DNA of 63,547 nt, filler included, from Olpidium bornovanus S191 (taxonomy: Eukaryota; Fungi; Olpidiomycota): NCBI GenBank assembly GCA_017911155.1. It is 29 parts of 29 records of this genome, joined end to end, with 100 filler letters (N's around TTAATTAATTAA, not from the genome) between each part and the next. Parts side by side here need not be neighbours in the genome. Positions count along the whole stretch, not along the records: positions 24,399 to 27,621 come from JAEFCI010013478.1; 28 more parts are not named here. The stretch is one strand, 5' to 3'. Every line of letters starts with the position of its first letter. Within the stretch, counting starts at the first letter, position 1. This document shows, piece after piece, positions 1 through 63,547 of this stretch. The position numbers were made by a program, and so were the translations under genes. The notes under the pieces were generated by a model. It was not told the origin of the DNA. It saw only the letters and a program-made list of their open reading frames with translations, and did no database searches.

Positions 1-9
1 GGGGGGGGC

Positions 10-51
<42 letters not shown>

Positions 52-362
52 GATGGTTTGTGACGGACTGAGCCGGACCTGGAAGGCGCACTTGTGAATT
101 TTCCTTTGATGCGCGAATGGAGTGCGTATTTGCATCAGCATTACTACTCATTACCATAATTCGCGGATGGAGATTGGGGGGGTGGGGAGTGAGAGGTTGT
201 GATTCACACCAGGCAGATGCGGAGATGCGGACGCGACTTTGCTGGGGGTTCTGGGGGCTTTCACAAAAATTAGCCACCATCTCGCCCTCCATCATCGTTG
301 CGTCGTCTGATAATTGATTATCAATAGTAGACGACACACCCGTGGCATGGGTAAGCGGCGTG

Positions 363-494
363 TGTCACAGTTGATGCAATGACGACAAGCCCTTGTCGCG
401 ACACAAGCCGCTAGCCCTTGTCTTAATACACAGGGCTGTCCGTGTCACATTCGATGTCACCCCAATGCTTCCCGAAGTGACATGAACTGTGACA
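363..494. mobile_element. Short TG...CA element with 14-bp terminal inverted repeats (solo-LTR-like or MITE-like)
   Basis: TGTCACAGTTGATG at 363-376 and CATGAACTGTGACA at 481-494 (13/14 complementary; outer 10 bp perfect). No clear target-site duplication (GCGTG vs GCGCC). Confidence 0.45.
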
Positions 495-719
495 GCGCCG
501 TTCCCCTACAATACAACGGTGTCATCGTCGTCGAGCGCGTCGACGCGACAAAAAACACAGCAGACAGTCCTCGTTCGAGCCCCGAGCTTTTTTTTTTTCG
601 CCGTGTCTGAATTGCCGACCGCATCACTGGCAGAGCGGCTCGTCCTCCCACGGCATGTCATTAATACGTCACGGGAGTCACAGCAGCCGAACCATGCAAG
701 GAAACCCGCCCACCCCCTC

Positions 720-1675
720 CTACGATTTCTCCGCCTTTTCCTCGTTGACCAACACTCCGACCTCGTCGTACCTTTGCGCCCGAACGGGAAAAGAGGGCGG
801 AAAGAAACCGTCAAAAACCCGCCGAGAAAGTTTCCGCGCCGAAGAGGAAGCTTCCCCGCGCCCGACTCGAGAATCTGCCTCACGCACTTTTTGGCGAAGT
901 GCGAGAACCACTCGTCCAACGACTGCTTCTGCTCCTCCGTGAGGTCGCGCAGCTCGTCGATCGGCCCGTCGAGGGCCGTAAGGACGGAAGCGTCAAAGGA
1001 GTTGTACGCCAGGCCGCGGGAGGCGTCGCGGCCCGCGAAGTTGCCGTAGGGTCCGTCTGTTGCGGGTCGCGCGGAGAAGCGCGCTTGTCGTGTAAGATGC
1101 GAGGCCTCGGCCGGGCGACGCCGGGCCACGATAACGACCAAACCTTCGCGTCCGGACAAACGGAAACTAAAACGAAAGCGAATAAACAAAAAAACCGCCA
1201 CAAAAAGTAACTCTCTACCGGGTCCGTAGAACGACCTCCCGGGGCTGACGTCAAACACTTTTCTTTTCACCGCGAGGTAGATTTCGGTCGTGTCGCGGCC
1301 GTCGTGTTCTGCCAGCTCCCGCGGCGTGAACCGCCGGTACACGACCGTCTTCGGGTGCTTTACCTCCTCCTCCGCGGGCCCGGCCTGCCGCCGAATTTTC
1401 CAGAACGCCTGAAACAGGTAAAGGACCAGCGCGGCGAGGGCCCTGAAATCCGCCTCCCCCAACCCCGAGCGAAAGCGCGGTGAGCGGTTTTGCGAATCTT
1501 TTGACTTCCCCCTCTCCCCTTCCCCCCACATAGAGAAAAGGCCCTCAGGCGGGCGGGAAGACAGCCCTCTTCCCGCGAGGGCGACTCACGCACACGCAGA
1601 CGCGCGCGCACGCACACACCAGTTCACCGGCGACTCCGTGACCTGGGCGGCGAAGGCCGCGAGGGCGTCCAGCAT
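720..1675 (-). CDS. DAP1: Cytochrome b5-like heme/steroid-binding protein (Dap1/PGRMC1 family), 4 exons
   Basis: Splicing gives MLDALAAFAAQVTESPVNW-ALAALVLYLF (TM), FTPRELAEHDG..IYLAVKRKVFDVSPGRSFYGPG, GPYGNFAGRDASRGLAYNSFD..LDEWFSHFAKK, YDEVGVL..*. The cyt-b5 MAPR motifs and GT/AG junctions are visible. Confidence 0.9.
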
Positions 1676-2236
1676 GGCTTCGTTTCCTGGAAGAGGGTCC
1701 GGTTTCCGAGTTTCCGGGGGGCGGCGGAGGCCGGAAGGGGCGAGAGGGAGGGAGATCGCTGGGTTACCGAACACGGATGGGGGGAAAAGCAGGAGCGGTT
1801 TGGTACCGGGAATCAAAAAAAGGAAAGAAAAAAAAAGAAAAGAAAAAAAAAGCAACCGGTGGCCGTACGCAAAAAAACGGAAAACGACCGGATCCGGCAG
1901 AAATCGTAGAGCAACCCTTGTGTTCGTTCCCCCCTCCGACCCCCCCTTTCCTCCCTGCCAGGAAGCGTTCCTAGAGTCCGGCCGTGCCGAAAAAGGGCGG
2001 CCTGGAGCAGATAGGCCCCGGGGGGACAACTCGAAAAAAACTTCCCCACGCGCCTTCTCGGCCCCGTTGTGCCCCGAGGCGTTGCTCCTTCCGCGGCTCC
2101 AGGATCGACAAGAATTCCCCCCCGCGCGCCATTTTTTTTATGAAAAAAAAAAAACAAACAAACACGGCACTGAACATTCTGTTCCAATATGACAGCGTTA
2201 AACAGATGGATTACTGCAGATTTAGGGGTACATGCA

Positions 2237-2336
2237 NNNNNNNNNNNNNNNNNNNNNNNNNNNNNNNNNNNNNNNNNNNNTTAATTAATTAANNNNNNNN
2301 NNNNNNNNNNNNNNNNNNNNNNNNNNNNNNNNNNNN
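2237..2336. other. Artificial contig linker (first of 28): 44 N + TTAATTAATTAA + 44 N
   Basis: The same 100-nt spacer with stop codons in all six frames recurs between every contig; flanking genes are truncated at it. Confidence 0.99.
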
Positions 2337-2468
2337 GGGGAATCCGCCTACTGACATGAGTCATCCTGGTAACGGGATACTGGAATGACTGAGTGGCATT
2401 ACGGGGAATCCGCCTACTGACATGAGTCATCCTGGTAACGGGATACTGGAATGACTGGGCGGCATTAC
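2337..2468. repeat. 66-bp tandem repeat, 2 copies (truncated by contig start)
   Basis: GGGGAATCCGCCTACTGACATGAGTCATCCTGGTAACGGGATACTGGAATGACTG... at 2337 and 2403; partial ACTGGAATGACTGGGCGG again near 2522. Confidence 0.9.
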
Positions 2469-4014
2469 CGCACATGCGGCACTAGTGCGTTACAGGAGTG
2501 ACTGGATTACGCAAACCCATAACTGGAATGACTGGGCGGAATAAAAAAGATACTAACATGACATGAATTGACATGAATTGTCCTGGCAAACAAAGTACCG
2601 CGCTTTGCCGGGTTCGCCCAGTCGTGACCCGAAAACAGGGTCTGCAGCGGCACGGCGTTCAGGTCGGCTGCGCGCGCGGCGACAAAGTTCCGCTGCCCGA
2701 CAGAGCGACCGGTCCGCAGGCAGACATAATCTCAAAGTGACGAGGCATCGACGACGACTTACCTGTTCGATCGCGTCTGTTGACGATGCGCGCGCGACGC
2801 CGTCTACATGGTTTCGGACAATTTTGAGACCCGATGGTCCGCAACCACGCGCGCCTCATCAAATGACACGACATCGTACTGGAGGAGTGCGCTGGGCGAG
2901 CTGTTTGGTCGATGTAACACACGGCGCCCCCTGCCTCTTCATCCTTGCGGCGGTGGGCGGGGTCGCGGCGGGTCCTGCTCGCCCAATCGTTCTAAAACGC
3001 GCAGGTTCCGTCGAGCGTCCCTCTTCGCTTTGTTGCGGTTCACGAGTTGCTGCATCTCTTCCTTTAACGACGCTCGGTCAAAACTGCGGACCCGGGTCTT
3101 CCGGGAATAATCCCGCCTGCAGCACCATGTTGCAGAGGTTCGCCGCCGCCGAGAAAACCAACGCAGGACAGGAGGGTACGCCGAAAAACGGTTTTTCGAA
3201 CGTTCGGCGCTCCACTCCGCGGCGCGCGATTTGACCGAACAGAAATTACTCGTTGATCGGGGACGCCCAGAACCCCGGCTGTTTTGGGAAAGAAGGAACT
3301 GGGAGAGCGGGGAGGGGGGAGAGCGTGGGGGAGATCTGCCCTGATGAAAACAATCGCGCTTACCCGCCAACTCTTGGCGTGCCGCGAATAACAACACGCA
3401 GCATCGGAAAAAAAAAAACTAAAACCGAGCTTGTCCGAAAGAAAAGAAAAATCCTAGGCCACCGTTAAAAACAAGGCCAAAGGTGGACCGGAAAGGTCTC
3501 CGGGGCGGTTGCAAGTCCGAGTTCTACGGCGACCTCGAGCCCGCTATGAAGATCGCACATTTCCTCCTGTTTCTTTCTCGCGGGAACGGCATTCCCTGGC
3601 TTCCCCTTTTTTCCCCACGACTTCCTAATCGCCGTTTTAACGACCGTGCCTGCCGCCTCCGTGCCAGCGGCCGCCCTGCCAGCGGCCGCCGCCGTGCCGG
3701 CCGCCGCCGCCGTGCCGGCCGCCGCCGCCGTGCCAGCCGCGCTGGGCGAGAGCTTGCGGTGTCGAGGTCAGGACCAGCACCATCGTCAGCGCAAAGACGA
3801 AGTAGAAGTCAACCATTTTTACCCCCAGTTTTTTTCGGGTGGACGCTGCTGCGACGTACAGGAAAGGTGAGGGGTCGCGCTCGCGTTGTCGTCGTGGCTG
3901 GAACCTTGCAGTAANNNNNNNNNNNNNNNNNNNNNNNNNNNNNNNNNNNNNNNNNNNNTTAATTAATTAANNNNNNNNNNNNNNNNNNNNNNNNNNNNNN
4001 NNNNNNNNNNNNNN

Positions 4015-4761
4015 CATGATGGACACTTCCGACACCCTCCTTCCGGTTGGTGGCCCGTCGCGCCGCTGATTGATGGCTCGAGCGGCCAACGGTGCGGGAG
4101 AAAGACACGGAATTTTTTTATACACATATTTCTTTCCTCTCTCCATTTGCATTCCGTTCTTCCCCTCTTTACCGCTCGTTCTAACTTTCTGGGGCGATGC
4201 TCGCGGCGGACCCAGCTGGCAAAGATGCTTCGGTACTTGAAACTCCAAAAGTTGTGCGACGCGGTGTTCGTCGTCTTTTGCGTCTCTTGGATCTACACCC
4301 GGCATTATCTCTACTTCATTGTGGTGCGATCCGTCTGCGCCGAGTCAAGCGTCCTGGTAAGCCGTCGGGGGGTGGGGATGGAGGGGAAGGCGGATCAAGG
4401 TGTCTTCCCCCGCGTTCCGGAAATCTTTAATTCTGCGGTTATTAGATTTCCGAGCCGAGCGGGGGGGGGGGGGATTTTCCCACGCCCACGAACGGCCGAC
4501 TCAATCCGCGGGGTGGGTTTTTTTTTCTTTGTTGCCCAGGCGACCTATCCACCCCACCCTGAGAACCCATTCAGCGAGTTCGGAAAGAACGTCTTCGTGG
4601 CCATATTCTTCGTCCTGCAGGTGCTGCTGCAGTACTGGTTTCTCCTTATCTGCAAGGTCCTGTACCGGGTCGTCACCGGCAAAGGCGCCGACGACGCACG
4701 GGAGACATCGTCATCCGACGAGGAAGAGGGCGAAGACAAAGACGAGGGGGGAAAGGAGTGA
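4015..4761 (+). CDS. LAG1: Ceramide synthase (Lag1/Lac1, TLC domain), 3-prime part, spliced
   Basis: MDTSDTLL / LAKMLRYL..LCDAVFVVFCVSWIYTRHYLY / LQVLLQYWFLLICKVLYRVVTGKGADDAR..SDEE: Lag1-family C-terminus with acidic tail. Confidence 0.88.
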   Translation, partial: HDGHFRHPPSGWWPVAPLIDGSSGQRCGRKTRNFFIHIFLSSLHLHSVLPLFTARSNFLGRCSRRTQLAKMLRYLKLQKLCDAVFVVFCVSWIYTRHYLYFIVVRSVCAESSVLVSRRGVGMEGKADQGVFPRVPEIFNSAVIRFPSRAGGGGIFPRPRTADSIRGVGFFFFVAQATYPPHPENPFSEFGKNVFVAIFFVLQVLLQYWFLLICKVLYRVVTGKGADDARETSSSDEEEGEDKDEGGKE

Positions 4762-4879
4762 CGTTTGACGAGTGAGGGGATAGTCCCCAAAAAGGCTGAG
4801 CAGCAGGCTTGGCCTCGAAGAGGTGGCCCCTTGGGAATTTCCGTCCGGCGTGCCGCTCTCGTCGCCAAAAAGTGATTGC

Positions 4880-4957
4880 CTTTTATTGCGCATCTCACCC
4901 GCCGGTCGTTCGAAATCTCTTTTATTGCGCATCTCACCCGCCGGTCGTTCGAAATCT
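4880..4957. repeat. Perfect 39-bp tandem duplication
   Basis: CTTTTATTGCGCATCTCACCCGCCGGTCGTTCGAAATCT at 4880-4918 and 4919-4957. Confidence 0.9.
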
Positions 4958-4981
4958 AACTTTCAGTCCCCCCCCCCCCCG

Positions 4982-5105
4982 CTTCCCGTCCTATGAGCTA
5001 AATTCCACGATCCCTTCCAAAACCCCCGGGGCATTATTAACCCTTCCCGTCCTATGAGCTAAATTTCACGATCCCTTCCAAAAATTCCCTGGGGCGTTAT
5101 TAACC
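4982..5105. repeat. Imperfect ~61-bp tandem duplication
   Basis: CTTCCCGTCCTATGAGCTAAATT(C/T)CACGATCCCTTCCAAAA... at 4982 and 5043. Confidence 0.85.
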
Positions 5106-5604
5106 GGACCGTTAACGTTGCTCCAGAGATTCCATTTTTTCTCCTTTCGCGCATCCTTGTACTTTTAATTTTTTTTTTTCTGCTTTTTGCTTTTTGTCTT
5201 TTTTTTCCCCCCTGGCTGTTATCTGCTTCCTTACTTTGACGCCGGTCCCGCCCAACCTCGCTCACAGAAAATACCAAATACCGCTGCCGCTCTGCTTTCT
5301 TTCGCCGCTCCCGTCTCCCCTCCTTTGAGGAAATCTCGCGAGGTGGACAAGGGAATGGCGCGAGGCGTATGCTACGAAGGGGGGGCGGGGGCGGGGGAAG
5401 GGGGAGCCTGCGAGCGATGGGAGACGGGCATTTCTGTGACGAAAACGAAGAAGACGGCGCCGGCCGTTTCCCCCGTCCCCCCGCAAAATTCCGACGAACG
5501 GTTCCAAAATGCCGGGTAACTTTATAATACTAATAACAATAATAAAGATACAGGGGTTGCACTCTCTCTCCTTCCCCTTCCCGCTCCCCAGGCTTCCTTC
5601 TCCG

Positions 5605-6306
5605 TCAGCCGGTCGAGGGCTTTTCCGACGCAGCCCACCGCTTCTCGGCGGCGGCGACGGTGCCCTTGCGGGTGCGCCCGCCGCAGGCACCCCCCTTGCC
5701 GGCGACGGAGTGGGAGCTGCCGAGGGCGGGCGGGTTCGTGGCGAGGGCGATGAACCCGTCGATGTCGGGCAGGATCTCGCTGCCGTCCGCGGCGAAGAGG
5801 GAACGGGCGGAGTCGAACCCGACGACAGACACCAGGTCCGCGGCGGTCTGCTGGCGCACGGCGACGGAAATCGCGGGCGCCCACGGGTCGAGCGACCGGC
5901 AGCGGTGGGCGGCGGAGAGGAACCGCTGCCTCTCCCCCTCCTCCTCCGCCGCCGCCGCCCCCTCGGCCGCCTCCTCCGCCTCCGCGACCTCCGGCCGCTC
6001 GCCCGCCGCGGTCCTCTTGCCGGCGGAGGCGCGCTTCCCCGACGAGCGGCGGCGGCGGCGGGACCCCTCGGACTCCCTGCGCGGCGGGCCCAGCCCGCGC
6101 CGGCTGGATCCGGGGAGGGACGCCCAGCGCCCGACCCCGACGGCCATGAGGTCGTCGATGTCCATCATCGGCCGGTCGATCTGGATCCCGCCGTCGGATT
6201 TCGACCGCTGCCCGCGCGCCGCCCGCACGTCCTCGGCCGAACCGGGGGCCGACGTCTTCGGCAGCTCCGCCAGCGACACGAGGAAGTCGAAGTCGTGCTT
6301 GCGCTC

Positions 6307-6342
<36 letters not shown>

Positions 6343-6669
6343 CGCCCCCCGGCCCGCGGCGCCGCAGGCCTCGTCGTCCGGCACTTTCTGCAGCAGCCGC
6401 AGCTGCAGCACCGCCTCCGCGTGCACCCGCGACTCGTAGATCTGCGCCGCGACGACGTCGAGGTGCTTCGCCTCGTCCCAGCTGGCGCGCGACAGCGGGG
6501 CCGACCGCGGCGCGCGGTGGAAGCCGCCGGCGCTGCAGCGGGTCCTGTCCTGGTCTCCTCCTCCTCCTCCTCTTCCGTCGGCGGCGGCCTCTGCCGCCTC
6601 CTGCTGCCCCACGGCGAGGAGGCTGTCGATGTCCTCGAGCAGCGCCGGCTTGCTGCTTAACAGGGACAT
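5605..6669 (-). CDS. Hypothetical low-complexity protein (~354 aa)
   Basis: Long open frame from MSLLSSKPALLEDIDSLLAVG; Ala/Glu/Pro-rich with some ordered segments (HDFDFLVSL, ILPDIDGFIALATNPP); CT microsatellite upstream. No recognised domain. Confidence 0.5.
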
Positions 6670-6848
6670 GGCGGGGCGGCCAGGGGGTGAAATCGGGGTG
6701 GGGCGAGGGCTGGAAGGAGCGGGAGTGGGGAAAATCAGGTCCACGGAGAAACGGGGGAGCCCGGCCTGGCCCGGAGGGAAGGGGGGGGGGGGGCTATGAC
6801 AGGCAATGCGTCCTTCGCTACACTCACTTTAACTCACTTACACACACA

Positions 6849-6872
6849 CTCTCTCTCTGTCTCTCTCTCTCA

Positions 6873-6922
<50 letters not shown>
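6849..6922. repeat. (CT)n microsatellite
   Basis: Direct reading; similar (GA)n/(CT)n tracts near 37484-37524 and 51523-51570. Confidence 0.9.
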
Positions 6923-6927
<5 letters not shown>

Positions 6928-7215
6928 CTCCTGCCCCGCCAGGGGCGCACGGGCGGTTCTGGCGGCGGGGGATTGCGCAGGGCGGGCTTTGCTCGGTTTG
7001 TCGTTTGCGCGGGCGCGATAACCATTTTTTTTTTTTTTTTTTTTTTTTTGCGGCGTTGCCATGGCACCAGACCCGGGGCGCCTCCGAGAGAGAGAGCAAC
7101 CGGGCGGTCCCTTCGNNNNNNNNNNNNNNNNNNNNNNNNNNNNNNNNNNNNNNNNNNNNTTAATTAATTAANNNNNNNNNNNNNNNNNNNNNNNNNNNNN
7201 NNNNNNNNNNNNNNN

Positions 7216-8504
7216 CATGATGGCGATGTTCTCCGGCTCTCCCTCACCGAGGTACTCCCCAATCATTGCTTTTGACAAGCCGTCGGTATTGAGCAAAAAC
7301 CGGGCAATGTCTACCGGCGTCGCCTGCACCTGCAGCCAACCTGAGTTTTTCAGAAACTGGATACCCTTTTTCGGTTTAAAGTTGAAATGCCTGATGCCCT
7401 CCTGCAAAAGCTGCTTGCGCTGCTTTAGCTCCTTGAACTGCGAGGGGTCGTCGGTGGAAGGGCGCACGGCCGGCTGCGCCCCCTGAGGGGCCGTCCCGCC
7501 GGCGCTCCCCCCCACCCCGCCGCCGCCGTCGCCGCCGGTCCCCGATTCTTCGGACTGCCGCGGCGTACCCTCCCCGACGCCAATGGCGCCCGCGGCACCG
7601 CCCGCTTCGTTCTCCGCGGGCAACCGCTTCGCCTCCAAACTGGGACGGCTGCACCACGCGACGAGCGACCGCAACAGAGCGACGAGACACTCGAGCCCGC
7701 GGTTCTTCAGGGCCCACTCGTTGATGGTGGAGCTCTGCCCCGACGTCGAGAGAGCGGAATTCACGTTGGCGGTCGTGAGCGACGGCGGGATAAGAAGACT
7801 CCCGGGTGCAGGATGTGTGCTATGACTATCGCCGGCAGCTGACGGAGCCGCCGCAGTGTCCGACGGGGCCGACGTGCTCCTGGTGGTGGTAGCGCGCGAG
7901 AGCACATTGACCGTTCTGCGGACATCCGACCAAGTACGCTGTCAGTTATAATTCCGGCGCGGCACCCGAGGCGGCACACAGTTGCTCGCCCTGTATATCT
8001 CTCTCACCGCTCGTATATATTGTCCAGTGCCTCCTTGTCACAATCGTAATTCAGATACATCTCAATTACAACTTGCGGATCGTCGCAAACCTTGTAAAGG
8101 AGGTTTAGAATCGCAAACTTCTGTCCAAAGGACGCCGTTCGAAGCTCGGAGATCGAAAGGATGATCTCGTTGAAAAAAACCTCAATCTCCTTGACTAGCA
8201 AATTCCGCAACCCTTCAATGACCTTGGCAAATATTTCAAGTGCGGTCTCGTATATGGGAGGAACGATCGAGACAGCGTTCCGGGAGAGCGAGAGGCAGAG
8301 GTACTGCTTGACAGCGTGGATGAACGTCGCGGAGGAAATCTGGGTAGTGGGCGTGACCGTTGTTATCGCCACAGGCTGAGGTGAGCGCGTGAGCATCCCG
8401 TTGGCGTCTCGCGTCACCAATACCAGCGTGGGCGAGGTGAACACCGGCAGATGAGCCGTCAAAACGTTGAGGATGAGGTGCAGAGCTAGGAGCTTTGATC
8501 GCAT
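7216..8504 (-). CDS. SEC7: Sec7/BIG-family ARF guanine-nucleotide exchange factor, internal fragment
   Basis: RSKLLALHLIL..VIEMYLNYDCD..NIYER (HUS box), LKNRGLECLVALLRSLVAWC, KQLLQEGIRHFNFKPKKGIQFL..IARFLLNTDGLSKAMIGEYLGEGE (start of Sec7 domain). Confidence 0.93.
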
Positions 8505-8842
8505 AGAATGAGATTTTAAGTCGCCAGCACTGAGGAACGGAGCGTAAGCGGGTTATTCCACAAGCAGCTCGATGCAGAGACAAAGGAAAACGGCGGGCGC
8601 GACATGCCGNNNNNNNNNNNNNNNNNNNNNNNNNNNNNNNNNNNNNNNNNNNNTTAATTAATTAANNNNNNNNNNNNNNNNNNNNNNNNNNNNNNNNNNN
8701 NNNNNNNNNAATGAAAGGACAGGGGAAGCGCCGGGGATGAGAAAAACCGACGACGTACAGCTATACAGATCTGTCCTCAAAACAACGTTAAATAGAGAAA
8801 TAAAAGGCGGAAGGAGAGGAGGGGAACATGATGCGCGCGCAG

Positions 8843-10872
8843 TCAACGCACGGCGGGGGAACCGGCCGGCGGAGGGGTTGTCGCGCCCGCACCGGCGGCA
8901 GCGGGAATGCGCCGGTCTGCGGGCGGGGAGGAGCAGGAGGATACTTTGCCGGGCGCGTCCTGCTCGCCCACGCGGCTCGAGGCGGCCCCGGCCAGCGGGA
9001 CTGCGGCGGCGGCGTCGGCGCCCGGTGACGGCTGCGTAGGCGCGGTCGAGACGACCTCGTCCGCGATCTCGGACGAAAGGAGGTGGGCGGGTATGGGCGC
9101 CAGCGGGAAGTAGTCCGCCGTCGCGCGGGAGGCCGCGGTGGGTGTCGGCGCGGACGGGGCCTGCGCGGGCGCAGCGGGCGGCGACGCCGTCGCCTGCGGA
9201 GAAGGCGCCGCGCGACGGGAGGCGACCTCCTCGTTGCCGGCAGTCCCGACGGCGACGCCGGCAGACACCACCGTCCCGTTGTGCCCGGACTCCGCCGAGA
9301 TTACTGGCGGCCGTTGTTGCGATGGTGGCTCGGGCGGCTCCGCCGTGTTCCCCGTCGTCCCCGTCATCGTCGGCGAACCAACCAGCCGTTGTTTCGAGTA
9401 CTCTGCGAACGAGATCCGAGCCTTGGGTTCTCCCGTCGCCGGGATCGAAGGCGGCGCGGACGGCGCCGCCGACAGACCGGGCGGCTCGGGAACGGGCAAC
9501 AGCGGCGGCCGGACAGCGGCGGCGGCGGTCGACTCGCCTTTTCGTGAGGGCGTGAGGCCTGCCGGCCGCTTCTGATCGGAAGGGCGGTGGTCTGGAAACT
9601 CGTCAATGGCGGACAGCAGCGGTGTCGTGGCGCGCGCCAAGGGCGACTCGGCTTTGACCGCCTTCTCGACCGCGGGGGAACCCAGGACCGCCGGGCCGGC
9701 GGATGGCGGAGAGGAGACCTGTACGCGGCGCTGCAGCTGGTAATCGCGGAACGATAATTTCCGTGGGGTAGCTGCGGCCGGCGCAGCGGCGTACGGAGCG
9801 GAAACGCGGGCCCTCTGCCGGTCGTCTCCGGACGTGTCCGCCCCGCCGGACCGCGTGCCCGCCCCGCCGTGCCCCACCTTCAGCTTCTTCCGCACCGTCC
9901 CGTTGGCCGCCTCGGCGTCCTCCGCGTGCCGCTTGAATCCCGACCCTGCCGCGCCTGCCGCCTCGTCCGGCAAGCCGGCGGGAGGCCGGACGCACCAGTC
10001 GGGGTGGTCTCGCATCCACTTCCTCTGCCAAAACTTTTTCGGGAGCAGAGGTGGCGAATTCGGCGGGACGCCAGTCGAACCTGGCCTCCGGCAATCGTCC
10101 GCGAGGCGGCGCCCCTTCCTCTCGTGCCGCCGCATAGAATCCGCGCAATCGTCCCAATCTGCAAGCGAGCCTGCATCTTACGCGGCAAAGAGTTTTAGAC
10201 CGGCGAGAGGCGTGACAAAAGCTCGCTCCGTCCGTATTGCCTTCTAGAACTCACGTTTACGCTTATCGGCCTTGGAAAATTTCCTGTTCCGAGAGTCGGC
10301 TTTTCCGTCCTCTTCCGACGATGATATCCCGGACACGGAAGAGAGTGACGACGTTGACAAGATTCCCGCGTCGTTCGGCTCCGCGTCTCTGGCCGCCCCG
10401 GAGGCGGTTGTCGGCGCTTTCTTTGACGAAGTACGTTTTGACGACGACGACGCGCCCGATCGCTTCCTCTTGGACTTGGCCTGCAAGGCCTTCCGCCTCT
10501 TCGAACCGCCGTGGTTGATTGCCTGGTGCCGGGCGTACTCCCGCTCGTCCTCCGCGTCGTCCACCTCGATATCATCTTCGACGTCTGCAGTCGCGGACGT
10601 GTGCTGGGATGCAGCGCCGGCGTTGTCTTGGTGAGCGGACTTGAGGTCGCCGGAGTCGGCGCAGGCCATTGTCTTTCCGCTGGCCGGCAAGGACGCGTTC
10701 CTGCTGCGCTTCCGCGACGAAGATGGAGCGGCATCGCCGGACTTCTTTGACCCCCCGCCGGACTTGTGAGCGTCCCTCTTGGCGTGTTCCTCTTCTTCCA
10801 TCCGCGCGAACCTTGCGATGATCTCTTGGATCTTGCGTTCCTCCCGCGAAAGCGGCGGATCCTTGTGGCGCG

Positions 10873-10922
<50 letters not shown>

Positions 10923-23500: not shown

Positions 23501-24260
23501 CGTTGAGGTGTATTTTTCGTTCAGACGATTCGTGTCAGGGCGGTCGGTCGGCGGGCAGTAATTCGGTTGCATAACGTGCGGCGCAAGCAACGATTGTCAT
23601 ATCCGCACCTACTTCCGGATCCTCTTTCGAGTCGCTTATACCACCGAAGGCGGCAAGCTCTTGGGCAAAGGCGACATTCTTCGAGCTGTACTCTGGCATC
23701 GGGACGAAACAATCCAGACACACCCAAACGTCAGAGCCGCCAACCAACGGTATGATAACGGGGTGCGCGGAGAGGTCCGGCAACGCCGAACACCAGGCGC
23801 TGCGATCGCACGCCGGCGTTCGCATGCCGGGGGTGCCGGGCCAGAATACTTTTATTTTTCTTTTGTTTTACCCGTCGCAAGGTCCAGCCCGGCGTTTGTA
23901 AACTTTATCAGGTTCTTGATGGAGGCGTCCAAGCTCACGACGGAGTCCTCGGAGGTGTTCAGAGCCTTCCTCTGGGCCGGCGAGTCGACGAAGCAGCCCC
24001 TGACGTCTATCGGTTCCCTCATCGTCGCCGGCGCAGAGCGGGCGCCTCGAGGGGAAGGGGCGGAAGAGGCGGGACCCGAGCGGGCGGCGGCGGGCGTTTC
24101 TCAGCTGCCGGCCCGGACGGGAAGAGGAGGCGGGTGGCGGCGGTTTCCGGGGGAGTATGGCGGGGGCGGAGAGAGAGAGGGCGGGCGGTCGGCGGGCGGG
24201 CGGTCGGCGGGCGGGCGGGGCAACGCGGGGGGAAAAAAAAAAAAAAAAAAAGGGGGGGAG

Positions 24261-24298
<38 letters not shown>

Positions 24299-24398
24299 NN
24301 NNNNNNNNNNNNNNNNNNNNNNNNNNNNNNNNNNNNNNNNNNTTAATTAATTAANNNNNNNNNNNNNNNNNNNNNNNNNNNNNNNNNNNNNNNNNNNN

Positions 24399-24581
24399 GG
24401 TCAACGACGACGAGACCGTCACGCTTCCACCGCCCGACACCGACCCGGCCGACGTGACGCTAACGCCGCCCTCTACAAGAGTCGGTGAGTCATACCACGA
24501 CACCGATGCGCCGTATTGCGACCCGGCCGCAGCGGACAGAGTCGCCAAAAGGAAAACACTAAAAGCGAATAAATATCTCAT
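24399..24581 (-). CDS. Putative pIII-like attachment/minor coat protein, N-terminus (truncated by contig end)
   Basis: MRYLFAFSVFLLATLSAAA signal peptide followed by Gly/Ser/Val-rich GSQYGASVSWYD..GGVSVTSAGSVSGGGSVTVSS; position after the coat gene. Confidence 0.65.
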
Positions 24582-24657
24582 ATGCAGCTTTCACAACCCA
24601 GCAAACGAACCACGCGCTGAAGAGCCCGCAGAGGTAGAGGTCGGATGTTATTTCCAT
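24559..24657 (-). CDS. 32-aa single-TM protein, putative minor virion protein (pVII/pIX-like)
   Basis: MEITSDLYLCGLFSAWFVCWVVKAAYEIFIRF*; acidic N-terminus, hydrophobic core; overlaps the pIII-like start by 23 nt. Below the ORF-track length cutoff. Confidence 0.65.
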   Translation of the reverse strand: MEITSDLYLCGLFSAWFVCWVVKAAYEIFIRF

Positions 24658-24691
24658 AAAAGGAGAGGGGGTAGGCGCTGGACCTACCCCC
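24658..24691 (-). terminator. Intrinsic terminator hairpin after the coat gene
   Basis: Perfect 9-bp stem GGGGGTAGG-(7-nt loop)-CCTACCCCC, followed by TCTCCTTTT on minus and TTTGTT on plus. Confidence 0.75.
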
Positions 24692-24709
24692 TTTGTTGAA
24701 CGCCTAATG

Positions 24710-24856
24710 TTAGGCGGTGATCGCGCGCCAGACCTTCGAAACGAAGCGGATTCCCATCGGAACCACCTTGACCGTCACGCCTGCCGCAACGATGGCGGCG
24801 ATGCCGCCAAGCATGACAGTGGCTAGACCCGCGATTGCTGTATTAACGTCGCCCAT
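24710..24856 (-). CDS. Major coat protein (pVIII-like), 48 aa, no cleavable leader
   Basis: MGDVNTAIAGLATVMLGGIAAIVAAGVTVKVVPMGIRFVSKVWRAITA*: acidic N-terminus, Ala/Gly-rich TM helix, basic amphipathic C-terminus; A/T-rich initiation region; terminator downstream. The GTG/TTG-extended 68-aa ORF-track start is less likely because it overlaps the upstream gene. Confidence 0.8.
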   Translation of the reverse strand: MGDVNTAIAGLATVMLGGIAAIVAAGVTVKVVPMGIRFVSKVWRAITA

Positions 24857-24876
24857 TGTATTAAGTTGTAGCCGCT

Positions 24877-25008
24877 CTAAACCATATCCGACGAAGCCGC
24901 GAAAATGCGTATCCAATAGGCAAAAGCCGCTACAGGAGCGCCTACCGATACAGCCACGCCCACAAAGGCGACGGCTACTTCTATTATGTCGGAAATGGAA
25001 AGTGTCAT
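24877..25008 (-). CDS. 43-aa single-TM protein, putative minor virion protein (pVII/pIX-like)
   Basis: MTLSISDIIEVAVAFVGVAVSVGAPVAAFAYWIRIFAASSDMV*; directly upstream of the coat gene. Below the ORF-track cutoff. Confidence 0.65.
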   Translation of the reverse strand: MTLSISDIIEVAVAFVGVAVSVGAPVAAFAYWIRIFAASSDMV

Positions 25009-25050
25009 CGTATTACGAATTTTTCGGGCACCATGGACGCGCCGGAATCT

Positions 25051-25329
25051 TCATGCGGCTACGCCTATCGGCTTCACCGACTGCATTGCCTTAATCTTGC
25101 GATCCAATACCCCGGCCTGAACTCTTGCATGGCAGGCCCTCCCTGAGGCTTCCCACCGCGCCAGATCGCGCGCATGGTTCGTGACCCATGCCGCCCTCTG
25201 ATTGGCCCAAAACACATCCCAATCGAATTGCCCGCCTTGCTCGAAGAGCCAGCGCACTGCGAAGAGCCGGGTTTCCCCCCTCCGGAGTGCCTCCCTCACA
25301 GAGGCGCGGACAGTTAAGGTCTCTTTCAT
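25051..25329 (-). CDS. Phage orphan protein (~92 aa; alternative start 25371)
   Basis: MKETLTVRASVREALRRGETRLFAVRWLFEQGGQFDWDVFWANQRAAWVTNHARDLARWEASG...; fills the operon gap on the same strand. Confidence 0.55.
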   Translation of the reverse strand: MKETLTVRASVREALRRGETRLFAVRWLFEQGGQFDWDVFWANQRAAWVTNHARDLARWEASGRACHARVQAGVLDRKIKAMQSVKPIGVAA

Positions 25330-25384
25330 CAAGTTAAGGCCTCGGCGGCGCGGGCGCTGACGCGCCCGCATCCGCCGAGTCTCT

Positions 25385-25609
25385 TCACGTTTGCTGTCTG
25401 CCGCAGACGGCTTGCCGGACGAGCTCGTCAAATTCCGCCTGCGTGAGTTTCCGCGCCGCGCAATAGTGCATGACGCCATCGAGCTCCAATTGGAGAAAGG
25501 CGGAGGGTTCGCCCAGCTCAACCATGGAGAATAGAAGCCCTTGCATGACTTCGAATTGCATGTCCCTCAGGCCTTCGGCCTGCCAGTCGCCGGGTTTACT
25601 TTTGGACAT
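25385..25609 (-). CDS. Phage orphan protein (74 aa)
   Basis: MSKSKPGDWQAEGLRDMQFEVMQGLLFSMVELGEPSAFLQLELDGVMHYCAARKLTQAEFDELVRQAVCGRQQT*; start overlaps the SSB-like stop by 14 nt. Confidence 0.55.
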   Translation of the reverse strand: MSKSKPGDWQAEGLRDMQFEVMQGLLFSMVELGEPSAFLQLELDGVMHYCAARKLTQAEFDELVRQAVCGRQQT

Positions 25610-25907
25610 CGAGGACTTTCCCGTTGATGCGTTGCACCAACTTTTGGCCGGTTTCCTTGTCCTTCGCGTAGGTCGACTTAGAAAAGAGGACCCTGGCCCC
25701 GAAAGGGACGAGTTCGATGGGTTCGCCTCTATCCGTAATGGGTTCTTTGGCGTCCGCGTCCGCGTAAGCGGTATGCTCAAAGGTGGCGCCGTCGCACCGG
25801 TAACCGGTCACGTAAGTGACTCGCGTCACGTCCTTATTGGTCTTGTCGTCGCGGAAAGTCGATTCCCTGCGCGTCGTCTCGTCAATACAACGAGCGATGA
25901 GATACAT
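25596..25907 (-). CDS. Putative ssDNA-binding protein (pV-like), ~103 aa (alternative start 26021)
   Basis: MYLIARCIDETTRRESTFRDDKTNKDVTRVTYVTGY...: beta-strand-rich with aromatic/basic residues and an extended hairpin segment. ATG lies 4 nt after the Rep stop; size and position match inoviral gene V. Function inferred from position and composition. Confidence 0.6.
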   Translation of the reverse strand: MYLIARCIDETTRRESTFRDDKTNKDVTRVTYVTGYRCDGATFEHTAYADADAKEPITDRGEPIELVPFGARVLFSKSTYAKDKETGQKLVQRINGKVLDVQK

Positions 25908-25911
25908 GCCG

Positions 25912-26829
25912 TCAGGCAGCTTTGAGAGGCTCAACTTGGATTCTTCCGTTTTGGTCGATGTAACAGGTTGCGAAGGCTTCGCGTTGGATGGTGCTACGGT
26001 GGAGTTGGCTTGGGTGCTCATTGTTTACTATTTTTTCTAGTGTTTCTATATTAACGGGCATGTGATACATATCCAGCGGGCGTTGCCCTTGTTCCGCTCG
26101 CTCGATAAAGACTTCGGTGAATGTATCCCGCAGGTATACAGGGACCCCGAAAAACCCTACTGCGCGACCGCGCACGACGGCACGCCGCCGCCAGCCTGAC
26201 CACTTTTCACGGAGTGTCGCAGGCATTGGGCGCGTCTCGCCCTCCGCTTCTTCTGCCTCCGGTTTAGACTTTGTCTTTCCAAAAAATCCGTTCGACGTCT
26301 GAAAGACCCGAATCGTTTTTGGATAGTCCAAAACCCAATCAGGAACACCATCGCCCGCCACGTCTTTCGTGACGTATTTGAACAGATATTTGAAATCCCG
26401 GGGCTTGTTTATCCGCTTTATCTTCGTGAAGCCGAAGCCCCAAGCCTGCTCCAAATCCTCGTTATTGATATGGCCCTTGCAGTCAAAACCACAGTGCCAA
26501 TGCGGCCAGCCTGCTTCCGTTAGTTCAAATTTAACGAAGTAACGTTTTATATTATAGCCCTGCTTTCGCAGACGCTCCACGGCGCGCCGGATGCGATCCC
26601 GGCCCTTTTCGAAAGCCGCCTGCGGCGTCTCGAAAAGGTCCGGGTCAACCGTGAGCGTCACGAATAGCCAGCCGAAGAGCGACGGGAAGCCGCGCGCCTC
26701 AAGACGCTTCACCATCTTACGCCGGCCGAGCTCATGCCACCACGAGTGCGGCGCGTATGGCGCCAGAATATAATCGTGCCCGCTCGCATGTATACGACGC
26801 AGGTAGGGCGTAGAACGCGGCTTTCTCAT
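25912..26829 (-). CDS. rep: HUH-endonuclease rolling-circle replication initiator (Rep), 305 aa
   Basis: Motif I FVTLT (26650-26664), motif II GWPHWHC (HUH at 26494-26502), motif III YLFKYVTK (26374-26388) in canonical order; no helicase Walker motifs. Confidence 0.9.
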   Translation of the reverse strand: MRKPRSTPYLRRIHASGHDYILAPYAPHSWWHELGRRKMVKRLEARGFPSLFGWLFVTLTVDPDLFETPQAAFEKGRDRIRRAVERLRKQGYNIKRYFVKFELTEAGWPHWHCGFDCKGHINNEDLEQAWGFGFTKIKRINKPRDFKYLFKYVTKDVAGDGVPDWVLDYPKTIRVFQTSNGFFGKTKSKPEAEEAEGETRPMPATLREKWSGWRRRAVVRGRAVGFFGVPVYLRDTFTEVFIERAEQGQRPLDMYHMPVNIETLEKIVNNEHPSQLHRSTIQREAFATCYIDQNGRIQVEPLKAA

Positions 26830-26959
26830 GCGTCGCCCTTTCGCTCTAAGGGCCGCGGGGCTCCGCCCCCCAGCAACTGACCCCCGATACGGCCGCAGGC
26901 CGTGGCGTCCCTCCGGGCGCGGGTTAGAACGGCTTCGCCGTGCCCATCCCTTGCCGAGG

Positions 26960-27130
26960 CGCCCTCAAGAGTATCACACCGCGTAAGGGTCTCCGCGCTT
27001 CCAAGCCAGCGCTCCGATTTTTTTCCCCAAGCTGAAAAAAACAGGCCCTTACACGGCGTGATTCTCAAGGGGCGTCCCCGACAAGGGGAAAGCGGGGGGG
27101 GCCACCCTAAGACGTCCTTAGACGCCCCCC
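26960..27130 (-). promoter_or_regulatory. Hairpin-rich intergenic region; candidate replication origin or packaging signal
   Basis: 17-bp inverted repeat 26973-26989 / 27046-27062 with outer CGCCC/GGGCG arms, inner T7...A7 stem, and hairpins TCCCC-GACAA-GGGGA (27075-27089) and CTAAG-ACGTC-CTTAG (27107-27121). Confidence 0.6.
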
Positions 27131-27164
27131 GTCCTTTCCTCCCGTTGGTCGGAGACACACCAAA

Positions 27165-27416
27165 ATGCCTACCACCACCAAACACAGCATCTGGACCAAA
27201 ACCGAGGCCTTCGCCGCCGATCTCCGCCTTCAACGATTCGAAGACTTTACCCTCGGCTTCCTCGTAATGGTAAAGACCGCCGGACGTGAGACCAAAACCG
27301 CCGACGCCTGCGCCTTCTTCTGGACTATCCAGGACGCCCGCAAATGGGCCGAAACCGAATACCCACTCGACCAACCCAGCTCGCAATTGGCCTTCCTCGT
27401 AGATCTCAGCAGCTAA
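27165..27416 (+). CDS. Hypothetical protein (83 aa) divergent from Rep
   Basis: ATG preceded by GGAG about 10 nt upstream; MPTTTKHSIWTKTEAFAADLRLQRFEDF...; C-ending codon bias. Confidence 0.6.
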   Translation: MPTTTKHSIWTKTEAFAADLRLQRFEDFTLGFLVMVKTAGRETKTADACAFFWTIQDARKWAETEYPLDQPSSQLAFLVDLSS

Positions 27417-27431
27417 CCGACAACCCGCACG

Positions 27432-27596
27432 ATGACCACCACCACCGCATGGCTCGCCTTTCTCCATTGGTTCATCGGAACCGCTTGGACCCACCTGCTG
27501 AACGGCATCAGAGCCCACCAGATCGACGCCGAATTCCCCCGGCGCCACAGCTACCGCACCCGCTTTTGGCGCCTGATTCACGCCGTAGACATGTGA
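27432..27596 (+). CDS. Hypothetical protein (54 aa)
   Basis: MTTTTAWLAFLHWFIGTAWTHLLNGIRAHQIDAEFPRRHSYRTRFWRLIHAVDM*; starts 15 nt after the previous stop, with the same codon style. Confidence 0.5.
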   Translation: MTTTTAWLAFLHWFIGTAWTHLLNGIRAHQIDAEFPRRHSYRTRFWRLIHAVDM

Positions 27597-27721
27597 ATAT
27601 GCCCTACTTCATCTAAAAAACNNNNNNNNNNNNNNNNNNNNNNNNNNNNNNNNNNNNNNNNNNNNTTAATTAATTAANNNNNNNNNNNNNNNNNNNNNNN
27701 NNNNNNNNNNNNNNNNNNNNN

Positions 27722-30700
27722 CATGTTCCGCACCAGCCCCTACGTGTTGACGTGTGGGGACGACGGGACCCTCCGCACCTGGGACACCGGAAGGCGATGG
27801 GGTCTACCGCGGACCCTGGCGATCGGCTCGCCGTTGACGGCTGTTGCGGCTAGCCCCTTCTGCCTGCTTGGGGCAGTCGGGAGTCAAAAAGGAACCGTCC
27901 GTCTGATTGGGATCTCGGAGGAGGGCGCGGGGGAGGTGCAAATGGAGCGCGATTCTTCGAGTGGCAACCACTTTCGCACCTTAATGCGAGAACGGCTGCA
28001 TAAGGCCCGAGTAGACAAGGTTTGCCCAACGAGACCGCCCATTTTCGTCCGTTACGGCAGTCGTGAGACGGCCGAGCACTTGGTGCCGCCGATCTGTTCG
28101 TGGCCGTAATACCGTCCGCTGCCGATAGATTGTCTTCGATTCAACCGGAACATATCTTGCATCGATAAGTCAGGACGGGACAGTGGCGCTAATCGATGCA
28201 AAGACGTTCCGACCGGTGGGCTGGACCCGCGTGTCTGGTCGAATATCAGACGTCGTTTTCAATTTTTCCGAGACAGAAAAGCAGAAGGTCAGTTGTTTTG
28301 AGCGCGACGCGAGGGCTCGTATGCTTCCGAAGCTTACCTGTCGTGAATCTTGCCGATGGCCTAGGGTCTTTTCCTGTACTTAATTGGCAACTCTGCCGAA
28401 GGTAAATCAGAAAGTCTGCTGTACAGATACCGGGTGCTGCAAGATACGCCCTTGGGCGCTGGCTTTGGTGAAGGCGTCGGGTTTGCCGAGGTAAGCGGGT
28501 TTCGCTTTTTGCCAAACGTTCTCCGGCTGTTAGATTTGCTCTCGGAAAAAACCGCGAGCTAACTGCTTTGCGCGGACCCGCCAAAAGCTCACTCTTTTTA
28601 AATCAGATTGCACCCTTAACAGTATGGCAATTCTGCCAAGGTAGGATGCCGGTTAACCAAGAGTATGCAATAAATTTTTCTCGCCGGCGGAAATACTGAG
28701 ATTGGCCGATTACCAAGTCACATGTCAACAGGGTCATATGAAGCTATTTATTTCGCCTGCGAAGACAAGAAGCTTAGGTTGTACAACTTGCCGCCGCCAC
28801 CAGCTGGAGGAAACAGCGGCAGGCCCATCGACCTCGGAGCTCCTGCTCAAGAGGTATGGGGAGTGCCCCTTTTGACGCACAACTTTGCGAATGAAACCGT
28901 GGCTGATGATGCCAAGGTTTCCTACTTAGTACAAAGGGGCCCAGAAGCCTGGCAGTCGCATCGGGCTGTCTTCTAGCAACGAAATGATCATTATCTGGAG
29001 CGCGGACGGAAAAATTACCTTGCGGGATACTGTTGACCCTGAGCGGGGGACGACGCACATCGCAGTCCACGGCGCCGCGTCGGGGGGAGTCCTGGCTTTA
29101 ACCCATAGCAACGACACCAGAACGCTGGTATCCGTTGGAGGTGACAACACCCTGTGCTTCCTCGAGTGGAAGTACACAATTGCGGGCAAAAAGGCCGCGG
29201 TGCTATCCAGCAAGGCGGCAAAGTCTGTGCTCATCGAACTGGCAGATGCGTTCAAAGACATGGACCTGCGGATCGCCTCAGCGAAGGTGAGTGTAAAGTG
29301 GCCCGCTCGGCAAGCTCGCAAATCCACATTCGTGACGCTTTTGCCGGTTTTCCTTCCCGCGCCTGTAGACAGTGGAGGACAGGCCCGACTCGGATGCAGA
29401 CGAAGCGCTTATCGAAATGAGAGTCCAACAAACTTCCGCGGACAGCGATGATTCAAAAAAGCCCGAGGTATCTCGTGCCCCCCTTGCTGACATACTGCCG
29501 GCGTCGCAAGATAACGTCCGTAACATGCCGTCTCCCTGGGCTTCAACCGCTTTCCTGGGCTTCAAACGTCGCCCAGTCCGCAACCAGTCATATCGAGTCC
29601 CGGATTCAGCAGATTCGCGAGCGTCTTACCAAAATTATCCAAAAAAATGAAACTCTCCCGGCGATCGAGAAGCTTAACCGCGACGACTTCATCATCGACC
29701 ACGAGGAACGCGCCCGTCTTCTAGCCGAGGGGGACTCCAAAGTCAAAGCCGTCAGGGCGGCAATCGAGGAAGATAACCTGAAAAAGCGAGTAATTATGAA
29801 CAAGATCAAGGTGGGCAAGAGTTGCCTCGGAAACCGCCAAACGGTCGCCACGCGCTTCTATTCCGCAATGCGGCACACCAATGGATCATGACCGTTACTG
29901 CCGTTCTGTTTGCAGAAAGAGTGCTGGGACTCCATGGAGACCACCGGACAACTGGTCAAATCCTTTCAGAATGACCCCCTGACGGGCAAACTTATTGAGG
30001 TTTCGAATTACCCACTCCGCCGCCGCCCTGAGTCGGTTCTGCGGCGAATGGAACGGATCAAGCTGTTACGTATTGTCCAGCTGATGAGCGAATATGAGAG
30101 AAGGGTGAGATTGGAATATGAATAGCGTTGGAATTCCCTGTTCAGTATGCGCGCCGTTTGACAGGACGACGTCCCATTTTCGGGTGGATTTCCGTTAGAG
30201 TCAAAAGAAGAAAGTAGCACCTTCCGCAGCAGCGCCGGTAGCATCCGAAGAAGAGGTAGGGAAATGCCACTTACCGATGTTCAAATTACTCGAGTATCTT
30301 CTTGAAAAAAGCGACTTACTCAACCCGCAACCTGCTAAGGCCGCCGAGGAAATTCCACAGGCCGGCAACGGGCCTCCAGCGATGGTAGCGACGCCGGAAA
30401 AGCCGGCCGAAAAAGTTGAACAACCGGCATCTGCCGCTCCGCATGCGGACATGACGTACCAGGAGCTACTCCATGCGCCGTTTGACCTAACGACGTCAGA
30501 GCGACGGCGAACGCAGACAGTCATTCTCGGCGAGGTTGTCCTCCAAATGAAGGTGAGTTGACGGGCAAGCACGGCTTCGCACGTTGCGGTTTATGGTGGT
30601 TTCTTCTCACACTTCGCGCGCGGGGAAGCGAGAATTCAACGGGAAGGTGAAGGACTTTGTCAAAGCGAAGAGCGACGAGATTTCGAAGATTGAGGAGAAA

Positions 30701-30737
30701 GGAGACCGCATCAAAGCGATCATGGACGAGCTGCAGG
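27722..30737 (+). CDS. CFAP43: Cilia- and flagella-associated protein 43 (WDR96), internal multi-exon fragment
   Basis: WD40 repeats (YVLTCGDDGTLRTWD; TLVSVGGDNTLCFLEW) followed by IIQKNETLPAIEKLNRDDFIIDHEERARL, KECWDSMETTG, SERRRTQTVILGEV..FNGKVKDFVKAKSDEISKIEEKGDRIKAIMDEL, matching the CFAP43 coiled-coil region as I recall it. Confidence 0.8.
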
Positions 30738-30863
30738 TGAGTTTTGTGGGGGCCGGGGGGGGGNNNNNNNNNNNNNNNNNNNNNNNNNNNNNNNNNNNNN
30801 NNNNNNNTTAATTAATTAANNNNNNNNNNNNNNNNNNNNNNNNNNNNNNNNNNNNNNNNNNNN

Positions 30864-32336
30864 CATGTACTGGTTGATCATCTTGTTGCCGGTTGTGGGG
30901 TCCATATCCCTGATGACCTCTGTCGTTTCGGTGACCTCCACCGCGATCGGCGACGGGGTCGGCGATCCCACCGTGAACGACGCGATCGCCGGCTGGGCCG
31001 ATTTCGTTGACACCGGGGAGTCGCTGGCCGCGGGTATCACGAGGCGCAGGTTCGGCGAGGAGACGGCTGCCGAGCGGAGGCTCACGTCCCTGCCGCATCT
31101 TGACGCGATGTGGTTGGCAGAAAGGGAAGCGAACGCGGGCGAGAAGGGGTGGCCTCGTATATTCCTGGTCCCGACCGTGCGCCGTCGGGACGCGTTGGCC
31201 ACCTCCGGCGAATTTTGAGCGGCGGGAGATACTCTTTGGGTCGAGGGGGAGCTGCCTCGGTAATGCTTGGTCGGGGCTCCGGGCGGTGATTTCGTCGGCG
31301 TAAGCATCGCCATGGACGAAAGCTTTATACGCATGCTGCCGAGGAAGTGGGTGTGTGGGCCGCGGGGGGTCACCAGCGTTAACTTCCAGGGGGACCAAAT
31401 GCCCGCGGTCCAAGTACCTGTGAGAAATTCGCTCCCCTCCCCGCAGCCGTACCCCAAGTTCGCCAGAAAGCCCCGCTTGTTCTGCTGGTTCGTCTCTGCC
31501 GTCGCCGGGCGTCCGTCGCCTTCGCCCGCCGGGCCATTATCCCTGTCTGCCTTTCCTCTGTCCTTCCGCTTTTTCATCCTGTTCCTTCCCCTGTCCCTGG
31601 GCGCGGGTGCCGACAGCGGCCTTCGGGCCGCCGCCAGCATGGAGGGCGAAGCCTCCTCGTGCCGGTGGTGGGCTGCGGTGGAGGCCTCGACCGCCGAACG
31701 TGCCTGGGTCGCAGGGGTGTCCGGGACGGCGGGCGAGGGGAAGCAATGCTGGCCGGCTGGCGTCGTCGTCGTCGTGTCCACGTGAAGGTGCGGCGGCGGG
31801 CCCTCTCGCGGAACGGGGCGCGGTTGTGGCGGTGGCGGGGGTGGCAGTGGCTTCGGCGCGGGTGGCGGCGGCGGCGGGGAGCTTCCGGCGCTCCGCGCGT
31901 CGCCGCTCCCGCGCGGCGGCTCTCGCGCAGGCGGCGGCGTCTGCGGCTGAGGCGGCGGCGGCGGCAGCCCTGCAGCGGCATCGGGGGCATCATCAACCCG
32001 GTCGGACCGATGCTGCGGGTGCAGCGGCTGCGTCGGCGCTCCTTCGCCTGGAGATCGCCGGCCGAACCGACTCCCCCAGAACGACGTCCTCCTCTCCCGC
32101 GGATGCAGCGGCGACCGGGCGGGCAAACAGCCCAGCGGCTTCCCGCCCACCAGAACGCCGTCGGCGATCGGGTCCGCCCCGGCGATCGCCACCGGCGGCT
32201 GCAAAGAGGACCACTCGGAAGCCTGCGCCAACGAAGTCGGCTGCGCCGGACCGTCCGCATTGTTCTCTTGCTGCTGCCGCTCGTGCTCATCCTGCTTCCG
32301 CTCGTGCTCAACAGCAGCGGGCACGTCTGCCGTCAT
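30864..32336 (-). CDS. CAMKK-like (Sak1/Tos3/Ssp1) protein kinase, N-terminal region
   Basis: Long Pro-rich N-terminus ending in ETTEVIRDMDPTTGNKMINQYM, the typical pre-kinase segment of this family; the catalytic domain is cut off. Confidence 0.65.
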
Positions 32337-33534
32337 AGGGCGCCGATGGGAAGGGGGAAATTGCGGGGTCCCAACTCTCTCAACTGAAATTTGGCCTCCA
32401 AAAAAAAAAAAAAAAAAAAAAAATGCTGGGGCGGGGTGGTTGCTTGCTTCGCAGGCAACAGGCAGGCCGAAGGACGACAAGGAGACACCACGCGGTGCGC
32501 GGATTCCAAAAAACGACAAATCCTTTCCTTCTGGCGCCGTCGAATTGTCCCGTCGTTGTGCGTGCTCACATGTACTTCAGCGACCAGGCGCTTCTCGGCT
32601 GGCGTCCGTCATCTGAATACGTCGTGCGGAATTTGCAATGCGGTTCGAAGAATAGTCGCCAAATTCCCCGGCCTTTCTCGTTGTTGAGGNNNNNNNNNNN
32701 NNNNNNNNNNNNNNNNNNNNNNNNNNNNNNNNNTTAATTAATTAANNNNNNNNNNNNNNNNNNNNNNNNNNNNNNNNNNNNNNNNNNNNCCCCCCCCCCC
32801 CCCCCCCTCCCTCCACCGCACCCCCCCCCTCTTAGCCCTCTCCGAAAAAGGGCAGCGTCCTTCCTTTTCGTCCTTCTCTGCCCACGTCCTCGCCCCTCTT
32901 CCTCCCTCTTCCTCCCCTCTTCCGGCCACTTCCCCTTCCAGATGCAGCGACGGAAACGCGTCCTCGTCATTAATAACCCACGCTGTCAGTTTGACTGCTC
33001 ACCGCCAAACTGTTAGGGCCCCAGGGCATGGGGCCCATTTTTGCATAACCCTTCCCTTGCCCCCATGCTTCTTTCTCCACTCCATTGTGCCCGCCCTCTT
33101 CCCTCCCCATCGCTTCCCCTGGAACATGATGCCCCGCGCGCGCGCAGCCGCCGCCACCCCCACCGGAACGGACTGGGATACCTCTTCTCTTTTCGGCTCC
33201 GCCACACTGGCTCGCTATAGGTCTGAGGGGTAGCGCGCCGCCGCAGTGTGTGTGTGTGTGTGTGTGCGGGCGCGCGTGTGTGGGCGGGTGGCCCCGGCCC
33301 ACTTTAAGCGCCAAAGGGGCCTTGGCGGGGGACCGCGGGAGTGGGAAGAAGGAGTTCCCCCGTCGTATAAATAGGACGCGAGGCGCCCGAGGGGCGCAAG
33401 CGGCCGATAAAGGGGGAAAAAAGGGGGGAAGCGGGCCTTTCCCTTTGTTCTGACGCTGCTGCTGCGTGGACAGGAAGGACTTCAGCGAGGACGACTTTTC
33501 CCTTGGCCCGTTGTTATCTGGCGGTTTCTTTTTC

Positions 33535-33570
<36 letters not shown>

Positions 33571-33779
33571 TTTTTTTTTCCCCCCCCCCCCCCCCCCCCC
33601 CCCCCCGCGGGGGGCCCCCCCCCCCCCCCCCCTTTCGGGCCCCCCCCCCCCCCCCCCCCCCCCCCGTCAGCCCCGCGCCGGGAATAAACAACAAAAAAAA
33701 AAAAAAAAGAAAAAACTTTTTTTTTCTACTTCCTCCTCCTCCTGCGGCAGGCGCACCCGCACGCACACGCCAAAACCAA

Positions 33780-33872
<93 letters not shown>

Positions 33873-34189
33873 CCCCCCCCCCCCCCGCCCCCCGGGGCGG
33901 CCGGCTTTATAGCCGCAACACCAGCCGCAAGCACCGGCAGGAACAAGCGGGAGGATTGCGACTCGGGTCGACNNNNNNNNNNNNNNNNNNNNNNNNNNNN
34001 NNNNNNNNNNNNNNNNTTAATTAATTAANNNNNNNNNNNNNNNNNNNNNNNNNNNNNNNNNNNNNNNNNNNNAGTACAGCGTATAACATTGTGGGGTTCC
34101 AACTAACCGCCCGGGATTCAAACGAGAGAAAGAAATAAAGCTATATAATACATGTTTGGCGACGCATTACGCGTGCACACAACGCTCAA

Positions 34190-35457
34190 CAGACCGACCT
34201 TGATCGCACGGTTGAGAACCGCCTCCCCCTCGTTGATATGGTCTTGCACGAACCAGGCAAACGCCAGGCGCACCCTCGCTTTCGACGCGCTGATCATATC
34301 GGACCCCCCGCATCGGCATGTCATCGATGAACGGCAGAGTCACTTGTGAAATGAATGCCCAAAAAATCTTGCTGAGCCCGGCTTGGACGTGGCCCACGGA
34401 ATTCGTAGCTCCCATCTTGATAACGTTCAAGCGCAGCAGACCCAAAGGCGTCTGCATCGCCGTGAGCTCCGGAAGGTGATCTCGAGCTGAAACTGATCGT
34501 CCCCCGAATATAAGTCTGCCATCGATTAAATCGCGTGGCCGGCAAAGAGTTTGACGTAGTCATCTAATATTGGCACCACCCCCCACCCCCAAGTTCCGGA
34601 TTGTGACCGCGTTGGCGGGTCGAAGGTCCTGGATAAACCGCAGCGACCTGTCTATCTTGGGCCCAGTGAACCAACGGTTCGTGTACGGTCCTTGAGCAGG
34701 TTCCAGAACTTTACGTCAAAGTCGCGCCCGTAAAAGCTCCAGTAGCTTGTCGTAGTGAGCCCGCGGTATAGGCAGTGGCTTCAGCTTCCACCGCGTGTGC
34801 GGCGCCGTGAACACCACCATCGGCGCCACCACCCGTGGGTCGACGCTACCGATTTTGTCGTCTTCGAAGGCAAATGCCCGACCCAATGGTGCCAACAACT
34901 TTTAAAAGCACGTGCACTCTGCCGGCATCAGAAGCCCGTCTCCGTCGATCTTCTGTTCCGCCAAGGTAGCAGGTGTGAATCAGTGCCCAATCTGATTCAT
35001 CGGGCGAAGCCTCGGCTCCCCCCGCGCTCTGTCGATCCGTGCATGCGCATCCTCCGGCAACTCTTCGGCGAGCGGCGTGACCTTTTTTCCCACCGATTTA
35101 TACGCCCCATAGACCCGTGCCCGGGTTCGCCCAACGATGCCTGCCGGCTCGTGCCAAGCCAAGCCTAGCTCCCCCCGGTCATCATTTTCCCGCGCCCGAA
35201 TTGCGAAGACTTGCCCAAACGGCGCCTCCCTAAGCGTCGACCACGCTCGCTCCTCTGAGGATACAGAGTGTTTCGCGGCGTCCGGCTCCCTCACGCCGAC
35301 AGCCGCAGCCAAAAATCCTCTCGAGCGTCATCGTTGTCGACACCGACCGCCGCTCCGCGGCTGGCGTCGATCTCCGCGCGACGGGCGCTTCGCGCATCAC
35401 GGCTTCCCACAGCGACCCAACAACGCACCTTTTTCCCGTCCGCGCTCGAAATCCATG
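34190..35457 (-). pseudogene. Degenerate Ty3/Gypsy pol (RT) fragment
   Basis: YKSVGKKVTP..AFAFEDDKIG..PMVVFTAPHTRW..LPIPRAHYDKLLELL..GPYTNRWF..LRFIQDLRPANAVT..DLYSGYDQ..TPLGLLRL..MGATNSVGHVQ..PFIDDMP; frameshifts and stops present. Confidence 0.85.
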
Positions 35458-35834
35458 NNNNNNNNNNNNNNNNNNNNNNNNNNNNNNNNNNNNNNNNNNN
35501 NTTAATTAATTAANNNNNNNNNNNNNNNNNNNNNNNNNNNNNNNNNNNNNNNNNNNNCATGGCGCGTTCTCTTGCCTGTACACCTACTTCTCTGGTTGGT
35601 ATCGAGAATCAAACTGTGTGGCCAAAAGACTTGCGTTCGCCATTTAAGCACCGCATCGCTGAATGCTGCAAATGCGCCCGCCGTCGCGTAGACCGCCTCC
35701 CTGCTCCTGGAGATCAGACGTGTAGGTATACAAAACAAATTAAACCATAAAATAATCAAGACAAAATACAACTAAAGAAATATATAAACATTACGGATAT
35801 GTGGTGCACATATGAGCCTTCTACCACTGCAATT

Positions 35835-35907
35835 TCCCGGCTAGCTCAATCGGCAGAGCGTGAGACTCTTAATCTCAAGGTTGCGGGTTCGACCCCCGCG
35901 TTGGGCT
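35835..35907 (+). tRNA. tRNA-Lys(CTT), intronless
   Basis: Cloverleaf: D-arm GCTC/GAGC, anticodon arm TGAGA-CTCTTAA-TCTCA (CTT at 35868-35870), T-arm GCGGG-TTCGACC-CCCGC; T8 Pol III terminator at 35923-35930. Position 1 is T instead of G. Confidence 0.93.
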
Positions 35908-37080
35908 TAAAATACTACCCAATTTTTTTTATATTTACCAAGTTTTGATTGACTGTCCTAGCATTTTACACTACTCATTTCATCCGCCTGGAAAAGACGG
36001 CGGGTTTCGTTTTGTTGATAAGTCGCGGCGGCTCGGGTTAGCGCCGACATGAAGCCGTCGTCCGCCTTTTCGGCAGGAGGGACAATTGAAACGAGTCCAG
36101 ACGCTGTGCGCACAACCCAGGCCGTCTGCCCCAACACCCCCCCGTGAGTGCATCGGTTGAAAGCAGATGAGAGAGACCGAGAAACAAAAAAAAAAAACGT
36201 CCGTACTGCTCTGTCATTGGCAAAACCGGGGGCGCACTCCGCAGGCGGGCCAGCCGGCCTTAGCGAATTTTTTTTTTTTTCTTTTTTTTCCCCCTTCCCA
36301 TTTCTCGGAGGAAGTCTTCGGCAGTTATTTTGGTGATTGACGTGAAATGGGTTTCGAGATGGCGGCGTAGGGTGACCCGTGCGTTTCTAGCCCAAGGGCA
36401 AGGGCCGGTGCACGGTTTTGGTCAGAAGTGTGGCTTGACACAGGAACGCCTGAAATTTCTGCACTGTGCCTCGGGGGGAGATGAGTGGGGGGGATGGATG
36501 GGGAACAAATTCTGGAATATGTTGAAGTGGCCCGACCCCCGCCCGGCCGGGAGGGCACCGCCCCCGTCCGAGCGGGCGAAAGGACGCTTTTGGGGTCAAA
36601 AAAGCAAGGAAAAAAAGAAAAAAAAAAATCCCGGGGAAGACTGAAAACCCGGAATGCCCGAAAACGCCTCCCGATCATACCCTTTTTTGGCCAGCTGGCG
36701 AGTGACAGCAGGCCCCAGACACGGCTGAGTTTGACCCACGGGGGGTGGGACCCAGCCCCATCCCCTCTCGCCTCTCCTCGACCTCGTTTTTTTTTTCCAG
36801 CAAAAGCTCCCGCCCGAATCGGCTTTTTTTTTTTCTGCCCATCCTGATACCGCCGGTAAAAAAACCCTGTCGAAGCTTAAAGAAACATCTCTCTTTCNNN
36901 NNNNNNNNNNNNNNNNNNNNNNNNNNNNNNNNNNNNNNNNNTTAATTAATTAANNNNNNNNNNNNNNNNNNNNNNNNNNNNNNNNNNNNNNNNNNNNAAA
37001 GAGGAGGACACGGAACTACGACGTCCCTGATCCTATTACAATAGAGGTACGTAGGCAACGTAGGATTCCCGATCGGCGGG

Positions 37081-37117
<37 letters not shown>

Positions 37118-37159
37118 CGGGGGGGGGGGGGGGGGGGGGGTGGTGTCTCTCCCACTCAC

Positions 37160-37271
37160 AATCCTTCAGCTTCGCCTCCATCTCCCGGTGCTCCATGAGC
37201 TTTTTCCTGTAGTCAGCCAGCGCGGCCGACCGCCTGTCATTCTCCGCGGGCTGCCCGCTTGCGGACGCCAT
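37160..37271 (-). CDS. RPT4: 26S proteasome AAA-ATPase Rpt4, first exon
   Basis: MASASGQPAENDRRSAALADYRKKLMEHREMEAKLKD then GTGAGT donor; matches the PSMC6/Rpt4 N-terminus (ALxDYRKKLxEHxE). Confidence 0.85.
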
Positions 37272-37483
37272 TACACGGCGGCCTTTTTTCCTTCGCTCGT
37301 TCTTGTTGTTTTTCTTCACCCGGGCGGCGGTGGGGAAGGTGGGGAAGCAGTGCGTCGGGTAAGGAGGGGAAGAGTGGGGGCGTCAAGACCAGGAGGACGG
37401 CGACGAGGACGACGCGAGGAGCGAGGGGAGAAAAGTGCCCGCGCGCCGCCTTTTTCCCCGCGCGCCTGCGCCCGGAGGTGCCT

Positions 37484-37528
<45 letters not shown>

Positions 37529-38258
37529 AAAGAAAAAGAAATGGCGGGGTGCAAGATTGGTCGGTGGATCTTCGCGTCGGTGGGAGGAGGGTGAGGAGGA
37601 GGGAGGAGGAGGGGAGGGTTGACAGGGCGAGGGCGCCCAAGAAGGCAAGAGCACGTGACCCGAGGGAGAAAATCGGTTCACCAGTCCGGAAGAGACAGGC
37701 ACCGGTGCCTTCAAAAAGCGTTCGTTCGCGGTTATCCGACGAGTGCACGTACGTCCAGCGGTGCCGGAAGTTGCTTTGGAGCATCGCTCCATATGCGAAA
37801 AGAAGGTAATGGACAAGACGGCCGCCCCAAGTAGTCCGGGGAGTTTTGGAAACGGAATCAAGCGCTGTAATTCGCGGGGCGGTGCGGGGCTGAATGGGGC
37901 GCTGCCGGGCAGCGCGGCGCGGACATTTTCTGGCGCCCGGAACATGAACCTCATAAAGTCTACTCCATGATCTGATCGTACCGCAGGCGCCACCGGGTCT
38001 CTTCACGACGGCACACGGCTGAGTTCGCGACAACGGGTCAGGTTGGTAAGCGCCGCGAAGAACACGGAATCAGCTCAACCAGAGCTCTCGTATCGGCCGG
38101 TTCCCCCCGCCCCAAAACAAAACGCCGTGCAAACCGGCGGGGCGGCAGTCGACTGCGCNNNNNNNNNNNNNNNNNNNNNNNNNNNNNNNNNNNNNNNNNN
38201 NNTTAATTAATTAANNNNNNNNNNNNNNNNNNNNNNNNNNNNNNNNNNNNNNNNNNNN

Positions 38259-40220
38259 CGGCGCCTCATCAGTATAAAACGTTTTCCCGGAACTACGCAG
38301 AGGAAAAACGGTAAGTGCAATCTCACCGTCCGTGCCGCCAAACGTTCTCCGGTGTAAGCCAGACTGAATGTTGAACATGTCTATCAACCCGTTGACCGAA
38401 CCCATGAAGGCGAAGTTGCCACAAGCGGAGATGGCGGTGGTCCGCGGGATGGTGTTGTCTGTCATCTTCAGCGTATGCTTTCCAAGGGTTTTGCGCTGTA
38501 AAGACCAGGTCCGGCCGACGCCGGCCCCAGCATGGACTGTAATAATGTTATCCCAGTCCTTCTGCTTGGCCGGGTCTGGCGAGAACATAATCAGCACACA
38601 TCTGATTGCTAAGACAGCCAGACGAAGGCGGTCTAGACAGGCGGGGGAAGAGCCAAAAAAAACAGTCGTAAAATCCCGAGGAACGTACTCGCTGAGAAGT
38701 GAGTGATATGCGGCAATTTGAGCTCGTCCACCTTGACGTTATAAGACTTGGCCTTCTTGGCCAGCGATCCTTGGGATATCTCAAAACTCTGCTGGTCGCG
38801 GACGACGGAGAATGACCTCAGCGAGCGGTCCCGTGCGGCGCTTAGGATCGTGGTGCCGTCTTCTCCGTAGAATCTGACGAGGGTTGGCGGAGCGTGGTGC
38901 CCCCCGCGCATCTTGAGGAGGCGGGCGCCCCCGTCCTGGGAGTCGAATATCCACTCCTTGACAGCGTTGTCAGCTCCCGAGGTGATCAGCAGAGGCTGAC
39001 CCTGCACGAAATGCAGAGATGGGATGAGCGCGTCGTGTGCCCCCTTAATCATGTGGCGCAATTGACGCTTCTCCAAGTCCCACAGTGCCACATCTCCCTG
39101 CGCGTTCGCCGTCGCCATGACATGCTGATCGTCCGTGCGAAACGACACCGCTGTCACCCGGCCCTCCTGGTGCAATGTCATTATCGTCTCGTCCACTTTA
39201 ATATTGTGTAAGACAATCGAGCCGTCCAGAAGCCCTACGGCAATCACATCAACCACGGGGGACTGTACGAGACTCGTCACCGCCGTCGGAAACCGGGAAA
39301 AGTCGTAGACAATCTTGCTGCAACGGTTAACGTGCACGTGAGAATTGCAAGGATCAAGCAAAGCGGCACGAATTCCGTTTCCTCTTTTGAAGACCCGGCA
39401 TGACCGCCAATACACGGCGTTGTCATCCCTTACTTTGTCCGGATGTTCCAGAGCTGCATGCCTCCCTCCCGGCTAGAAACTAGCACTTTGTTCAGGTACG
39501 TGCTCGGGTGCACGATAGTGTTGGCGGTGAAGTAGTCGGGAAACTCGACCTCGGCGTACAACTCTCCGTTGGCGCTATGCCACAGCCTCATGGCGTTGTC
39601 CTCGGTGAGCGTGATGAGATGCTCACCAAACAGAGTTAACGAAAAAACAACTGAACCTGCGTTGAAGCGCATAATCTTGGAGCCGCAGAACAGCATGGCA
39701 AGAGACCGAGCGTTAGTTTAAATAAAAGCGTCCCACGTTTCCTTCGCCCGTGTTCGGTTGCCGCCTCACCTCCTTTGCTCTTCTGCAGCACACAATTTCC
39801 GTTCCGCTGGCAAAGTACGTGAGCTCGCCAGAGGTGACAAGCGCCGTTATCGGCGACTCCGAAAAGGGACCCACAAGGACGAGGCCCAGCTTCCCCGTCT
39901 CGTAGATGTGAAACGCGTTGCCAACGCTCGTTGCCAGAAAGTGTTCGCTTCCCATAGCCTGCACCGCAAAGGGTACCTCGTTCGTAACGTGGCCGAGGGC
40001 CCTGAAGGGCGTAAATATGCCCTTGTGTTCCGTGGCACCGTTACTGGTTGAGACTGCACACCGGTTCTGGGAGCCGTTCGGTGGGGCGGGCCGCTCCTGA
40101 CCACCGCCGTCCCCCCTACCGTCAGCCTCCTTCCCGTCCGCTCGCGGCTCGTTCTCCGCCTCGGACAATTCCTCCTGTCCCGCGCTCCTCTCGCCCTCCT
40201 TGCACTCCGCAGCCATTGTG
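38259..40220 (-). CDS. UTP21: U3 snoRNP WD40 protein Utp21/WDR36, 5-prime part, spliced
   Basis: IFTPFRALGHVTNEVPF, TSVGNAFHIY, HPSTYLNKVLV, SPVVDVIAVGLLDG, LLITSGADNAVKEW, RGGHHAPP, WDNIITVH, ISACGNFAFMGS. Confidence 0.93.
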
Positions 40221-40318
40221 TTTTCCGGTTCGCCGGGCACTCCGCGGGCCGGCCCGTGTTTGCTAGCCTGTGCGGGCCGCGGCGTGAACGTTTTTCCCGT
40301 CCGGTTTTTTGGGGGGGG

Positions 40319-40349
<31 letters not shown>

Positions 40350-40414
40350 CTTGTGGGCGTTTTCTGTCTCCGGCCCCGGCGTGGGAGTGTGGCGTCCGGC
40401 CAGAGAGCCCGGCT

Positions 40415-40472
<58 letters not shown>

Positions 40473-40572
40473 NNNNNNNNNNNNNNNNNNNNNNNNNNNN
40501 NNNNNNNNNNNNNNNNTTAATTAATTAANNNNNNNNNNNNNNNNNNNNNNNNNNNNNNNNNNNNNNNNNNNN

Positions 40573-41187
40573 GGAGGGGGAATCCCTGCTGATGGCGCTG
40601 AAGGACGTTGCCCTGTCCAGCGGGAGCGCGTGCACCAGCGCCAGCCTTGAGCCCAGCTATGTGCTGAGGGCGCTAGGTGCAGAGGAGGACATGGCCCACT
40701 CTTCGATCAGGTGGGCGGCAACGAACGGAGATTGGAAACAAGTGGAGTTCGGGGCCGGCTGCCCGGCCCCGTCCCCTCCGCTACCGCGGCAATGTTCAAC
40801 CGGCGTGGTGCGCGGTGGAAGTAAACGAAGTATTCACGTTTCCGCGGGCTTCTTTTGTGGTCCTCGTTTTCGCGTCTTTCTGGCGGCAGGTTCGGCATCG
40901 GGCGTTTCACGACCGAAGAAGAAATTGATTTTGTCGCGGAAAGGTTTGCGTGATTCTTGTCAAAAAAATAATCCAATTGTCGTTTTCGCCCCTTTGACCG
41001 CGCGCGACGGGGCGTTCCTGTTCGGGAATAGTGCGGGGGCACTCGCGCTCACGCGGTTCCGTCCTCCCCGCGGTTTTTGTCAACCAGGGTGATCAAGCAC
41101 GTGAGGCGGTTGCGTGACCTCAGCCCGCTGTGGGAGATGGTCCAAGAAGGCATTGACCTCAAAACTATCCAGTGGACACAGCACTAA
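40573..41187 (+). CDS. NFS1: Mitochondrial cysteine desulfurase, 3-prime part, spliced
   Basis: [40 protein letters not shown] / [13 protein letters not shown] / [28 protein letters not shown]. Confidence 0.96.
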
Positions 41188-41735
41188 AAACGATCAGCAA
41201 AACGAAAAAAAGAGAAACACAAAATGCAGTACGCGCACAGCGGGAAATGTGGGGGAAAGGGGGGCTGCATTTTAATAAATTTTTCCCCCCCCCCCCCCCC
41301 CCTCCCCCCCCCCCCCCCCAACCCCCCCCTCCCACGCCATTGTTTTTCTTTCATTTTTTTTCTTGTTTCTTTAGCCTTCTCTGCCTTGTCGCCGTTCCTT
41401 TTCTTTTGTGATCTTTTGTTGCAATCCAACCGTGGCGAGGCTGCTTTCTTTCGACTTTTCCTCGCCCCCCGTTGAGAGGTATACGCCTGTCTGGGGAGAG
41501 ACCTCCGTTCAATTCATGCGAACAAAACTCGGCGGAAAAAGGAAGTGTGTAAGAACCAAAGCGGTTTCTTCACCGGCCGTACATATATATACATATACAC
41601 ATATGTATACCTTGCCCTCTTCGCGCGACGAAAAANNNNNNNNNNNNNNNNNNNNNNNNNNNNNNNNNNNNNNNNNNNNTTAATTAATTAANNNNNNNNN
41701 NNNNNNNNNNNNNNNNNNNNNNNNNNNNNNNNNNN

Positions 41736-43464
41736 CATGATACTCAGAGAAATCGTCATCTCGGCAAACCTTGACCCCGATACTATGTTTCTCCCGTCTT
41801 CGCCAACAAACTGGACACATTTGACGTTCCCCGAGTGTCCAGACATCGTATGCCGTACCGAATTTGGTATAATAAGGGACTCGTAGTCTTGCAACAACCT
41901 GTGCGTACGTACACGTTAAAAGTTTTGATAAATTTTTCCCCGCATTTTACAATGCTGTCGTTACCGGGAATCGGCAACTTACGTGGTGACTACAGGTGCC
42001 ACCGTCGGGTGGTACCTCGAGAACTCGATCTGATACGCTACCGCCTGCCTGAGTAGAGTTAGGAGTCGATTAGGGGCGGCGTAAATGGATCCTTTGAGGA
42101 TTTTTAGAGTGGAAAGGAAAATGGCATGTAAATGACGTCACGCCGTCCTTCCAAAGCTGCTGACGCAATCGCCGCTCTTCTACTGTTCACATATCTTCCA
42201 ACAACGTGAGCAGACGACTTACCTTCGTGTCCCACGTTCTCGAAGTCGAGCATGCTCTGGAGATGTTCTGCCAGCTTTTCCCTGAGCGAACCCAATGGGC
42301 GACGTGAGCTTACGGTGGAAAATCTCACAGTTCTGGCAAGAGCAGTCGCACGGATGCACGGGTGGGAAATAACCGGATTGGACCAACCGTTCAGGGCCGA
42401 TGCCTTCCCAATTCTTAAACGACGGAGCTTCCTGCACCGATTTAGCCGTCAGCAAGAAGCAGAGATCCTTAAATTCATTTTGAACGGTCTGAAGCTGCTC
42501 CAGTGGTTTTAGCCGCTTGTTGAGAAGAGTAAAAGCCTGCAAAGGACAAGCACCGTCAATCGCCAAATTCTCTGACAAGTATAGTGGTCATCAATTCGGC
42601 CGCATTCCAGATTGGAAGCTGCCGCTTTCAAACCTTTTGGACTTCGCGGTGCTCGATATACTCAAGAAATTGCTGTTTGTACACAGCATAAAGAAAGCTT
42701 TTGTGGTTCTTCGCCAAAGGCTTGGCACTCAGTTTGTCCACCTCAGTCCAATCCCCATCTGAAATGCAGCCTGCTTCGTCAGAGAGGCCCGGCACCAACA
42801 ACGGACCGGCGTAGCAATAACATCAAAGCACCAACCGAGGATAGCCTTCTTCAGCCTCTTAGCCTCAGCTGTACGTTCTTCTCTCTCGTACAATTTCAAG
42901 TTCGCCTCGTCATGAACAGTCATCTTCGACGCGACGTAGCCTTCATCACCGAGGTACTGAATTATCATGCGGATGATGTCCTGCGCGCCCGTCGCGTTGC
43001 CCAGTTGCGGCTCAGTGACTGCCTCGCAAAGGCACGACGTACCCTCCATTCAAGGACAACAAACCTCCTTGATGCGTGGGTTTTGCGGGTCGAAGATGTC
43101 TTCCGAGGGCCGTATGCACCGGAAAGGAGCGCCGGCCATATGCACTTTAGTCGCGAGCGCGGCTGGACTGTACGGTGCCGCGGAAGGAGCGCAGCATGCG
43201 GGAAGGGCTTCAGCCTCGGCTGCGTGTAACATGGCCGTGCGAGTGGGACAGCGACGCAGCGGAGGGAAAGACCGCCACTTCGGCCGGCTGCTGAGTTCGG
43301 CCTGACCTGCTGGCCCTGGAGCGCGACGGGTCCGCGTCGGTGCCCGCCTCCGTTTCCGTTTCGAAGGCGAGGCCGCTCACAACCTCCGAAGTGCTCGACC
43401 TGTCAAGGTTGTCGAGCGAAACCTGGGTCTGCAGCACCGACCGAGCGGCGGTCGCGTCCCCCAT
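41736..43464 (-). CDS. LisH/CTLH plus WD40 protein, 5-prime part, spliced
   Basis: DIIRMIIQYLGDEGYVASKMTVHDEAN (LisH), LKKAIL.GDWSEV (CTLH), AFTLLNKRLKPLE, then SGHSGNVKCVQFVGEDGRNIVSGS (WD40). Confidence 0.75.
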
Positions 43465-43911
43465 ATTTCCGACGGCCGGGGCGCGCTGCGAGCTGCGGCA
43501 CTGCGAGAGCGGCGCGGCCGCGACAGCTCGGTCAGGGATCTCTCGTCGGAAGCGGCGAGTAACGCGGCCCCCGCACTCCTCCCCCCCCCGCCCCACTCCT
43601 CGCCCAGTGCAGCGTGAGCGGGACGGGCGCAGCTCACCGCTGCCGATTTAACGCTCGGGGTTCCGCCGGCGCCAAGGTACGCGGCGCAGGGAAGACGCGC
43701 GCGGCACTGGGAAACGAACGCAGGTTTCTTTTTCTTTTTTTTTTTTTTTTTTTTTTTTGCCTTCCGGGGCAGCAAATTATGCGCGTGCCTGTGGGGGGAA
43801 GGACAAACATGTGCGGAAGGCAAATGAGCACGTGACTCAACTTGCTGCCGGCCAAACTGGGGTTTTTTGCCCTTCTCCGTTTCCCTCCTGGGATTCGGTC
43901 CCACAGCTGCT

Positions 43912-43943
<32 letters not shown>

Positions 43944-43992
43944 TCCGTTTGCGACGAGGGACAGGCGGACAGGGACACTGCCGGACTCCGAC

Positions 43993-45039
43993 ATGAGCCG
44001 ACGCCTCGGCACGAACCTCCTGGACGTCACGAGGTGCTCCAGGAGCCGGGTTCCTGGTGCCTACCGGACCGACACTGGAGAGAACTCCACCCGCCGCCCG
44101 GACCAGCACGCGAACCTGTCCACGACAGTTACGCCGCCTGCACGGCTTTGGCCTGCTGCTCTCTCGGGTCCGGCGTGTTCTCCGGCAGGACTCGTGTCCC
44201 GCGTTCAACCCCGCGCCGACCGGCCGGCGTCGCGGGCAAGCGGCCTGCGCGCCTTCGCGCGCGACGGAACTCGCGTATGCCGCAGCACGGTGGCGCACAC
44301 TACGGAGGCGGGTTTGGAATGCGGACACCAACTCCACGAAGGGCGATCAGCGCAGTCCGACCGCGGCCAGCACGTTCCAGAGCACCTTAGGCTCAACCGC
44401 CCGCCGAGTGACGCCAAGTTCTGGTACCGCCGGATGCTGGAATTCCGTCGACGAAACGATGCGGACGGCGTCCTTGCGTCGCTTGCAGACATGAAACGGG
44501 AAGGCATCTTGCCCGACCGGGATGTGTGCTGCGTCGTCCTGGATGTGTTGTCGGAACCAAGCGTTCCAGCGTCGAGGCCGGTGGAGCTGATCCGTGCGTG
44601 GGAGATGTACTCGCACGTCGCCGAACAGTGCGCAAATGGCGACCACGACTTCGCCCGGGAGTGCGTTGTTCGAGGCTTGTCGCAATTCGTGCGGGAGTCG
44701 GTCCCGAAATTGGCAGGGCTGCGGCGAAAAAAAGCGGACCGCATTGCTGCAGGGAGAGGAAAGGTTCGGCCAACGGTCATGCCAAGATTTGCCCAGCAGG
44801 AAGGGCAAATTGTCACTCTGGAGGCTATGATGGTGAAGGCATCATTCCTTGCAACTGAACACTTCCGAGAGATCCAAAAACCGTCTATTCAAGCCGTCCT
44901 GGGTGCACTCGCCTGTGCCGGCAGGAGGGGTGATAAACCTGCCATGGACGCGATTCTCGCCAAGGCCAAAGAGACGGCCGCCACAAAGTCTGAAGTTGTA
45001 CGACCCATAGAGCACTCCTCTCTAGACCCCGCTGTGTAG
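43993..45039 (+). CDS. PPR-like putative mitochondrial protein, fragment
   Basis: Arg/Ser-rich N-terminal targeting-like segment; PPR-like helices (DGVLASLADMKREGILPDRDVCCVVLDVL; VLGALACAGRRGDKPAMDAIL). Confidence 0.5.
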   Translation: MSRRLGTNLLDVTRCSRSRVPGAYRTDTGENSTRRPDQHANLSTTVTPPARLWPAALSGPACSPAGLVSRVQPRADRPASRASGLRAFARDGTRVCRSTVAHTTEAGLECGHQLHEGRSAQSDRGQHVPEHLRLNRPPSDAKFWYRRMLEFRRRNDADGVLASLADMKREGILPDRDVCCVVLDVLSEPSVPASRPVELIRAWEMYSHVAEQCANGDHDFARECVVRGLSQFVRESVPKLAGLRRKKADRIAAGRGKVRPTVMPRFAQQEGQIVTLEAMMVKASFLATEHFREIQKPSIQAVLGALACAGRRGDKPAMDAILAKAKETAATKSEVVRPIEHSSLDPAV

Positions 45040-45535
45040 TTTAACAACGGTTGGTGGCAGGTTGGAACTTTTATGGTAGTGGCGAATGAAACGTACGTCC
45101 CGCGGTCTGTGTCCACTACCGTTGAAAAGCGAATGGCGGCTAGGCTAGGACAAGGCCACGTTTGCATAGCCCAGGATCCTGCCCAGACTTGTCGTGCAAC
45201 AGGACTGAGTGCGGTGACAGCTAGCTAGACAGCTGCCGAGTTTGCGGCTAGCTGCCCAATAATTCGCCGTGTAAGTTTTCTGTAGGCTACTTTGCGGTTT
45301 ATGGTTTATTGTGAAGCATGCGCAAGCTTGAGAAAGAGGAAGACGGAGCGAGGGATTGGTTGTCGGTCGAAATCCAAGGCAAATGGCGGAGGCGGCAGCG
45401 CGCACCGGACAAAAGCAGATGGCAGTCCGAACGGCNNNNNNNNNNNNNNNNNNNNNNNNNNNNNNNNNNNNNNNNNNNNTTAATTAATTAANNNNNNNNN
45501 NNNNNNNNNNNNNNNNNNNNNNNNNNNNNNNNNNN

Positions 45536-47315
45536 CATGGCCGCGCCGTCCATAAGCGGGGCGCTCTTCTTTGACAATCGGTAATTCACGCTCTGGCCCC
45601 GGTTCTGGCCGCCGAAGGGTGACGTCGACGACGAAGGAATGAAACCGGCGCGCGTAGTCAAAGTTCCGGAGTGGCGCTCACTTTCGCCGTGCGGCGGGAT
45701 GGGAAATTTCACGGGTAGTGTCGGGGGCGAACCGCGCCGCTTGTAAAAGAGGAGGTACGCGGCCGGAGTCTGAAAAACAGCTTAGTTGTCAGCAAACATA
45801 CAATCCTTTCATAAAAGCAACCCCGTACCCACTTATCAGAACGCACCTTTATTTCCGAGACGGACACCGGCTCCACGCGGGTATCGTCAAAGTGATACCA
45901 TTTACAGTCCTCAGGATTCTGCGCGTAGGCCGTATCTCCAGAAGCGCAAGAAATTGTCAGACGCGAGAAGAGTGAAAGTGTGGAATCGGCTTTCAGCGGT
46001 GGTGACGAGAAAACTTACAATGGCCGCCGCCAAGGCCCCCGTAGTGGGTTGATATTGCGTACAGATCGTATATCACTCCACGTTCTTCTTCTCGCTGCGT
46101 GCTTTCCACCCGCGACGTGAGATCAAGTCCCCTAGCAGACGCAACAACAAAAAGGTGAATCATAAGTATTCGAATGTTCGATGTAATGAAAACATCTTAT
46201 CGATCCCGGTCAACTATGCAGCCCCCAATCCACTTACTCAACGTCAAAGTTGACCATGACATCGATCTTGTCCCGCAGCGTCCGGCTCTGTGCGAAACGC
46301 TTGAGTTGTACAACGAGTGTGTCTGGCAACTTCCAGAAACCCATGCTTTTGTTGGCTTCCCGGTGTTCCTTGCAGTCGCTGCAGTACCAAAGGTTGCCCT
46401 CGCTAAGTCGCTCAGTGCGCATGAACTCGTCGAAACAATCCAGCAGGGTCACTCCGCTGCGCCGTCGGCGCTCTTCCTCGTCCCGGTCGGCGCGGACCTC
46501 GGACGGTTCTACCGTCTCGCGCGAAACAAAGAGGCTTCGACCCTTTTCCGAGCCAAAAAGGCGAGCAAGGGGATCGATTTCCTCGGAATCCTCCTCCGTC
46601 CGCCGGGGATCTCCGTCACCAACGCCCTCCGTCGCAGACTGTTCAGCTTGCCAAGGGTCCCTCACAGACCGGTTCTCCTCCGAGAATGCGTACTCGACAT
46701 GGGCGGAAGGCCACTCACATACAACTACGTCGCCAGTAACGAGGAGCGCAACTCCAGGCATCTCCTTAGTATCATCGACCATGTCAGTCTGCTCCTCATC
46801 TGCCGCCATGTCCGACTCGCCCCAGATAGTAGCGGCTTGCGATGGCCGCTGAGGCGGGGAAGCTGGGGGGGTTCCGGTGCTGCAAACGTCGTTTGAATGG
46901 AGCACGGCCGGCTGATTCCAACCGGAGTCCGCCTTGACGGCGGCCTGCGTGGCCCGATAATCGATCGGGTTCAAGGAGAAGAAGTTAATGGCCGACATGT
47001 TCCCCAGCGCGACCTCGTCAATTTTGAAGTCGCGTGAATGAGACGAGCCGAACGAGGGAACTAAGCGAGGAATGAAGAGGTCCGGGATGAGCACGTCGGC
47101 AGGCCGACCGTCTTCCTCGTCCGGTTCGCCAGTCGGGTGCCGATTTGCGCCGCGGAGATTTCTTCGCAGGGGCAGCGTAGTCAATCGCTGGCATTGCTCG
47201 ACAAGACACCGGTAAATCTCGTCTGAGTCCATAACATCGTCCATCATCATCTGCAAAAGCAAAGGGTATCCAAGGGGGTCTCCGCCGTACGATTTCGTCG
47301 ATGGCACGTTCATGA
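45536..47315 (-). CDS. Ubiquitin-specific protease (Ubp12/USP4-15-like), C-terminal part, spliced
   Basis: TLLDCFDEFMRTERLSEGNLWYCSDCKEHREANKSMGFWKLPDTLVVQLKRF, YDLYAISTHYGGLGGGH (His box), KWYHFDDTRV. Confidence 0.9.
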
Positions 47316-47415
47316 NNNNNNNNNNNNNNNNNNNNNNNNNNNNNNNNNNNNNNNNNNNNTTAATTAATTAANNNNNNNNNNNNNNNNNNNNNNNNNNNNN
47401 NNNNNNNNNNNNNNN

Positions 47416-48260
47416 AACTCGGGGACGACGTTGTTGCGCAGTTCGGCGAGCTTCTGGGCCTCGGTAAAGGTCCCAGAGAGCTCGAGCTCGGAAAGGAAGC
47501 GCTGCTTCCACGCAATCCATCCGCCTCCACACTGGAGTGCATTGTCCCACACGGGAGACATGCGGACTCGGCGGCCGTGAGGGACGACACGGGAAACGCC
47601 GGTCAACGCAGCACCACCAGAGGGATGGCGGGAGATCGGGGACGGCGAGCGATCTTCCTCCAAATCGGAAGACGACGATTCGGACGAGCTTTCGGTCGAC
47701 GAGAAGAACGATCGTCGGCGGCGGCGGCGGCGGTTCGTCGAAGAACGATGACGAGACCGAGCGGGGGGCGAATGAGACGGAATACGCGCGGTCGCGGTCG
47801 ACGGGCGAACGGTCGTCGATGGGTCCGCGAGTCGAGCAGCCGTGCGGTCCAGGCTTGCCTGGAGAAGCGACAGGGAGCGGCTTGGCGCACGGTACGAGGC
47901 AGCCATCTCGATGAGGCGCTCGTCGAGCGAGGTGCAGGTAACGCTCAACTCCTGCAACGAAATTGACCGGTCGCCGACGATGGCGGGAAGGGCAGCGTCA
48001 ACGTTGGTTAAAAGCGCAGCCGCGGTAACAGCACCAACGCGGGCAACGATCGAAGCGCGCCACTCAGCGAGGCCAGCCAGCTTCTGCTGTCGAAGAAGAG
48101 CATTGCCGGCGGGGGCGGAAGCCGGGTTTTGGCGGCGCGCCTCGAGTCCGACACGGGCAGACGAAGCGGCGGGCGCGGCGGGCGTGGCGGCGGGAGTGGC
48201 GTCGGGCGCGGCCTGTTCGGATATGAACAGGGGAACGCGAAGCGGCTGTAAATCCATCCG
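47416..48260 (-). mobile_element. Possible retroelement gag-like ORF fragment
   Basis: Ala/Pro-rich linker, helical segment, Ser-rich SSSESSSSDLEED, then GGWIAWKQRFLSELELSG..EAQKLAEL, resembling a capsid N-terminal helix pattern. Weak. Confidence 0.35.
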
Positions 48261-48602
48261 TGCGTCGAGGGACGGCGACGGCGGGATGGGGACGGCGGCG
48301 GGGTCGACGGGCGCGGATGACGACGCGGCGACAGGCGCGGGGGACGACGCGGCTGAACAAACAGCAGAGTTTGACGGGTTTGACGGCGCCGGTGCCAGAA
48401 GGCGGAAGACTTGCGGCCGCCCAGAAGAAAGTCCAGAATTTCGATTTCCAAAAATATATGACGCACCTTTCCAATCTAGTGAACGACCCCGACATCGAGG
48501 AAGTCGCAAAATCAGAACTGAAGGTTCACAAGGAAAGCAAGATACTGACCGCTGTACGTGTCAGCTGTGAGACGCCCCCGGGCGCAGTCCGCCAGCGGAC
48601 CT

Positions 48603-48649
<47 letters not shown>

Positions 48650-48897
48650 CGCGCCGGACGCGGGGCGGGGCCTCTCCGCCGCCGGGCCGGGCGAGCGTCG
48701 TTCTACAGGTGTGGGGGGGGCCATGTAGCTAGCTATGGGACGGGAGGAGCGAGCCGCCCGGACCACCCGGATGTGGGCGAGCCCGAAACTCTTGGAGNNN
48801 NNNNNNNNNNNNNNNNNNNNNNNNNNNNNNNNNNNNNNNNNTTAATTAATTAANNNNNNNNNNNNNNNNNNNNNNNNNNNNNNNNNNNNNNNNNNNN

Positions 48898-49655
48898 CAT
48901 GAATGAGGTCTCGGCTTTGCAGCGAATTCGAGATTGTGCACCCGTCTCCGACGTTTGACGTTCTCTGGGAGAAATCGATTTTCTGTGCGCATTTATTCCG
49001 CATTACAGTCATCAGGCCGAACCTCTTTTACGCGTTCTTGCAAAAAAAAAGGGCGGCGTTTATTTGGACTCCAGCTTGCTCAGTAATGTCAGTAATGCAA
49101 GACTTATGCGCCGAACTCGAGTCTGCTCCAGTACTCTCCGCTACGGCTCGGAAGCACCGCAGCTCTTTTTAATAGTCGGACGCTAGTCCGTTAGCTGCCG
49201 CGTGGGCTTCAAGCCAAGAGAGTCTCAATGATGAGACGCGCCGGCCGCGGAAAAAATTTGGCGCAAAAGGTCTTCACTGCAACATAGCGTGAATGTAGCC
49301 AGACCAAACGGGAACTCTTCGCCATAAAAACCGGCCCGCTCGAGGAACAACAGTCGACCCTCGGTGCATCCCTCGTTGCCTAGATAGATAGCTGCGCAAT
49401 CATTGGATTGATCCATAATTGTACGACGGCTGATATTCACTGTCAGCGATGGAACGACGTAATAAGCAGTTCGATGTTGTCTTCCGGCACATAACAGGCA
49501 AAGAAAATGTCATCGCAGATATGCTGAGTAGGTCTTGGTATGAAAAACAAGATTGCCTGGATAAGAATAATGACGACACGGGCCTCGTTTGTAATACTTT
49601 GGCTGTCCCACAAGTTAATTCGGGCGTTGTACACGATTTTTCGGCAAGGTTGTAA
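48898..49655 (+). pseudogene. Degenerate Ty3/Gypsy RT-connection/RNase H fragment
   Basis: FLCAFIPHYSHQAEPLLRVL.KK, ELESAPVL, QFDVVFRHITGKENVIADMLSR (RNase H ADxLSR motif); stops and frameshifts. Confidence 0.8.
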
Positions 49656-51535
49656 AGTGACAAATATGAAGGAGAACTCCGTACTTTTGGCCAAGCATTC
49701 AAACAGTGCGCGACCCACCTAAACTACCTCTCCATGAGCGTCGCCAGGGAGCTCCACGACATACCAGTGACTCACGGCATTTTTTCCGGCGGCGGCTTCG
49801 ACGCGCTCCGGCTCATTCTGAGCATTGCTGCCGAGGATCGCACCTCGAGCTCGCCTGAAGAGCCGGCGTCCGCCAAGGCCGTGCCGCTTTGCGCCTCGTC
49901 GTCTCCCGCGAGCCAGTCTTGCGGAGGCACAATCGTGGGGCCTACCAGGATTCTAAACGGGCCGACCTTCCTCGTTCGCGGGCGGACTCGGACGTCAGTT
50001 TTAGGACGTACGTCTTTGCCGCGATTCCGAACCGGTGGCGCCACCTTCCTCCCGTACTGCCTGTCGAACCTCTCAACCGCCTCTGTTACACCTGTTGCGT
50101 GCGCCGCGTTCGTCGGAGCGCCGGCTGCCACTTCGTGGCTCGGATCTACGCCCTGCTGATGGACTGTGAGGACATGCGTAACGGCTGTCCGCAGTCGCCC
50201 GGCTTTGGCGTCTGACTTGAACAGCCTGTACACCAGATCGCACTGCAGCGGTTCGAAGGAGTGAGGCAGGGGCTGGAGCAGCGGTGCAGGAGTTCGCAGG
50301 TACCGTTGCCGACGCCGCCGCCAGAAACGCAGTCCCCTGCCGGCCGGAGAAGAGATCGGACGCGGCAGACTTCCGACTCTGATGCTGCCCGAAAAACATT
50401 GGGAGCTGTCGTTGGCCCCGGCACCTCCGGCTCTCTTGCGAGCGGGGTACGGCGTAAATACTGGCGGCTTTAGCGGCGGGTGCTTCGGGATTGCCGAAAG
50501 CCTCACGCACCCCGGTCGGGGACGCCCGGCAAACGACCGACGCGAGTCGACTTTGGGCTGTCCAAATCTTCCGTCGCGGGTAGGCGTTTTGACGCTCAGC
50601 GGCCTGAAGAGGAGGGTGTCCGGTCGCGGCCGAGGTCTGGCGGCTACGACCGTCACCAGCGCACCGACGGCGACGGTGGCTTCGGCACCGGCGGGTCGGG
50701 AGCGGCAGCTCTGGCTTTTGGCCTTGCGCGCGGCTCTTTCACAACCACGACCGGCTTTTGGTGCGGCGTCCACGAAACCGACTCGCGCGTTCCAGCCTGT
50801 GTCAATCATACGAGAAACGCTCAAACGAAAGCGCTCGCCTGGGTTTGGGGCATCAAGGGCCGGGTGACCGGCTAGCAAAATGGAGCACGGAAAGAGGGGG
50901 GGGGAAGGTCGCCGACGTCTCTGTAAGGATACTGTGACCAAATTGGCAGACGGGGCGGCGTCGCAAGTTGTCCCACGAGTTTGCGTTCAAGCAGAGTGCT
51001 CTGAGATGGCGGATTCGCGCGTCTTGCGACTTGATTGGACGGCGCGCGGCGGGTTCCATTGAAAAAAAGCCGCAACCGCCTCGAGGCGGAAAGCGGGGCG
51101 TGGGGGGGGATCGGCGCGCCCGCAAACCTGCCAAAACAAAGCAAACCGAATCCGCCTTCCCTTAAACCCATCCCCCGAAACTTGAATGACCGACCTGTCT
51201 CGACTTCACCAATCCGGGATTTGCGAACAGTGAGTTCATCTAATAAGTTCACTTCGATTCTATTTCAAAAAACGGGTCGCCCGTGCGTTCTACAAAACGG
51301 TGGGGGTGAATACATAACTTCGGACTTGCTCGCAATATCCCAGGACGTTATTGGGGTGGGGGGGGGGGTTATTTATGTTCACGTAAGCATGAGACACCCG
51401 CAAGTCCACGGGGATCGAATACTTGCTCAACCCTCCCAAAACCATCTAATCCAGTTTCAGCCAATGAGTAAATCAATGTCGGCCCGTCCCCCCTCTCTTC
51501 CGCTCCTTTCCTGAAACCTTACGCTCTCTCTCTCT

Positions 51536-51572
<37 letters not shown>

Positions 51573-51890
51573 GTCGACCTTCCCGACGACCTTCGTAATC
51601 CCGAACATAGTCTGGCCGTCTCGACAAGAGATCTGCACCCGCGGTTTGTTTTTTTTTTCTGGAACGGATCATGATGGTCCAATGTGCGCTTCGAATAGCC
51701 TTCCATCAACGTACGAGTGCCCCGACGTTGCACCTCTCTGCTCCAAGACTTCTTGTTCATACGCGCTGTAGCGTGTTTCCGCGGTCTAGCNNNNNNNNNN
51801 NNNNNNNNNNNNNNNNNNNNNNNNNNNNNNNNNNTTAATTAATTAANNNNNNNNNNNNNNNNNNNNNNNNNNNNNNNNNNNNNNNNNNNN

Positions 51891-52601
51891 GCAAGAAACG
51901 TTTCCCGGGATTGCGGCAATGGCGGTTTGGACTGGCGCGGTAAGGCCGTCCAGATAAAGGACCATTAGGCCGTGATAATTTATTTCGCCATTAAGTGAGA
52001 CAGCATTCATGTTGAACTGTATGGTGAAGGCCTGAACAGTGTCGGTTTGACGCAACTGGCGTAATTGGCGGCTAAGCGCCATGGAGTCATACGATGGTGC
52101 AAAACGTGCGTGTAACATTCGCTTGAGCGCTTGCCAGCTGTCGTTGCCGGAAGTCTGCTTGAGAGAGTACCATTGGTTGGCCGGGGCACCCTGAAGTTTA
52201 TTGGCTGCCAAAACGCCACGATAAGCGTGAGGTGTATTAGCCAAAGAGAAATAAGTTTCAAGGCGGCCAACGAATTGACAGCGTCCATACGCGCCACCGC
52301 GTGGATCAAACCTTGGTATGTCAGAGAGCACCGATCTGAGAGATTCAGCATGGATCAGTGGGGCGTCGTCAGGGCCATTTGCATGGGCCGTGTAGACAGC
52401 TCGTTCTTTCCCTTTTGACTTGTCCTGTTTGTCCAAAAGAATGCTCATTGCAAAGAGTTTGGCACGAAGATGATCAATTTCATTCTGTTTGTCGGTGTCA
52501 CGTTCTAAACGCCTGGAAGGACCTGCTGGCGTGGGTGTGTCCTGGTTGGAGAAGATGGCACCTTTCCCGGCAGTGGGATTATCTGCCTTGTCAAGCGGCA
52601 T
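51891..52601 (-). CDS. Ty3/Gypsy-type Gag (capsid), open to contig end
   Basis: IPRFDP..FVGRLETYF..AANKLQGAPANQWY..SWQALKRMLHARFAP..LSRQLRQLRQTDTVQAFTIQF..LYLDGL: retrotransposon gag pattern with no stops. Confidence 0.85.
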
Positions 52602-53129
52602 GGCGGCGGCGGCGGCGGCGGCGATGAGCGGCCGGGGAGCGGCGGCGGCGAAAGCGGCGCGGCGGTGGCGGAGAGCGGCGGCGGCGGGAAAGCGGCGGCG
52701 GTGTCGGAGGGCAATGTGCCCTCCCTTGGCTGCCCCCCCCCCATAAAATAGCCCGACTTGCGAATAATCCGCACCCTCCCTTAGCGACTTGCAACCACCG
52801 AATAGCAAAAATAAACAGACATACCGCCTGTGCGCATTTTTCCCGAAGGATAGCGACTGTGACTCCCACGGCGGAGGGCGGCAGCTCCTTGGGTCCAGTA
52901 AGGGCAAGAACGCGAGAGGTCGCGTGAGCGGAGCTCCCTTTGGAGGTTCCTTCGAACACCCCTCCCAAGGTCTCTCCGAACGTTCCTCGGTATGGGCGTG
53001 ACGGCGACAGGAGAGGTCAGCCGACACCGCTGGACGCCTTGCAGCAAGAGCCCCAGCTGTCCCTGTTCTCTCCCTCCTTTTTCTCGAGGTTGGGCCCTTC
53101 TAGGCCGACAGCGGCGGCCGGAAAGCGGC

Positions 53130-53231
53130 GGTGGTGAAAGCGGCGGAGAAAGCGGCGGCGGAGTAAGCGCAGCGGCGGCGGCGGCGGCGCTGCGGGATGG
53201 CAGCTGCGGGGACTAGGACGGCGGAGGCGAA

Positions 53232-53299
<68 letters not shown>

Positions 53300-53394
53300 T
53301 GTGTAGGCTGCGGCGACTGCGGGAGCGCAGCGGCGGCAGCGGCGGCCGGAAACGGCGGCAGCGGCGGCGGTGAGCGGCCGGTGAGCGGCGGCTA

Positions 53395-53425
<31 letters not shown>

Positions 53426-53620
53426 GGTGGCGGTGGCGGCGGTGGCGGCGGCGGCGAGCTGCGAGCTGCGGCGGCAAAGATGCGGCGGCGGCAAAGATGC
53501 GGCGGCGGCAAAGATGCGGCGGCGGCAAAGATGCGGCGGCGGCAAAGATGCGAGCTGCGGCGGCAGCGGCGAGCTGCGAGCCGCGGCTGCGGCTGCGGTG
53601 AGGCGGCGGCGGGCTGCAGG
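53130..53620. repeat. (GCG)n trinucleotide-rich tract including a 17-bp tandem repeat
   Basis: Long GGC/GCG runs; TGCGGCGGCGGCAAAGA x4 at 53481-53548. Confidence 0.9.
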
Positions 53621-53641
53621 GGCGACCGTCAAAGTCCGTTT

Positions 53642-53653
53642 GGGCTCATAACC
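53642..53653 (-). promoter_or_regulatory. Primer-binding site complementary to the anticodon stem-loop of initiator tRNA-Met (half-tRNA priming)
   Basis: GGTTATGAGCCC directly after the LTR terminal CA; its complement GGGCTCATAACC is the anticodon arm of fungal tRNA-iMet, as used by Ty5/copia. Confidence 0.75.
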
Positions 53654-53768
53654 TGTGGGACTTTCTGGTGGTTAGTTAATCTTTGTACTACTACTATTTT
53701 ACGCGTTTTGTGAATAAACCGCCCTCACGCGGCAAAACCCCCCCCCCAAAAAAACAAAAAGTCCCACA
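53654..53768 (-). mobile_element. Short (115-bp) LTR
   Basis: Perfect 11-bp terminal inverted repeat TGTGGGACTTT...AAAGTCCCACA, immediately followed by the PBS. Confidence 0.7.
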
Positions 53769-55122
53769 CATTCAACGGCTCGGCCACGTTGGCAAAGTGG
53801 GGAATGAAACTTCAATAGAACCCAACAGCGCCCAAAAACCGACGTACTTCGCTGACCGTCCGACACTTACCCATCCGTTCGATTGCGGCGATCTTCGACG
53901 GTCCTGCTGTGAGCCCCAGGTGGTTGCAGACGAACACGACCACCGTTATCTCCTATTGCCGAAGGTCGACTTCTGACCCGAGAAGGGCAAGCCAACCTCG
54001 ATGGCACGAGTCAGAACCACCCTCACGTCTTCGACGTGGTCGTGCACGAACCGTCGGACACCCGGTGACACCTTTGACTCGCCTCGGCTATCGAAGCGCG
54101 CACCTCGCATCGGCATGTCGTCGATGAAAAGGAGCGTAACCCGCGGAATGAAGTCGCAGAACACCTCGCTTAGCCCAGCTTAAACGTGTCCAACGGAGTT
54201 CGTTCCGCCCATCCCAACGACGCTCAGTCGGAGCAACCCCAACGGAGTCTGCATGGCCGTCAGCTCCCTCGACGCGATCTCCAACTAAAACTGGTCGTAT
54301 CCCGAAAACAAGTCGGCCATAGATTAGATCGCGCGCGCGGCGAAGAGATCAACGTAATCGTCCAATATCAGGGTGACCCCCGCATTTCGAACCGTCATGG
54401 CGTTGACAGGCCGCAGATCCTGGATGAAGTGTAAGCTCCCATCCTTTTTTGGAACCGTGAACCAGCAGTTCGAATACGGTCCTTGCGCCGGCTTGGGAAC
54501 CTTCCTTCAAAGTTGAGCTCTAAGGAGGTCCAGAAGTTGCCATAATGCGCCCTTGGTATCGGCAACGGCTTCAACCTCCAGGGAGTGTGTTTGGTCGTGA
54601 AATCACCATCAGCGCGACCACAGTTGGGTTTACTTAGCCGATTTCATCGTCTTCGAAGGCGAAGGCCTTGCCCAGCGGCTCCCACATCTCCCGGAACAAT
54701 TGGACTTCCTGGGTCGAGAGCCACCCGTCGCCCCCGATCGTCACCGCTGTCAGCGTCTCTGGAGTAAAACAATGCCCAATTGAGTCGATAGGGCGGAGCG
54801 GCGGTTTGCCCCGTGCCCGCTCCACGCGCTCATGGGCATCTACCGGCATCTCCGTGGCTTGCGGCATCACTCGTTGCGCTACCGACTTGTAACCCGCATT
54901 GACGCGCCCGCACTGGGTCACTTTGGTGCCCCGCAGTAGTTCGGCCAAGAGTTTGACTTCGCTCAGGGACGTTAGTTCAATTCTACTTTTTCCTCTTCCC
55001 ACAAGCGTCGCCTCTTCGAACCGTTCTTTGGCCGACTCTGCAAACGTCTCTACATAGATCTCGCAGTCCGCTTCGTTTCCGATCCATGCTGTCTCCCTTT
55101 GCCCGGCCCGACGAGCTGTCAT
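53769..55122 (-). pseudogene. Degenerate Ty3/Gypsy pol (RT), same family as 34190-35457, interrupted by the LTR
   Basis: YKSVAQRVMP..AFAFEDDEIG..LFIDDMPMRG..VLTRAIEVGLPFSGQKSTFG..FIPHFANVAEPLN, which stops exactly at the LTR TG. Confidence 0.85.
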
Positions 55123-55304
55123 CGAAATCGACGGCGTACCGCCCTGGCCGCCTCCATCACGGGAACGTGTGTCGCTAACCCGGGGTCTGCGCCGACGCGC
55201 CCCCNNNNNNNNNNNNNNNNNNNNNNNNNNNNNNNNNNNNNNNNNNNNTTAATTAATTAANNNNNNNNNNNNNNNNNNNNNNNNNNNNNNNNNNNNNNNN
55301 NNNN

Positions 55305-55623
55305 AACGGGGTCGACCAAGGGATTGGGCCTTCTGGGACAGCATATTGGCGGAGGGAAGATCCGCGCTGCCGTGGTGGACACCCGAACGCGTGCCAAGCC
55401 TGGACTCAAGACGCCAAAAGCATGGGCGACGTCCGCTGGCTCGGGGCTGTCGTCGACCACGGGCGGGGTCGTCACATCCCTTGCATTCACGCCCGTTCAG
55501 GGCATCGAGCTCTCAAACCCCGAGGCGGCCAAGGAGAAAGTCCGAGAGGCGAACGAACGGTGGTTTGGGTCGGGCGGGTGGAAGGCCGGCAAATTGTCTG
55601 GGCAGAAGAAGGCCGAGGAATGA
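55305..55623 (+). CDS. PRP31: U4/U6 snRNP protein Prp31, C-terminus
   Basis: GLGLLG..GKIRA..SGLSSTTGGVVTSLAFTPVQGIELSNPE..KVREANERWFG. Confidence 0.9.
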
Positions 55624-57360
55624 AAACGGTTTTGCTCCGCCCGTTATTACAAAAACGCGGACCACGAGCATCTCGCGCTTTTCTCGTCGCAAATGCAACT
55701 GCAACCCTGGCCCTGTCGTAATCTTGATCACCGGTTTGTGCTCGGATGCTCGCAGAGGTGGCAGGAAATCCCACGTTCACCCCGTACGTCACTGCAAAAA
55801 CCAGCGTCGCGTACGCGACTGAACAGTCGCACAAGCATCGTAATTATTTAAGAACCTTCGCGAGCGGGGAGCGAGGCCTCGCGTTCGAACTACACGTAGA
55901 TACCGACGGCGTTGAACAGGAAAACAAAGCCCCAGCCCAGGGTCAGCGACGCCGGTATGGCGAGGAGGAGATCGCGCAGCGCATCTCGCCTTAAGCTGTC
56001 GCCGTTTGCCGGTGAGGGAGGGGAGCGGGGAGAGGATTGAAGGGGCGCGTTGAACGTTTGGCGGTTTTCAAGAGAAAAGTTTCGCCGGCCCTCCGCTCGC
56101 CGGTGGACTTACACGGAGAAGTTCGCGAAGAGCAGGCAGCCGACGGAGAGCAGCGCGATCGCCAGGTCGGCAAACCAAGCCTGCGGGACGGGCGAGTGCG
56201 CTCCCGGTGCGGTCAGCCAGGGGTCCTGCCCTCGGCGTTTCAGGGAGCAAAAGGAGACGGCGTAAGTAGGCAGGCGTACAAGCTCATGGGCGCGGACGAC
56301 CAGGCCCGGCGCTCTGGCGGGCGGAGCCGCGCCGTCGCTCTTCCCCGCGGCTCGTACCATTTTCCGGAGGACCGCGGGCGGAGGGAGCGGGTGCGGGGGG
56401 CGGCGGGCGGTTTTTTTTTTTTCAGATAAAGGGGGGGGGAGGGGGGTTCCGCAGCACCTTGCGGGGGATCTCAACGGGGCCGAACTAGATGATTACCAGA
56501 TAGTCGATTTAACATTTGCGCCGGGAGCGAAGGACGCTGAGTCGAGGAAACCAAAGTTTTGAGCGGGAAGAGGAGCCAGGCCACGGCGGGTTGGTCTCTG
56601 CGCCAAGCAATTCCGAGCGGTTCGGGTTTCACAAACCCGAAATCTGCCGCGGCCCCCGCAGCGCGCCGAGCTGAAATCGCCGGTTCTGCCGGTCTGCGTC
56701 GGCGCCCAATGGCTGGAGTATCCGCCAGCGCGGAGCGCAGTCCTCAACAGGCAAGGGCGCGGCCGTTTTTGACGCTCGTGCAAGGGCCGCAGCGCGGAGG
56801 TATCGGCTGAAATGTGCCCGACTGCATTGTGGCCTTGGTGCTACACAGCAGGGGCCCGTCATGTCCGGCGGCTTTCCGCTACGCGCTTTTTTGGAGGACG
56901 ACGACGACCGTATCGGGGCCCGTTTCTTTCCAGAGGACGAAGAGCAGCCGATAATCCAGGAAGACGGCCACGCGGCCGTCAGCGAGGCGATATCCCGGAT
57001 CGGAATGGGTTCGTGAAAGTTGCGTGGGCTGCCTTGTTCGGAGCAACCTCCATGTCAAAGTGCCGGACCGCGCTCCAACTCTGACGGTTCTCCGGGTTTC
57101 GCGTAGGCAGGTACCAATGGGTGCTGTTCGCTCTTTGTGGCACTGGCTGGCTGGCCGATAACATGTGGTGCGTGTAAGTTGCGGTATATGTTGCCCGAAT
57201 ATATCTCGACAAGGTCGATCGGGCGTTACAACGACCGTGAAAGCCAATTCCGTGAGCCGGGTTTCGCTGCTTATCTCAGGCCGCAGTCACTATTGTTGCT
57301 GATTTTTAACTGTTGCAGTTGTTGGCACCCGTTCGTGTTCGTCTTTACGTTTCTTTCGCA

Positions 57361-57907
57361 GGATACAAGCAATTGCCGTTGCAATGCCCCAGGTGTTTGC
57401 TGCTGTCGCCGTCCACAGGCAGCCCTGTGCCGCGGTTCACAAGCTGATGCTGCGTTCCCCGTTTCCTGCTCCGGTCGCTGCGTTGTGGTTCGCGACAGCT
57501 TCAAATCGAATTCGGAGTTGCGGACGATCACATAGGGTTCGGCCTATCTTCAACTTTTCTTGGCATGCTTGTCGGGGCACTTGGCTGGGGAGTAACGTCG
57601 GACATGTGGGGACGAAAACTTGCTTTCAACATGACGCTGTTGATTACTGCGGTGTTTGGCGCGCTGGCGGCATTCGCGCCAAATTTCTCAATTTTCTGCT
57701 TGTTCATGATGTGCTTGGGCATGGGCGTAGGTGGAAATTTACCCGTTGATGGTAAGTAAACGTCTTTACCGTTTGGCTGTTACAATACGAAGATATTACC
57801 CGTTAAATTTTCCCCAACTAGGAACACTTTTCCTTGAGTTTGTTCCGAAACAGAACCAGAAACTGCTTACGCTGCTCTCAGTTTTCTGGCCATGTGGTCA
57901 ACTCGTC
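57361..57907 (+). CDS. MFS transporter (SV2/sugar-porter-like), 5-prime part, spliced
   Basis: GMLVGALGWGVTSDMWGRKLAFN (MFS motif A), GMGVGGNLPVDG / LFLEFVP..LLTLLSVFWPCGQL. Confidence 0.88.
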
Positions 57908-58007
57908 NNNNNNNNNNNNNNNNNNNNNNNNNNNNNNNNNNNNNNNNNNNNTTAATTAATTAANNNNNNNNNNNNNNNNNNNNNNNNNNNNNNNNNNNNN
58001 NNNNNNN

Positions 58008-58990
58008 CATGCGCGGAAGGAGCTGGCGGGGTGCCTAGCCGGATGATGGGTGTCGTCCGTTGGAAGCGAGTTCCAATTGAAGCACCGGTCGCTTGAGTAA
58101 CAGCCCGCAGGCGGACGTGAGCCAGGGCAAAGAGATGATGCGGCCAGATGGTGGTGTGCCCGTCGAATCAAAGGCACAGGGTCTATCTGAAGTCCCGTTC
58201 GACGGAAGCTCCCCCGCCAGGCCTCACGGAGAGGCTAATGGAACAGCGACGGGAGATTTTCGGGAAGCCGCCCCTTGATTTCAGACCAGGGGCAGGTGGC
58301 CGAGAATGGTCCGGGCGAGGACGAAGAGGAAGAGGAGTACGGGTGGGCGAGGTTTGCCGCGGGGACTGTCGACAGGAGCGTCGATGCCCCTGAGGGGAGA
58401 CAGGAAACGGGTGGGTCGGCCGTGTGGACGCACACAATGTACAAGACGGTCGACAAGAAGATGCGACCGGTTGCGGCCGAACTGCTCCGCGACGCCGGAG
58501 AGCGGATTGAGCGTGCAATGCTTTCGCGGAGCTGTCGTTACCTTGTTCTCTGCTCTGCCGCACCGTTTATCGATTTCGCGGCTCGAAATTGTTTACGTGG
58601 GCCGTTGCACGTTCGCAACGGTTCCTGGCAGATCTAGGGGTCTAACACGATTTTTCTCCTTCGTCTTGAACTGATCCCGGATTATTTGCCGACTGCAACT
58701 TGCACTCGATTGACGCTCGACCGTACTGGCGCCACTCTTTGATCCCGTCTCGTTGATGTCGCTGCAGGCCATCCGGATCTGTTGACGTCGGTTAACGATC
58801 TGCCCCCGCATGCCCCGCAAGCGGATCAATTATTCATTCACAAGGATTCGTGGCTCACGGTTCCGGGCGGCGACCCAAATTTTCTTCGCCTTGCGTCGAC
58901 CCGTGTGTCACTCCCGTTCCTACCCTGACGCTCCTCGATAGGGGCAGTACGCAGACGTTGATCGACTACGATTACTTCCACCACACCTTC
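58008..58990 (+). pseudogene. Degenerate retrotransposon protease/pol fragments
   Basis: YKTVDKKMRPV..LRDAGERIERA (same family as the 34-35 kb and 54-55 kb copies); separate aspartic-protease-like TLLDRGSTQTLI at about 58925-58965. Confidence 0.6.
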
Positions 58991-60895
58991 CCTCGACGAC
59001 GCCTTGACCTGTCCTGCGCTCGTGTTCGCGCCTACGTTGTTAAGAAAAGTTTTTCGATCTCTATCACCCTCGCCGGCATGTCGTGGGTTTAACGTTTCAA
59101 CGTTCTTCAAAACCATCTTCGTCTGCTCGTGGTTGGTCTTGTTACGCTGACTGCTCGACGCATTGCCCTTGTCCCCGCCAGCTAAAAGCCAATTACGAAT
59201 ACGACAACCCACCCGCACGGCTCACGTATTCGCGACATTCCCACGGCGGAATTCGACAGTGAACCGATCTCGCATGTGCCGCCTTCTCGAACGCTTCGTC
59301 TCGCGCACGATGTTTCGATTCCGGCAGCTCTGGTCAGAGGTAAGGCGGGAGCTTGGTGCCGCAGAGAATACTGCATGTACGATCTTCGATTGTCCCATGA
59401 AGGCGTTGAGCGATGCCGTTCTGTGCTAGGCAATTACGGATGGTAGTGGCCATCCGAATACCCTCTCATCGAAAAAAATTGGCGTATAGTTGATTGTCGA
59501 ACTCGCTGCCACCGTCNNNNNNNNNNNNNNNNNNNNNNNNNNNNNNNNNNNNNNNNNNNNTTAATTAATTAANNNNNNNNNNNNNNNNNNNNNNNNNNNN
59601 NNNNNNNNNNNNNNNNGCCATGGTTCAAAAGGGCTCCAACCGGAGTTGAACAGCGAATGTTTTGGCTCCCCTGTACCGTGGCGCGAATTTTTTTTTTTTG
59701 GCGTACTTCAACGGCTGTTTTATCCCTGGCTGTTTCAAGGGATCTTTTGTTTGGGAGACAGTACTGCAGGTAACCCCCAGCGGTAAATCTTTTTTATTTT
59801 TGCACGGCAGTTCCGTCCGGCAGGTTCAGCCTGTATTATCTGATACGGTTGGGAAGTCGGGTACGGATTGCACATCCGATGGCCCACCTCGGTGGGATGC
59901 GTGGTGTAACTCTCGCGTGCGAACCGCACATCAGAAATAAGAGAATTGACGGTGCACGCGCGAGTTGAAAAAGCCATCGTTGTTCTGATCCTTGTTTGAA
60001 GCTCCCCTGGGAGAAAATCTGGAACCTGGGGGCGCGGGGTGGGGGGGGGGGTTCGACAACAACGAAGTGTTCGGAAAATAACTCGAGCAGTTTCTGGTGC
60101 CAAAACACCGTGGCAATTGGGATCCACCAGGGTTATCGCCAGCTCTGGAAGTAACAAGTGACGTTTTTCAAGGCCTGCTTGGTTGACGTCAATAACCGGC
60201 TGTAATTCGCCCCTGGAATTTCAGCTCAGCCAATAAGTTGTTTGATTTTTTACCTTTGGAGTCGCGGTGGTCAACAACCCGTGTCCTGCGAGGGCTTCCG
60301 GATTTGACACAACGCGTTGCCTTTAGGGAAGGAGGAAGGGGGCACGGCATTACGGACCGTCGACTCCGCTTGCGGGGCGGGGCTTGGCCGGCCCGCACAG
60401 CACGCGGGGGGCTCGGCGTCGGCGCGCCTCTTTCCTCGTGCCTCCTGCCTCCGGTGCGAAGGTGCGCGGGCGGGCGGGATTGCGGTGGCGCGGCTGCTTG
60501 GCAACTAGGGGCGTTCCCGAATCCGGCAAAGTAAATAAAAAACAACGCCAGAATAATTTGAGTGGCGGGCAACCTCGCAGAAAGAGAGAGGAGGGGAAAG
60601 AAACCTTTTTTGCGGAGTGAAAGGAAAAAAATTTCGCGTGAGGAATTTTCCTGCCAACAATTGTCCCCTTCCTCCCTTCCCTTACTGCCTCCCGGTCCTC
60701 TCTTCCCCCCCGCCGACCGAGTTCAAAAGGGAGACACACCCGCCGCCGCGGCGCCACTCGGCTCTCCGCGTCGCACTGTCCCGTCCGTCGGCTCCCCCGC
60801 GCGCTTCCCACCCCACGCCGCCGCCCGCAGCACTCGACTTCCGGCGTTCCGCAAAACCGGACATCCCCCGCAGCCAAAGAGCCCCGGCCGCCGCG

Positions 60896-61058
60896 ATGGC
60901 GGTCCAACGAGCGAGCGTCGTGAGGTTGATGAACCTCGTCTCTTCGCACACGTCGTGCCCGTGCCACTCCACCGCAACTCCCGCTGCCCGCGTCGGATGG
61001 CCAGCAGCGAAGGGGAAGTCGGCCCAGGCGTCCACAGCCGTAAAGGACGTTGACTACG
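60896..61058 (+). CDS. ADHFE1: Mitochondrial hydroxyacid-oxoacid transhydrogenase, first exon
   Basis: MAVQRASVVRLM..SCPCHS..KDVDY then a GT donor; the CPCHS..DY(AFEM) pattern is typical of fungal HOT N-termini. Confidence 0.7.
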
Positions 61059-61318
61059 GTGTGTTTCGGATGGGCTTCTTTTACCGGGCAGGCGCGCAAA
61101 AAAAAAAAAAAAAAAAAAAACCCCCNNNNNNNNNNNNNNNNNNNNNNNNNNNNNNNNNNNNNNNNNNNNTTAATTAATTAANNNNNNNNNNNNNNNNNNN
61201 NNNNNNNNNNNNNNNNNNNNNNNNNGAAAGAAACTCCTGTAGATCCTAACCTAACGGTGTGGGAATAAGGTGGTTTCCACCGTTTACGGTGCACGACACT
61301 TAAAGCCAACTACCCCCC

Positions 61319-61363
<45 letters not shown>

Positions 61364-61474
61364 GTGCGTCGTTGCGCAGTGGGAATAAAAAAAGGGAGAG
61401 AAGGGATTAAACAAATTAAAAAGGGGGGGGGGGGTTAGTCCGTCCCCGTCCGTCCGTCGTCAAAAAGTGACAAG

Positions 61475-61510
<36 letters not shown>

Positions 61511-61855
61511 CTTTTTACAGTCGACTCAAAAAGCCCTTATTCCCCCCCCCCCCCGACGAACACAGCGAACTCCCCTCATTTTTCGCGCAACGGCAAAGGC
61601 GCGCGGAAACCGGAGCAGAGAACCAGGCGCCGGACACGTGGCGTCTCCTCGACCGTCGGCCGGGCTGTTCCGCCCGCCGAAGCGGTCAAAACAACCGGTG
61701 GTTTTTTGTTTCGTCTGCGGCAAACGCAAGCCGACCGCAGCGGGTTCGATTCCCCACATGCCGCTGCCATCCGCGCCTGTCCAATGAGCTCGCAGAAGAC
61801 TACATGTAGGAAGTTCGATCTGATGGGCCCTGTCGCCCGGACCGTGGCCCCAGAG

Positions 61856-61961
61856 GAGCTTTGGTCAGAACGACCCCGAGGAGCTTTGGTCAGAACGACC
61901 CCGATGAGCTTTGGTCAGAACGACCCCGATGAGCTTTGGTCAGAACGACCCCGATGAGCTT
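61856..61961. repeat. 25-bp tandem minisatellite, 4.2 copies
   Basis: GAGCTTTGGTCAGAACGACCCCGA(G/T) head-to-tail with no spacers; each unit contains GGTC-N5-GACC. Confidence 0.92.
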
Positions 61962-62509
61962 GCAGTCCAGGAAAAGTCTCGCTCCAGAACGTCAGTTCGG
62001 TGCGCCGTCCGACGCGTCCCGGGCGCAACCCAGTCGACGGTTCTTCCCCGCGAGGTCCGCTCCGGGGACGTCAACCATCTAGTACATATGCGCCGCACGT
62101 GAACATTTACGCAATTCCGATTCCGTATTCACTGCCGGTTGTTGAAGTGTGGGAAAAGGCCCGGGCAAGTCTGAAACATTTTGCCGCCGGGAGGCGTTCT
62201 GTGGAACACGAGAACGGTACACTCATCGTGCTTTTGGAGCAGGACAATGTCTGCCTTGAGCCACCGCCACAGGCCCCGCACAAAAATCCATGCCACAAAT
62301 ACGTCCAACTGACACAACATACAACCAACAGGCATTTGGTTTCGGCCGACCAGAAACACTATTAGCCGCAGGGTTCCACCCAACGGGGGTTACAGCGAAA
62401 GAGCACTTCNNNNNNNNNNNNNNNNNNNNNNNNNNNNNNNNNNNNNNNNNNNNTTAATTAATTAANNNNNNNNNNNNNNNNNNNNNNNNNNNNNNNNNNN
62501 NNNNNNNNN

Positions 62510-62644
62510 GACGCTACCGTCAGGTGCGTGGCATGCGATGGCGACTACTACTGCGCCTCGTGTTTCAAGGAAGGTCATGGTCCTCGGGCCGCCGATTACG
62601 AGATGACGTTCCACAAGGCTACGCCCCTCTTACTGAAAGCTTAG
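62510..62644 (+). CDS. B-box-like zinc finger C-terminus (ZFYVE19/ANCHR-like)
   Basis: DATVRCVACDGDYYCASCFKEGH...FHKA*: CxxC..DxYCxxCFxEGH pattern. Confidence 0.7.
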   Translation, partial: DATVRCVACDGDYYCASCFKEGHGPRAADYEMTFHKATPLLLKA

Positions 62645-63410
62645 AGAGCGGGGGAAGCCCCGGACGGACTCACCTGTCATGATTCAGCTTACGTCCAATT
62701 TAACCTCCGCATATGTCCATAGCGCCTATTCAATCCTTGTATCGTTATTGCACATAGACATTCCTACACGCGATCGCGTTGAAGAGCGGGCGACGGATAT
62801 CCCGGGACAGCGTAACTTTTGGCGTTACACTACGATGGCTGTCGCCGTGAGCTTTTTTTATTTTATTCCAACAGTAATAAATTGGCCGCTTTGTGAGCCG
62901 CAGGACATTGGCTGTGATGACCCACGATGACGCACTCCCCCTCCCCCCCTACCCCATTCCCGGCCACTATCGGCTGTTCGGCCGGGGTTTACAGGGAACT
63001 GTCGCGCAAGCCGCTGCTCACATACGACCCTCCCCGCTGAGGGCGTACATTCCGAGCAAGCGTTTGCGGCCCGCGCGTGGCGTTTTCCCTCTGTATTGGG
63101 TTTCACGCAAGACAGTCTACAGGGCGCTGCTTTGCAAGGCGAGAGAGCGTTGCGATGAATTGGATGATTTAGGAGGCGGGTTCACGGGTGCTTCCCGTCT
63201 GCCAGACACGCACGGGCAGACACGTGCCACTAGTGCATGCAGCGCGGCAATTGGCCGCCGCAGCAAAATCCCGCCCGCCTCCGCCTCTCCGCGCCCGCTT
63301 CCGTCCGCTCTGCTCCCTTTTTCCCCCTGGCTCCCGTTGCCGGCAAGGCCCTCCCTGGCCGCGCGCTCTCCGGTTCCCGGACAAACGGAGAACGAGCCGC
63401 GCCGCGCGGG

Positions 63411-63441
<31 letters not shown>

Positions 63442-63547
63442 CCCCCCTCCCCCCCCCCCCCCCCCCCCGGCCAAAACGGGGGGGGGGGCGAAAGGGGGGA
63501 AGGGGGGTCTTCTTTTTTTTTTTTTTTTTTTTTGGGTTTTTACAAAA

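What the first reader, a model, noticed from the sequence alone, without database searches (positions are those of the whole stretch)
24399..27621. Novel filamentous ssDNA phage (inovirus-like) hidden in a fungal assembly
Seen: one 3.2-kb contig has no introns or microsatellites and carries eight coupled minus-strand genes: HUH Rep, ~103-aa SSB-like, two orphans, 43-aa TM, 48-aa coat-like, terminator, 32-aa TM and a signal-peptide Gly/Ser-rich protein. Established: this is the replication / ssDNA-binding / virion module layout of Ff-, Pf- and Cf-type filamentous phages. Inference: it is a divergent inovirus (free or prophage) of a bacterium co-sampled with, or living inside, the zoosporic fungus. 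The three smallest structural genes are missing or mis-started in the ORF track, so automated annotation would likely overlook it.
Basis: partly seen in the sequence, partly recalled or inferred. Interest (0 to 1): 0.92.

Follow-up and report, generated by a model that had tools for sequence, protein, structure and literature searches.

The report
Filamentous-phage fragment from an Opitutaceae bacterium
This 3.2-kb contig is about half of a filamentous (inovirus-type) phage genome whose named relatives all sit in Opitutaceae (Verrucomicrobiota) bacteria, so it is real and was read correctly, but it is a new member of a known kind of virus.

Summary
The minus strand carries eight tightly packed genes: an HUH rolling-circle Rep, an OB-fold protein, two conserved small proteins, a 43-aa membrane protein, a 48-aa coat-like protein, a strong terminator, a 32-aa membrane protein, and a signal-peptide Gly/Ser-rich protein cut by the contig edge.

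The Rep/OB-fold/74-aa/92-aa module recurs at 51-88% Rep identity in more than 20 public loci. Where those loci continue, they carry a coat gene, the same terminator position, a large secreted adsorption-like protein and a Zot/pI morphogenesis ATPase. Some are prophages with an integrase, including one in the Oleiharenicola lentus chromosome. Others are complete circular genomes of about 6.5 kb.

The piece itself ends before any Zot gene.

I add four points:
- The OB-fold gene probably starts inside rep (141 aa, not 103).
- The 32-aa gene belongs to a conserved family that gene callers miss.
- A 335-nt structured non-coding region lies upstream of rep.
- A conserved gene is transcribed divergently from rep.

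Inoviruses of Verrucomicrobia were already catalogued computationally. The link to a fungus could not be tested.

The parts
25912..26829 (-). Rolling-circle replication initiator (HUH Rep), 305 aa, intact
   Evidence: Pfam PF23343 REP_ORF2-G2P, E 3.8e-14, 53.2 bits against a cut-off of 27.8. PHROG replication initiation protein. 31 homologues at 39-88% identity. H110, H112, Y148, Y152 and K155 are invariant in 29 of 29 sequences. The AF2 model has pLDDT 83, and its best PDB fold matches are HUH endonuclease domains with weak E-values from 6.5e-3.
25596..26021 (-). OB-fold, probable ssDNA-binding protein. It is 103 aa from ATG 25907 or, more likely, 141 aa from ATG 26021, overlapping the 3' end of rep.
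   Evidence: 76-88% identical in relatives with mostly synonymous change. The AF2 model is all-beta with pLDDT 72. The top PDB fold matches are RPA and SSB OB domains, probability about 1 but E about 0.03. In the zone that overlaps rep, this frame is better conserved than the Rep frame in 8 of 9 relatives compared. Distant homologues P0033 and P0036 keep the N-terminal extension.
25385..25609 (-). Conserved acidic 74-aa protein of the replication module, function unknown
   Evidence: Homologues sit at the same place in all relatives, 53-69% identical with 19 invariant columns. Third-position changes dominate. No Pfam, PHROG, NCBIfam or PDB match.
25051..25329 (-). Conserved basic (net +7) 92-aa protein of the replication module, function unknown
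   Evidence: Homologues in L002, L003, L005, L007 and L036 with a conserved N-terminal half. Charge. No family or PDB match.
24877..25008 (-). 43-aa single-TM protein, a candidate minor virion or assembly protein. This is the least certain gene.
   Evidence: Kyte-Doolittle 19-residue maximum 2.24, with an acidic N-side. A 43-aa TM gene was called at the same position in L036 and L037, with weak similarity: 23 of 3000 shuffles reach the score. GC3 is not raised, at 0.49.
24710..24856 (-). 48-aa probable major coat protein without a signal peptide
   Evidence: One acidic residue on the N-side, a 19-residue hydrophobic core, and four basic residues on the C-side. GC3 is 0.73. It aligns without gaps over 44 residues to the mature part of the 91-aa coat-like protein of the O. 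lentus prophage, and 4 of 20000 shuffles reach that score. That protein weakly matches PHROG 1646, major coat protein, E 0.0066. It is the last gene before the terminator, as are the coat genes of L002, L006 and L007. No database homologue was found.
24657..24692 (-). Intrinsic terminator-like hairpin with T-rich tail directly after the coat-like gene
   Evidence: 11-pair stem with 7 G-C pairs and a 5-nt loop (I22). A G+C-rich hairpin followed by a T-run lies at the equivalent position in three relatives whose sequence there is unrelated.
24559..24657 (-). 32-aa single-TM protein, member of a conserved small-protein family that gene callers miss
   Evidence: Homologous to an uncalled ORF at L003:12630-12722: Smith-Waterman score 64, reached by 0 of 5000 shuffles. 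Also homologous to an uncalled ORF in L036: 1 of 3000 shuffles. In each case the ORF lies between the coat gene and the large secreted protein and overlaps the start of the latter.
24399..24581 (-). N-terminal 61 residues of a secreted Gly/Ser/Thr-rich protein, a candidate adsorption (pIII-like) protein, cut by the edge of the piece
   Evidence: Signal-peptide-like N-terminus, with 56% G+S+T after it. Relatives carry 382-708-aa proteins with signal-peptide-like N-termini in the same slot. There is no sequence homologue.
26830..27164 (.). Non-coding intergenic region between rep and the divergent gene, a candidate origin, packaging-signal and promoter region. It contains a long imperfect hairpin at about 26948-27087.
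   Evidence: GC content is flat across codon positions in both long ORFs that cross it. It is 89% identical to L001 and is also conserved in L002 and L034. Folded as ssDNA it gives -91 kcal/mol, z = -6.1, with 0 of 100 shuffles as stable. The other strand gives z = -4.3.
27165..27416 (+). 83-aa gene transcribed divergently from rep, a candidate regulator, function unknown
   Evidence: GC3 is 0.72. One homologue at 86% identity (P0037) holds the same divergent position next to a related rep in L034. No family match.
27432..27596 (+). 54-aa ORF downstream of the 83-aa gene, unconfirmed
   Evidence: GC3 is 0.81. No homologue was found; L034 carries a different gene at this place.

Best explanation
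The piece is about half of the genome of a filamentous phage (inovirus type, order Tubulavirales). It may be episomal or an integrated prophage. Its host is most likely a member of the Opitutaceae (Verrucomicrobiota).

Inferred mechanism, by analogy with characterised inoviruses:
- The HUH Rep nicks the origin within the structured intergenic region and drives rolling-circle synthesis of the strand that has the sense of the genes.
- The OB-fold protein coats the new single strand.
- The 48-aa protein inserts into the inner membrane and becomes the major coat. The terminator directly after its gene makes the upstream transcripts more abundant than those of the downstream genes.
- The 43-aa and 32-aa membrane proteins act as minor virion or assembly proteins.
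- The secreted Gly/Ser-rich protein is the adsorption protein.
- A Zot/pI-type ATPase, encoded beyond the edge of the piece, would extrude the particle.
- The divergently transcribed 83-aa gene is a candidate regulator.

Shown here: the gene content and order, the homology of the replication module, the presence of Zot, coat and adsorption-like genes in relatives, both the circular and the integrated forms of relatives, and the predicted folds.

Inferred: every biochemical role, the packaged strand, and the host.
For: - Rep belongs to the REP_ORF2-G2P family, with invariant His and Tyr catalytic columns. Its fold matches are HUH endonuclease domains.
- The Rep, OB-fold, 74-aa and 92-aa module recurs under purifying selection in L001-L017 and L034-L040.
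- Relatives continue with a coat gene, a terminator, a large secreted protein, a small TM protein and Zot. Zot matches: Pfam PF05707 at 24.3 bits in L002 and 35.5 bits in L007, also precomputed for L003, L005, L006 and L038; PHROG 197 and PHROG 1675 'protein I of M13'.
- L003/L004 is a prophage with an integrase in the Oleiharenicola lentus chromosome.
- L007 and L038/L039 have 30-nt identical ends, and L038-L040 are circular permutations of one another. These are circular genomes of about 6.45-6.54 kb.
- The three small proteins meet the 30-90 aa, single-TMD criterion of Roux et al. 2019 (PMC6813254).
- The 32-aa, 48-aa and 43-aa proteins have positional homologues with weak to clear sequence similarity in L003 and L036.
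- The OB-fold prediction best matches ssDNA-binding domains.
- The terminator position after the coat gene is shared with relatives.
Against: - The piece holds no Zot/pI gene, which is the only universal inovirus marker. Membership rests on relatives, and replication modules are the most often exchanged part of inovirus genomes (PMC6813254).
- Nucleotide homology to relatives stops near 25148. The structural genes have only weak protein similarity.
- The 43-aa ORF has no GC3 signal.
- Fold-search E-values are weak: about 0.03 for the OB fold and 6.5e-3 for Rep.
- No IMG/VR or INPHARED relative was found. The only phage hits are Microviridae Reps at about 30% identity.
- The host is inferred from three named relatives at 39-63% Rep identity.
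- Single-strandedness and particle shape are not observable from sequence.
Confidence: 0.85

Rival explanations
1. It is a decayed or satellite-like prophage remnant in a bacterial chromosome. It keeps the replication and coat genes but has lost its own morphogenesis ATPase, so it is no longer, or never was, an autonomous filamentous phage.
For: The piece ends before any Zot gene. Several relatives are integrated prophages. The structural module has diverged strongly from relatives that have near-identical replication modules.
Against: Every gene present is intact and closely packed, with no stops or frameshifts. The replication genes show purifying selection. Every relative long enough to tell carries Zot.
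Confidence: 0.09
2. It is a fragment of a non-viral rolling-circle plasmid or integrative element that merely shares a Rep with phages.
For: HUH Reps are exchanged between plasmids and ssDNA viruses (established knowledge; also stated in PMC6813254). None of the structural proteins matches a curated virion family.
Against: No match in 72,556 plasmid records. No relaxase, T4SS or plasmid maintenance gene in any relative. Relatives carry Zot/pI together with coat-like and adsorption-like genes.
Confidence: 0.03
3. It is part of a Microviridae-like (icosahedral) ssDNA phage, since the only matches in the phage genome collection are Microviridae Reps.
For: tblastn hits to five Microviridae replication initiators at 28-33% identity over about 40% of Rep.
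Against: No relative encodes a large capsid protein. All encode small TM coat-like proteins and Zot. The Pfam family also covers inovirus G2P-type Reps.
Confidence: 0.02

Closest known systems
Prophage in the Oleiharenicola lentus 23ND54W-5 chromosome (NZ_JBOZXB010000001.1, about 900-921 kb; loci L003/L004)
   Same: - Rep is 63% identical and the OB-fold protein about 84% identical; homologues of the 74-aa and 92-aa proteins are present.
- Its 91-aa coat-like protein aligns in its mature part with the window's 48-aa protein.
- It carries a homologue of the 32-aa protein just before the adsorption-like gene.
- The gene order is the same.
   Different: - It is integrated, with a tyrosine integrase, and it carries Zot.
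- Its coat has a long leader.
- It has an extra 215-aa membrane protein.
- It lacks the 43-aa gene and the window-type intergenic region.
- In the source the Rep is named only 'rolling circle replication-associated protein'.
Uncultured circular genomes L007 (about 6.54 kb) and L038/L039 (about 6.45 kb) and the prophages L002 and L005/L006
   Same: They share the replication module (Rep 51-84% identical). They have the order coat, terminator, large secreted protein, small TM protein, Zot. L038 has a 38-aa coat-like protein without a signal peptide, the same type as the window's 48-aa protein.
   Different: Their structural genes are not detectably similar in sequence to those of the window. Most coats carry signal peptides. 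The window's intergenic region is shared only with L001, L002 and L034.
Ff phages (M13/fd/f1), genus Inovirus (comparison from established knowledge, not tested by a direct hit)
   Same: The order is replication initiator, ssDNA-binding protein, small membrane proteins, major coat, strong terminator, adsorption protein with Gly/Ser-rich stretches, and a structured non-coding region next to the rep gene. The relatives' ATPases hit PHROG 1675 'morphogenesis (protein I of M13)'.
   Different: - No protein of the piece matches an Ff family in Pfam or PHROGs apart from the broad Rep family.
- Two extra conserved genes (74 and 92 aa) lie between the ssDNA-binding-like gene and the membrane proteins.
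- A 32-aa gene lies between the terminator and the adsorption gene.
- The coat has no signal peptide.
- A gene is transcribed divergently from rep.
Pf3-type coat proteins (short, no signal peptide; named from memory as a lead only)
   Same: A coat of about 45 aa with an acidic N-terminus, one hydrophobic helix and a basic C-terminus, and no leader (architecture).
   Different: No named hit to such a protein came back from Pfam, PHROGs, NCBIfam or the protein searches. This is a resemblance of architecture only.
Inovirus-like sequences catalogued by Roux et al. 2019 (PMC6813254)
   Same: The piece meets their accessory criteria: short genes, structural proteins of 30-90 aa with a single TMD, and mostly uncharacterised genes. 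Their supplementary table lists four detections in Verrucomicrobia as integrated prophages.
   Different: Their detection starts from a pI-like gene, which this piece lacks. No relative of the window's Rep or small proteins was found in the IMG/VR scans run here.

Membership tests
Inoviruses (Tubulavirales), criteria of Roux et al. 2019 (PMC6813254) | pI/Zot-type morphogenesis ATPase (the only universal marker) | tested here: inconclusive
   It is absent from the piece, which is cut inside the adsorption-like gene. It is present downstream of the homologous replication module in L002, L003, L005/6, L007 and L038-40.
Inoviruses (Tubulavirales), criteria of Roux et al. 2019 (PMC6813254) | Short structural proteins (30-90 aa) with a single transmembrane domain | tested here: met
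   The 43-, 48- and 32-aa proteins each have one hydrophobic stretch of 19 or more residues (Kyte-Doolittle maxima 2.24, 2.22 and 1.67). The 48-aa protein has the acidic-N, basic-C polarity of a coat protein. TM prediction here is by hydropathy only.
Inoviruses (Tubulavirales), criteria of Roux et al. 2019 (PMC6813254) | Short genes, mostly uncharacterised or similar only to other inoviruses | tested here: met
   Ten ORFs of 32-305 aa lie in 3.2 kb. Only Rep has a family match.
Inoviruses (Tubulavirales) | Circular genome of about 5-15 kb | tested here: inconclusive
   The piece is linear and cut at both ends. Relatives L007 and L038/L039 are circular at 6.45-6.54 kb, shown by 30-nt identical ends and circular permutation between samples.
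Inoviruses (Tubulavirales) | Single-stranded DNA packaged in a filamentous particle and released without lysis | not testable with these tools
   Sequence alone cannot show this.
HUH rolling-circle Rep (Pfam PF23343 REP_ORF2-G2P) | Profile match above the curated threshold | tested here: met
   53.2 bits against a cut-off of 27.8, covering profile positions 2-98 of 99.
HUH rolling-circle Rep (Pfam PF23343 REP_ORF2-G2P) | His-hydrophobic-His metal-binding motif and catalytic tyrosine motif | tested here: met
   H110, W111 and H112, and also Y148, Y152 and K155, are invariant in 29 of 29 aligned Reps.
HUH rolling-circle Rep (Pfam PF23343 REP_ORF2-G2P) | HUH endonuclease fold | tested here: met
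   The AF2 model has pLDDT 83. The top PDB matches are HUH domains of circovirus, parvovirus and geminivirus Reps, a REP-associated transposase, a Helitron and RepB. They are weak: E from 6.5e-3, target TM up to 0.53.
Filamentous-phage ssDNA-binding protein (gene V type) | Small OB-fold protein encoded directly after rep | tested here: met
   The position is shown. The model is all-beta with pLDDT 72. The best PDB matches are RPA and SSB OB domains, probability about 1, E about 0.03, TM 0.4-0.5.
Filamentous-phage ssDNA-binding protein (gene V type) | Sequence membership in a described gene V or phage SSB family | tested here: not met
   No Pfam, PHROG, NCBIfam or PDB sequence match. Only 5 cluster representatives among 1.84 billion proteins match. 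I do not file it as a gene V protein; it is an OB-fold protein in the gene V position.
Inovirus major coat protein | Match to a described coat family | tested here: not met
   The 48-aa protein has no direct match. There is only an indirect chain through the O. lentus 91-aa protein, which matches PHROG 1646 at E 0.0066.
Inovirus major coat protein | Architecture (acidic N-terminus, one hydrophobic helix, basic C-terminus) and position (last gene before a strong terminator) | tested here: met
   Coat genes of the relatives hold the same position.

The most novel reading that the evidence does not exclude
The Opitutaceae-associated phages that share this replication module form an undescribed family-level lineage of filamentous phages. 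The lineage would have its own OB-fold ssDNA-binding protein, whose gene overlaps rep. It would also have two conserved accessory proteins and a roughly 30-aa membrane protein, missed by gene callers, between the coat and adsorption genes. In addition, the presence of this contig in a zoosporic-fungus assembly would reflect a real physical association between an Opitutaceae bacterium carrying a chronic phage infection and the fungus, rather than culture or reagent carry-over.
Probability: 0.12. Interest if true: 0.5.

Novelty: new member of a known kind. Interest (0 to 1): 0.3.

Why it matters
The practical value is modest.

- The contig is bacterial-virus DNA and should not be counted as fungal sequence. 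It also hints that an Opitutaceae-like bacterium was present in the sample.
- It links more than 20 unannotated public loci, including a prophage in a named Oleiharenicola lentus genome, into one lineage of filamentous phages of Verrucomicrobiota. No isolate inovirus of that phylum turned up in my literature searches.
- It shows concretely that gene callers skip conserved ~30-aa virion or assembly genes and place spurious 215-284-aa ORFs across the G+C-rich origin region.
- The OB-fold protein is a compact candidate ssDNA-binding protein with almost no sequence relatives.

Tried and rejected
- An exact-product look-up of the window's Rep found no record.
- IMG/VR scans with Rep, the 48-aa protein and the Gly/Ser-rich fragment found no relatives. 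The 43-aa query was too short for that tool.
- The phage genome collection gave only remote Microviridae Rep hits and no DNA match for the structural module. The plasmid collection gave nothing.
- PDB sequence searches with Rep, OB-fold, 74-aa and 92-aa profiles gave only chance-level hits. NCBIfam gave nothing usable.
- I rejected the long ORFs that cross 26830-27180: a 251-aa ORF on the minus strand and a 121-aa ORF on the plus strand, called as 215-284-aa genes in L001, L005 and L006. GC content is flat across codon positions, and conservation in both frames equals the nucleotide identity.
- I rejected the TTG-started 68-aa version of the coat-like gene. Its extra 20 residues are not hydrophobic and have low GC3.
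- I considered whether the 43-aa and 48-aa ORFs are two pieces of one leader-bearing coat gene. I compared the pieces separately and joined nothing. The 43-aa ORF shows no significant similarity to the leader of the O. lentus coat, and L036 has a separate 43-aa gene at the same place. This was not supported.
- The long intergenic hairpin is not conserved in more distant relatives (z from -3.1 to +0.5). Its role as an origin or packaging signal remains an inference.
- A small profile built from four ~30-aa ORFs found only its own seeds. The evidence for that family rests on the pairwise shuffle tests instead.

Full report
**1. What is in the sequence**

The piece (window 24399-27621, 3223 bp, 50-67% G+C in 300-nt windows) carries a compact set of ORFs on the minus strand:

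| Feature | Coordinates | Size |
|---|---|---|
| Rep | 25912-26829 | 305 aa |
| OB-fold protein | 25596-25907, or to 26021 | 103 or 141 aa |
| 74-aa protein | 25385-25609 | 74 aa |
| 92-aa protein | 25051-25329 | 92 aa |
| 43-aa protein | 24877-25008 | 43 aa |
| Coat-like protein | 24710-24856 | 48 aa |
| Hairpin terminator | 24692-24666 | 11 pairs, 7 G-C, T-rich tail |
| 32-aa protein | 24559-24657 | 32 aa |
| Secreted Gly/Ser-rich protein | from 24581, runs off the edge | 61 aa seen |

- Junctions are two overlaps (14 and 23 nt) and gaps of 4-55 nt.
- No gene in the piece is interrupted. There are no stops or frameshifts; the only incomplete gene is cut by the contig edge.
- There are no tRNAs, Rfam matches or real microsatellites.

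**2. Are these real genes?**

- For Rep and the 103-, 74- and 92-aa genes, comparison with relatives shows third-position changes in excess. Examples are 35/23/121 differences by codon position for Rep against L002 and 11/7/51 for the 103-aa gene.
- GC3 is 0.61-0.73 for these genes, for the 48-aa gene and for the Gly/Ser-rich gene. It is 0.59 for the 32-aa gene and only 0.49 for the 43-aa ORF.
- The 43-, 48- and 32-aa products each have one hydrophobic stretch of 19 or more residues.
- The 48-aa product has one acidic residue before that stretch and four basic residues after it.

**3. Rep**

- Rep matches Pfam PF23343 (REP_ORF2-G2P) at 53.2 bits, above the cut-off of 27.8. It also matches PHROG replication-initiation families.
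- In an alignment of 29 homologues, the His-Trp-His columns (110-112) and the Tyr148/Tyr152/Lys155 columns are invariant.
- An AlphaFold model (pLDDT 83) finds HUH endonuclease domains as its best PDB matches. The E-values are weak, from 6.5e-3.
- There is no helicase domain.

**4. The protein after Rep**

- It has no sequence match in Pfam, PHROGs, NCBIfam or the PDB. Only five cluster representatives among 1.84 billion proteins match it.
- The model (pLDDT 72) is an all-beta barrel. Its best PDB matches are OB-fold ssDNA-binding domains of RPA and archaeal or human SSB, with probability about 1, E about 0.03 and TM 0.4-0.5. Matches in the viral structure library are weak and mostly unnamed.
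- I call it an OB-fold protein in the gene V position, not a member of a described gene V family.
- Its start is probably not the ATG at 25907 that gives 103 aa. Distant homologues keep an N-terminal extension. In the 110-nt zone that overlaps the end of rep, this frame is better conserved than the Rep frame in 8 of 9 relatives compared, for example 19/31 against 8/33 identities in L009.
- In the window the only start codon that includes the extension is the ATG at 26021, giving 141 aa.

**5. Relatives and what they add**

A protein search with Rep returned 31 proteins at 39-88% identity. All carry the same Pfam domain. The only named ones come from Oleiharenicola lentus, an Opitutaceae MAG and a Lacunisphaera MAG. 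The genome-collection scan found one locus, the O. lentus chromosome, which belongs to Opitutaceae, Verrucomicrobiota.

Fetching contigs gave loci L001-L040. The module of Rep, OB-fold, 74-aa and ~92-aa genes is collinear in them. Wherever the contig continues, the next genes are as follows:

- A coat-like protein of 38-91 aa. Most have a signal peptide, an acidic stretch, a hydrophobic helix and a basic tail.
- A protein of 382-708 aa with a signal-peptide-like N-terminus.
- A TM protein of about 53 aa.
- A Zot/pI-type ATPase. Pfam PF05707 scores 24.3 bits in L002 and 35.5 bits in L007. PHROG 197 and PHROG 1675 'morphogenesis (protein I of M13)' match down to 1.4e-23. Precomputed Zot hits are listed.

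L002, L003 and L005/L006 end with a tyrosine integrase and bacterial flanking genes, so they are prophages. L007, L038 and L039 have 30-nt identical ends. L038-L040, from different runs, are circular permutations of one sequence. These are complete circular genomes of about 6.45-6.54 kb without an integrase.

No relative shows a relaxase, T4SS or icosahedral-capsid gene, and no plasmid record matches the piece.

**6. The window's structural module**

Nucleotide homology to all relatives stops near 25148. The small proteins have no hits in the large databases. They do have positional counterparts:

- The 32-aa protein is homologous to an uncalled 30-aa ORF in the O. lentus prophage (L003:12630-12722; Smith-Waterman 64, reached by 0 of 5000 composition-preserving shuffles). 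It is also homologous to an uncalled 34-aa ORF in L036 (1 of 3000 shuffles). Each lies between the coat gene and the adsorption-like gene and overlaps the start of the latter. L006 has a related ORF (1 of 5000 against L003).
- The 48-aa protein aligns without gaps over 44 residues to the mature part of the O. lentus 91-aa coat-like protein. Only 4 of 20000 shuffles reach that score, and it is the best of 637 candidate segments. Allowing for the 637 comparisons this is suggestive, not proof. The O. lentus protein in turn weakly matches PHROG 1646, 'major coat protein' (E 0.0066).
- L036 and L037 have a 43-aa TM gene called at the same place as the window's 43-aa ORF. The similarity is weak (23 of 3000 shuffles).
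- A G+C-rich hairpin followed by a T-run comes directly after the coat gene in L002, L006 and L007, as in the window, although the sequences are unrelated.
- A coat without a leader also occurs in the circular genome L038 (38 aa).

**7. Upstream of rep**

- The region 26830-27164 is non-coding. GC content is flat across codon positions, and the long ORFs on both strands are conserved no better than the DNA itself.
- It is 89% identical to L001 and is also conserved in L002 and L034.
- It is unusually structured as single-stranded DNA: -91 kcal/mol, z = -6.1 on the gene-sense strand, with a long imperfect hairpin at about 26948-27087.
- More distant relatives have other sequences there and less structure.
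- I infer, without a test, that it holds the origin and nick site, promoters and perhaps the packaging signal.
- Beyond it, an 83-aa gene on the plus strand (27165-27416) is transcribed divergently from rep. It has one homologue at 86% identity in the same position in L034. It is a candidate regulator, but I have no evidence for its function.
- The following 54-aa ORF (27432-27596) has high GC3 and no homologue.

**8. Comparison with what is known**

- The gene order matches that of Ff phages. This comparison rests on established knowledge.
- Roux et al. 2019 name pI as the only universal inovirus marker. They list as accessory features structural proteins of 30-90 aa with one TMD, short genes and mostly uncharacterised genes. 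They also note that replication modules are the part most often exchanged (PMC6813254). The piece meets the accessory features but not the marker, because it is cut.
- Their supplementary table already lists four inovirus detections in Verrucomicrobia as integrated prophages.
- A full-text search found no paper that mentions both Opitut* and Inovir*.
- This is therefore a new member of a known kind, in a lineage that has not been described.

**9. Limits**

- The fungal origin of the assembly, and any association with a fungus, cannot be examined from this piece.
- The host is inferred only from the named relatives.
- Single-strandedness, particle shape and all biochemical roles are inferred.

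**10. Declaration of slips**

The small peptides typed into scripts were copied from tool outputs.

Noticed in passing
P0035 (protein found): A 500-aa protein contains four separate stretches that match the window's 103-aa OB-fold protein. This suggests a tandem-repeat version of the domain elsewhere.
   Followed up: no
window 27165-27179 and 27432-27446: The two plus-strand ORFs begin with nearly the same 15 nt (13 of 15 identical; repeat D11). Both products start with Met followed by a run of Thr.
   Followed up: no
L003:12630-12722; L036 about 4595-4696; L002 about 2370-2460: Conserved or positionally equivalent ORFs of about 30 aa with one TM stretch lie between the coat and adsorption-like genes. 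They were not called in the stored gene tables.
   Followed up: yes
L006:12073-12198: The called 41-aa gene starts inside the terminator hairpin that follows the coat gene. It is probably mis-started, and a shorter ORF related to the 30-aa family fits better.
   Followed up: partly
L001:548-1195, L005:9153-10004 (+), L006:9045-9899 (-): Gene callers placed 215-284-aa ORFs across the G+C-rich region upstream of rep. In the two near-identical loci L005 and L006 they lie on opposite strands. They are most likely spurious.
   Followed up: partly
L035:2-4423 (- strand): In one relative (Rep 73% identical), a gene of at least 1474 aa lies directly upstream of rep and diverges from it. Its nature was not examined.
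   Followed up: no
L038-L040 and further contigs of P0028: The same circular genome of about 6.45 kb was assembled in 10 contigs, most of them 5-10 kb long. The three loci fetched come from three closely numbered sequencing runs. It appears to be an abundant episomal member of the family.
   Followed up: partly
L001:560-856 (- strand): The closest relative has a different, unrelated 98-aa gene in the divergent position that the 83-aa gene holds in the window. The shared intergenic region ends exactly at the start of these genes. This is a variable cassette next to a conserved origin region.
   Followed up: partly
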